Shown here: positions 1 to 64,000 of the stretch, one piece after another | Layout: each line of letters begins with the position of its first letter | Numbering within the stretch: the stretch's first letter is position 1 | Origin: Phyllobates terribilis | Lineage: Eukaryota | Assembly (NCBI RefSeq): GCF_046119375.1 | Contig: NW_027362764.1 | Span: 772,644,001-772,708,000 of the forward strand | Direction: 5' to 3' | Length of the DNA: 64,000 bases | Notes under the pieces: model-generated | Seen by the model: the letters and a program-made list of their open reading frames with translations, nothing else | Databases searched by the model: none | Told to the model about the DNA's origin: nothing | Made by a program: the position numbers and the translations under genes

Positions 1-9
1 TAATGTCCT

Positions 10-240
10 GCATGTAGCTGCTTTCCAGTAAGTGTTTAACTTATCCCAGAGCTGGATTCACATCTTTACAGCCCAGCACTGCTGTAAAAAGACCTCAATG
101 CTGCTACATTCTAATATGTGTTTATCTCACCCCAGAGCTGGATTCACAGCTACACTGCTGTATATTGTCCTCTATGCAGCTGCTTTCTAGCAATGGATTA
201 TCTTACCCCAGAGCTGGATTCACAGCTACACTGCTCAGTA
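10..240. repeat. Three degenerate copies of the ~85-bp 'ccagagctggattcacagctacact' repeat family
   Basis: gagctggattcac recurs at about 49, 135 and 211; same family as the array at 1575-2212 and 6032-6655. Confidence 0.75.
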
Positions 241-597
241 CTGCACGGTAATGACCCCTATGTTGCTTTTAGTGCAGAATATGTGTTACAGAGAGTCAGG
301 TGAGCAAGATCTCCTGTCTGTGTGTGCTGTGTATGGGAGACATCATAACAGCCAGTCTCTACCTACTAGCTCAGAGACGACTGATAATTAAAGCTAGTGC
401 GGGTGTAATAGCGTTGTGTTAGTGGGTACTATCAGAGGAGTGGACTGACACCTTTTGCAGATCTGTCATACTGATGGGTTTTCTTAAAGGTAAAGAAAGG
501 AAAATGATGACAAGGTGCAATGCAAACCTCACTGTGCCGCAACATACATTATATTGATGTATTATACCGATATACAGGAGGTTTATTTCTTACTTAC

Positions 598-639
598 TGT
601 CCCGGCCGTCCCCGGTACACCAGGAGGACCAACCGATCC
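598..639 (-). CDS. col22a1: Collagen exon, 42 nt (GSVGPPGVPGTAGT), ending a triple-helical segment
   Basis: ctccttag|GGA...ACA|gtaagt; 14 codons ending in G-T, matching the helix interruption in recalled human GEAGPAGPPGLPGT-TSLF. Confidence 0.85.
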
Positions 640-1005
640 CTAAGGAGCAATGCACAACAGGTCAGTTAATAAAAAGCCGTTTTTATTTTGTAATGTTATT
701 TTTCCTTTAATTATGAGATAACAGATCAACAATAACTCCGTGAAATTGAACCACCAGGTGCCAAACTATCAAGATTTTGAATTTTTTTTGGATTATTGGA
801 CTTGACTGATAGTCAAGAAAATCCAACAGTCTGGAATCACAATGTTCCCCAGGATCAGACAGAACAGAACTTATTGCTAATCGCGTACGACGACGAAGGA
901 GAGGGAGGAATCGATTAATAGTGAATAAGGAGGGGAAAAAGGGAAAACCAATCAGATTATTATAAAAGCGACGTGACACCGACCTCTGCAGTCCTATGTA
1001 AATAC

Positions 1006-1059
1006 CTTATCTCCTTTATCTCCCTTAGGTCCTAACGGCCCGGGAATGCCGCTCTGGCC
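1006..1059 (-). CDS. col22a1: Collagen exon, 54 nt (GQSGIPGPLGPKGDKGDK)
   Basis: ttttaaag|GGC...AAG|gtattt; six Gly-X-Y triplets; aligns to recalled human GEKGELGLPGLKGDRGEK. Confidence 0.87.
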
Positions 1060-1574
1060 CTTTAAAAGTAAAATGGAAATGCATTAGATGTAAGTATCTG
1101 TTCACACATCCAGTTGTTATCTCAGTTGTTGGGATCTTAAAATGATAAATAAAACATTCCAGTACAGGATCCATTCATTTTAATGGGAGCAGAAGCATCT
1201 TGTCTTCAGTTTTGCCTTCTTTCCCGCGATCTATTTTTTTTAGCTGGGTCTGTTGTCTGCGCAACTTTTGTCCGTCCGAAAAAAAAAGGATCCGTATTTA
1301 TAACAATGAAGTCTGCAGCAAACAGATGCGCCATGTCATCCATTATTTCCATTATTAACGGATCCCGTTTTTATCACAGTTCATGTCCAGAATAGTAGAA
1401 GCGCTCAGAGACGAACGCAAAAAATGCAAGTAAAAATGCATCCGAAATGCCCGTACAAATGTGTCAAAAAACGTGCAGAATTTTTACTGCGAGTGTTTTT
1501 TAGTGCAGACAAATCTGATGCAAATTCTCAGTACTGCTGTATAGTGTCCTCCATGCTGTTGCTTTCTCCTAAGT

Positions 1575-2212
1575 ATTTATCTCACCCAGAGCTGGATTCA
1601 CAGCTACACTACTAAACACTCATGCATAATGTTCTACTTTCTGCTACTTTCTGGTAAGTGTTTATCTCACCAAAAATCATCATTCACAGCTACACTAATA
1701 AATAACCATGCATAATGTTTTCCTTCCTGCTAGTGTTTACATTACCCAGAGTGGGATTCACAGCTACACTACTAAATAATCATGCATAATGGTCTCCTTG
1801 CTGCTACTTTCTAGTAAGTGTTTCTGACCCAGAGCTGAATTCACAGCTACACTACTAAATATTTATGCATAATATTCTCCTTCTTGCTACTTTCTAGCAA
1901 GTGTTTATCTCACCCACAGTGGGATTCACAGCTACACTACTAAACACTCATGCATAATGTTCTACTTTCTGCTACTTTCTAGTAAGTGTTTATCTCACCA
2001 AAATCTGGATTCACAGCTACACTAATAATTAACCATGCATAATGTTTTCCTTTCTGCTACTTTCTAGTAAGTGTTTATCTCACCCAGAGCTGGATTCACA
2101 GCAACACTAATAAATAATCATGCATAATGTTCTCCTTGCTGCTACTTTCTAGCAAGTGTTTATCTCACTCAGAGCTGGATTCACAGCTAAAAAAGTAAAT
2201 ACTTATGCATAA
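1575..2212. repeat. ~85-bp tandem array, left part (about 7.5 units)
   Basis: The cagc of the (ca)cagctacact marker falls at 1601, 1687, 1761, 1844, 1929, 2014, 2099, 2184. Confidence 0.9.
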
Positions 2213-5200
2213 CTAGATGGTGGCCCGATTCTAATGCATCGGGTATTCTAGAATAGGTATGCGGCCGACCGGGTGCAATCAGCAGAGCTGTGTTTAAATT
2301 TGGGGCCAAAATCGCTGATTGGTCGCGTTCGGCAACCGCGACCAATCAGCAAAGCGGTGTTTAAATTTGGCGGCAATATCGATGATTGGTCGCGGGCGGC
2401 GGCCGCGACCAATCAGCGAACCGTGTTAGTGAGGACTGGAGAGCATGTTTAAATTTGGCACCAAAACCGCTAATTAGTCGCGACCAATCAGCAGAGCGGT
2501 GTTTAAATTTGGCGCCAATACTGCTGACTGGTCGCGGCCGCCGACCGCGACCAATCAGCAGAGCGATGTAGAGCGGGGTTTAAATTTGGCGCCAAAATTG
2601 CTGATTGGTCGCCAGCCGCGACCAAACAGCAGAGCGTTGTTTAAATTTGGCGCCAAAATCGCTGATTGGTCGAGGCCGGCGACCGCGACCAATCAGCAGA
2701 GCGTTGTTTAAATTTGGCGCCAATCTCGCTGATTGGTCGCGGATGGCGGCCGCGACCAATCAGCAGTGCGGTGTTTAAATTTGGCACCAAAATCGCTGAT
2801 TAGTCGCGACCGCGACCAATCAGCAGAGCGGTGTTTAAATTTGGCACAAAAAGCGCAGATTGGTCGCGGCCGGTGGTTGCGACCAATCAGCAGAGTGAGG
2901 TTTACATTTGGCGCCAATACTGCTGATTGGTCACGGCCGACAACCGCGACTAAACAGCAGAGCGGTGTTTAAATTTGGTGCCAATCTCGCTGATTGTTCG
3001 CGGCTGGCGGCCGCGACCAATCAGCAGACCAGGGTTTAAATTTGGCACCAATAATGCTGATGGGTCGCAGCCGGCGACCGCGACCAATCAGCAGAGCGGG
3101 GTTTACATTTGGCGCCAATACTGCTGACTGGTCACGGCCGACAGCCGCGACCAATCAGCAGAGCGGTGTTTAAATTTTGTGCCAATACTGCTGATTGATC
3201 TCTGCCAGCGACCGCGATCAATCAGCAGAGCGTTGCTTAAATTTGGCGCCAATCTCGTTGATTGGTCGCGGCTGGAGTCCGCAACCAATCAGCAGAGCGT
3301 TGTTTAAATTTGGCGCCAATATCGCTGATTGGACGCGTCCGGCGTCCGCGTCCAATCAGCACAGCAGTTTTTAAATGTGGCGGCAAGATCGGTGATTGGT
3401 CGCGGCCGCTATTTAAATGTGGCGCCCAAATCGGTGATTGGTTGCGGGCAGCGGCCGCGACCAATCAGCAGAGCGGTGTTTAACTTTAGCGCCAAGATCA
3501 CTGATTGGTCGGGTGTGGAGAGCGCGACCAATCAGCAAATCGTATTGGTGAGGAGCGGGGAGCGGAATCGTATTAGTGAGGACCGGGGAGCGCCGCTGCC
3601 TGTGCGGATACTTCCGCTGCGAGAACCCGGGACATGAGCGGGCGCTCGGAGCAGAAGTATCCCGACCCGCAGCGCCGCTCCCCGGTCCTCCCTTCACACC
3701 CTAGCCGCTGATGTCCCCACAGTATCCGCATGGTGTTACAAAGGTCCGGACATTTGTGTTAAAAATCGCTGATTGGTAGCTGGCGCTGCTCGCGACCAAT
3801 CACCGATTTGGGCGCCAAATTTAAATATCGGCCGCGACCAATCACCGATCTTGGCTCCACATTTAAACACCGCTGTGCTGATTGGTCGCCGACGCTGGGC
3901 GCGACCAATCACCGATCTTGGCGGCAAATTCAAACACCGCTGTGCTGATTGGTCGCCGACGCTGTGGCCGAACAATCACCGATTTTGGCGGCACATTTAA
4001 ATAGCATCCGCGACCAATCAGTACAGCGGTGTTTAAATGTGGAGCCAAGATCGGTGATTGGTCGCGGCCGATATTTAAATTTGGCGCCCAAATCGGTGAT
4101 TGGTCGCGGGCAGCGCCAGCGACCAATCAGCGATTTTTAACACAAATGTCAGGACCTTTGTAACACCATGCGGATACTGTGGGGACATCAGCGGCTAGGG
4201 TGTGAAGGGAGGACCGAGGAGCAGCGCTGTGGGTCGGGATACTTCTGCTGCGAGCGCTCGCTCATGTCCCGGGTTCTCGGAGCGGAAGTATCCGCACAGG
4301 CAGCTGCGCTGACATCCATGCGGCTAGGGCGTGAAGGGAGGACCGGGGAGCGGCGCTGACATCCAATTGGTCGAGGCCGCTATTTGAATGTGGCGCCCAA
4401 ATCGGTGATTGGTCGCGGGCAGCGTCCGCGACCAATCAGCACCGTAGTGTTTAACTTTTGTGGCAAGATCCGTGATTGGTCGTGGGCCAAGACCGCGACC
4501 AATCACCGATTTGTGTGGCACTTTTAAATAGCGTCCGCGACCAATTGGATGTCAGCGCCGCTCCCCGGTCCTCCCTTCACGCCCTAGCCGCATGGATGTC
4601 AGCGGCGCTGCTTGTGCGGATACTTCCGCTCCGAGCACCCGGGACATGAGCGGGCGCTCGCAGCAGAAGTATCCCGACCTGCAGCGCCGCTCCCCGGTCC
4701 TCCCTTCACACCCTAGCCGCTGATCTCCCCACAGTATCCGCATGGTGTTACAAAGCTCCGGACATTTGTGTTAAAAATCGCTGATTGGTCGCTGGCGCTG
4801 CCCGCGACCAATCACCGATTTGGGCGCCAAGTTTAAATATCGGCCGCGACCAATCACCGATCTTGGCTCCACATTTAAACACCGCTGTACTGATTGTTCG
4901 CGGCCGATATTTAAATTTGGCGCCCAAATAGGTGATTGGTCGCGGGCAGCGCCAGCGACCAATCAGCGATTTTTAACACAAATTTCCGGACCTTTGTAAC
5001 ACCATGCGGATACTGTGGGGACATCAGCGGCTAGGGTGTGAAGGGAGGATCGGGGAGCGGCGCTGCGGGTCGGGATACTTCTGCTGCGGGCGCCCGCTCA
5101 TGTCCCGGGTTCTTGCAGCGGAAGTATCCGCACAGGCAGCGACGCTGACATCCAATTGGTCGCGGACGCTATTTAAAATTGCCGCACAAATCGGTGATTG

Positions 5201-6031
5201 GTCGCTGTCTTGGCCCGCGACCAATGACTGATCTTGGCGCCAAAGTTAAACACTATTGTGCTGATTGGTCGCGGACGCTGACCGCGACCAATCACCGATT
5301 TGGGCGCCAAATTTAAATATCGGCCGCGACCAATCACCGATTTGGGCGCCAAATTTAAATATCGGCCGCGACCAATCACCGATCTTGGCTCCACATTTAA
5401 ACACCGCTGTGGTGATTGGTCGCGGCCGATATTTAAATTTGGCGCCCAAATCGGTGATTGGTCGCGGGCAGCGTCGGCGACCAATCAGCACAGCGGTGTT
5501 TAAGCTTTGCGCTAAGATCAGTGATTGGTCGGGTCCGAAGACCGCGACCAATCATCGAATCGTCTTGGTGAGGACTGGGGAGAGCGCTGCCAGTGCGGCT
5601 ACTTACGCTGCGAGAACCCGGGACATCGCGGGCGCTCGCAGGAGAAGTATCCCGACCCGCAGCGCTGGTCCCCGGTCCTCCCTTCCGCATGGAGGTCAGC
5701 GGCGCCGGCGGTCCTTCCGCTGCTACCGGCCGGGAGATGAGCGCCTCGCGCCGCTCATCTCCCGGCTGCATCTCAGTCCCGCAGATGGGTCCGGCGGTCG
5801 GGTTCCTTCTGCTGTTGCCGGCCGGGAGATGAGCGCCTCGCGCCGGTCATCTCCCGGCTGCATCGCCGCTCAGCTCCGTCCCGCAGATGAGCCGCTAACG
5901 GCCGCCATCTTTTTTTAGAAATCCCCCGGCGCTGATTGGCCGCTGCCGGACCAATGAGCGACGCTGGATTTCCTGGACAGACAGACACACAGACAGACAG
6001 ACAGACGGGATAAGACGATTATATATATAGA
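2213..6031 (-). mobile_element. Non-autonomous Helitron (3819 bp), no RepHel ORF
   Basis: Minus strand starts TCTATATATATAATCG (6031) and ends CTAG (2213). Hairpin cccgat-8nt-atcggg (2224-2243) lies 11 nt from the 3' end. Inserted between A and T with no TSD: the flanks rejoin as gcataa|tgttctcc, the host repeat sequence. (GACA)n tract near the 5' end at about 5976-6006. Confidence 0.92.
2275..3540. repeat. 67-bp GC/CpG-rich tandem repeat inside the Helitron; each unit has a 13-bp inverted repeat (gcgaccaatcagc / gctgattggtcgc)
   Basis: ttaaatttgg at 2641, 2708, 2775 (period 67); roughly 19 units. Degenerate units of both orientations continue to about 5560. Confidence 0.9.
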
Positions 6032-6655
6032 TGTTCTCCTTTCTGCTACTTTCTAGTAAGTTTTTAGCTCACGCAGAGTGGGATTCACAGCTACACTAAT
6101 AAATATTCATGCATAATATTCTCCTTGCTGCTACTTTCTAGTAAGTGTTCATCTCACCCAGAGTGGGATTCACAGCTACAATAATAATCATGTATAATGC
6201 TCTTGCTGCTACTTTCTAGTAAGTGTTTATCTCACCCAGAGCTGGAATCACAGCTATACTACTAAGTACGCATGTATAATGGTCTCCTTGCTGCTACTTT
6301 CTAGCGTTTCTCACCCAGAGCTGGATTCACAGCTACACTACTAAATACTTATGCATAATGTTCTCCTACTAATAATGATAATAAAACTACTTCTATTACT
6401 ATTATAAAAATACATAATAATATAATAATAAAAAAGGTGTATTTTTTTACAGTGAGCATTTTTAGTGCAGACAAGTCTGATGCAAATTCTCAGTACTACT
6501 GTATAGTGTCCTTGATGCTGTTGCTTTCTGCTAAGCATTTATCTAACCAAGAGCCGGATTCACAGCTACTCTACTAAACACTCATGCATAACTTTCTCCT
6601 TTCTGTTACTTTCTAGTAAGTGTTTAGCTCACCCAGAGCTGGATTCACAGATACA
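6032..6655. repeat. ~85-bp tandem array, right part (continues after the Helitron, interrupted at about 6363-6530)
   Basis: Same unit resumes exactly at tgttctcctttctgctactttctagtaag. Confidence 0.88.
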
Positions 6656-6669
6656 TTGCTCTTATAGTA

Positions 6670-7260
6670 TACCCTTATAGTAAAAATAATAATAATGTTA
6701 ATTGTAATTATAACAAAAATAAATAACAATATTACTACAGCCCTTCCTCCTCTAAAATGGTTACTACTATAACAAATATTACTGCTGCTGCTATTAGTAA
6801 TGTATCACAATAGCACAAAAATATTATAAAAATATAAATACTAATAATAATTACTAATAATAATAATAGTAATACAGCTCCTCCTATTACTACTACCAAT
6901 AATACAAAAGCCTCAACCTTAGCAGGAAAAAGAATAATATTAATAGAAAATGTAAAGCAATAATACAGCTAGAAAATATAAACCCAACTTCAGTACTTTT
7001 TACGCTACTAAAATAAAAAAAAATAAATAACTAGCACAGCTCCTCCTACTAATAATGATAATAAAACTACTACTATAAAGATATATAATAATATAATAAT
7101 AAATTAATATAAATAAATCAATATAAAAATGTAATATTATTATTGGCAATAATAATAGCAATAATAAAAGTACTACAGCTCTTTCTACCGCTAATAAATA
7201 GTAGTACTACTACTAATACAAATAGTACTATTGTAAATAATAATAATAATAATAATGGGT
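6670..7260. repeat. AT-rich low-complexity (AAT/ACT)n region
   Basis: Runs of aataataat and actact; no coding signal. Confidence 0.75.
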
Positions 7261-7296
7261 CTAGAATAAAGGACATTCCTTCCCTTTGGGCGTTAC

Positions 7297-7359
7297 CTGG
7301 TCACCTTTGTCTCCCTTCTTTCCATCCGCTCCTGACAATCCTGAGGAACCGGCTTCACC
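7297..7359 (-). CDS. col22a1: Collagen exon, 63 nt (GEAGSSGLSGADGKKGDKGDQ)
   Basis: tttcttag|GGT...CAG|gtaacg; aligns to recalled human GEAGLPGAPGFPGVRGEKGDQ. Confidence 0.9.
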
Positions 7360-7536
7360 CTAAGAAATAATATTGATCAACGTCATATATATAATAACTA
7401 TTATAAACAATTTGGAGATGGGACATTGATCCAGGGAACTCGTCTGATTGCCGTATGTGGAGCCGGGGAGGAATTTTCCCCCTAATATTGGGCACAAGCA
7501 ATCGGATGATCGCAGCTTCTAGTCTCCTAAGGGGAT

Positions 7537-7668
7537 NNNNNNNNNNNNNNNNNNNNNNNNNNNNNNNNNNNNNNNNNNNNNNNNNNNNNNNNNNNNNNNN
7601 NNNNNNNNNNNNNNNNNNNNNNNNNNNNNNNNNNNNNNNNNNNNNNNNNNNNNNNNNNNNNNNNNNNN
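7537..7668. other. Assembly gap (132 N)
   Basis: Run of N; the true size is unknown. Confidence 1.
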
Positions 7669-8358
7669 CCTTTTGCCCCATTAAAAATAAAACAATTAAA
7701 AAAAATAAAAAATACACATATTTGGTATCGCCGCATACAAAAAAAAGGATTAATCCGATCGATAAACGGCGTAACGAGAAAAAAATGTGAAAACGCCAGA
7801 ATTATGTTTTTATTTTATCTGCCGAAACATTGCAATAAAATGCAATAAAAGGCGATCAAAACATTGTATCTATCCCAAAATAGCATCAATAAAAACGTCA
7901 GCTCAGTGCGCAAAAAAATAAGCCCTCACCCGGCCCCAGATCCCGAAAAATTGGAGACGCTACGGGTCTCAGATTTTTTTTTTTTCACCGCTTAAAATAA
8001 AAAAAAAACCTCTACATGTTTGGTATCTACGAACTCGTAATAACCTGGAGAATAATAATGGCAGGTCAGTTTTATCATTTCGTGAACGTGGTAAATTTAA
8101 AAAAAAAAAAAAAAAAACAATTGTGGAATTACACTTTTTTTTGGCAATTGCACCTCACTTGGAATTTTTTTTCCCCATTTTCCAGTGCACGATATGGTAA
8201 AATCAATGGTGTCGTTCAAAAGTACAACTCGCCCCGCATAAAACAAGCCCTCATACGGCGATGTGGATGGAAAAATAAAAAAAAGTTATGGCTACTGGGA
8301 AAAAGGGGGATGAACAAAAAAACGAAAACGGAAAAACCCAAGGTGGTGAAGGGGTTAA
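7669..8358. mobile_element. End fragment of a non-autonomous piggyBac-like DNA transposon, truncated by the gap
   Basis: Terminates in gaagggg|TTAA (8355-8358), a piggyBac-type end plus target site. AT-rich non-coding body resembles common anuran elements (recognition from memory). Other end not visible. Confidence 0.5.
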
Positions 8359-8871
8359 GCAGACAAATTTGCCATTCAGGACCCTAGAAAAGCTGGGTAA
8401 TGGTGCTTGCCATGATGCTTATTACCCAACTTCCCCAGAACATGATATAACTAGCGATCAGCTGAAGAGGCGCTGGTAGGAAAGGACGACCCCAGACTTA
8501 TATTTATGGGGTAACATATAATTTACCGCCGCTGTCACCGGCTGCTTCCATCTTTCAGGACAGGGCTATTAACAGATTGATTTTCCCAGCCGCTGCTGAC
8601 ATCGCCATTTGCTCCCTGACCCGGGAGAACCATTAACCCTTCGATCAATGGATGGGTTTTATGACACTTTTAATAACAATATATTGATTTTAAAGGAATT
8701 AGAGAGTTTATATGGTAAATATAACGTCCGTGGGTTTGTTCTGATCTTCTACTCTGGCGTCATTCAATATACCTGCCATTACGGCCTCCTTTATATAATG
8801 TGTGGTACTAATTAGAATGTAGTGAAAGAAGTGATGATTCATGTAATTCCATGAAAAAATATAATTTTTAC

Positions 8872-8916
8872 CTTTTCTCCGGGGCGGCCGGACAAACCGC
8901 GCTCACCGGGCTGCCC
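8872..8916 (-). CDS. col22a1: Collagen exon, 45 nt (GQPGERGLSGRPGEK)
   Basis: tattacacag|GGG...AAG|gtaaaa; aligns to recalled human GEIGEQGLAGRPGEK. Confidence 0.9.
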
Positions 8917-9090
8917 CTGTGTAATAAAGGACATCACAATATAAACTAAAATATAAAAGGATAATAAAGGAAATCATAATAATAATTACCAAAAGAATTA
9001 AAACGATAACAAGAATAATAATAAAAGTTGAAACAATTATTACAAATGAGCATCTGCTGCCACCAGGTGGTCATGAATATATTTACAGCT

Positions 9091-9564
9091 AAAGGCACAA
9101 AGCACTTCTCCTCCTCCTTCCATCAAAGTTTTTATCCTTTTACTATATTGCAGTCAATATATTATATAGCACTGTGTACTTACAATTGCTCATTTTGCCT
9201 TTCTACCCAGATAATTCTTCTCTTTTCTCTGCTCTATGTAGAAACAGGAAGTCTCTTGTCCCTGCATAAGCCTTCCCCCTCTTTAACTCCTGACCCAGCT
9301 GCTCCCTTCTCCCCCTGCCAGGGGCTTTTGCAGTGACTCATGACTCATGCAGAGAAAATTGACCTCCTGTTTCTACATAGATCTTAGAAGGATAGTCAGT
9401 TTTTAATCACATGATGTCATAGACCTAATGGAAAAGAGAAGCATTAGCTGGGTAGAAAGGCAAAATGAGCAATTGTAAGTGCACAGTGCTATATAATGTG
9501 ATGATCGCTATAGATTAAGAGGATACACATTTTGATAGGAGGAGGAGGAGGAGTGCTTCTTTAA
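9091..9564. mobile_element. MITE with long imperfect terminal inverted repeats (Kolobok/T2-like)
   Basis: 9161-9227 is the reverse complement of 9431-9497; inner pair ctatgtagaaacagg / cctgtttctacatag; outer agcacttctcctcctcc / ggaggaggagtgctt followed by TTAA at 9561-9564. Confidence 0.75.
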
Positions 9565-9751
9565 TGTTAAAAAATATATATATGGCTCCATTTATTAATG
9601 ATGGAGCAAGTTATTTGGGGATAAAAATAAAATGCTAAATGATACCAACAATAGTTTAAGAGCCACAAGATGGAGACGACTACATTAAGGACAAAGATAT
9701 CATCTACTGCCGGTGCTGTCATCTGAATGGCTGCAGTTGCTTTTCACTTAC

Positions 9752-9805
9752 CCTTGGCCCGGTTGGGCCTATAGATCCATCTAAGCCACGTTCTCCTTGT
9801 TCTCC
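9752..9805 (-). CDS. col22a1: Collagen exon, 54 nt (GEQGERGLDGSIGPTGPR)
   Basis: cattgtag|GGA...AGG|gtaagt; aligns to recalled human GEPGERGEDGLPGKPGLR. Confidence 0.9.
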
Positions 9806-9888
9806 CTACAATGAGAGATGTCATTATGGAATAAGTGATGACTATAAAGTCACATTATTCTAGTATATGTATTCAAATCATAGAAAGT

Positions 9889-10852
9889 AGTATATAGAGG
9901 AGTCACATCTATCTCATTCATACAGCAGTATATATAGAGGAGTCACATCTACCCCATCCATAGAGCAGTATATATAGAGGAGTCACATCTACCCCATCCA
10001 TAGAGCAGTATGTATAGAGGAGTCACATCTACCCCATCCATAGAGCAGTATGCATAGAGGAGTCAGATCTACCCCACCCATAGAGCAGTATGTATAGAGG
10101 AGTCACATCTACCCCATCCATAGAGCAGTATGTATAGAGGAGTCACATCTACCCCATCCATGCAGCAGTATATATAGAGGAGTCACATCTATCCCATCCA
10201 TAGAGCAGTATGTATAGAGGAGTCACATCTACCCCATCCATACAGCAGTATGTATAGAGGAGTCACATCTACCCCACCCATAGAGCAGTATGTATAGAGG
10301 AGTCACATCTACGACATCCATAGATCAGTATGTATAGAGGAGTCACATCTATCCCATCCATAGAGAAGTAGGTATAGAGGAGTCACATCTATCCCATCCA
10401 TAGAGCAGTATGTATAGAGGAGTCACATCTACCCCATCCATAGTGCAGTATGTATAGAGGAGTCACATCTACCCCATCCATACAGCAGTATATATAGAGG
10501 AGTCACATCTATCCCATCCATAGAGAAGTATGTATAGAGGAGTCACATCTATCCCATCCATAGAGAAGTATGTATAGAGGAGTCCCATCTGTCCCATCCA
10601 TAGAGCAGTATGTATAGAGGAGTCACATCTACCCCATCCATAGTGCAGCATGTATAGAGGAGTCACATCTATCCCATCCATAGAGCAGTATGTATAGAGG
10701 AGTCACATCTATCCCATCCATAGAGCAGTATGTATAGAGGAGTCACATCTATCCCATCCATAGAGCAGTATATATAGAGGAATCACATCTACCTCATCCA
10801 TACAGCAGTATGTATAGAGGAGTCACATCTATCCCATCCATAGTGCAGTATA
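9889..10852. repeat. 40-bp minisatellite, left arm (about 24 units)
   Basis: Unit tagagcagtatgtatagaggagtcacatctaccccatcca, period 40. Confidence 0.95.
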
Positions 10853-11071
10853 CAGTGGTGGCCAAAAGTATTGGCACCCCTGCAATTCTGTCAGATAATA
10901 CTCAGTTTCTTCCTGAAAATGATTGTAATCACAAATTCTTTGGTATTATTATCTTCATTTAATTTGCTTGCAAGGAAAAAACACAAAAGAGAATGAAGCA
11001 AAAATCAAATCATTAATCATTTCACACAAAACTCCAAAAATGGGCCAGACAAAAGTATTGGCACCCTCAGC

Positions 11072-12105
<1,034 letters not shown>

Positions 12106-12301
12106 GCTCAATGTGGTACACACAAGGACACAGGACAGAGGTTGAGTCAACTTTAATCCATGTTAACTGGCTGCAAGTGTGATTTAGTTATTGCCAACGC
12201 CTGTTAGGTGCCACAGGTAAGTTACAGGTGCTGTTAATTACACCAATTAGAGAAGCATCACATGATTTTTCAAACAGTGCCAATACTTTTATCCACCCCC
12301 T

Positions 12302-15300
12302 ATCTATTCTGAAAACTGAATTGTACCTCCATGCTTCTTGCAATGCTCTGCAGCCTATCATTGGTAAATCTTTGTCATTCATCTACTACGTGTTATCTAT
12401 TCTGAAAACTGAATTGTACCTCCATGCTTCTTGCAATGCTCTGCAGCCTATCATTGGTCATTCATCTACGTCGTTTAACCCATGATACTTTAAGGTCATC
12501 ACACTTACTTTCACAATTTATGATCCATGTAGACTTGCCAATCTGTTTTTTGTTCTGCAGTTTATGGTCTCCTGTTGTCTTAAACTAGCTGATTGATTGC
12601 TAACGAGTTAAATCTGTGTAGATCTAAGCAGATACTTCCCTATATATTGAGACATAGTCAAGGGGCAGCATTTATGCGGGGGCATTTATGCATATAGCAT
12701 TTATGCATACTTTATCGAAGTGCCATAATTTATCAAAGTGTCTCGGCAGTTAGATATGGCAGTTGGACAGGGCAGGAGACAGGAAAGACATGCAAGACAA
12801 TTAAACAAACTTGCTTCCAGTCCATCAGTTTTGCAAACAGTACTCACCATTTGTATCTGTGCCATTTATATTCTGGCTGCAACAATCATCCACATTCACC
12901 GTTCGCCCACAAATTCAGCAGACTTCATCCATATTAACCCCTCTCTCCTCTCTTCTCCTATGTACAGCTGACATGCTCTCTTCACAATGTTATACCACAC
13001 AGATCCATTCATTGCCACCATACAACACAGGAAACGCTCTCACAAATCACTCAACCATCTGCTCACTCTCTGTATCTTCCTTCTCTTAGTCGCAGGTGAT
13101 ATTTCTCCTAATCCAGGACCCTCCAGTAATAATAACACTAACTCTTTCCCTGTTACATTCAGAAACCCTGCTAATCTCATTAATATTCCCTGCATATCTT
13201 CTGTCTCATTCAACTGTGCCCTTTGGAATGCGCGCTCAGCATGTAATAAACTCTCTTACATCCATGACTTTTCCCTCTCTAATTCCCTCAACCTTCTGGC
13301 TCTCACTGAAACCTGGATCCAGCAGTCGGACACCACCACCGCTCCAGCTCTCTCCTATGGTGGCCTACACTTCTCTCATACTCCGAGACCTGACAACAGA
13401 TCAGGTGGAGGTGTTGGTCTGCTTCTTTCAACAAAATGTACTTTTCAGGTGATCCCGCCAGTACCCTCCCTTATCTTCCCTTCTTTTGAGGCCCACACAG
13501 TCAGACTCTACCGGCCCTTCTCCCTGCGAGTGGCCGTTGTCTATCGCCCTCCAGGTCCCTCCCGTCAGTTCCTGGATCACTTTGCTGCCTGGCTTCCAAA
13601 TTTTCTATCCTGCGACATCCCCACGATAATCATGGGAGATTTTAACATCCCAATTGGTGAGTCTCTTTCCCCATCTGCTGCTCACCTTTTATCACTAACC
13701 TCCTCCTTCGGCCTTTCACAGCTTGCTAATTCTCCTACACATGAGGACGGGAACACATTGGACCTGATCTTCTCCCGGCTTTGCTCAGTACATGACTTTA
13801 CTAACTCTCCCATTCCACTGTCTGACCATAATCTTCTTTCATTCTCTGTCAAGAACTGTGACTCTACTCTAGACCCCTCCACTTTCCACACTTATAGAAA
13901 TTTACGCGCCATTAACACCCAGAAATTGATGAAAAAGTTGCACTCATCATTGGTCCCAATCTCTTCCCTCTCATGTCCCAACTCTGCATTGAAGCATTAT
14001 AACGATATAATGCTATGCGTTGTGGATGAAGCCGCACCTCCTACACAAAGAACAATTTGGCATAGACGGCGACAACCCTGGCACACGCCTCAAACACGTC
14101 TTCTCCAGCGGTGTTCCAGGTGCGCTGAAAGGCTGTGGAGAAAATCTAATCTGCCCAACGATTTCCTCCATTATAAATTTATGCTGAAAACATATAACTC
14201 TGCCCTTCACCTCTCCAAACAAACCTACTTTAACAACCTCATAATCTCACTTTCCAATAATCCTAAACGACTCTGTGACACGGTTCATTCTCTCCACAAT
14301 CAAACACAGGCCCCGACCACCGACCTCAGCGCTGACAATCTGGCCAATTATTTCAAAGAAAAAATTGACCATATACGACAGGAAATTTTCTCCCAATCCC
14401 CAAACGTTTTGCATGCTCTCCCCCACCACATTGTATCTTGCTCACTTTCTGACTTCAAACCAGTCACGGAAGATGAAGTGATCAGGCTCCTTGCATCTTC
14501 TCGCCCTACCACCTGCACCAGTGACCCTATTCCCTCACATCTCCTTCAGTCCCTTGCTCCAGCTGTCACCACTCACCTAACTAAAATTTTCAACCTCTCC
14601 CTCTCATCTGGTATCTTTCCCTCTTCTTTTAAACATGCCAGCATACATCCATTACTTAAAAAAAAATCCCTTGACCAGAACTGCACGACCAACTACAGAC
14701 CGGTCTCTAATCTTCCCTTTATCTCTAAACTCCTGGAACGCCTGGTCCATTCCCGTCTAATCCGCTATCTTTCAGACAACGCTCTTCTTGACCCTTTACA
14801 ATCTGGTTTCCGCTCTTTACATTCTACTGAAACTGCCCTCACTAAAGTTTCTAATGATCTACTAACAGCTAAATCTAATGGTCACTACTCCCTGCTGATT
14901 CTCCTGGATCTCTCTGCAGCATTCGACACTGTGGATCACCAGCTCCTCCTCACTATGCTCTGCTCTATTGGCCTCAAGGACACTGTTCTCCCCTGGTTCT
15001 CCTCCTATCTCTCTGACCGCTCCTTCTCTGTGTCTTTCGCCGGCTCCTCCTCCTCTCTCCTTCCCCTTACTGTCGGGGTTCCTCAAGGATCAGTCCTAGG
15101 CCCCCTTCTTTTCTCCTTATACACCGCTCCTATTGGACAAACAATCAGCAGATTCAGTTTTCAGTACCATCTCTATGCTGATGACACCCAATTATACACC
15201 TCTGCTCCGGACATCACCCCTGCATTACTACAAAAGACCAGTGATTGTCTTTCTGCTGTGTCTAACAATATGTCCTCCCTCTGCCTAAAACTGAATCTGT

Positions 15301-16384
15301 CAAAAACTGAACTACTCGTATTTCCTCCCTCCACTAACCTACCTGTGCCCGATATTGGCATTTCCGTTTGTGGCTCAACCATTACTCCCCAGCAACAAGC
15401 CCGCTGTCTTGGGGTCATTTTTGACTCCGATCTTTCTTTTACTCCTCACATCAAATCACTCGCTCGTTCATGTCATCTACACCTCAAAAACATCTCAAGA
15501 ATCAGGACTTTTCTCACCTTTGACTCGGCAAAAACTCTTACTGTAACTCTTATTCATTCTCGTCTTGACTATTGCAACTCTCTACTTATCGGGCTCCCTC
15601 TTACTAAACTCTCCCCTCTCCAATCCATCCTTAATGCAGCAGCCAGGATCATATTCCTCGCCAACCGCTACTCCGATGCCTCTTCCCTGTGCCAGTCATT
15701 GCATTGGTTACCCATCCAATATAGAATTCAATTTAAACTTATCACGCTCACCCACAAAGCGCTCCATGCTTCAGCACCCCCCTACATCTCCTCCCTTGTC
15801 TCAGTCTACCACCCTACATGTGCCCTCCGTTCTGCCAATAACTTAAAACTAAAATCCTCCATAATCCGAACTTCTCACTCCCATCTCCAAGATTTCTCAC
15901 GTTCTGCGCCAATTCTTTGGAATGCACTACCCAAGACAGTTCGATTAATTCACAATACCCACAGTTTCAAGCGGACCCTAAAAACCCATTTCTTTAGACT
16001 GGCGTATCACCTAAACACACAATCTGTCCATCCCAGTTGTCCGTCCCAGTTTTCCCCCATATTAAATTCTTCTTCAATTTCAGGTTCATACCAACCGTGC
16101 ACATAATAGCCTCGGTCAGGACTGCACACATACTGGCAGGCGACCAGTCCATGTATTATTTATCCTATATAGTATATCAAGGCTGCATTATACAATATAT
16201 GTACATTTTACCTTTTGTGTCTCCCCAATCTCCTCATAGACTGTAAGCTTGCGAGCAGGACCCTCACTCCTTTCGATATGAGATATGCTTATTCTGTATT
16301 GTCTGTATATGTCCCCCCTAAAACTTGTAAATTGCTGCGGAATATGTTGGCGCTATAAAAGTAAACATTATTATTATTATTATT
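12302..16384 (+). mobile_element. L2-clade non-LTR retrotransposon (about 4.1 kb) with (TTA)n tail and 7-bp TSD
   Basis: ACCCCCT at 12295-12301 and 16385-16391; (tta)n tail at 16367-16384; 3' ggaatatgttggcgcta motif; contains the EN-RT ORF. Confidence 0.93.
12987..16106 (+). CDS. LINE ORF2-type protein: APE endonuclease plus reverse transcriptase (1039 aa), with N-terminal 2A-like motif
   Basis: APE motifs WNARS, LTETW, GGGVG, VYRPPG, GDFN, TLDL, SDH; RT motifs [31 protein letters not shown]; L2-type C-terminus [15 protein letters not shown]. No stop or frameshift in the ORF track. Confidence 0.95.
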
Positions 16385-16577
16385 ACCCCCTTTTTTAGGT
16401 TTGGTGTGGAATTGTATCCAATTTGGCTTTAGGACAATTCTTTTTGTGTTTTTTCATTGAAGACAAATTAAATGAAGATAATAATACCAAAGAATTTGTG
16501 ATTGCAATCATTTTCAGGAAGAAACTGAGTATTATCTGACAGAATTGCAGGGGTGCCAATACATTTGGCCACCACTG

Positions 16578-18235
16578 TATATAGAAGAGTCACATCTATC
16601 TCACCCATTGAGCAGTATGTATAGAGGAGTCACATCTATCCCATCCATAGAGCAGTATGTATAGAAGAGTCACATCTACCCCATCCATAGATCAGTATGT
16701 ATAGAGGAGTCACATCTATCCCATCTATAGAGCAGTATGTATAGAGGAGTCACATCTATCCCATCCATAGAGCAGTATGTATAGAGGAGTCACATCTATC
16801 CCATCCATAGTGTAGTATATATAGAAGAGTCACACCTATCTCACCCATTGAGCAGTATGTATAGAGGAGTCACATCTATCTCATCCATAGAGCAGTATGT
16901 ATAGAGGAGTCACATATATCCCATCCATAGAGCAGTATATATAGAGGAATCACATCTACCTCACCCATACAGCAGTATGTATAAAGGAGTCACATCTATC
17001 CCATTCATAGAGCAGAATGTATAGAGGAGTCACATCTATCCCATCCAAAGAGCAATATGTATAGAAGAATCACATCTATCTCATCCATAGAGCAGTATGT
17101 ATGGAGGAATCACATCTATTCCATCCATAGAGCAGTATGTATAGAGGAGTCACATCTACCCCATCCATAGAGCAGTATATATAGAAGAGTCACATCTATC
17201 TCATACATAGAGCAGTATGTATAGAGGAGTCACATCTATCCCATCCATAAAGCAGTATGTATAGAAGAGTCACATGTATCTCATCAATAGAGCAGTATGT
17301 ATAGAGGAGTCACATCTATCCCATCCATAGAGCAGTATGTATAGAGGAGTCACATGTATCTCATCAATAGAGCAGTATGTATAGAAGAGTCACATCTATC
17401 CCATCCATAGAGCAGTATGTATAGAGGAGTCACATGTATCTCATCAATAGAGCAGTATGTATAGAGGAGTCACATCTATCCCATCCATAGAGCAGTATGT
17501 ATAGAGGAGTCACATGTATCTCATCAATAGAGCAGTATGTATAGAGGAGTCACATCTATCCCATCCGTAGAGCAGTATATATAGAAGAGTCACATCTATC
17601 CCATCCATAGAGCAGTATGTATAGAGGAGTCACATGTATCTCATCAATAGAGCAGTATGTATAGAGGAGTCACATGTATCTCATCAATAGAGGAGTATGT
17701 ATAGAGGAGTCACATCTATCCCATCCGTAGAGCAGTATATATAGAGGAGTCACATCTATCCCATCCGTAGAGCAGTATATATAGAGGAGTCACATCTATA
17801 CCATCCATAGAGCAGTACGCATAGAAGAATCACATCTATCCCATCCATAGAGCAGTATGTATAGAGGAGTCACATCTATCCCATCCATAGAGCAGTATGT
17901 ATAGAAGAATCACATCTATCTCATCCATAGAGCAGTATGTATAGAGGAGTCACATCTACCCCATCCATGCAGCAGTATATATAGAGGAGTCACATCTATA
18001 CCATCCATAGAGCAGAATGTATAGAGGAGTCACATCTATCCCATCCATAGAGCAGTATATATAGAGGAGTCACATCTACCCCATCCATAGATCAGTATGT
18101 ATAGAGGAGTCACATCTATCCCATCCATAGAGCAGTATGTATAGAATAGTCACATCTATCCCATCCATAGAGCAGTATGTATAGAGGAGTCACATCTATC
18201 CCATCCATAGAGAAGTATCATCTATAGAGCAGTAT
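16578..18235. repeat. 40-bp minisatellite, right arm (about 41 units)
   Basis: Same 40-bp unit resumes after the Tc1 TA; adds variants such as catgtatctcatcaatag. Confidence 0.95.
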
Positions 18236-18985
18236 GTGCTGTATGTTATAGTTCACCATTTTTTTATTTTTTTTTATATCTCCCGTTCAGCTCCCCCTGC
18301 AGGACAGACACAGAAAAACCATAAAACCACAGCCAATCTTTGCTATATAACTTTTGTTGTTGATGTAGTCAAAACAACATATATCATCCGTCCACAGGAG
18401 AATAGATGAATGTGTGGTTGTTGGTAGTCCGACTCTGGAGACCCCCAATGATGCTGAGAATGACAGTCAAGAAGTTGTGAATGGAACGGCAGAATGATGT
18501 GTGACCAATTCTCCAGCCATCAGTGAATGAAGCAGTGGTATCTTATGATCACTACCACTCCATTTACACAGAGAACATTGGGTTCCCCATTCCCACAATT
18601 GTTTGGACTCCATTACTAAGACTTGGCGTACTTTCAATTTTCATGGTTGACATCCAGTAGAAGTGAACTGGAGTACTAAGCATGTTACCAAAAAGTTTTG
18701 GTTACACACCTTTTCGAGGTCCCCAGGCTCCAGCCATTTCTCCCCATGTATTGTCCACTCATTCTCTTCCCCTCCATCTAATGGTCTTCATCTCCTTAAG
18801 TTGGGGCACATGAAGGTGTCTCTAAATTCTGAAAGGTTTTGGGGGGGGGGGAATGGGTCTGAGAAGTTTTGTTGACTATTTTAGGAGTCAAAAAGGTGAC
18901 TCCTTTTTCTGGAAGCTCCTTCAGATATGTCATATTTCTTGTCTATGGGTCAAATTTTTCGTCTAGAACATCAGGTATGTTTTAC

Positions 18986-19039
18986 CTTTGGTCCGGGTTT
19001 TCCGTCCACTCCACCTGTTCCATCTTTTCCAGGTGATCC
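18986..19039 (-). CDS. col22a1: Collagen exon, 54 nt (GSPGKDGTGGVDGKPGPK)
   Basis: tttttttag|GGA...AAG|gtaaaa; aligns to recalled human GPPGKDGPNGPPGPPGTK. Confidence 0.9.
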
Positions 19040-20027
19040 CTAAAAAAATACATATAGTTATTGTAGAAATGGATTCATCATAGGTAGTCATAAAATATAT
19101 ACTGTATATATGAGTTTAAGTAATGATTTCAATGACAGCAAGTTTTACTCCATCAGATCAGTCCACCATCTCATGTACATTAGTCATATGAGACTATTTA
19201 TTATGGGGGCTGCAAATACTAAAAATGTTATCTTTTGTGGGTATATTAATGTAGACGATCACTGCAGATAATGGCCTGTGAATGGCACTGTACTCCCATC
19301 CCATTGCAGAGTCATCAGCCGAATGGAGATCGAGCAGCTACAAGGGAAGAGATAGTTTGTGCATGGAGAAGGCAGAGATGGTTTATCACCATCTCTGCCT
19401 TCCTGCTCGCTGTATACACAATGCAGAAGGAGAACCAACCGCACCTCCTCCTCCAGACCCTGTGATCTTGTGATTGTTGGGTGCTGGGATGGAGAAGAAG
19501 CTGATGAGTCCTAATAAATCCAGACCAGCTCTGCAGTGCAGGTAGGAGGCTGAATTTACCCTGTAACTGGGGATAATATAGCCCCGGTTACAGGGAAAAT
19601 TAGAAATAAAATTATGTATTTAAATGTTAAAATGCCTCTCAAAGGTCTTTAATTACATTTTTTGGGGCATAATATGTGAAATTAAAAAAAAAAATTAAAA
19701 TAAAAACATAACACACACAAAAAATAAAAGAAATAAATAAATTAAAAATGAAACCACTGACACTCCAAATAGCTATTTCTATCCCCACACCCTTAGGAAA
19801 AAAATACATGTTCGATAAGTAAAATATAATTGCTACAGAAAGAGGAACATAATTAAAAAAATTATTTTAGTGGCCTTTTGCAATTATGAAAAAAATGTGA
19901 AAAAGTTATAAATAAATTCATGCTGAAAAATAGGCCTAACGTATCAAGAAAAAAAAAGTTATTTAAATATGCGGAAAAGAAAATATTTTAGAGCCATGCA
20001 TTTTCCAGCTATTTGTCATGTACTTAC

Positions 20028-20081
20028 AGGGGGGCCGATTTTCCCAGGTTTTCCAGGAAATCCTATTTCACCCGGTAAACC
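20028..20081 (-). CDS. col22a1: Collagen exon, 54 nt (GLPGEIGFPGKPGKIGPP)
   Basis: tttttttag|GGT...CCT|gtaagt. GLPGEIGFPGKPG matches my recollection of human COL22A1 (from memory, not searched). Confidence 0.9.
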
Positions 20082-20639
20082 CTAAAAAAACCAACATAAT
20101 GAGATGAGGAATAAATATAGGGTTCATTGCTGCAGCACAGACATAACCGCGGATTACGAGATTGGCAAGGAATAAAACATTTATTTTTTCTCAATTTCTT
20201 CAGAGGTCAAGAGCAAGCAGGCAGGGGTTAAAAATTAATAGGGGATTCATTAAATCCCACACACTCCGGGGACCACGGCTGCACAGGTAATGGCTGCAAT
20301 GTATAATCTAATGAGTGAGTCACTGGAGTAGGCGGAGGGGCCCCGACAGCGGCAATGGATTCATCCCCCCTGCAGGTCAGAGCCAGGAGAGATCACACCT
20401 GACTAACGCTTCACCGATGGGACTGGGACGTATTCATTACGAGACTCCTCCTGCTCCACATCATCACCTGTAATATCATATATACCGCCTGCTGTGAAAT
20501 GTAAGAAACTGCAATAATCAGCCTGATACATAACATATACAGTGTACACAAGAGGAAGATCATTTATACTGACGTATCACAGATTTCTCCATGCGCATAA
20601 CATGTATTATAGTAGTCATATACCTGTATACAGAGGCCA

Positions 20640-23600
20640 GCATTATAGTAGTTATATTATTGTACATAGGAGCATTTTTATATTAGTTATATACTTGTAC
20701 ATAGGGGGCAGTATTATAGTACTAATAGTCTTGTACATAGGAGCAGTATTACAGTAGTTTTATTCTTGTACATAGGGCGCAGTATTATAGTAGCTATATT
20801 CTTGTACATAGGAGCAGTATTATAGTAGTTATAGTCTTGTACATAGGAGCAGTATTACAGTAGTTTTATTCTTGTACATAGGGGCAGTATTATAGTAGTT
20901 ATATTATTGCACATAGGAGCATTTTTATATTAGTTATATACTTGTACATAGGGGGCAGTATTATAGTACTAATAGTCTTGTACATAGGAGCAGTATTACA
21001 GTAGTTTTATTCTTGTACATAGGGCGCAGTATTATAGTAGCTATATTCTTGTACATAGGAGCAGTATTATAGTAGTTATAGTCTTGTACATAGGAGCAGT
21101 ATTACAGTAGTTTTATTCTTGTACATAGGGGGCAGTATTATAGTAGTTATATTCTTGTACATAGGAGCAGTATTATAGTAGTTATATTCTTGTACATAGG
21201 AGCAGTATTATAGTAGTTATATTCTAGTACATAGGGGGCAGTATTATAGTAGTTATATTCTTGTACATAGGGGGCAGTATTATAGTAGTTATATTCTTGT
21301 ACATAGGAGCAGTATTATAGTAGTTATATTCTTGTACATAGGAGCAGTATTATAGTAGTTATATTCTTGTACATAGGAGCAGTATTATAGTAGTTATATT
21401 CTTGTACATAGGGGGCAGTATTATAGTACTTATAGTCTTGTACATAGGAGCAGTATTACAGTAGTTTTATTCTTATACATAGGGGGCAGTATTATAGTAG
21501 TTATATTCTTGTACATAGGAGCAGTATTATAGTAGTTATATTCTTGTACATAGGAGCAGTATTATAGTAGTTATATTCTAGTACATAGGGGCAGTATTAT
21601 AGTAGTTATATTCTTGTACATAGGGGGCAGTATTATAGTAGTTATATTCTTGTACATAGGGGGCAGTATTATAGTAGTTATATTCTTGTACATAGGAGTA
21701 GTATTATAGTAGTTATATTCTTGTACAAAGGAGCAGTATTATAGTATATTCTTGTACATAGGAGCAGTATTATAGTAGTTATATTCTTGTACATAGCGAG
21801 CAGTATTATAGTAGTTATATTCTTGTACATATGAGCAGTATTATAGTAGTTATATTCTTGTACATAGGGGGCAGTATTATAGTAGTTATATTCTTGTACA
21901 TATGAGCAATATTATAGTAGTTATATTCTTGTACATGGGGGAAGTATTATAGTAGTTATATTCTTGTACATAGGAGCAGTATTATACTAGTTATATTCTT
22001 GTACATAGGGGCAGTATTATAGTAGTTATATTCTTGTACATAGGGGACAGTATTATAGTAGTTATATTCTTGTACATAGGAGCAGTATTATAGTAGTTAT
22101 ATTCTTGTACATAGGGGGCAGTATTATAGTAGTTATATTCTTGTACATAGGAGCAGTATTATAGTAGTTATATTCTTGTACATAGCAGCAGTATTATAGT
22201 AGTTATATTCTTGTACATAGCGGGCAGTATTATAATAGTTATATTCTTGTACATAGGGGGCAGTATTAGAGTAGTTATATTCTAGTACATACGGACAGTA
22301 TTATAGTAGTTATATTTTTGTACATAGGGGGTAGTATTATAGTAGTTATATTCTTGCACATAGGAGCAGTATTATAGTAGTTATAATTTTGTACATAGGG
22401 GCAGTATTATAGCAGTTATATTCTTGTACATAGGGGGCAGTATTATAATAGTTATATTCTTGTACATAGGAGCAGTATTATAGTAGTTATATTCTTGTAC
22501 ATAGGGGGCAGTATTATAATAGTTATATTCTTGTACATAGGAGAAGCATTATAGCAGTTATATTCTTGTACATAGGAGCAGTATTATAGAAGTTATATTC
22601 TTGTACATAGGGAGCAGTATTATAGTAGTTATATTCTTGTACATAGGGGGCAGTATTATAGTAGTTATATTCTTGTACATAGGAGCAGTATTATAGTAGT
22701 TATATTCTTGTACATAGGGGCAGTATTATAGTAGTTATATTCTTGTACATAGGGGCAGTATTATAGCAGTTATATTCTTGTACATAGGAGCAGTATTATA
22801 GTAGTTATATTCTTGTACATAGGGGCAGTATTATAGTAGTTATATTCTTGTACATAGGGGGCAGTATTATAATAGTTATATTCTTGTACATAGGAGCAGT
22901 ATTATAGTAGTTATATTCTTGTACATAGGAGCACTATTATAGTAGTTATATTCTTGAACATAGGAGCACTATTATAGTAGTTATATTCTTGTACATAGGA
23001 GCAGTATTATATTAGTTATATTCTTGAACATAGGGGCAGTATTATAGTAGTTATATTGTTGTACATAGGGGCAGTATTATAGTAGTTATATTCTTGTACA
23101 TAGGAGCAGTACTATAGTAGTTATAATCTTGTACATAGGAGCACTATTATAGTAGTTATACTATTGTACATAGGAGCACTATTATAGTAGTTATATTATT
23201 GCACATAGGAGCATTTTTATATTAGTTATATACTTGTACATAGGGGGCAGTATTATAGTACTTATAGTCTTGTACATAGGAGCAGTATTACAGTAGTTTT
23301 ATTCTTGTACATAGGGGGCAGTATTATAGTAGTTATATTCTTGTACATAGGGGCAGTATTATAGTAGTTATATTCTTGTACATAGGGGGCAGTATTATAA
23401 TAGTTATATTCTTGTACATAGGAGAAGTATTATAGTAGTTATATTCTTGTACATAGGAGCAGTATTATAGTAGTTATCTTCTTGTACATAGGGAGCAGTA
23501 TTATAGTAGTTATATTCTTGTACATAGGGGGCAGTATTATAGTAGTTATATTCTTGTACATAGGAGCAATATTATAGTAGTTATAATCTTGTACATAGGG

Positions 23601-26600
23601 GCAGTATTATCTTAGTTATATTCTTGTACATAGGGGGCAGTATTATAGTAGTTAAATTCTTGTACATAGGAGCAGTATTATAGTAGTTATATTCATGTAC
23701 ATAGGGGCAGTATTATAGTAGTTATATTCTTGTACATAGGGAGCAGTATTATAGTAGTTATATTCTTGTACATAGGGAGCAGTATTATAGTAGCTATATT
23801 CTTGTACATATGAACAGTATTATAGTAGTTATATTATTGTACATAGGGGGCAGTATTATAGTAGTTATTTTCTTGTACATATGAGCAGTATTATAGTAGT
23901 TATATTCTTGTACATGGGGAAAGTATTATAGTAGTTATATTTTTGTACATAGGAGCAGTATTATAGTAGTTATATTGTTGTACATAGGGGCAGTATTATA
24001 GTAGTTATATTCTTGTACATAGGGGCAGTATTATAGTAGTTATATTCTTGTACATAGGGGACAGTATTATAGTAGTTATATTCTTGTACATAGGGGGCAG
24101 TATTATAGTAGTTATATTCTTGTACATAGGGGACAGTATTATAGTAGTTATATTCCTGTACATAGGGGGCAGTATTATAATAGTTATATTCTTGTACATA
24201 GGAGAAGTATTATAGTAGTTATATTCTTCTACATAGGGGGCAGTATTATAATAGTTATATTCTTGTACATAGGAGAAGTATTATAGTAGTTATATTCTTG
24301 TACATAGGAGCAGTATAATAGTAGTTATATTCTTGTACATAGGGAGCAGTATTATAGTAGTTATATTCTTGTACATAGGGGGCAGTATTACAGTAGTTAT
24401 ATTCTTGTACATAGGAGCAGTATTATAGTAGTTATATTCTTGTACATAGGGGCAGTATTATAGTAGTTATATTCGTGTACATAGGAGGCAGTATTATAGT
24501 AGTTATATTCTTGTACATAGGAGCAGTACTACAGTAGTTATATTCTTGTACATAGGAGCACTATTATAGTAGTTATATTCTTGTACATAGGATCAGTATT
24601 ATATTAGTTATATTCTTGTACATAGGGAGCAGTATTATAGTAGTTATATTCCTGTACATAGGAGCACTATTATAGTAGTTATATTATTGTACATAGGAGC
24701 ACTATTATAGTAGTTATATTATTGTACATAGGAGCATTATTATATTAGTTATATTCTTGTACATAGGGGGCAGTATTATAGTACTTACATTCTTGTACAT
24801 AGGAGCAGTATTACAGTAGTTATATTCTTGTACATAGGGGGCAGTATTATAGTAGTTATATTCTTGTACATAGGGGCAGTATTATAGTAGTTATATTCTT
24901 GTACATAGGGGGCAGTATTATAATAGTTATATTCTTGTAGATAGGAGCAGTATTATAGTAGTTATATTCTTGTACATAGGGGGCAGTAATATAATAGTTA
25001 TATTCTTGTACATAGGAGAAGTATTATAGTAGTTATATTCTTGTACATAGGAGCAGTATTATAGTAGTTATATTCTTGTACATAGGGGGCAGTATTATAG
25101 TAGTTATATTCTTGTACATAGGAGCAGTATTATAGTAGTTATATTCTTGTACATAGGGGCAGTATTATATTAGTTATATTATTATACATAGGGGGCAGTA
25201 TTATAGTAGTTATATTCTTGTACATAGGAGCAGTATTATAGTAGTTATATTCTTGTACATAGGGGCAGTGTTATAGTAGTTAAATTCTTGTACATAGGGG
25301 GCAGTATTAAAATAGTTATATTCTTGTACATAGGAGCAGTATTATAGTAGTTATATTCTTGTACATAGGAGCAGTATTATAGTAGTTATATTCTTGTACA
25401 TAGGAGCACTATTATAGTAGTTATATTCTTGTACATGGGAGCAGTATTATATTAGTTATATTCTTGAACATAGGGGCAGTATTATAGTAGTTATATTCTT
25501 GTACATAGGGGCAGTATTATAGTAGTTATATTCTTGTACATAGGAGCAGTACTATAGTAGTTATATTCTTGTACATAGGAGCAGCATTATATTAGTTATA
25601 TTCTTGTACATAGGGAGCAGTATTATAGTAGTTATATTCCTGTACATAGGAGCACTATTATAGTAGTTATATTATTGTACATAGGAGCACTATTATAGTA
25701 GTTATATTATTGTACATAGGAGCATTATTATATTAGTTATATTCTTGTACATAGGGGCAGTATTATAGTAGTTATATTCTTGTACATAGAAGCAGTAGTA
25801 TAGTAGTTATATTCTTGTACATAGGAGCAGTATTATAGTAGTTAGATTCTTGTACATAGGAGCAGTATTATAGTAGTTATATTCTTGTACATAGGGGGCA
25901 GTATTTTAGTAGTTATATTCTTGTACATAGGGACAGTATTATAGTAGTCATATTTTTGTACATAGAGGGCAGCATTATAGTAGATATATTCTTGTACATA
26001 GGAGGCAGTATTATAGTAGTTATATTCTTGTACATAGGGGCAGTATTATAGTAGTTATATTATTGTACATAGGAGCAGTATTATAGTAGTTATAGTCTTG
26101 TACATAGGAGCAGTATTATAGTAGTTATATTCTTGTTCATAGGGGCAGTATTATAGTAGTTGTTATATGCTAGTACATAGGGACAGTATTATAGTAGTTA
26201 TATTTTTGTACATAGGGGGTAGTATTATAGTAGTTATATTCTTGTACATAGGGGCAGTATTATAGTAGTTATATTTTTGTACATAGGAGCAGTACTATAG
26301 TAGTTATATTCTTGTACATAGGAGCAGTATTATGGTAGTTATATTCTTGTACATAGGGGCAGTGTTATAGTAGTTATATTCTTGTACATAGGGGGCACTA
26401 TTATAATAGTTATATTCTTGTACATAGGAGCAGTATTATAGTAGTTATATTCTTGTACATACGAGCAGTATTATAGTAGTTATATTCTTGTACATAGGAG
26501 CACTATTATAGTAGTTATATTCTTGTACATAGGAGCAGTATTATATTAGTTATATTCTTGAACATATGGGCAGTATTATAGTAGTTATATTCTTCTACAT

Positions 26601-29600
26601 AGGGGCAGTATTATAGTAGTTATATTCTTGTACATAGGAGCAGTACTATAGTAGTTATATTCTTGTACATAGGAGCAGTATTATATTAGTTATATTCTTA
26701 TACATAGGGAGCAGTATTATAGTAGTTATATTCTTGTACATAGGAGCAGTATTATATTAGTTATATTCTTGTACATAGGGAGCAGTATTATAGTAGTTAT
26801 ATTCCTGTACATAGGAGCACCATTATAGTAGTTATATTATTGTACATAGGAGCACTATTATAGTAGTTATATTATTGTACATAGGAGCATTATTATATTA
26901 GTTATATTCTTGTACATAGGGGCAGTATTATAGTAGTTATATTCTTGTACATAGAAGCAGTATTATAGTAGTTATATTCTTGTACATAAGAGCAGTATTA
27001 TAGTAGTTATATTCTTGTACATAGGAGCAGTATTATAGTAGTTATATTCTTGTACATAGGGGGCAGTATTATAGTAGTTATATTCTTGTACATAGGGACA
27101 GTACTATAGTAGTTATATTTTTGTACATAGAGGGCAGCATTATAGTAGATATATTCTTGTACATAGGAGGCAGTATTATAGTAGTTATATTCTTGTACAT
27201 AGGGGCAGTATTATAGTAGTTATATTCTTGTACATAGGAGCAGTATTATAGTAGTTATAGTCTTGTACATAGGAGCAGTATTATAGTAGTTATATTCTTG
27301 TTCATAGGGGCAGTATTATAGTAGTTGTTATATGCTAGTACATAGGGACAGTATTATAGTAGTTATATTTTTGTACATAGGGGGTAGTATTATAGTAGTT
27401 ATATTCTTGTACATAGGGGCAGTATTATAGTAGTTATATTTTTGTACATAGGAGCAGTACTATAGTAGTTATATTCTTGTACATAGTAGCAGTATTATAG
27501 TAGTTATATTCTTGTACATACGAGCAGTATTATAGTAGTTATATTCTTGTACATAGGAGCAGTATTATAGTAGTTATATTCTTGTACATAGGAGCAGTAT
27601 TATATTAGTTATATTCTTGTACATAGGGAGCAGTATTATAGTAGTTATATTCCTGTACATAGGAGCACTATTATAGTAGTTATATTATTGTACATAGGAG
27701 CACTATTATAGTAGTTATATTATTGTACATATGAGCATTATTATATTAGTTATATTCTTCTACATTGGGGCAGTATTATAGTAGTTATATTCTTGTACAT
27801 AGGAGCAGTACTATAGTAGTTAGATTCTTGTACATAGGAGCAGTATTATAGTAGTTATATTCTTGTACATAGGGGCAGTATTATAGTAGTTATATTCTTG
27901 TACATAGGGAGCAGTATTATAGTAGTTATATTCCTGTACATAGGAGCACTATTATAGTAGATATATTATTGTACAAAGGAGCACTATTATAGTAGTTATA
28001 TTATTGTACATAGGAGCATTATTATATTAGTTATATTCTTGTACATTGGGGCAGTATTAAAGTAGATATATTCTTGTACATAGGAGCAGTACTATAGTAG
28101 TTATATTCTTGCACATAGGAGCAGTATTATAGTAGTTATATTTTTGTACATAGGGGCAGTATTATAGCAGTTATAGTCTTGTACATAGGAGCAGTATTAC
28201 AGTAGTTTTATTCTTGTACATAGGGGGCAGTATTATAGTAGTTATATTCTTGTACATAGGGGCAGTATTATAGTAGTTATATTCTTGTACATAGGAGCAG
28301 TATTATAGTAGTTATAATCTTGTACATAGGGGCAGTATTATATTAGTTATATTCTTGTACATAGGGGGCAGTATTATAGTAGTTATATTCTTGTACATAG
28401 GAGCAGTATTATAGTAGTTATATTCATGTACATAGGGGCAGTATTATAGTAGTTATATTCTTGTACATAGGGAGCAGTATTATAGTAGTTATATTCTTGT
28501 ACATAGGGAGCAGTATTATAGTAGTTATAATCTTGTACATAGGGGCAGTATTATATTAGTTATATTCTTTTACATAGGGGGCAGTATTATAGTAGTTATA
28601 TTCTTGTACATAGGAGCAGTATTATAGTAGTTATATTCATGTACATAGGGGCAGTATTATAGTAGTTATATTCTTGTACATAGGGAGCAGTATTATAGTA
28701 GTTATATTCTTGTACATAGGAGCAGTATTATAGTAGTTATATTGTTGTACATAGGGGCAGTATTATAGTAGTTATATTCTTGTACATAGGGGCAGTATTA
28801 TAGTAGTTATATTCTTGTACATAGGGGACAGTATTATAGTAGTTATATTCTTGTACATAGGGGGCAGTATTATAGTAGTTATATTCTTGTACATAGGGGA
28901 CAGTATTATAGTAGTTATATTCCTGTACATAAGGGGCAGTATTATAATAGTTATATTCTTGTACATAGGAGCAGTATTATAGTAGTTATATTCTTCTACA
29001 TAGGGGGCAGTATTATAATAGTTATATTATTGTACATAGGAGAAGTATTATACTAGTTATATTCTTGTACATAGGAGCAGTATTATAGTAGTTATATTCT
29101 TGTACATAGGGAGCAGTATTATAGTAGTTATATTCTTGTACATAGGGGGCAGTATTACAGTAGTTATATTCTTGTACATAGGAGCAGTATTATAGTAGTT
29201 ATATTCTTGTACATAGGGGCAGTATTATAGTAGTTATATTCGTGTACATAGGGGGCAGTATTATAGTAGTTATATTCTTGTACATAGGAGCAGTACTATA
29301 GTAGTTATATTCTTGTACATAGGAGCACTAATATAGTAGTTATATTCTTGTACATAGGATCAGTATTATATTAGTTATATTCTTGTACATAGGGAGCAGT
29401 ATTATAGTAGTTATATTCCTGTACATAGGAACACTATTATAGTAGTTATATTATTGTACATAGGAGCACTATTATAGTAGTTATATTATTGTACATAGGA
29501 GCATTATTATATTAGTTATATTCTTGTACATAGGGGGCAGTATTATAGTACTTATATTCTTGTACATAGGAGCAGTATTACAGTAGTTATATTCTTGTAC

Positions 29601-32600
29601 ATAGGGGGCAGTATTATAGTAGTTATATTCTTGTACATAGGGGCAGTATTATAGTAGTTATATTCTTGTACATAGGGGGCAGTATTATAATAGTTATATT
29701 CTTGTACATAGGAGCAGTATTATAGTAGTTATATTCTTGTACATAGGAGGCAGTAATATAATAGTTATATTCTTGTACATAGGAGAAGTATTATAGTAGT
29801 TATATTCTTGTACATAGGAGCAGTATTATAGTAGTTATATTCTTGTACATAGGGGGCAGTATTATAGTAGTTATATTCTTGTACATAGGAGCAGTATTAT
29901 AGTAGTTATATTCTTGTACATAGGGGCAGTATTATATTAGTTATATTCTTATACATAGGGGGCAGTATTATAGTAGTTATATTCTTGTACATAGGAGCAG
30001 TATTATAGTAGTTATATTCTTGTACATAGGGGCAGTGTTATAGTAGTTATATTCTTGTACATAGGGGGCAGTATTATAATAGTTATATTCTTGTACATAG
30101 GAGCAGTATTATAGTAGTTATATTCTTGTACATAGGAGCAGTATTATAGTAGTTATATTCTTGTACACAGGAGCAATATTATAGTAGTTATATTCTTGTA
30201 CATAGGAGCAGTATTATATTAGTTATATTCTTGAACATAGGGGCAGTATTTTAGTAGTTATATTCTTGTACATAGGGGCAGTATTATAGTAGTTATATTC
30301 TTGTACATAGGAGCAGTACTATAGTAGTTATATTCTTGTACATAGGAGCAGTATTATATTAGTTATATTCTTATACATAGGGAGCAGTATTATAGTAGTT
30401 ATATTCTTGTACATAGGAGCAGTATTATATTAGTTATATTCTTGTACATAGGGAGCAGTATTATAGTACTTATATTCCTGTACATAGGAGCACTATTATA
30501 GTAGTTATATTATTGTACATAGGAGCACTATTATAGTAGTTATATTATTGTACATAGGAGCATTATTATATTAGTTATATTCTTGTACATAGGGGCAGTA
30601 TTATAGTAGTTATATTCTTGTACATAGAAGCAGTATTATAGTAGTTATATTCTTGTACATAGGAGCAGTATTATAGTAGTTAGATTCTTGTACATAGGAG
30701 CAGTATTATAGTAGTTATATTCTTGTACATAGGGGGCAGTATTATAGTAGTTATATTCTTGTACATATGGACAGTATTATAGTAGTCATATTTTTGTACA
30801 TAGAGGGCAGCATTATAGTAGATATATTCTTGTACATAGGAGGCAGTATTATAGTAGTTATATTCTTGTATATAGGAGCACTATTATAGTAGTTATATTC
30901 TTGTACATAGGAGCAGTATTATATTAGTTATAATCTTGAACATAGGGGCAGTATTATAGTAGTTATATTCTTGTACATAGGGGCAGTATTATAGTAGTTA
31001 TATTCTTGTACATAGGAGCAGTATTATAGTAGTTATATTCTTGTACATAGGGGGCAGTATTATAGTAGTTATATTCTTGTACATAGGGACAGTATTATAG
31101 TAGTTATATTTTTGTACATAGAGGGCAGCATTATAGTAGATATATTCTTGTACAAAGGAGGCAGTATTATAGTAGTTATATTCTTGTACATAGGGGCAGT
31201 ATTATAGTAGTTATATTCTTGTACATAGGAGCAGTATTATAGTAGTTATAGTCTTGTACATAGGAGCAGTATTATAGTAGTTATATTCTTGTTCATAGGG
31301 GCAGTATTATAGTAGTTGTTATATGCTAGTACATAGGGACAGTATTATAGTAGTTATAATTTTGTACATAGGGGGTAGTATTATAGTAGTTATATTCCTG
31401 TACATAGGGGCAGTATTATAGTAGTTATATTTTTGTACATAGCAGCAGTACTATAGTAGTTATATTCTTGTACATAGGAGCAGTATTATCGTAGTTATAT
31501 TCTTGTACATAGGAGCAGTATTATATTAGTTATATTCTTGTACATAGGGAGCAGTATTATAGTAGTTATATTCCTGTACATAGGAGCACTATTATAGTAG
31601 TTATATTATTGTACATAGGAGCACTATTATAGTAGTTATATTATTGTACATAGGAGCATTATTATATTAGTTATATTCTTGTACATTGGGGCAGTATTAT
31701 AGTAGTTATATTCTTGTACATAGGAGCAGTACTATAGTAGTTAGATTCTTGTACATAGGAGCAGTATTATAGTAGTTATAATCTTGTACATAGGGGGCAG
31801 TATTATAGTAGTTATATTCTTGTACATAGGGAGCAGTATTATAGTAGTTATATTCCTGTACATAGGAGCACTATTATAGTAGTTATATTATTGTACATAG
31901 GAGCACTATTATAGTAGTTATATTATTGTACATAGGAGCATTATTATATTAGTTATATTCTTGTACATTGGGGCAGTATTAAAGTAGATATATTCTTGTA
32001 CATAGGAGCAGTACTATAGTAGTTATATTCTTGCACATAGGAGCACTATTATAGTAGTTATATTATTGTACATAGGAGCATTATTATATTAGTTATATTC
32101 TTGTACATTGGGGCAGTATTAAAGTAGATATATTCTTGTACATAGGAGCAGTACTATAGTAGTTATATTCTTGCACATAGGAGCAGTATTATAGTAGTTA
32201 TATTTTTGTACATAGGGACAGTATTATAATAGTTATATTCTTGTACATAGGAGCAGTATTATAGTAGTTATATTCTTGTACATAGGGGGCAGTATTATAA
32301 TAGTTATATTCTTGTACATAGGAGAAGCATTATAGTAGTTATATTCTTGTACATAGGAGCAGTATTATAGAAGTTATATTCTTGTACATAGGGAGCAGTA
32401 TTATAGTAGTTATATTCTTGTACATAGGGGGCAGTATTATAGTAGTTATATTCTTGTACATAGGAGCAGTATTATAGTAGTTATATTCTTGTACATAGGG
32501 GCAGTATTATAGTAGTTATATTCTTGTACATAGGAGCAGTATTATAGTAGTTATATTCTTGTACATAGAGGCAGTATTATAGTAGTTATATTCTTGTACA

Positions 32601-35600
32601 TAGGGGGCAGTATTATAATAGTTATATTCTTGTACATAGGAGCAGTATTATAGTAGTTATATTCTTGTACATAGGAGCAGTATTAGAGTAGTTATATTCT
32701 TGTACATAGGAGCACTATTATAGTAGTTATATTCTTGTACATAGGAGCAGTATTATATTAGTTATATTCTTGAACATAGGGGCAGTATTATAGTAGTTAT
32801 ATTCTTGTACATAGGGGCAGTATTATAGTAGTTATATTCTTGTACATAGGAGCAGTACTATAGTAGTTATAATCTTGTACATAGGAGCACTATTATAGTA
32901 GTTATATTATTGTACATAGGAGCACTATTATAGCAGTTATATTATTGCACATAGGAGCATTTTTATATTAGTTATATACTTGTACATAGGGGGCAGTATT
33001 ATAGTACTTATAGTCTTGTACATAGGAGCAGTATTACAGTAGTTTTATTCTTGTACATAGGGGGCACTATTATAGTAGTTATATTCTTGTACATAGGGGC
33101 AGTATTATAGTAGTTATATTCTTGTACATAGGGGGCAGTATTATAATAGTTATATTCTTGTACATAGGAGAAGTATTATAGTAGTTATATTCTTGTACAT
33201 AGGAGCAGTATTATAGTAGTTATATTCTTGTACATAGGGAGCAGTATTATAGTAGTTATATTCTTGTACATAGGGGGCAGTATTATAGTAGTTATATTCT
33301 TGTACATAGGAGCAGTATTATAGTAGTTATAATCTTGTACATAGGGGCAGTATTATATTAGTCATATTCTTGTACATAGGGGGCAGTATTATAGTAGTTA
33401 TATTCTTGTACATAGGAGCAGTATTTTAGTAGTTATATTCATGTACATAGGGGCAGTATTATAGTAGTTATATTCTTGTACATAGGGAGCAGTATTATAG
33501 TAGTTATATTCTTGTACATAGGGAGCAGTATTATAGTAGCTATATTCTTGTACATATGAACAGTATTATAGTAGTTATATTCTTGTACATAGGGGGCAGT
33601 ATTATAGTAGTTATATTCTTGTACATAGGAGCAGTATTATAGTAGTTATATTCTTGTACATAGGAGCAGTATTATAGTAGTTATATTCTTGTACATAGGG
33701 GGCAGTATTATAATAGTTATATTCTTGTACATAGGAGAAGCATTATAGTAGTTATATTCTTGTACATAGGAGCAGTATTATAGAAGTTATATTCTTGTAC
33801 ATAGGGAGCAGTATTATAGTAGTTATATTCTTGTACATAGGGGGCAGTATTATAGTAGTTATATTCTTGTACATAGGAGCAGTATTATAGTAGTTATATT
33901 CTTGTACATAGGGGCAGTATTATAGTAGTTATATTCTTGTACATAGGAGCAGTATTATAGTAGTTATATTCTTGTACATAGAGGCAGTATTATAGTAGTT
34001 ATATTCTTGTACATAGGGGGCAGTATTATAATAGTTATATTCTTGTACATAGGAGCAGTATTATAGTAGTTATATTCTTGTACATAGGAGCAGTATTAGA
34101 GTAGTTATATTCTTGTACATAGGAGCACTATTATAGTAGTTATATTCTTGTACATAGGAGCAGTATTATATTAGTTATATTCTTGAACATAGGGGCAGTA
34201 TTATAGTAGTTATATTCTTGTACATAGGGGCAGTATTATAGTAGTTATATTCTTGTACATAGGAGCAGTACTATAGTAGTTATAATCTTGTACATAGGAG
34301 CACTATTATAGTAGTTATATTATTGTACATAGGAGCACTATTATAGCAGTTATATTATTGCACATAGGAGCATTTTTATATTAGTTATATACTTGTACAT
34401 AGGGGGCAGTATTATAGTACTTATAGTCTTGTACATAGGAGCAGTATTACAGTAGTTTTATTCTTGTACATAGGGGGCACTATTATAGTAGTTATATTCT
34501 TGTACATAGGGGCAGTATTATAGTAGTTATATTCTTGTACATAGGGGGCAGTATTATAATAGTTATATTCTTGTACATAGGAGAAGTATTATAGTAGTTA
34601 TATTCTTGTACATAGGAGCAGTATTATAGTAGTTATATTCTTGTACATAGGGAGCAGTATTATAGTAGTTATATTCTTGTACATAGGGGGCAGTATTATA
34701 GTAGTTATATTCTTGTACATAGGAGCAGTATTATAGTAGTTATAATCTTGTACATAGGGGCAGTATTATATTAGTCATATTCTTGTACATAGGGGGCAGT
34801 ATTATAGTAGTTATATTCTTGTACATAGGAGCAGTATTTTAGTAGTTATATTCATGTACATAGGGGCAGTATTATAGTAGTTATATTCTTGTACATAGGG
34901 AGCAGTATTATAGTAGTTATATTCTTGTACATAGGGAGCAGTATTATAGTAGCTATATTCTTGTACATATGAACAGTATTATAGTAGTTATATTCTTGTA
35001 CATAGGGGGCAGTATTATAGTAGTTATATTCTTGTACATATGAGCAGTATTATAGTAGTTATATTCTTGTACATAGGAGGCAGTATTATAGTAGTTATAT
35101 TATTGTACATAGGAGCAGTATTATAGTAGTTATATTGTTGTACATAGGGGCAGTATTATAGTAGTTATATTCTTGTACATAGGGGCAGTATTATAGTAGT
35201 TATATTCTTGTACATAGGAGCAGTATTATATTAGTTATATTCTTGTACATAGGGAGCAGTATTATAGTATTTATATTCCTGTACATAGGCGCACTATTAT
35301 AGTAGTTATATTATTGTACATAGGAGCACTATTATAGTAGTTATATTATTGTACATAGGAGCATTATTATATTAGTTATATTCTTCTACATTGGGGCAGT
35401 ATTATAGTAGTTATATTCTTGTACATAGGAGCAGTACTATAGTAGTTAGATTCTTGTACATAGGAGCAGTATTATAGTAGTTATATTCTTGTACATAGGG
35501 GCAGTATTATAGTAGTTATATTCTTGTACATAGGGAGCAGTATTATAGTAGTTATATTCCTGTACATAGGAGCACTATTATAGTAGTTATATTATTGTAC

Positions 35601-38600
35601 ATAGGAGCACTATTATAGTAGTTATATTATTGTACATAGGAGCATTATTATATTAGTTATATTCTTGTACATTGGGGCAGTATTAAAGTAGATATATTCT
35701 TGTACATAGGAGCAGTACTATAGTAGTTATATTCTTGCACATAGGAGCAGTATTATAGTAGTTATATTTTTGTACATAGGGGCAGTATTATAGCAGTTAT
35801 ATTCTGGTACATAGGGGGCAGTATTATAATAGTTATATTCTTGTACATAGGAGCAGTATTATAGTAGTTATATTCTTGTACATAGGGGGCAGTATTATAA
35901 TAGTTATATTCTTGTACATAGGAGAAGCATTATAGTACTTATATTCTTGTACATAGGAGCAGTATTATAGAAGTTATATTCTTGTACATAGGGAGCAGTA
36001 TTATAGTAGTTATATTCTTGTACATAGGGGGCAGTATTATAGTAGTTATATTCTTGTACATAGGAGCAGTATTATAGTAGTTATATTCTTGTACATAGGG
36101 GCAGTATTATAGTAGTTATATTCTTGTACATAGGAGCAGTATTATAGTAGTTATATTCTTGTACATAGAGGCAGTATTATAGTAGTTATATTCTTGTACA
36201 TAGGGGGCAGTATTATAATAGTTATATTCTTGTACATAGGAGCAGTATTATAGTAGTTATATTCTTGTACATAGGAGCAGTATTATAGTAGTTATATTCT
36301 TGTACATAGGAGCACTATTATAGTAGTTATATTCTTGTACATAGGAGCAGTATTATATTAGTTATATTCTTGAACATAGGGGCAGTATTATAGTAGTTAT
36401 ATTCTTGTACATAGGGGCAGTATTATAGTAGTTATATTCTTGTACATAGGGGGCAGTATTATAGTAGTTATATTCCTGTACATAGGAGCAGTATTATAGT
36501 AGTTATAATCTTGTACATAGGAGCACTATTATAGTAGTTATATTATTGTACATAGGAGCACTATTATAGTAGTTATATTATTGCACATAGGAGTATTTTT
36601 ATATTAGTTATATACTTGTACATAGGGGGCAGTATTATAGTACTTATAGTCTTGTACATAGGAGCAGTATTACAGTAGTTTTATTCTTGTACATAGGGGG
36701 CAGTATTATAGTAGTTATATTCTTGTACATAGGGGCAGTATTATAGTAGTTATATTCTTGTACATAGGGGGCAGTATTATAATAGTTATATTCTTGTACA
36801 TAGGAGAAGTATTATAGTAGTTATATTCTTGTACATAGGAGCAGTATTATAGTAGTTATATTCTTGTACATAGGGAGCAGTATTATAGTAGTTATATTCT
36901 AGTACATAGGGGGCAGTATTATAGTAGTTATATTCTTGTACATAGGAGCAGTATTATAGTAGTTATAATCTTGTACATAGGGGCAGTATTATATTAGTTA
37001 TATTCTTGTACATAGGGGGCAGTATTATAGTAGTTATATTCTTGTACATAGGAGCAGTATTATAGTAGTTATATTCATGTACATAGGGGCAGTATTATAG
37101 TAGTTATATTCTTGTACATAGGGAGCAGTATTATAGTAGTTATATTCTTGTACATAGGGAGCAGTATTATAGTAGTTATAATCTTGTACATAGGGGCAGT
37201 ATTATATTAGTTATATTCTTTTACATAGGGGGCAGTATTATAGTAGTTATATTCTTGTACATAGGAGCAGTATTATAGTAGTTATATTCATGTACATAGG
37301 GGCAGTATTATAGTAGTTATATTCTTGTACATAGGGAGCAGTATTATAGTAGTTATATTCTTGTACATAGGAGCAGTATTATAGTAGTTATATTGTTGTA
37401 CATAGGGGCAGTATTATAGTAGTTATATTCTTGTACATAGGGGCAGTATTATAGTAGTTATATTCTTGTACATAGGGGACAGTATTATAGTAGTTATATT
37501 CTTGTACATAGGGGGCAGTATTATAGTAGTTATATTCTTGTACATAGGGGACAGTATTATAGTAGTTATATTCCTGTACATAAGGGGCAGTATTATAATA
37601 GTTATATTCTTGTACATAGGAGCAGTATTATAGTAGTTATATTCTTCTACATAGGGGGCAGTATTATAATAGTTATATTATTGTACATAGGAGAAGTATT
37701 ATACTAGTTATATTCTTGTACATAGGAGCAGTATTATAGTAGTTATATTCTTGTACATAGGGAGCAGTATTATAGTAGTTATATTCTTGTACATAGGGGG
37801 CAGTATTACAGTAGTTATATTCTTGTACATAGGAGCAGTATTATAGTAGTTATATTCTTGTACATAGGGGCAGTATTATAGTAGTTATATTCGTGTACAT
37901 AGGGGGCAGTATTATAGTAGTTATATTCTTGTACATAGGAGCAGTACTATAGTAGTTATATTCTTGTACATAGGAGCACTAATATAGTAGTTATATTCTT
38001 GTACATAGGATCAGTATTATATTAGTTATATTCTTGTACATAGGGAGCAGTATTATAGTAGTTATATTCCTGTACATAGGAACACTATTATAGTAGTTAT
38101 ATTATTGTACATAGGAGCACTATTATAGTAGTTATATTATTGTACATAGCAGCATTATTATATTAGTTATATTCTTGTACATAGGGGGCAGTATTATAGT
38201 ACTTATATTCTTGTACATAGGAGCAGTATTACAGTAGTTATATTCTTGTACATAGGGGGCAGTATTATAGTAGTTATATTCTTGTACATAGGGGCAGTAT
38301 TATAGTAGTTATATTCTTGTACATAGGGGGCAGTATTATAATAGTTATATTCTTGTACATAGGAGCAGTATTATAGTAGTTATATTCTTGTACATAGGAG
38401 GCAGTAATATAATAGTTATATTCTTGTACATAGGAGAAGTATTATAGTAGTTATATTCTTGTACATAGGAGCAGTATTATAGTAGTTATATTCTTGTACA
38501 TAGGGGGCAGTATTATAGTAGTTATATTCTTGTACATAGGAGCAGTATTATAGTAGTTATATTCTTGTACATAGGGGCAGTATTATATTAGTTATATTCT

Positions 38601-41600
38601 TATACATAGGGGGCAGTATTATAGTAGTTATATTCTTGTACATAGGAGCAGTATTATAGTAGTTATATTCTTGTACATAGGGGCAGTGTTATAGTAGTTA
38701 TATTCTTGTACATAGGGGGCAGTATTATAATAGTTATATTCTTGTACATAGGGGCAGTATTATAGTAGTTATATTTTTGTACATAGGAGCAGTACTATAG
38801 TAGGTATATTCTTGTACATAGGAGCAGTATTATGGTAGTTATATTCTTGTACATAGGGGCAGTGTTATAGTAGTTATATTCTTGTACATAGGGGGCAGTA
38901 TTAAAATAGTTATATTCTTGTACATAGGAGCAGTATTATAGTAGTTATATTCTTGTATATAGGAGCACTATTATAGTAGTTATATTCTTGTACATAGGAG
39001 CAGTATTATATTAGTTATAATCTTGAACATAGGGGCAGTATTATAGTAGTTATATTCTTGTACATAGGGGCAGTATTATAGTAGTTATATTCTTGTACAT
39101 AGGAGCAGTATTATAGTAGTTATATTCTTGTACATAGGGGGCAGTATTATAGTAGTTATATTCTTGTACATAGGGACAGTATTATAGTAGTTATATTTTT
39201 GTACATAGAGGGCAGCATTATAGTAGATATATTCTTGTACAAAGGAGGCAGTATTATAGTAGTTATATTCTTGTACATAGGGGCAGTATTATAGTAGTTA
39301 TATTCTTGTACATAGGAGCAGTATTATAGTAGTTATAGTCTTGTACATAGGAGCAGTATTATAGTAGTTATATTCTTGTTCATAGGGGCAGTATTATAGT
39401 AGTTGTTATATGCTAGTACATAGGGACAGTATTATAGTAGTTATAATTTTGTACATAGGGGGTAGTATTATAGTAGTTATATTCCTGTACATAGGGGCAG
39501 TATTATAGTAGTTATATTTTTGTACATAGCAGCAGTACTATAGTAGTTATATTCTTGTACATAGGAGCAGTATTATAGTAGTTATATTCTTGTACATAGG
39601 AGCAGTATTATATTAGTTATATTCTTGTACATAGGGAGCAGTATTATAGTAGTTATATTCCTGTACATAGGAGCACTATTATAGTAGTTATATTATTGTA
39701 CATAGGAGCACTATTATAGTAGTTATATTATTGTACATAGGAGCATTATTATATTAGTTATATTCTTGTACATTGGGGCAGTATTATAGTAGTTATATTC
39801 TTGTACATAGGAGCAGTACTATAGTAGTTAGATTCTTGTACATAGGAGCAGTATTATAGTAGTTATAATCTTGTACATAGGGGGCAGTATTATAGTAGTT
39901 ATATTCTTGTACATAGGGAGCAGTATTATAGTAGTTATATTCCTGTACATAGGAGCACTATTATAGTAGTTATATTATTGTACATAGGAGCACTATTATA
40001 GTAGTTATATTATTGTACATAGGAGCATTATTATATTAGTTATATTCTTGTACATTGGGGCAGTATTAAAGTAGATATATTCTTGTACATAGGAGCAGTA
40101 CTATAGTAGTTATATTCTTGCACATAGGAGCACTATTATAGTAGTTATATTATTGTACATAGGAGCATTATTATATTAGTTATATTCTTGTACATTGGGG
40201 CAGTATTAAAGTAGATATATTCTTGTACATAGGAGCAGTACTATAGTAGTTATATTCTTGCACATAGGAGCAGTATTATAGTAGTTATATTTTTGTACAT
40301 AGGGACAGTATTATAATAGTTATATTCTTGTACATAGGAGCAGTATTATAGTAGTTATATTCTTGTACATAGGGGGCAGTATTATAATAGTTATATTCTT
40401 GTACATAGGAGAAGCATTATAGTAGTTATATTCTTGTACATAGGAGCAGTATTATAGAAGTTATATTCTTGTACATAGGGAGCAGTATTATAGTAGTTAT
40501 ATTCTTGTACATAGGGGGCAGTATTATAGTAGTTATATTCTTGTACATAGGAGCAGTATTATAGTAGTTATATTCTTGTACATAGGGGCAGTATTATAGT
40601 AGTTATATTCTTGTACATAGGAGCAGTATTATAGTAGTTATATTCTTGTACATAGAGGCAGTATTATAGTAGTTATATTCTTGTACATAGGGGGCAGTAT
40701 TATAATAGTTATATTCTTGTACATAGGAGCAGTATTGTAGTAGTTATATTCTTGTACATAGGAGCAGTATTAGAGTAGTTATATTCTTGTACATAGGAGC
40801 ACTATTATAGTAGTTATATTCTTGTACATAGGAGCAGTATTATATTAGTTATATTCTTGAACATAGGGGCAGTATTATAGTAGTTATATTCTTGTACATA
40901 GGGGCAGTATTATAGTAGTTATATTCTTGTACATAGGAGCAGTACTATAGTAGTTATAATCTTGTACATAGGAGCACTATTATAGTAGTTATATTATTGT
41001 ACATAGGAGCACTATTATAGCAGTTATATTATTGCACATAGGAGCATTTTTATATTAGTTATATACTTGTACATAGGGGGCAGTATTATAGTACTTATAG
41101 TCTTGTACATAGGAGCAGTATTACAGTAGTTTTATTCTTGTACATAGGGGGCACTATTATAGTAGTTATATTCTTGTACATAGGGGCAGTATTATAGTAG
41201 TTATATTCTTGTACATAGGGGGCAGTATTATAATAGTTATATTCTTGTACATAGGAGAAGTATTATAGTAGTTATATTCTTGTACATAGGAGCAGTATTA
41301 TAGTAGTTATATTCTTGTACATAGGGAGCAGTATTATAGTAGTTATATTCTTGTACATAGGGGGCAGTATTATAGTAGTTATATTCTTGTACATAGGAGC
41401 AGTATTATAGTAGTTATAATCTTGTACATAGGGGCAGTATTATATTAGTCATATTCTTGTACATAGGGGGCAGTGTTATAGTAGTTATATTCTTGTACAT
41501 AGGAGCAGTATTTTAGTAGTTATATTCATGTACATAGGGGCAGTATTATAGTAGTTATATTCTTGTACATAGGGAGCAGTATTATAGTAGTTATATTCTT

Positions 41601-44600
41601 GTACATAGGGAGCAGTATTATAGTAGCTATATTCTTGTACATATGAACAGTATTATAGTAGTTATATTCTTGTACATAGGGGGCAGTATTATAGTAGTTA
41701 TATTCTTGTACATATGAGCAGTATTATAGTAGTTATATTCTTGTACATAGGAGGCAGTATTATAGTAGTTATATTATTGTACATAGGAGCAGTATTATAG
41801 TAGTTATATTGTTGTACATAGGGGCAGTATTATAGTAGTTATATTCTTGTACATAGGGGCAGTATTATAGTAGTTATATTCTTGTACATAGGGGACAGTA
41901 TTATAGTAGTTATATTCTTGTACATAGGGGGCAGTATTATAGTAGTTATATTCTTGTACATAGGGGACAATATTATAGTAGTTATATTCCTGTACATAGG
42001 GGGCAGTATTATAATAGTTATATTCTTGTACATAGGAGCAGTATTATAGTAGTTATATTCTTCTACATAGGGGGCAGTATTATAATAGTTATATTCTTGT
42101 ACATAGGAGAAGTATTATAGTAGTTATATTCTTGTACATAGGAGCAGTATTATAGTAGTTATATTCTTGTACATAGGGAGCAGTATTATAGTAGTTATAT
42201 TCTTGTACATAGGGGGCAGTATTACAGTAGTTATATTCTTGTACATAGGAGCAGTATTATAGTAGTTATATTCTTGTACATAGGGGCAGTATTATAGTAG
42301 TTATATTCGTGTACATAGGGGGCAGTATTATAGTAGTTATATTCTTGTACATAGGAGCAGTACTATAGTAGTTATATTCTTGTACATAGGAGCACTATTA
42401 TAGTAGTTATATTCTTGTACATAGGATCAGTATTATATTAGTTATATTCTTGTACATAGGGAGCAGTATTATAGTAGTTATATTCCTGTACATAGGAGCA
42501 CTATTATAGTAGTTATATTATTGTACATAGGAGCACTATTATAGTAGTTATATTCTTGTACATAGGAGCATTATTATATTAGTTATATTCTTGTACATAG
42601 GGGGCAGTATTACAGTAGTTATAATCTTGTACATAGGGGGCAGTATTATAGTAGTTATATTCTTGTACATAGGGGCAGTATTATAGTAGTTATATTCTTG
42701 TACATAGGGGGCAGTATTATAATAGTTATATTCTTGTACATAGGAGCAGTATTATAGTAGTTATATTCTTGTACATAGGGGGCAGTAATATAATAGTTAT
42801 ATTCTTGTACATAGGAGAAGTATTATAGTAGTTATATTCTTGTACATAGGAGCAGTATTATAGTAGTTATATTCTTGTACATAGGGGGCAGTATTATAGT
42901 AGTTATATTCTTGTACATAGGAGCAGTATTATAGTAGTTATATTCTTGTACATAGGGGCAGTATTATATTAGTTATATTCTTATACATAGGGGGCAGTAT
43001 TATAGTAGTTATATTCTTGTACATAGGAGCAGTATTATAGTAGTTATATTCTTGTACATAGGGGCAGTGTTATAGTAGTTATATTCTTGTACATAGGGGG
43101 CAGTATTATAATAGTTATATTCTTGTACATAGGAGCAGTATTATAGTAGTTATATTCTTGTACATAGGAGAAGTATTATAGTAGTTATATTCTTGTACAT
43201 AGGAGCACTATTATAGTAGTTATATTCTTGTACATAGGAGCAGTATTATATTAGTTATATTCTTGAACATAGGGGCAGTATTATAGTAGTTATATTCTTG
43301 TACATAGGGGCAGTATTATAGTAGTTATATTCTTGTACATAGGAGCAGTACTATAGTAGTTATATTCTTGTACATAGGAGCAGTATTATATTAGTTATAT
43401 TCTTATACATAGGGAGCAGTATTATAGTAGTTATATTCTTGTACATAGGAGCAGTATTATATTAGTTATATTCTTGTACATAGGGAGCAGTATTATAGTA
43501 GTTATATTCCTGTACATAGGAGCACTATTATAGTAGTTATATTATTGTACATAGGAGCACTATTATAGTAGTTATATTATTGTACATAGGAGCATTATTA
43601 TATTAGTTATATTCTTGTACATAGGGGCAGTATTATAGTAGTTATATTCTTGTACATGGAAGCAGTATTATAGTAGTTATATTCTTGTACATAGGAGCAG
43701 TATTATAGTAGTTAGATTCTTGTACATAGGAGCAGTATTATAGTAGTTATATTCTTGTACATAGGGGCAGTATTATAGTAGTTATATTCTTGTACATAGG
43801 GACAGTATTATAGTAGTTATATTTTTGTACATAGAGGGCAGCATTATAGTAGATATATTCTTGTACATACGAGGCAGTATTATAGTAGTTATATTCTTGT
43901 ACATAGGGGCAGTATTATAGTAGTTATATTCTTGTACATAGGAGCAGTATTATAGTAGTTATAGTCTTGTACATAGGAGCAGTATTATAGTAGTTATATT
44001 CTTGTTCATAGGGGAAGTATTATAGTAGTTGTTATATGCTAGTACATAGGGACAGTATTATAGTAGTTATATTTTTGTACATCGGGGGTAGTATTATAGT
44101 AGTTATATTCTTGTACATAGGGGCAGTATTATAGTAGTTATATTTTTGTACATAGGAGCAGTACTATAGTAGTTATATTCTTGTACATAGGAGCAGTATT
44201 ATAGTAGTTATATTCTTGTACATAGGAGCAGTATTATAGTAGTTATATTCTTGTACATAGGAGCAGTATTATAGTAGTTATATTCTTGTACATAGGAGCA
44301 GTATTATATTAGTTATATTCTTGTACATAGGGAGCAGTATTATAGTAGTTATATTCCTGTACATAGGAGCACTATTATAGTAGTTATATTATTGTACATA
44401 GGAGCACTATTATAGTAGTTATATTATTGTACATAGGAGCATTATTATATTAGTTATATTCTTGTACATTGGGGCAGTATTATAGTAGTTATATTCTTGT
44501 ACATAGGAGCAGTACTATAGTAGTTAGATTCTTGTACATAGGAGCAGTATTATAGTAGTTATATTCTTGTACATAGGGGGCAGTATTATAGTAGTTATAT

Positions 44601-47600
44601 TCTTGTACATAGGGAGCAGTATTATAGTAGTTATATTCCTGTACATAGGAGCACTATTATAGTAGTTATATTATTGTACATAGGAGTACTATTATAGTAG
44701 TTATATTATTGTACATAGGAGCATTATTATATTAGTTATATTCTTGTACATTGGGGCAGTATTATAGTAGTTATATTCTTGTACATAGGAGCAGTACTAT
44801 AGTAGTTAGATTCTTGTACATAGGAGCAGTATTATAGTAGTTATATTCTTGAACATAGCGGGCAGTATTATAGTAGTTATATTCTTGTACATAGGGACAG
44901 TATTATATTAGTTATATTTTTGTACATAGAGGGCAGCATTATAGTAGATATATTCTTGTACATAGGAGGCAGTATTATAGTAGTTATATTCTTGTACATA
45001 GGGGCAGTATTATAGTAGTTATATTCTTGTACATAGGAGCAGTATTATAATAGTTATAGTCTTGTACATAGGAGCAGTATTATAGTAGTTATATTCTTGT
45101 TCATAGGGGCAGTATTATAGTAGTTGTTATATTCTAGTACATAGGGACAGTATTATAGTAGCTATATTTTTGTACATAGGGGGTAGTATTATAGTAGTTA
45201 TATTCTTGTACATAGGGGCAGTATTATAGTAGTTATATTCTTGTACATAGGAGCAGTACTATAGTAGTTATATTCTTGTACATAGGAGCAGTATTATAGT
45301 AGTTATATTCTTGTACATAGGGGGCAGTATTATAGTAGTTATATTCTTGTACATAGGGACAGTATTATAGTAGTTATATTTTTGTACATAGGGGGCAGTA
45401 TTATAGTAGATATATTCTTGTACATCGGAGGTACTATTATAGTAGTTATATTCTTGTACATAGGGGCAGTATTATAGTAGTTATATTCTTGTACATAGGA
45501 GCAGTATTATAGTAGTTATATTCTTGTTCATAGGGGCAGTATTATAGTAGCTGTTATATTCTAGTACATAGGGACAGTATTATAGTAGTTATATTTTTGT
45601 ACATAGGGGGTAGTATTATAGTAGTTATATTCTTGTACATAGGGGCAGTATTATAGTAGTTATATTCTTGTACATAGGAGCAGTACTATAGTAGTTATAT
45701 TCTTGTTCATAGGGGCAGTATTATAGTAGTTGTTATATGCTAGTACATAGGGACAGTATTATAGTAGTTATATTTTTGTACATAGGGGGTAGTATTATAG
45801 TAGTTATATTCTTGTACATAGGGGAAGTATTATAGTAGTTATATTTTTGTACATAGGAGCAGTACTATAGTAGTTATATTCTTGTACATAGGAGCAGTAT
45901 TATAGTAGTTATATTCTTGTACATAGGAGCAGTATTATAGTAGTTATATTCTTGTACATAGGAGCAGTATTATAGTAGTTATATTCTTGTACATAGGAGC
46001 AGTATTATATTAGTTATATTCTTGTACATAGGGAGCAGTATTATAGTAGTTATATTCCTGTACATAGGAGCACTATTATTGTAGTTATATTATTGTACAT
46101 AGGAGCACTATTATAGTAGTTATATTATTGTACATAGGAGCATTATTATATTAGTTATATTCTTGTACATTGGGGCAGTATTATAGTAGTTATATTCTTG
46201 TACATAGGAGCAGTACTATAGTAGTTAGATTCTTGTACATAGGAGCAGTATTATAGTAGTTATATTCTTGTACATAGGGGGCAGTATTATAGTAGTTATA
46301 TTCTTGTACATAGGGAGCAGTATTATAGTAGTTATATTCCTGTACATAGGAGCACTATTATAGTAGTTATATTATTGTATATAGGAGCACTATTATAGTA
46401 GTTATATTATTGTACATAGGAGCATTATTATATTAGTTATATTCTTGTACATTGGGGCAGTATTATAGTAGTTATATTCTTGTACATAGGAGCAGTACTA
46501 TAGTAGTTAGATTCTTGTACATAGGAGCAGCATTATAGTAGTTATATTCTTGTACATAGGGGGCAGTATTATAGTAGTTATATTCTTGTACATAGGGACA
46601 GTATTATAGTAGTTATATTTTTGTACATAGAGGGCAGCATTATAGTAGATATATTCTTGTACATAGGAGGCAGTATTATAGTAGTTATATTCTTGTACAT
46701 AGGGGCAGTATTATAGTAGTTATATTCTTGTACATAGTAGCAGTATTATAATAGTTATAGTCTTGTACATAGGAGCAGTATTATAGTAGTTATATTCTTG
46801 TTCATAGGGGCAGTATTATAGTAGTTGTTATATTCTAGTACATAGGGACAGTATTATAGTAGTTATATTTTTGTACATAGGGGGTAGTATTATAGTAGTT
46901 ATATTCTTGTACATAGGGGCAGTATTATAGTAGTTATATTCTTGTACATAGGAGCAGTACTATAGTAGTTATATTCTTGTACATAGGAGCAGTATTATAG
47001 TAGTTATATTCTTGTACATAGGGGGCAGTATTATAGTAGTTATATTCTTGCACATAGGGACAGTATTATAGTAGTTATATTTTTGTACATAGGGGGCAGT
47101 ATTATAGTAGATATATTCTTGTACATCGGAGGTAGTATTATAGTAGTTATATTCTTGTACATAGGGGCAGTATTATAGTAGTTATATTCTTGTACATAGG
47201 AGCAGTATTATAGTAGTTATATTCTTGTTCATAGGGTCAGTATTATAGTAGCTGTTATATTCTAGTACATAGGGACAGTATTATAGTAGTTATATTTTTG
47301 TACATAGGGGGTAGTATTATAGTAGTTATATTCTTGTACATAGGGGCAGTATTATAGTAGTTATATTCTTGTACATAGGAGCAGTACTATAGTAGTTATA
47401 TTCTTGTACATAGGAGCAGTATTATAGTAGTTATATTCTTGTACATAGGAGCAGTATTATAGTAGTTATATTCTTGTACATAGGAGCAGTATTATAGTAG
47501 CTATATTCTTGTACATAGGAGCAGTATTATATTAGTTATATTCTTGTACATAGGGAGCAGTATTATAGTAGTTATATTCCTGTACATAGGAGCACTATTA

Positions 47601-50600
47601 TAGTAGTTATATTATTGTACATAGGAGCACTATTATAGTAGTTATATTATTGTACATAGGAGCATTATTATATTAGTTATATTCTTGTACATAGGGGCAG
47701 TATTATAGTAGTTATATTCTTGTACATAGGAGCAGTACTATAGTAGTTAGATTCTTGTACAAAGGAGCAGTATTATAGTAGTTATATTCTTGTACATAGT
47801 GGGCAGTATTATAGTAGTTATATTCTTGTACATAGGGACAGTATTATAGTAGTTATATTTTTGTACATAGAGGGCAGCATTATAGTAGATATATTCTTAT
47901 ACATAGGAGGCAGTATTATAGTAGTTATATTCTTGTACATAGGGGCAGTATTATAGTAGTTATATTCTTGTACATAGGAGCAGTATTATAGTGGTTATAG
48001 TCTTGTACATAGGAGCAGTATTATAGTAGTTATATTCTTGTTCATAGGGGCAGTATTATAGTAGTTGTTATATTCTAGTACATAGGGACAGTATTATAGT
48101 AGTTATATTTTTGTACATAGGGGGTAGCATTATAGTAGTTATATTCTTGTACATAGGGGCAGTTTTATAGTAGTTATATTCTTGTACATAGGAGCAGTAC
48201 TATAGTAGTTATATTCTTGTACATAGGAGCAGTATTATAGTAGTTATATTCTTGTACATAGGGGGCAGTATTATAGTAGTTATATTCTTGCACATAGGGA
48301 CAGTATTATAGTAGTTATATTTTTGTACATAGGGGGCAGTATTATAGTAGATATATTCTTGTACATAGGAGGCAGTATTATAGTAGTTATATTCTTGTAC
48401 ATAGGGGCAGTATTATAGTAGTTATATTCTTGTACATAGGAGCAGTATTATAGTAGTTATAGTCTTGTACATAGGAGCAGTATTATAGTAGTTATATTCT
48501 TGTACATAGGGAGCAGTATTATAGTAGCTATATTCTTGTACATAGGGAGCAGTATTATAGTAGTTATATTCTTGTGCATAGGGAGTAGTATTATAGTAGT
48601 TATATTCTTGTACATAGGGGGCAGTATTATAGTAGTTATATTCTTATACATAGGGGGCAGTATTATAGTAGTTATATTCTTGTACATAGGGGGCAGTATT
48701 ATAGTAATTATATTCTTGTACATAGGAGGCAGTATTATAGTAGTTATATTCTTGTACATAGGAGCAGTATTATAGTAGTTATATTCTTGTACATAGGGGC
48801 AGTATTATAGTAGTTATATTCTTGTACATAGGGGGCAGTATTATAGTAGTTATTTTCTTGTACATAGGAGCAGTATTATAGTAGTTATATTCTTGTACAT
48901 AGGAGGCAGTATTATAGTAGTTATATTCTTGTACATAGGAGCAGTATTATAGTAGTTATATTCTTGTACATAGGAGCAGTACTATAGTAGTTAGATTCTT
49001 GTACATAGGAGCAGTATTATAGTAGTTATATTCTTGTACATAGGGGGCAGTATTATAGTAGTTATATTCTTGTACATAGGGACAGTATTATAGTAGTTAT
49101 ATTTTTGTACATAGAGGGCAGCATTATAGTAGATATATTCTTGTACATAGGAGGCAGTATTATAGTAGTTATATTCTTGTACATAGGGGCAGTATTATAG
49201 TAGTTATATTCTTGTACATAGTAGCAGTATTATAATAGTTATAGTCTTGTACATAGGAGCAGTATTATAGTAGTTATATTCTTGTTCATAGGGGCAGTAT
49301 TATAGTAGTTGTTATATTCTAGTACATAGGGACAGTATTATAGTAGTTATATTTTTGTACATAGGGGGTAGTATTATAGTAGTTATATTCTTGTACATAG
49401 GGGCAGTATTATAGTAGTTATATTCTTGTACATAGGAGCAGTACTATAGTAGTTTTATTCTTGTACATAGGAGCAGTATTATAGTAGTTATATTCTTGTA
49501 CATAGGGGGCAGTATTATAGTAGTTATATTCTTGCACATAGGGACAGTATTATAGTAGTTATATTCTTGTACATAGGGGCAGTATTATAGTAGTTATATT
49601 CTTGTACATAGGAGCAGTATTATAGTAGTTATATTCTTGTTCATAGGGTCAGTATTATAGTAGCTGTTATATTCTAGTACATAGGGACAGTATTATAGTA
49701 GTTATATTTTTGTACATAGGGGGTAGTATTATAGTAGTTATATTCTTGTACATAGGGGCAGTATTATAGTAGTTATATTCTTGTACATAGGAGCAGTACT
49801 ATAGTAGTTATATTCTTGTACATAGGAGCAGTATTAAAGTAGTTATATTCTTGTACATAGGAGCAGTATTATAGTAGCTATATTCTTGTACATAGGAGCA
49901 GTATTATAGTAGCTATATTCTTGTACATAGGAGCAGTATTATATTAGTTATATTCTTGTACATAGGGAGCAGTATTATAGTAGTTATATTCCTGTACATA
50001 GGAGCACTATTATAGTAGTTATATTATTGTACATAGGAGCACTATTATAGTAGTTATATTATTGTACATAGGAGCATTATTATATTAGTTATATTCTTGT
50101 ACATAGGGGCAGTATTATAGTAGTTATACTCTTGTACATAGGAGCAGTACTATAGTAGTTAGATTCTTGTACAAAGGAGCAGTATTATAGTAGTTATATT
50201 CTTGTACATAGTGGGCAGTATTATAGTAGTTATATTCTTGTACATAGGGACAGTATTATAGTAGTTATATTTTTGTACATAGAGGGCAGCATTATAGTAG
50301 ATATATTCTTGTACATAGGAGGCAGTATTATAGTAGTTATATTCTTGTACATAGGGGCAGTATTATAGTAGTTATATTCTTGTACATAGGAGCAGTATTA
50401 TAGTAGTTATAGTCTTGTACATAGGAGCAGTATTATAGTAGTTATATTCTTGTACATAGGAGCAGTATTATAGTAGTTATAGTCTTGTACATAGGAGCAG
50501 TATTATAGTAGTTATATTCTTGTACATAGGGAGCAGTATTATAGTAGCTATATTCTTGTACATAGGGAGCAGTATTATAGTAGTTATATTCTTGTGCATA

Positions 50601-53600
50601 GGGAGTAGTATTATAGTAGTTATATTCTTGTACATAGGGGGCAGTATTATAGTAGTTATATTCTTATACATAGGGGGCAGTATTATAGTAGTTATATTCT
50701 TGTACATAGGGGGCAGTATTATAGTAATTATATTCTTGTACATAGGAGGCAGTATTATAGTAGTTATATTCTTGTACATAGGAGCAGTATTATAGTAGTT
50801 ATATTCTTGTACATAGGGGCAGTATTATAGTAGTTATATTCTTGTACATAGGGGGCAGTATTATAGTAGTTATTTTCTTGTACATAGGAGCAGTATTATA
50901 GTAGTTATATTCTTGTACATAGGAGGCAGTATTATAGTAGTTATATTCTTGTACATAGGAGCAGTATTATAGTAGTTATATTCTTGTACATAGGAGCAGT
51001 ACTATAGTAGTTAGATTCTTGTACATAGGAGCAGTATTATAGTAGTTATATTCTTGTACATAGGGGGCAGTATTATAGTAGTTATATTCTTGTACATAGG
51101 GACAGTATTATAGTAGTTATATTTTTGTACATAGAGGGCAGCATTATAGTAGATATATTCTTGTACATAGGAGGCAGTATTATAGTAGTTATATTCTTGT
51201 ACATAGGGGCAGTATTATAGTAGTTATATTCTTGTACATAGTAGCAGTATTATAATAGTTATAGTCTTGTACATAGGAGCAGTATTATAGTAGTTATATT
51301 CTTGTTCATAGGGGCAGTATTATAGTAGTTGTTATATTCTAGTACATAGGGACAGTATTATAGTAGTTATATTTTTGTACATAGGGGGTAGTATTATAGT
51401 AGTTATATTCTTGTACATAGGGGCAGTATTATAGTAGTTATATTCTTGTACATAGGAGCAGTACTATAGTAGTTTTATTCTTGTACATAGGAGCAGTATT
51501 ATAGTAGTTATATTCTTGTACATAGGGGGCAGTATTATAGTAGTTATATTCTTGCACATAGGGACAGTATTATAGTAGTTATATTCTTGTACATAGGGGC
51601 AGTATTATAGTAGTTATATTCTTGTACATAGGAGCAGTATTATAGTAGTTATATTCTTGTTCATAGGGTCAGTATTATAGTAGCTGTTATATTCTAGTAC
51701 ATAGGGACAGTATTATAGTAGTTATATTTTTGTACATAGGGGGTAGTATTATAGTAGTTATATTCTTGTACATAGGGGCAGTATTATAGTAGTTATATTC
51801 TTGTACATAGGAGCAGTACTATAGTAGTTATATTCTTGTACATAGGAGCAGTATTAAAGTAGTTATATTCTTGTACATAGGAGCAGTATTATAGTAGCTA
51901 TATTCTTGTACATAGGAGCAGTATTATAGTAGCTATATTCTTGTACATAGGAGCAGTATTATATTAGTTATATTCTTGTACATAGGGAGCAGTATTATAG
52001 TAGTTATATTCCTGTACATAGGAGCACTATTATAGTAGTTATATTATTGTACATAGGAGCACTATTATAGTAGTTATATTATTGTACATAGGAGCATTAT
52101 TATATTAGTTATATTCTTGTACATAGGGGCAGTATTATAGTAGTTATACTCTTGTACATAGGAGCAGTACTATAGTAGTTAGATTCTTGTACAAAGGAGC
52201 AGTATTATAGTAGTTATATTCTTGTACATAGTGGGCAGTATTATAGTAGTTATATTCTTGTACATAGGGACAGTATTATAGTAGTTATATTTTTGTACAT
52301 AGAGGGCAGCATTATAGTAGATATATTCTTGTACATAGGAGGCAGTATTATAGTAGTTATATTCTTGTACATAGGGGCAGTATTATAGTAGTTATATTCT
52401 TGTACATAGGAGCAGTATTATAGTAGTTATAGTCTTGTACATAGGAGCAGTATTATAGTAGTTATATTCTTGTTCATAGGGGCAGTATTATAGTAGTTGT
52501 TATATTCTAGTACATAGGGACAGTATTATAGTAGTTATATTTTTGTACATAGGGGGTAGTATTATAGTAGTTATATTCTTGTACATAGGGGCAGTATTAT
52601 AGTAGTTATATTCTTGTACATAGGAGCAGTATTATAGTAGTTATATTCTTGTACATAGGGGGCAGTATTATAGTAGTTATATTCTTGCACATAGGGACAG
52701 TATTATAGTAGTTATATTTTTGTACATAGGGGCAGTATTATAGTAGATATATTCTTGTACATAGGAGGCAGTATTATAGTAGTTATATTCTTGTACATAG
52801 GGGCAGTATTATAGTAGTTATATTCTTGTACATAGGAGCAGTATTATAGTAGTTATAGTCTTGTACATAGGAGCAGTATTATAGTAGTTATATTCTTGTA
52901 CATAGGGAGCAGTATTATAGTAGCTATATTCTTGTACATAGGGAGCAGTATTATAGTAGTTATATTCTTGTGCATAGGGAGTAGTATTATAGTAGTTATA
53001 TTCTTGTACATAGGGGGCAGTATTATAGTAGTTATATTCTTATACATAGGGGGCAGTATTATAGTAGTTATATTCTTGTACATAGGGGGCAGTATTATAG
53101 TAATTATATTCTTGTACATAGGAGGCAGTATTATAGTAGTTATATTCTTGTACATAGGAGCAGTATTATAGTAGTTATATTCTTGTACATAGGGGCAGTA
53201 TTATAGTAGTTATATTCTTGTACATAGGGGGCAGTATTATAGTAGTTATTTTCTTGTACATAGGAGCAGTATTATAGTAGTTATATTCTTGTACATAGGA
53301 GGCAGTATTATAGTAGTTATATTCTTGTACATAGGAGCAGTATTATAGTAGTTATATTCTTGTACATAGGAGCAGTACTATAGTAGTTAGATTCTTGTAC
53401 ATAGGAGCAGTATTATAGTAGTTATATTCTTGTACATAGGGGGCAGTATTATAGTAGTTATATTCTTGTACATAGGGACAGTATTATAGTAGTTATATTT
53501 TTGTACATAGAGGGCAGCATTATAGTAGATATATTCTTGTACATAGGAGGCAGTATTATAGTAGTTATATTCTTGTACATAGGGAGCAGTATTATAGTAG

Positions 53601-55763
53601 TTATATTCTTGTACATAGGAGCAGTATTATAGTAGTTATAGTCTTGTACATAGGAGCAGTATTATAGTAGTTATATTCTTGTTCATAGGGGCAGTATTAT
53701 AGTAGTTGTTATATTCTAGTACATAGGGACAGTATTATAGTAGTTATATTCTTGTACATAGGGCCAGAATTATAGTAGTTATATTCTTGTACATAGGAGC
53801 AGTACTATAGTAGTTATATTCTTGTACATAGGAGCAGTATTATAGTAGTTATATTCTTGTACATAGGGGGCAGTATTATAGTAGTTATATTCTTGTACAT
53901 AGGGACAGTATTATAGTAGTTATATTTTTGTACATAGGGGGCAGTATTATAGTAGATATATTCTTGTACATAGGAGGCAGTATTATAGTAGTTATATTCT
54001 TGTACATAGGGGCAGTATTATAGTAGTTATATTCTTGTACATAGGAGCAGTATTATAGTAGTTATAGTCTTGTACATAGGAGCAGTATTATAGTAGTTAT
54101 ATTCTTGTACATAGGGAGCAGTATTATAGTAGTTATATTCTTGTACATAGGGAGCAGTATTATAGTAGTTATATTCTTGTACATAGGGAGTAGTATTATA
54201 GTAGTTATATTCTTGTACATAGGGGGCAGTATTATAGTAGTTATATTCTTGTACATAGGGGCAGTATTATAGTAGTTATATTATTGTACATAGGGGGCAG
54301 TATTATAGTAGTTATATTCTTGTACATAGGAGGCAGTATTATAGTAGTTATATTCTTGTACATAGGAGCAGTATTATAGTAGTTATATTCTTGTACATAG
54401 GGGCAGTATTATAGTAGTTATATTCTTGTACATAGGGGGCAGTATTATAGTAGTTATTTTCTTGTACATAGGAGCAGTATTATAGTAGTTATATTCTTGT
54501 ACATAGGAGCAGTATTATAGTAGTTATATTCTTGTACATAGGAACAGTATTATAGTAGTTATATTCTTGTACATAGGAGCAGTATTATAGTAGTTATTTT
54601 CTTGTACATAGGAGCAGTATTATAGTAGTTATATTCTTGTACATAGGGGGCAGTATTATAGTAGTTATATTCTTGTACATAGGAGGCAGTATTATAGTAG
54701 TTATATTCTTGTACATAGGAGCAGTATTATAGTAGTTATATTCTTGTACATAGGGGCAGTATTATAGTAGTTATATTCCTGTACATAGGGGCAGTATTAT
54801 AGTAGTTATATTCTTGTACATAGAGGCAGTATTATAGTAGTTATATTCTTGTACATAGGAGCAGTATTATAGTAGTTATATTCTTGTATATAGGAGCAGT
54901 ATTATAGCAGTTATATTCTTGTACATAGGGGCAGTATTATAGTAGTTATATTCTTGTACATAGGGGGCAGTATTATAGCAGTTATATTCTTGTACATAGG
55001 GGCAGTATTATAGTAGTTATATTCTTGTACATAGGGGGCAGTATTATAGCAGTTATATTCTTGTACATAGGGGCAGTATTATAGTAGTTATATTCTTGCA
55101 CATAGGGGCAGTATTATAGTAGTTATATTCTTGTACATAGGAGTAGTATTATAGTAGTTCTATTCTTGTACATAGGTGGTAGTATTATAGTAGTTATATT
55201 CTTGTACATAGGAGGCAGTATTATAGTAGTTATATTCTTGTACATAGGAGGCAGTATTATAGTAGTTATATTCTTGTACATAGAGGCAGTATTATAGTAG
55301 TTATATTCTTGTACATAGGGGCAGTATTATAGTAGTTATATTCTTGTACCCAGGGGCAGTATTATAGTAGTTATATTCTTGTACCCAGGGGCAGTATTAT
55401 AATAGTTATATTCTTGTACATAGGGGGCAGTATTATAGTAGTTATATTCTTGTACATGAGGAGCAGTATTATAGTAGTTATATTCTTGTACATAGGGGGC
55501 AGTATTATAGTAATTATATTCTTGTACATAGGGGCAGTATTATAGTAGTTATATTCTTGTACATAGGGGCAGTATTATAGTAGTTATATTCTTGTACATA
55601 GGGGGCAGTATTATAGTAGTTATATTCTTGTATATAGGGAGCAGTATTATAGTAGTTATATTCTTGTACATAGGGGGCAGTATTATAGTAGTTATATTCT
55701 TGCACATAGGGGCAGTATTATAGTAGTTGCATTGTTATACATAGGGGATAAGATAATAGTAGT
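20640..55763. repeat. ~35-kb tandem array of 35/36-bp units (gtacatagg[a/g/gg]gcagtattatagtagttatattctt), roughly 1000 units
   Basis: Continuous periodicity with no unique insertion seen; 36-bp runs translate as (MYKNITTIILPP)n in the ORF track. Confidence 0.98.
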
Positions 55764-56787
55764 CTGCAATAAGTCACATAAAGTTAGACTGAACATAGAT
55801 GACTTTTCTTGGTGCACGTTGATAATTATCATTATAATGACAGCCTTGTTACGTGATACAGAACGTGAGCTCAGATAATCGCTGTATTGATTCCCAAATT
55901 AATGTAAATACTTTGAATAACAACTGATCATTTGCTGGATGACGTCCAGGTCGTTCCGTGTTTCTTTGCCAAATGAACTAATCAAAGAGATAATTCTAAT
56001 TATCATTCAAATAGAAAGATAATTAAAAATATACAAAGTGAATTTTCATCCTTTTCTCTTCATTGTCGCTTTCTGTATAGAACAGAGTCAGACATCTTCG
56101 GCGGTACAACGTATATTCTGCATTTCATCTGTCGGGATGTCATCAGCTGTGATGTCATAGGTTATCATGATGTCACCATGTGACTTTTTTTTAATCTTTT
56201 CCCTAGCCTCTATGTTAGGGAATAGTGGGGAAGCTCCATACCCCAAGTCTGTGTTCATATTGAAGTTTTTTTAAACTTTTTTTTTTTAACCAGAAAATGC
56301 TTTAGGACTTCTTTTTCGGAGAGTTTTTAGAAGAGTTGTTTTTATGAAGTTTTTCTTGGAGAAGTTGTAAATTGTTTTGGAAAGTTTTTTCTTTTTTTTT
56401 TCCCAGAAGCGTCTTTTGATTGAACAATGTTTCATTTGGAGCAGATTCTATTAGGACCTGCACTTTTATTTTTTACACCAGGCTGTTTTAAACCACTTCC
56501 GGAAGTAAAAAAAAAAAAAAAAAAAAAAAACGCTCAGAAAAGTTCTGACACAAACAGCAAAGTGTAGTTCCCATAGAAAACAATATAAAGCATTATCCAT
56601 ACGTTCTTAAGCCTATGTTCACACTGAGGTTTTTTGTTTTTTTTAGGAGTTCAAAAATAATGAGTTTTCAAGCAGATACCGCCTCAGGAAACTTCTGCTC
56701 TGAGGACGTTTTGAAGGAGCTTTTCATTTCCTTCCCACTCAAACAAGGTAATGATTAGACAATGATGTAAGCTAAGTGTCTACTTAC

Positions 56788-56841
56788 CTGGATGCCTGGA
56801 GGTCCTAAAGATCCACCAGGTCCTGGTGGTCCTGGCGGCCC
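56788..56841 (-). CDS. col22a1: Collagen exon, 54 nt (GPPGPPGPGGSLGPPGIQ)
   Basis: ttattttag|GGG...CAG|gtaagt; six Gly-X-Y triplets. Confidence 0.88.
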
Positions 56842-56930
56842 CTAAAATAAAGGTTGGTGTAGGTCACATTGTTACAGACTAGAATTATGTTATATTAAGG
56901 ACAAAAGTCATAAAATCAGCAGCATCACAT

Positions 56931-59817
56931 GGAGGAGCATCACTGCAGACACTTGCTTATTATCCATTATATGTAGCTCACCACTAGGGGGAGCATCACG
57001 GCAGACACTTACTTATTATCCATTCTATGTAGCTCACCACTAGGGGGAGCATCACTGCAGACACTTACTTATTATCCATTCTATGTAGCACACCACTAGG
57101 GGGAGCATCACTGCAGACACTCGCTTATTATCCATTCTATGTAGCCCACCACTGGAGGAGCATCACTGCAGACACTTACTCATTATCCATTCTATGTAGC
57201 CCACCACTGGAGGAGCATCACTGCAGACACTTGCTTATTATCCATTATATGTAGCTCACCACTAGGGGGAGCATCACTGCAGACACTTACTTATTATCCA
57301 TTCTATGTAGCACACCACTAGGGGGAGCATCACTGCAGACACTCGCTTATTATCCATTCTATGTAGCCCACCACTGGAGGAGCATCACTGCAGACACTTA
57401 CTCATTATCCATTCTATGTAGCTCACCACTGGAGGAGCATCACTGCAGACACTTACTCATTATCCATTCTATGTAGCCCACCACTGGAGGAGCATCACTG
57501 CAGACACTTGCTTATTATCCATTATATGTAGCCCACCACTAGGAGGAGCATCACTGCAGACACTCGCTTATTATCCATTCTATGTAGCTCACCACTAGGG
57601 GAGCATCACTGCAGACACTTGCTTATCATCCATTCTATGTAGCCCACCACTGGAGGAGCATCACTGCAGACACTTGCTTATTATCAATTCTATGTAGCTC
57701 ACCACTAGGGGAAGCATCACTGCAGACACTTGCTTATTATCAATTCTATGCAGCCCACCACTGGAGGAGCATCACTGCAGACACTTGCTTATTATCCATT
57801 ATATGTAGCCCACCAGTAGGAAGAGCATCACTGCAGACACTTGCTTATCATCCATTCTATGTAGCCCATCACTGGGAGAGCATCACTGCAGGCACTTACT
57901 TATTATCCATTCTATGTAGCCCACTTCTAGGAGGAGCATCACTGCAGACACTAACTTATTATCCATTCTATGTAGCCCACCACTGGAGGAGCATCACTGC
58001 AGACACTTGCTTATTATCCATTCTAAGTAGCTCACCACTAGGGGAAGCATCACTGCAGACACTTATTATCCATTCTATGTAGCCCACCACTGGGGGACCA
58101 TCACTGCAGACACTTACTTATTATCCATTCTATGTAGCCCACTTCTAGGAGGAGCATCACTGCAGACACTAACTTATTATCCATTCTATGTAGCCCACCA
58201 CTAGGGGAAGCATCACTGCAGACACTTATTATCCATTCTATGGAGCTCACCACTAGGGGAAGCATCACTGCAGACACTTATTTATTATCCATTCTATGTA
58301 GCCCACTTCTAGGAGGAGCATCACTGCAGACACTAACTTATTATCCATTCTATGTAGCCCACCACTGGAGGAGCATCACTGCAGACACTTGCTTATTATC
58401 CATTCTAAGTAGCTCACCACTAGGGGAAGCATCACTGCAGACACTTATTATCCATTCTATGTAGCCCACCACTGGGGGACCATCACTGCAGACACTTACT
58501 TATTATCCATTCTATGTAGCCCACTTCTAGGGGGAGCATCACTGCAGACACTTACTTATTATCCATTCTATGTAGCCCACCACTGGAGGAGCATCACTGC
58601 AGACACTTGCTTATTATCAATTCTATGGAGCTCACCACTAGGGGAAGCATCACTGCAGACACTTATTTATTATCCATTCTATGTAGCCCATCACTAGGGA
58701 GAGCATCACTGCAGACACTAGCTTATTATCAATTCTATGCAGCCCACTTCTAGGGGGAGCATCACTGCAGATACTTACTTATTATCCATTCTATGTAGCC
58801 CACCACTGGAGGAGCATCACTGCAGACACTTGCTTATTATCCATTCTAAGTAGCTCACCACTAGGGGAAGCATCACTGCAGACACTTGCTTATTATCCAT
58901 TCTATGTAGCCCACCACTGGGGGATCATCACTGCAGACACTTACTTATTATCCATTCTATGCAGCCCACTTCTAGGGGGAGTATTACTGCAGACACTTAC
59001 TTATTATCCATTCTATGTAGCCCACCACTCGAGGAGCATCACTGCAGACACTTGCTTATTATCAATTCTATGTAGCTCACCACTAGGGGAAGCATCACTG
59101 CAGACACTTACTTATTATCCATTCTATGCAGCCCACCACTCGAGGAGCATCACTGCAGACACTTGCTTATTATCAATTCTATGTAGCTCACCACTAGGGG
59201 AAGCATCACTGCAGACACTTATTTATTATCCATTCTATGTAGTCCATCACTAGGGAGAGCATCACTGCAGACACTTGCTTATTATCAATTCTATGCAGCC
59301 CACTTCTAGGGGGAGCATCACTGCAGACACTTATTATCCATTCTATGTAGCCCACCACTGGAGGAGCATCACTGCAGACACTTGCTTATTATCCATTCCA
59401 TGTAGCTCACCACTAGGGGAAGCATCACTGCAGACACTTGCTTATTATCCATTCTATGTAGCTCACCACTAGGGGAAGCATCACTGCAGACACTTACTTA
59501 TTATCCATTCTATGCAGCCCACTTCTAGGGGGAGCATCACTGCAGACACTTTCTTATTATCCATTCTATGCAGCCCACCACTGGAGGAGCATCACTGCAG
59601 ACACTTACTTATTATCCATTCTATGTAGCCCACCACTAGGGGGAGCATCACTGCAGACACTTACTTATTATCCATTCTATGTAGCTCACCACTGGGGGAC
59701 CATCACTGCAGACACTTACTTATTATCCATTCTATGTAGCCCACCACTAGGGGGAGCATCACTGCAGACACTTACTTATTATCCATTCTATGCAGCCCAC
59801 TTCTAGGGGGAGCATAC
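56931..59817. repeat. 56-bp minisatellite (about 51 units; some 52-bp variants)
   Basis: gcagacactt at 57001 and 57057; unit ggagcatcactgcagacacttacttattatccattctatgtagctcaccactaggg. Confidence 0.95.
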
Positions 59818-59840
59818 TGCATAAAAGTTTATACAACTAG

Positions 59841-60052
59841 GATTGGACATAAAGGGCTGCACAGTGTTAGAAAAATAAAGCTGCTTCCTTAAAAAAAACA
59901 GCACCACTCTTGTCCACAGGGCGTATGTGGTATATTGCAGCTCAGCATCCTTTACTATAATCAAGCTAATCTGGACAACTGGACACATGCCATGTACAGT
60001 TGCGGCACTGTTTTTGGAAGAACGTAGCCACGTTTTTCAAATCCTGTAAAGG
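59841..60052. mobile_element. Highly degenerate MITE (T2/Kolobok-like)
   Basis: Weak inverted ends: ttagaaaaataaagctgcttcctt..aaaacagcacc vs ggcactgtttttggaagaacgtagccacgtttttcaa. Confidence 0.4.
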
Positions 60053-61243
60053 ATTACAGCTCCCCCTAGTGGTGAATATAAGCAAATGCTAAGACTAACT
60101 GACGCAGTTCATTGCATTCTTTCACTATGGATTCCATAAGGGCTGCATGGTCGTTTTTTTCCCCTTTTATCCTTCCTCCAAATTGTTTTTTTAATTTTAT
60201 TTTTACGGCATTCATTGTGCAGTAATAATGTCCTGTAAACCTTCGATCATGGCTGTACCAAATTCTCAACTTAGCAAAAAAAAAAATTGTTTTGTTTCGC
60301 CATTTTCTGAGACCTGTATTTATTTTAACATCAATGGAGTTGTGTTTTTTTTTTTTTATTAATTTAACATTTTCTACAGCTTTTTGGGAGAAGATGAAGA
60401 GACATAAAAAAAAAACTATTTATATGTATTGATTTTTTTTCTTTATGGGTTAAATATTTCATGTTTTTTACAGAAACTATGCTTATGTTTTTCTTATTTT
60501 GTATTTATTTATTATGGGACGGAGCTAGCTCAGGTTGCTGCAGTTATAGGTAGGTGCTGGCTGTATAATGCAACGGGCATCTGCCCTGTGTGGAGCGGGC
60601 TCAGCTCCTGAGCCCGCTCTGTATACCTGCACCAGCTCAATAATGTATATATACATCATGGTGGGGTAAGGGATTAAATGCAACAGCAACAGAATGTTTT
60701 TCCCTGGGTTTCAATAATGATCTATTGCTCTGTAAGGTGAGACTTTTTCCACCACTGCTTGCTTGTAATTGCAGATTTACATACTGTAACCGAAGTCATG
60801 AAAATTAATATCATATATTAAGATTTATATATATATATATATATATTACGATTTCATCAAGTTTACATAAATATATAGAATCTGTACAGGGAGAAAAACA
60901 GCAAAACTTTTTAATTTATGAAGAAATTGTAAAACAATGTCATTGTCATATTTTAACACTAGAGGGAGCTCAAGTACAAGAGTTGCTCTGTGAGAAGGAC
61001 TTGAAAGTGTTCCGACCAAACTATTCCAGTCTTTTTCCAATGCTTTTTTTTTCTCTAACACCGTGCTCATAATGAGCTCATACTGGTCGGATGATAATGT
61101 GCTCAGCTGTCTGATGTCTATCCATATTTGCTCCGCTCCCTCTCTGGGCATGCAGCAGCATACCCCTCCTTCCCTCCTCCCTGTCTTCTATTCACCAAAC
61201 TTTACAACAATTTTTCAGGGGAATGATACAGGGAAAATATATA

Positions 61244-62842
61244 CACTACCGTTCAAAAGTTTGGGGTCATTTAGAAATTTCATTATTTTTGAAAGAAAAG
61301 CAATTTTTTTTTCAATGAAGCTAACATTAAATGAATCAGAAATACACTCTATACATTGTTAATGTGGTAAATGACTATTCTAGCTGCAAACGTCTTGTTT
61401 TTATTGCAATATCTACATAGGTGCATAGAGGCCCATTTCCAACAACCACCACTCCAGTGTTTTAATGGTACATTGTGTTTGCTAACTGTGTAAGAAGCTA
61501 ATGGATGTTTAGAAAACCCTAGAAAACCCTTGCACAAATATGTTAGCCCAGCTGAAAACGGTTTGGCTGATTTGAGAAGCTATAAAATTGACTTTCCTTT
61601 GAGCTAGTTGAGAATCTGGAGCATTACATTTGTTTGTTTGTTTTATGAAACTCTCAAAATGGCCAGAAAAAGATAACTTTCATGTGAAACTCGACAGTCT
61701 ATTCTTGTTCTTAGAAATGAAGGCTATTCCATGCGAGAAATTGCCAATAAACTGAAGATTTCCTACAACGGTGTGTACTACTCCCTTCAGAGGAGAGCAC
61801 AAACAGGCTCTAACCAGAGTAGAAAGAGAAGTGGGAGGCCGCGCTGCACAACTGAGCAACAAGACAAGGACATTTGAGTCTCTAGTTTGAGAAATCGACG
61901 CCTCACAGCTCCTCAACTGGCAGCTTCATTAAATAGTACACGCAAAACGCCAGTGTCAACGTCTACAGTGAAGAGGCGACTCCGGGATGCTGGCCTTCAG
62001 GGCAAAGTGGCAAAGAAAAAGCCATATCTGAGACTGGCTAATAAAAGGAAAATATTAATATGGGCAAAAGAACACAGGCATTGGACAGAGGAAGATTGGA
62101 AAAAAGTTTTATGGACAGACGAATCAAAGTTTGAGGTGTTTGGATCACACAGAAGAACATTTGTGAGACGCAGAACAACAGAAAAGATGCTGGTAGAGTG
62201 CATGACGCCATCTGTCAAGCATGGTGGAGGTAATGTGATGGTCTGGGGTTGCTTTGGTGCTGGTAAAGTGGGAGATTTGTACAAGGTAAATGGGATTTTG
62301 AATAAGGAAGGCTATCACTCCATTTTGCAATGCCATGCCATACCCTGTGGACAGCGCTTGATTGGAACCAATTTCATCCTACAACAGGACAATGACCCAA
62401 AGCATACCTCCAAATTATGCATCAACTATTTAGGGAAGAAGCAGGCAGCTGGTATCCTATCTGTAATGGAGGGGCCAGCGCAGTCACCAGATCTCAACCC
62501 CATTGGGCTGTTGTGGGAGCAGCTTAACCGTATGGTACGTAAAAAGTGCCCATCAACTTGTGGGAGGGAAGCATGGGGGGAGTTTCTCTAGATGACCTCA
62601 GCAAATTAACAGCTAGAAGCCAAAGGTCTGCAATGCTGGAATTGCTGCAAAGGAGCATTCTGTGACCAAAGCAAAGTGTGAAGGAGAGAATTATTCTTTC
62701 AAATAAAAATCATTATTTCTAACCTTGTCAATGTCTGGACTATATTTTCTATTCAGTTTGCAACTAATTTGATAAATATAAGTATGAGTTTTCATGGAAA
62801 ACAGAAAATTGTCTTTGTGACCCCAAAGTTTGAACGGTAGTG
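61244..62842 (+). mobile_element. Tc1-like element (1599 bp) with short TIRs
   Basis: TA|cactaccgttcaaaagtttggggtca ... tgaccccaaagtttgaacggtagtg|TT (right TA appears mutated). Confidence 0.93.
61659..62681 (+). pseudogene. Decayed Tc1 transposase
   Basis: MARKR*LSCETRQ...; second in-frame stop before VSSLRNRR; WTDESK and QQDNDPKH retained; catalytic E replaced by G (NPIGLLW); deletion/frameshift near the C-terminus. Confidence 0.9.
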
Positions 62843-62888
62843 TTTCTTTGTACAGTATTAACCAGTAGATAGAAATATATTAAGATTT

Positions 62889-63236
62889 GAGAGTCCTCGG
62901 TGGTTGATACCTTTTAATGGCTAACTGAAAAGATAGTAACAAGTTGCAAGCTTTTGAGACTACTCAGGTCTCATCATCAGGGTAGTATAACCCAAAATCT
63001 GAAGAGTTACATATTTATACACAATATGACGCAGAGATAATACAATAGATGAGACAGGTGACGTAAAGCAGAGCTATTACTATGGGAGAGATGAACAGTT
63101 CTGGCTGTAAATATTGGAGCAGTTCATAGATAAGGAGTGTGAAATTTTTATTGTCCGGTGACTGAGGTCTGGTCCAGGGTTGTGATGACCCCACAGTTCT
63201 GATACCATTAAAAGGTATCAACCACGGAGGACTCTC
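62889..63236 (-). mobile_element. Penelope-like element terminal fragment bounded by a 32-bp inverted repeat
   Basis: 62889-62920 gagagtcctcggtggttgataccttttaatgg vs 63205-63236 ccattaaaaggtatcaaccacggaggactctc (1 mismatch); contains a hammerhead-like core. Family assignment is inferred from these two features. Confidence 0.6.
62945..62983 (-). ncRNA. Degenerate minimal type I hammerhead ribozyme motif
   Basis: Minus strand CUGAUGA-U-GAGAC(cugagua)GUCUC-AAA-AGCU-U-GCA: core CUGANGA, 5-bp stem II, palindromic AGCU stem III. GAAA reads AAAA and the stem I 5' strand is mismatched. Confidence 0.55.
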
Positions 63237-63326
63237 AGAGGAATGAAAGATTTCTATGTACGTGCATATTTCTGTCATTATGCTGACACCTACTGTATAT
63301 AATCTTCCTGGTAGCTCTTTACTCAC

Positions 63327-63380
63327 CTCCGGCCCCAGCTCGCCATCCACACCTGGTAAACCGCCCTCTCCTTTATCACC
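63327..63380 (-). CDS. col22a1: Collagen triple-helix exon, 54 nt (GDKGEGGLPGVDGELGPE); first of 9 exons in window
   Basis: Minus strand tttttacag|GGT...GAG|gtgagt; six perfect Gly-X-Y triplets, phase 0. Orthology inferred from the run of downstream exons. Confidence 0.85.
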
Positions 63381-63903
63381 CTGTAAAAAAATAATAGAGC
63401 TTGACCTGTAAAACTGTAAAGTAAGCAGTGAAAAATTCCTCCTAAATAGGTTCTAAAGTCTGTGAAGAGGTGACAGCCAACAGAGTAGCTAATTCTCAAG
63501 GTGATCCAGTGTACATTTAAAAATACCCTTATTTTTGTGAAGAAGTCCATAAGTCACCCTAAAAAGAGAAGATGGTGGTGGGTACATTTGTGTTTACTTT
63601 GTTGCTTGGCCATTAGAGGACATTCGATTTTGCAACACTCTGTCAGGAGATGGTTCTAAAATGTTTCTGTGTCCACCCAGTGGTTACGATGTGAACTGCA
63701 GACTTATGGAGGTTGTGAGAATGTATAGAATTTTCAAATAAGTAATATTAGCCTTTAAAAAATACAATTAAAAGTAAAAGAAGGCACATTTCTAACTAAA
63801 AAAAAAATGTATTTGGCACAAAAATAAGTGACCCCTCTATTGGCTATTTCATGTACAGTAAATACACCTCCCAATCGTCTGAAATATAATTGGACATTTA
63901 AGA

Positions 63904-64000
63904 ATGTGGGGGCATCATACTGTGTGTGGGGAAATGTACTGTGGGGACATAATACTGTGTGTGAGGGGATGTACTGTGGGGGCATCATACTGTGTGTGGG
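63904..64000. repeat. Start of a 35-bp GT-rich tandem repeat, truncated by the window end
   Basis: ggcatcatac/gacataatac at 63911, 63946, 63981. Confidence 0.8.

What the first reader, a model, noticed from the sequence alone, without database searches (positions are those of the whole stretch)
2275..3540. Helitron carries a tandem array that reads like a cell-cycle promoter module (NF-Y CCAAT x2 + palindromic E2F site + CHR)
Seen: each 67-bp unit has two opposed CCAATCAG boxes. Many units have TTTGGCGCCAA, with perfect 12-bp palindromes TTTGGCGCCAAA at 2585-2596 and 2646-2657. On the minus strand, the Helitron's own orientation, this reads GGCGC-CAAA-TTTAAA: a GC box, a 4-nt spacer and a TTTAAA hexamer. 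Established: CCAAT boxes combined with E2F/CDE sites followed after 4 nt by a CHR (TTTGAA or TTTAAA) are the architecture of vertebrate cell-cycle promoters bound by NF-Y and DREAM/MuvB. Inference: this CpG-rich array of about 19 modules could be a cell-cycle-gated promoter/enhancer, or a replication-coupling device for a rolling-circle element, which would spread E2F/NF-Y/CHR modules across the genome. I am not aware of this being described for Helitrons, but could not search.
Basis: partly seen in the sequence, partly recalled or inferred. Interest (0 to 1): 0.8.

Follow-up and report, generated by a model that had tools for sequence, protein, structure and literature searches.

The report
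Helitron minisatellite of CCAAT-box hairpins
A rolling-circle transposon (Helitron) in a frog genome carries 19 tandem 67-bp units that read like pieces of a cell-cycle promoter, but in this copy they are decaying repeats of a hairpin that a very abundant transposon family spreads, and no regulatory activity is shown.

Summary
Window 2213-6031 is a complete non-autonomous Helitron on the minus strand: TC...CTAG ends, a 3' hairpin, inserted between A and T of an 85-bp satellite with no target duplication. Near its 3' end it carries 19 units of 67 bp (2273-3559).

The consensus unit has strong NF-Y-type CCAATCAG boxes on both strands, TTTGGCGC (E2F-like) and TTTAAA (CHR-like) in CDE-N4-CHR geometry. 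The literature confirms that grammar.

- The two "opposed CCAAT boxes" are the arms of one 15-bp-stem hairpin. It is homologous to a single palindrome in the Helitron's own 5' region.
- Only 3 of 19 units keep the whole grammar, and only 2 carry the perfect E2F palindrome.
- Motif columns vary half as much as the others, but this is not significant.
- One compensatory arm change keeps the hairpin while destroying both CCAAT boxes.
- The element is CpG-island-like (CpG o/e 1.2-1.3 against 0.2-0.5 around it). The family is very abundant and occurs under three species labels.
- No RNA, binding or methylation data could be obtained.

Best reading: a Helitron-borne hairpin minisatellite with promoter-like content. 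Cell-cycle gating is untested. The scan had already found this family on other DNA of this genome, and one follow-up (s1-234818) reached the same reading.

The parts
2213..6031 (-). Complete non-autonomous Helitron, 3,819 bp, no RepHel gene
   Evidence: 5' TC and 3' CTAG ends. Insertion between A and T of an 85-bp satellite unit with no target duplication; the rejoined flanks equal the satellite consensus. 74 family contigs diverge from the window at 2212/2213. No ORF over 217 aa and no Pfam hit.
2213..2262 (-). Helitron 3' terminus: subterminal hairpin CCCGAT..ATCGGG followed by CCACCATCTAG
   Evidence: Read directly. DNA fold -6.4 kcal/mol, z -2.7.
2273..3559 (.). 67-bp minisatellite of 19 units (the finding). 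Each unit is a 37-nt hairpin palindrome whose 15-nt arms hold CCAATCAG/CTGATTGG, plus a 30-nt linker holding TTTAAATTTGGCGCC
   Evidence: TRF; segmentation and consensus; unit alignment; hairpin folds at z -3.8 to -5.0; motif census; mean pairwise unit identity 82.5% and no higher-order period.
2585..2596 (.). Perfect palindrome TTTGGCGCCAAA (double E2F-like site)
   Evidence: Exact match.
2646..2657 (.). Second perfect palindrome TTTGGCGCCAAA
   Evidence: Exact match.
3560..5700 (.). Interior of nested inverted blocks. A roughly 200-bp GC-rich segment alternates with variant units (42-bp and 67-bp subtypes) in both orientations
   Evidence: Inverted repeats of 250-495 nt at 92-96%; unit HMM hits on both strands.
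5701..6031 (-). Helitron 5' region: TC + TA-rich start, (GTCT)n microsatellite, one ATTGG..CCAAT palindrome, a YY1-like box and GC-rich hairpin repeats. Promoter-like in composition
   Evidence: Read directly; CpG o/e 1.11, GC 63%.
5932..5955 (.). Single CTGATTGG...CCAAT palindrome in the 5' region, homologous to the array hairpin
   Evidence: Local alignment score 30 against 18.2 +/- 2.5 (2 of 300 shuffles reach it). Second scoring scheme: 16 against 8.2 +/- 1.5 (0 of 500). Folds as an imperfect hairpin, z -1.9.
5901..5911 (-). AAGATGGCGGC on the Helitron strand, matching the YY1 consensus as I recall it (not tested)
   Evidence: Read directly. The motif assignment comes from memory.
1732..2212 (.). 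85-bp satellite, left part of the target
   Evidence: TRF.
6032..6367 (.). 85-bp satellite, right part of the target
   Evidence: TRF; sequence.

Best explanation
This is a Helitron-borne hairpin minisatellite.

Shown: a very abundant non-autonomous Helitron family carries, 60 bp inside its 3' end, an array of 67-bp units. Each unit is a 37-nt palindrome (15-bp stem, 7-nt loop) plus a 30-nt AT-cored linker. The palindrome arms are strong NF-Y-type CCAAT sites and are homologous to a single CCAAT palindrome in the element's own promoter-like 5' region.

Inferred: the array arose by tandem duplication of that 5' module (or of a promoter piece captured with it). It grew by slippage or unequal exchange favoured by the hairpins, and it is copied around the genome passively by rolling-circle transposition. 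The promoter-like motif content is inherited from that origin. At this locus, inside CpG-poor satellite DNA, the units are decaying and probably do nothing for the host. Unmethylated copies probably can bind NF-Y; that too is inferred.
For: - Element borders and empty site.
- 74 different flanks at 2212/2213, and 45,806 contigs of one DNA run laid on the element.
- The two opposed boxes are one hairpin: dG -13 to -18 kcal/mol, z -3.8 to -5.0, 0 of 200 shuffles as good.
- Homology to the 5' palindrome: 2 of 300 and 0 of 500 shuffles reach the score.
- Variability follows the hairpin anatomy, not only the motif cores: whole 15-nt arms 5.8%, loop 25%, linker 11%.
- Two compensatory arm changes among 35 changes (P = 0.04). 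One of them (GATTGATC/GATCAATC) keeps pairing while destroying both CCAAT boxes.
- Motifs are eroding in this copy. 3 of 19 units are complete. At 2304, 2528, 2997 and 3106 the majority of laid contigs carries the canonical motif letter where this copy is mutated, and at 3128 a minority does.
- 8 of 18 well-supported private differences are CpG losses.
- The neighbourhood is satellite DNA with a LINE, not a promoter.
- Helitrons and Helentrons that carry internal minisatellites are documented, including in frogs (PMC12001565; PMC7492417).
Against: - The consensus unit fits a specific published promoter grammar better than 19,999 of 20,000 shuffles.
- Motif columns do vary less (6.2% against 12.6%), and TTTAAA/TTTGAA persists across all unit subtypes.
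- The whole element keeps CpG o/e 1.2-1.3 although its units are only 82.5% alike. CpG transitions run only about 3 times the rate of other transitions. This would fit germline hypomethylation, as at bound CpG islands, as well as youth.
- Homology to the 5' region covers the palindrome only, not the linker.
Confidence: 0.6

Rival explanations
1. The array is a working NF-Y-dependent promoter or enhancer platform of the Helitron family, for example driving RepHel in master copies. Through E2F and CDE/CHR sites it may be gated to proliferating cells, and transposition seeds such modules across the genome.
For: - The consensus matches CCAAT + CDE-N4-CHR, and TTTAAA is a functional CHR (PMC4176359; PMC4889920).
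- CCAATCAG is optimal for NF-Y (PMC12065363).
- Box spacings of 24 and 31 bp exceed the 19-bp minimum for double NF-Y binding.
- CpG-island-like composition.
- The 5' region also looks like a CCAAT promoter with a YY1-like box.
- Other TE families with arrays of CCAAT boxes are bound by NF-Y.
- An unchecked note reports the array upstream of RepHel.
Against: - No expression, binding or methylation data.
- In this element the array lies at the 3' end, not upstream of anything the element encodes.
- Only 5 of 19 units keep CDE-N4-CHR and 2 keep the E2F palindrome.
- The E2F core is lost in one unit subtype.
- The conservation test is not significant.
- A compensatory change sacrifices both CCAAT boxes to keep the hairpin.
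- CHR sites act at or very near a TSS, and no TSS is known here.
- The third CCAAT lies 12 bp from the ATTGG, too close for joint binding.
Confidence: 0.2
2. The hairpins themselves are the functional part. On the single-stranded transposition intermediate, or at replication forks, the array folds into a row of stem-loops. These could help rolling-circle transposition (pausing, termination, protection) or bind single-strand or Y-box (cold-shock-domain) proteins. On this view the CCAAT reading is secondary.
For: - Strong predicted DNA hairpins in every unit.
- Whole arms, not only the CCAAT pentamers, are the best-kept columns, and the loop is the worst kept.
- Compensatory arm changes, P = 0.04.
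- The array lies next to the 3' hairpin, which in Helraiser acts as the transposition terminator (abstract of PMC4778049).
Against: - Only two compensatory events.
- 30 of 255 stem positions are mismatched in this copy, and most arm changes are uncompensated.
- In the interior subtype the outer stem change (CTGATTGG to GTGATTGG) is not matched in the partner arm.
- Arm-to-arm conversion during repair would give the same symmetry without any function.
- There is no experimental link between internal hairpin arrays and Helitron mobility.
Confidence: 0.1
3. The unit is a fragment of a host gene's CCAAT-rich (bidirectional or cell-cycle) promoter that the Helitron captured and then amplified. The grammar would then be real but foreign to the element.
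For: - Helitrons capture and amplify host promoters, as with the NUBPL promoter in bats (PMC4224331 and PMC4778049).
- CpG-island composition of the whole cargo.
- The motif combination is typical of host promoters.
Against: - No donor locus could be searched for with the tools at hand.
- The palindrome is also present once in the 5' terminal region, which is normally the element's own sequence.
- No exon-like cargo: ORFs have no Pfam hit and no homologues.
Confidence: 0.1

Closest known systems
Heli2Xen and other frog Helitrons with internal minisatellites (Xenopus; PMC12001565)
   Same: Canonical TC...CTAG Helitrons in frogs. Their non-autonomous copies are largely filled by a minisatellite that also occurs in the autonomous copy, and copy numbers run from hundreds to tens of thousands.
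   Different: The Heli2Xen unit is 166 bp, and no promoter-like or palindromic content is reported. Here the unit is 67 bp, a CCAAT hairpin plus an E2F/CHR-like linker, and is CpG-island-like. The terminal hairpin differs from the one given for Heli1Xen1 (CCCGAT/ATCGGG here against CCCGTTA/TAACGGG). Family membership was not tested.
Helentron/Helitron satellite carriers (Cg_HINE of the Pacific oyster, PMC7492417; DINE-TR1 of Drosophila, recalled from memory)
   Same: Non-autonomous rolling-circle elements with a central tandem array that they disperse across the genome.
   Different: Those arrays are ordinary satellite monomers with no transcription-factor grammar noted. Different Helitron clade and different hosts.
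LTR12/ERV9, MER and RLTR10 elements with multiple CCAAT boxes bound by NF-Y (PMC12065363, PMC3730095)
   Same: A transposable element that carries several well-spaced optimal CCAAT(CAG) boxes per copy and spreads them. In mammals these are really bound by NF-Y and act as promoters or enhancers.
   Different: Those are retroviral LTRs. That survey's text does not mention Helitrons or DNA transposons (0 occurrences of either term). Binding is shown there and is not tested here.
CDE/CHR plus CCAAT promoters of G2/M genes (cyclin B1/B2, CDC25C, CDK1)
   Same: Motif content and geometry of the consensus unit: CCAAT boxes, a GC-rich element 4 nt upstream of TTTAAA, and an E2F-type TTTGGCGC.
   Different: Those are single modules at a TSS, conserved across species and bound by DREAM/MuvB. 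Here there are 19 tandem copies with no known TSS, mostly eroded, and the CCAAT pair forms a hairpin palindrome.
Helitron promoter capture in vespertilionid bats (NUBPL promoter; PMC4224331, PMC4778049)
   Same: A Helitron family that multiplies promoter-like DNA throughout a vertebrate genome.
   Different: In bats a donor gene is identified and promoter activity and chimeric transcripts are shown. Here there is no donor and no transcript, and the module is tandemly amplified.

Membership tests
Canonical Helitron (Helitron1 type) | 5' TC and 3' CTRR termini | tested here: met
   Minus strand starts TCTATATATA at 6031 and ends CCACCATCTAG at 2213.
Canonical Helitron (Helitron1 type) | Insertion between A and T without target site duplication | tested here: met
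   The flanks ...ATGCATAA and TGTTCTCC... rejoin to the 85-bp satellite consensus ATGCATAATGTTCTCC.
Canonical Helitron (Helitron1 type) | Subterminal 3' hairpin about 10 nt before CTRR | tested here: met
   CCCGAT-loop-ATCGGG lies 11 nt before the end.
Canonical Helitron (Helitron1 type) | Multicopy family with the same ends in different flanks | tested here: met
   74 contigs with unlike flanks end at 2212/2213. 45,806 contigs of run X2 were laid on the stretch.
Canonical Helitron (Helitron1 type) | RepHel gene (for autonomous status) | tested here: not met
   No long ORF and no Pfam hit, so this copy is non-autonomous. Earlier notes report a RepHel-bearing relative; I did not check this.
TE-borne minisatellite (Helitron/Helentron satellite carrier) | Tandem array wholly inside the element's borders and shared by dispersed copies | tested here: met
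   The array at 2273-3559 lies inside 2213-6031. Array contigs are present in runs under three species labels.
CDE/CHR cell-cycle promoter | CHR (TTTGAA, TTTAAA or TTCGAA) with a GC-rich CDE 4 nt upstream | tested here: met
   Met in the consensus and in 5 of 19 units (GGCGC-CAAA-TTTAAA on the minus strand). Definition from PMC4176359.
CDE/CHR cell-cycle promoter | CHR located at or very near a transcription start site | not testable with these tools
   No RNA run holds the stretch. Position rule.
CDE/CHR cell-cycle promoter | CCAAT boxes upstream, spaced so that NF-Y can bind (at least 19 bp apart) | tested here: met
   Spacings are 31 bp (box 1 to box 3) and 24 bp (ATTGG to the next CCAAT). 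The 12-bp pair (box 3 to ATTGG) is too close.
CDE/CHR cell-cycle promoter | Motifs conserved above their surroundings | tested here: inconclusive
   Motif columns vary 6.2% against 12.6% for the rest, but 12 of 66 circular shifts do as well. The E2F core is lost in one subtype.
CDE/CHR cell-cycle promoter | Binding by DREAM/MuvB, E2F4 and NF-Y, and cell-cycle-dependent transcription | not testable with these tools
   Needs ChIP or CUT&RUN and reporter assays.
CpG island | Sequence criteria: over 200 bp, GC over 50%, CpG o/e over 0.6 | tested here: met
   3.8 kb, GC 57%, o/e 1.22; the array alone is 1.31.
CpG island | Unmethylated in the germline | not testable with these tools
   Indirect only. 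CpG transitions run about 3 times other transitions within the array, and 8 of 18 private differences are CpG losses.

The most novel reading that the evidence does not exclude
A very abundant Helitron family acts as a mobile CpG-island and NF-Y platform. Its arrays stay unmethylated, bind NF-Y (and perhaps E2F/DREAM through the TTTGGCGC-TTTAAA core), drive the transposase in dividing germ cells, and seed very many proliferation-linked promoter or enhancer modules through a giant frog genome. This would be a DNA-transposon counterpart of LTR12.
Probability: 0.12. Interest if true: 0.75.

Novelty: new member of a known kind. Interest (0 to 1): 0.35.

Why it matters
If the arrays were active, this would be the first Helitron family known to spread a defined cell-cycle or NF-Y promoter grammar. 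It would also be a large source of orphan CpG islands in a giant amphibian genome, and it could be tested directly with methylation, accessibility and NF-Y binding data.

As things stand, it is a clear case of how a transposon's own hairpin module can expand into a minisatellite that looks like a promoter. It is also a warning that motif grammar read off one repeated unit is weak evidence of function.

Tried and rejected
- **RNA evidence.** Two run searches found no holder on record as RNA. The runs guessed as RNA look like low-coverage DNA: 1.76 million contigs in 128 Mb, longest about 17 kb. I draw nothing about expression from them.
- **Depth.** Read laying depth cannot be read as copy number or expression, as the tool itself states. 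I use only the number of contigs, their places and their flanks.
- **Family-wide column conservation from read laying.** Only 40 of 309 variable places are listed, so no unbiased per-column rate was possible.
- **More copies through called ORFs.** The 102-aa ORF at the array's end found no homologue.
- **More copies in metagenome contigs.** There were 12 single pattern matches, and none hit the unit HMM, so they are chance hits.
- **Rfam.** No RNA family anywhere in the window.
- **Higher-order repeat.** None. Identity is flat at 81-83% for lags 1-8.
- **Homology of the linker (E2F/CHR part) to the 5' region.** Not detected; only the palindrome aligns.
- **Literature.** No paper links Helitrons with NF-Y/CCAAT arrays. 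The exact 12-mer palindrome occurs in three papers, which I did not open.
- **Other readings of the unit.** A TATA-like TTTAAA, a histone-H1-like AAACAC box and a Y-box CTGATTGG can also be read in. I treat them as equally post hoc and did not pursue them.
Full report
**What is there**

Window 2213-6031 is a complete Helitron on the minus strand. Read in its own sense it begins TCTATATATA at 6031. It ends with a hairpin (CCCGAT..ATCGGG) followed by CCACCATCTAG at 2213.

It sits inside an 85-bp satellite (1732-2212 and 6032-6367). The two flanks...ATGCATAA and TGTTCTCC..., rejoin into that satellite's consensus. The window therefore holds its own empty-site proof of an insertion between A and T with no target duplication.

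The element has no RepHel gene. Its longest ORF is 217 aa with no Pfam hit, so it is non-autonomous.

**Abundance and spread**

When contigs of four public runs were laid on 2100-6150, one DNA run alone gave 45,806 contigs. Of these, 74 carried unlike flanks that break off exactly at 2212/2213. Pieces of the array and of the interior also came from runs under two other species labels, at roughly 87-99% identity. The family is therefore very abundant and shared among related species. Earlier notes of this scan call the genome a poison frog; I did not test that.

**The array**

TRF gives a 67-bp period over 2276-3408. I segment 19 units over 2273-3559, of which 14 are exactly 67 bp.

- TTTGGCGCCAAA lies at 2585 and 2646, and TTTGGCGCCAA occurs 8 times.
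- The array is CpG-rich: GC 54%, CpG o/e 1.31, against 0.20-0.46 around it.
- The Helitron is indeed on the minus strand.

"Each unit has two opposed CCAATCAG boxes" is true of the consensus only. Exact CCAATCAG occurs 15 times and CTGATTGG 7 times within the array. My per-unit census of the 19 units gives:

| Feature | Units intact |
|---|---|
| Left CCAAT | 15 |
| Right ATTGG | 11 |
| TTTGGCGC | 8 |
| TTTAAA or TTTGAA | 14 |
| Contiguous TTTAAATTTGGCGC (CDE-N4-CHR reading) | 5 |
| Perfect E2F palindrome | 2 |
| Whole grammar | 3 |

At column 38 slightly more units read GCGCCAAT, a third CCAAT box, than GCGCCAAA.

**Anatomy of the unit**

The two opposed boxes are the arms of one palindrome. 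GCTGATTGGTCGCGG and CCGCGACCAATCAGC are exact complements separated by 7 nt. As single-stranded DNA a unit folds at -18 kcal/mol (z -3.8 to -4.4), and the 37-nt core at -13.1 kcal/mol (z -5.0). None of 200 shuffles folded as well.

The remaining 30 nt are a linker with an AT core (TTTAAATTT) next to GGCGCC. The unit HMM also hits the opposite strand of every unit, which reflects this near-dyad symmetry.

**Origin**

The Helitron's 5' region holds one similar palindrome (CTGATTGG at 5932, CCAAT at 5951).
- It aligns with the array hairpin better than 298 of 300 shuffles under one scoring scheme and better than all 500 under another.
- The linker has no detectable counterpart there.
- Just downstream, in Helitron sense, lies AAGATGGCGGC. 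I recall this as the YY1 consensus, so the 5' region looks like a CCAAT-type CpG-island promoter. This is a resemblance from memory, not a test.

This independently reproduces the earlier follow-up on another copy (s1-234818).

The interior (3560-5700) is made of nested inverted blocks with variant units of 42 and 67 bp.

**Is the promoter grammar real?**

- A GC-rich CDE lies 4 nt upstream of the CHR. TTTAAA is a functional CHR (Ccnb1) and binds DREAM as strongly as TTTGAA. CCAAT boxes lie upstream, and CHRs sit at or very near the TSS (PMC4176359).
- G2/M promoters work through multiple CCAAT boxes plus CDE/CHR, and two NF-Y trimers need at least 19 bp between boxes (PMC4889920).
- CAG right after CCAAT is optimal for NF-Y (PMC12065363).

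The consensus unit meets these sequence rules. Its box spacings of 24 and 31 bp are permissive, while the 12-bp spacing between the third box and the ATTGG is not.

In 20,000 dinucleotide shuffles of the consensus, the whole combination arose once. That figure is inflated. The motif set was picked after reading the sequence, the two CCAAT boxes are one palindrome, and the tandem array provides only one independent unit.

**Conservation tests**

Within the array, the motif columns (two CCAAT pentamers, TTTAAA, TTTGGCGC) vary at 6.2% and the rest at 12.6%. However, 12 of 66 circular shifts of the column labels give at least that contrast, so the difference is not significant.

The pattern follows the hairpin anatomy instead. 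Whole 15-nt arms vary at 5.8%, the 7-nt loop at 25%, and there are two variable patches in the linker.

Across the older unit subtypes in the interior, the CCAAT arms and TTTAAA (twice TTTGAA) persist. The E2F core becomes TGTGGAGCC in one subtype.

Among 17 array hairpins there are 35 arm changes, and two are compensatory pairs (expected 0.34, P = 0.04). One of them (GATTGATC with GATCAATC) keeps base pairing while destroying both CCAAT boxes. The sample is small, but it points to palindromic symmetry rather than NF-Y binding as what is maintained. Arm-to-arm conversion could equally produce it.

**State of this copy**

Units are only 82.5% alike on average, with no higher-order period.

At 2304, 2528, 2997 and 3106, places where this copy breaks a motif, most of the laid contig depth carries the canonical letter; at 3128 about a third does. 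The motifs therefore belong to the family consensus and are eroding here.

Of 18 well-supported private differences, 8 are CpG losses, although CpG makes up about 20% of positions. Within the array, CpG transitions run about three times the rate of other transitions. That is some CpG decay, but less than I would expect for heavily methylated vertebrate DNA. The last comparison rests on general knowledge.

High CpG content could mean youth or germline hypomethylation. I cannot separate the two.

The neighbourhood is satellite DNA with a LINE, not a gene promoter.

**Function**

No run is on record as RNA, and no binding or methylation data are within reach.

In this element the array lies 60 bp from the 3' end. 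It therefore cannot act as an upstream promoter for anything the element encodes. An unchecked note says it lies upstream of RepHel in another copy (s1-234824).

My estimates:
- Helitron-borne hairpin minisatellite with inherited promoter-like content, inert at this locus: 0.6.
- Working NF-Y promoter or enhancer platform of the family, with or without cell-cycle gating: 0.2.
- Function of the hairpins on single-stranded DNA: 0.1.
- Captured host promoter: 0.1.

These readings partly overlap.

**Comparison with what is known**

- Frog Helitrons whose non-autonomous copies are mostly minisatellite are published (Heli2Xen, 166-bp unit; PMC12001565).
- So are oyster Helentron satellite carriers (PMC7492417) and promoter-amplifying bat Helitrons (PMC4224331 and PMC4778049).
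- TE families with arrays of CCAAT boxes that NF-Y binds are known among LTR elements. That survey's text does not mention Helitrons or DNA transposons.
- I found no paper describing a Helitron with NF-Y/CCAAT hairpin arrays.

I therefore file it as a new member of a known kind, the Helitron satellite carrier, with unusual and testable motif content.

The scan has flagged the same family at least ten times on other DNA of this genome.

Noticed in passing
window 20604-55745: A 35-kb satellite of a 35-bp unit, about 994 copies at 91% matches. GC is 30% and CpG is almost absent (o/e 0.00-0.08).
   Followed up: partly
window 12987-16106 (+), with 9893-10851 and 16580-18218: An intact 1,039-aa LINE ORF2 (endonuclease plus reverse transcriptase, Pfam E 1e-33). 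It lies between two arrays of the same 40-bp repeat (24 and 41 copies), one about 2.1 kb upstream and one about 0.5 kb downstream. The LINE may have inserted into that satellite, or it may carry it.
   Followed up: partly
window 3560-5700: The Helitron interior is a set of nested inverted repeats (arms 250-495 nt, 92-96% complementary, some only 34 nt apart). A GC-rich segment of about 200 bp alternates with variant CCAAT units. No contig spanned it, so an assembly artefact cannot be excluded. Another note covers this stretch (s1-230177).
   Followed up: partly
window 590-650 and 1020-1075, minus strand: Two short stretches translate as collagen-type Gly-X-Y repeats (for example GPPGVPG and GIPGPLGPKGDKGDK). 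They are probably exons of a collagen gene, which would place the Helitron and the satellites in or just upstream of that gene.
   Followed up: no
window 56930-59821: A 56-bp satellite (about 52 copies, 89% matches), also scored at a 111-bp period.
   Followed up: no
window 5700-5900: Two direct copies of a roughly 110-bp GC-rich segment, each holding a near-perfect palindrome (GGGAGATGAGCGCCTCGCGCCG.TCATCTCCC). They lie in the Helitron 5' region, downstream of the YY1-like box.
   Followed up: no
window 2212, contigs of run X10: In the second species label, contigs that end at the Helitron 3' terminus continue into ...CTCTATATATATAT with 0.92 agreement. This could be a (TA)n target preference, or Helitron ends abutting each other.
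   Followed up: no
window 7537-7668: A run of 132 N (assembly gap or masked). Left untouched.
   Followed up: no
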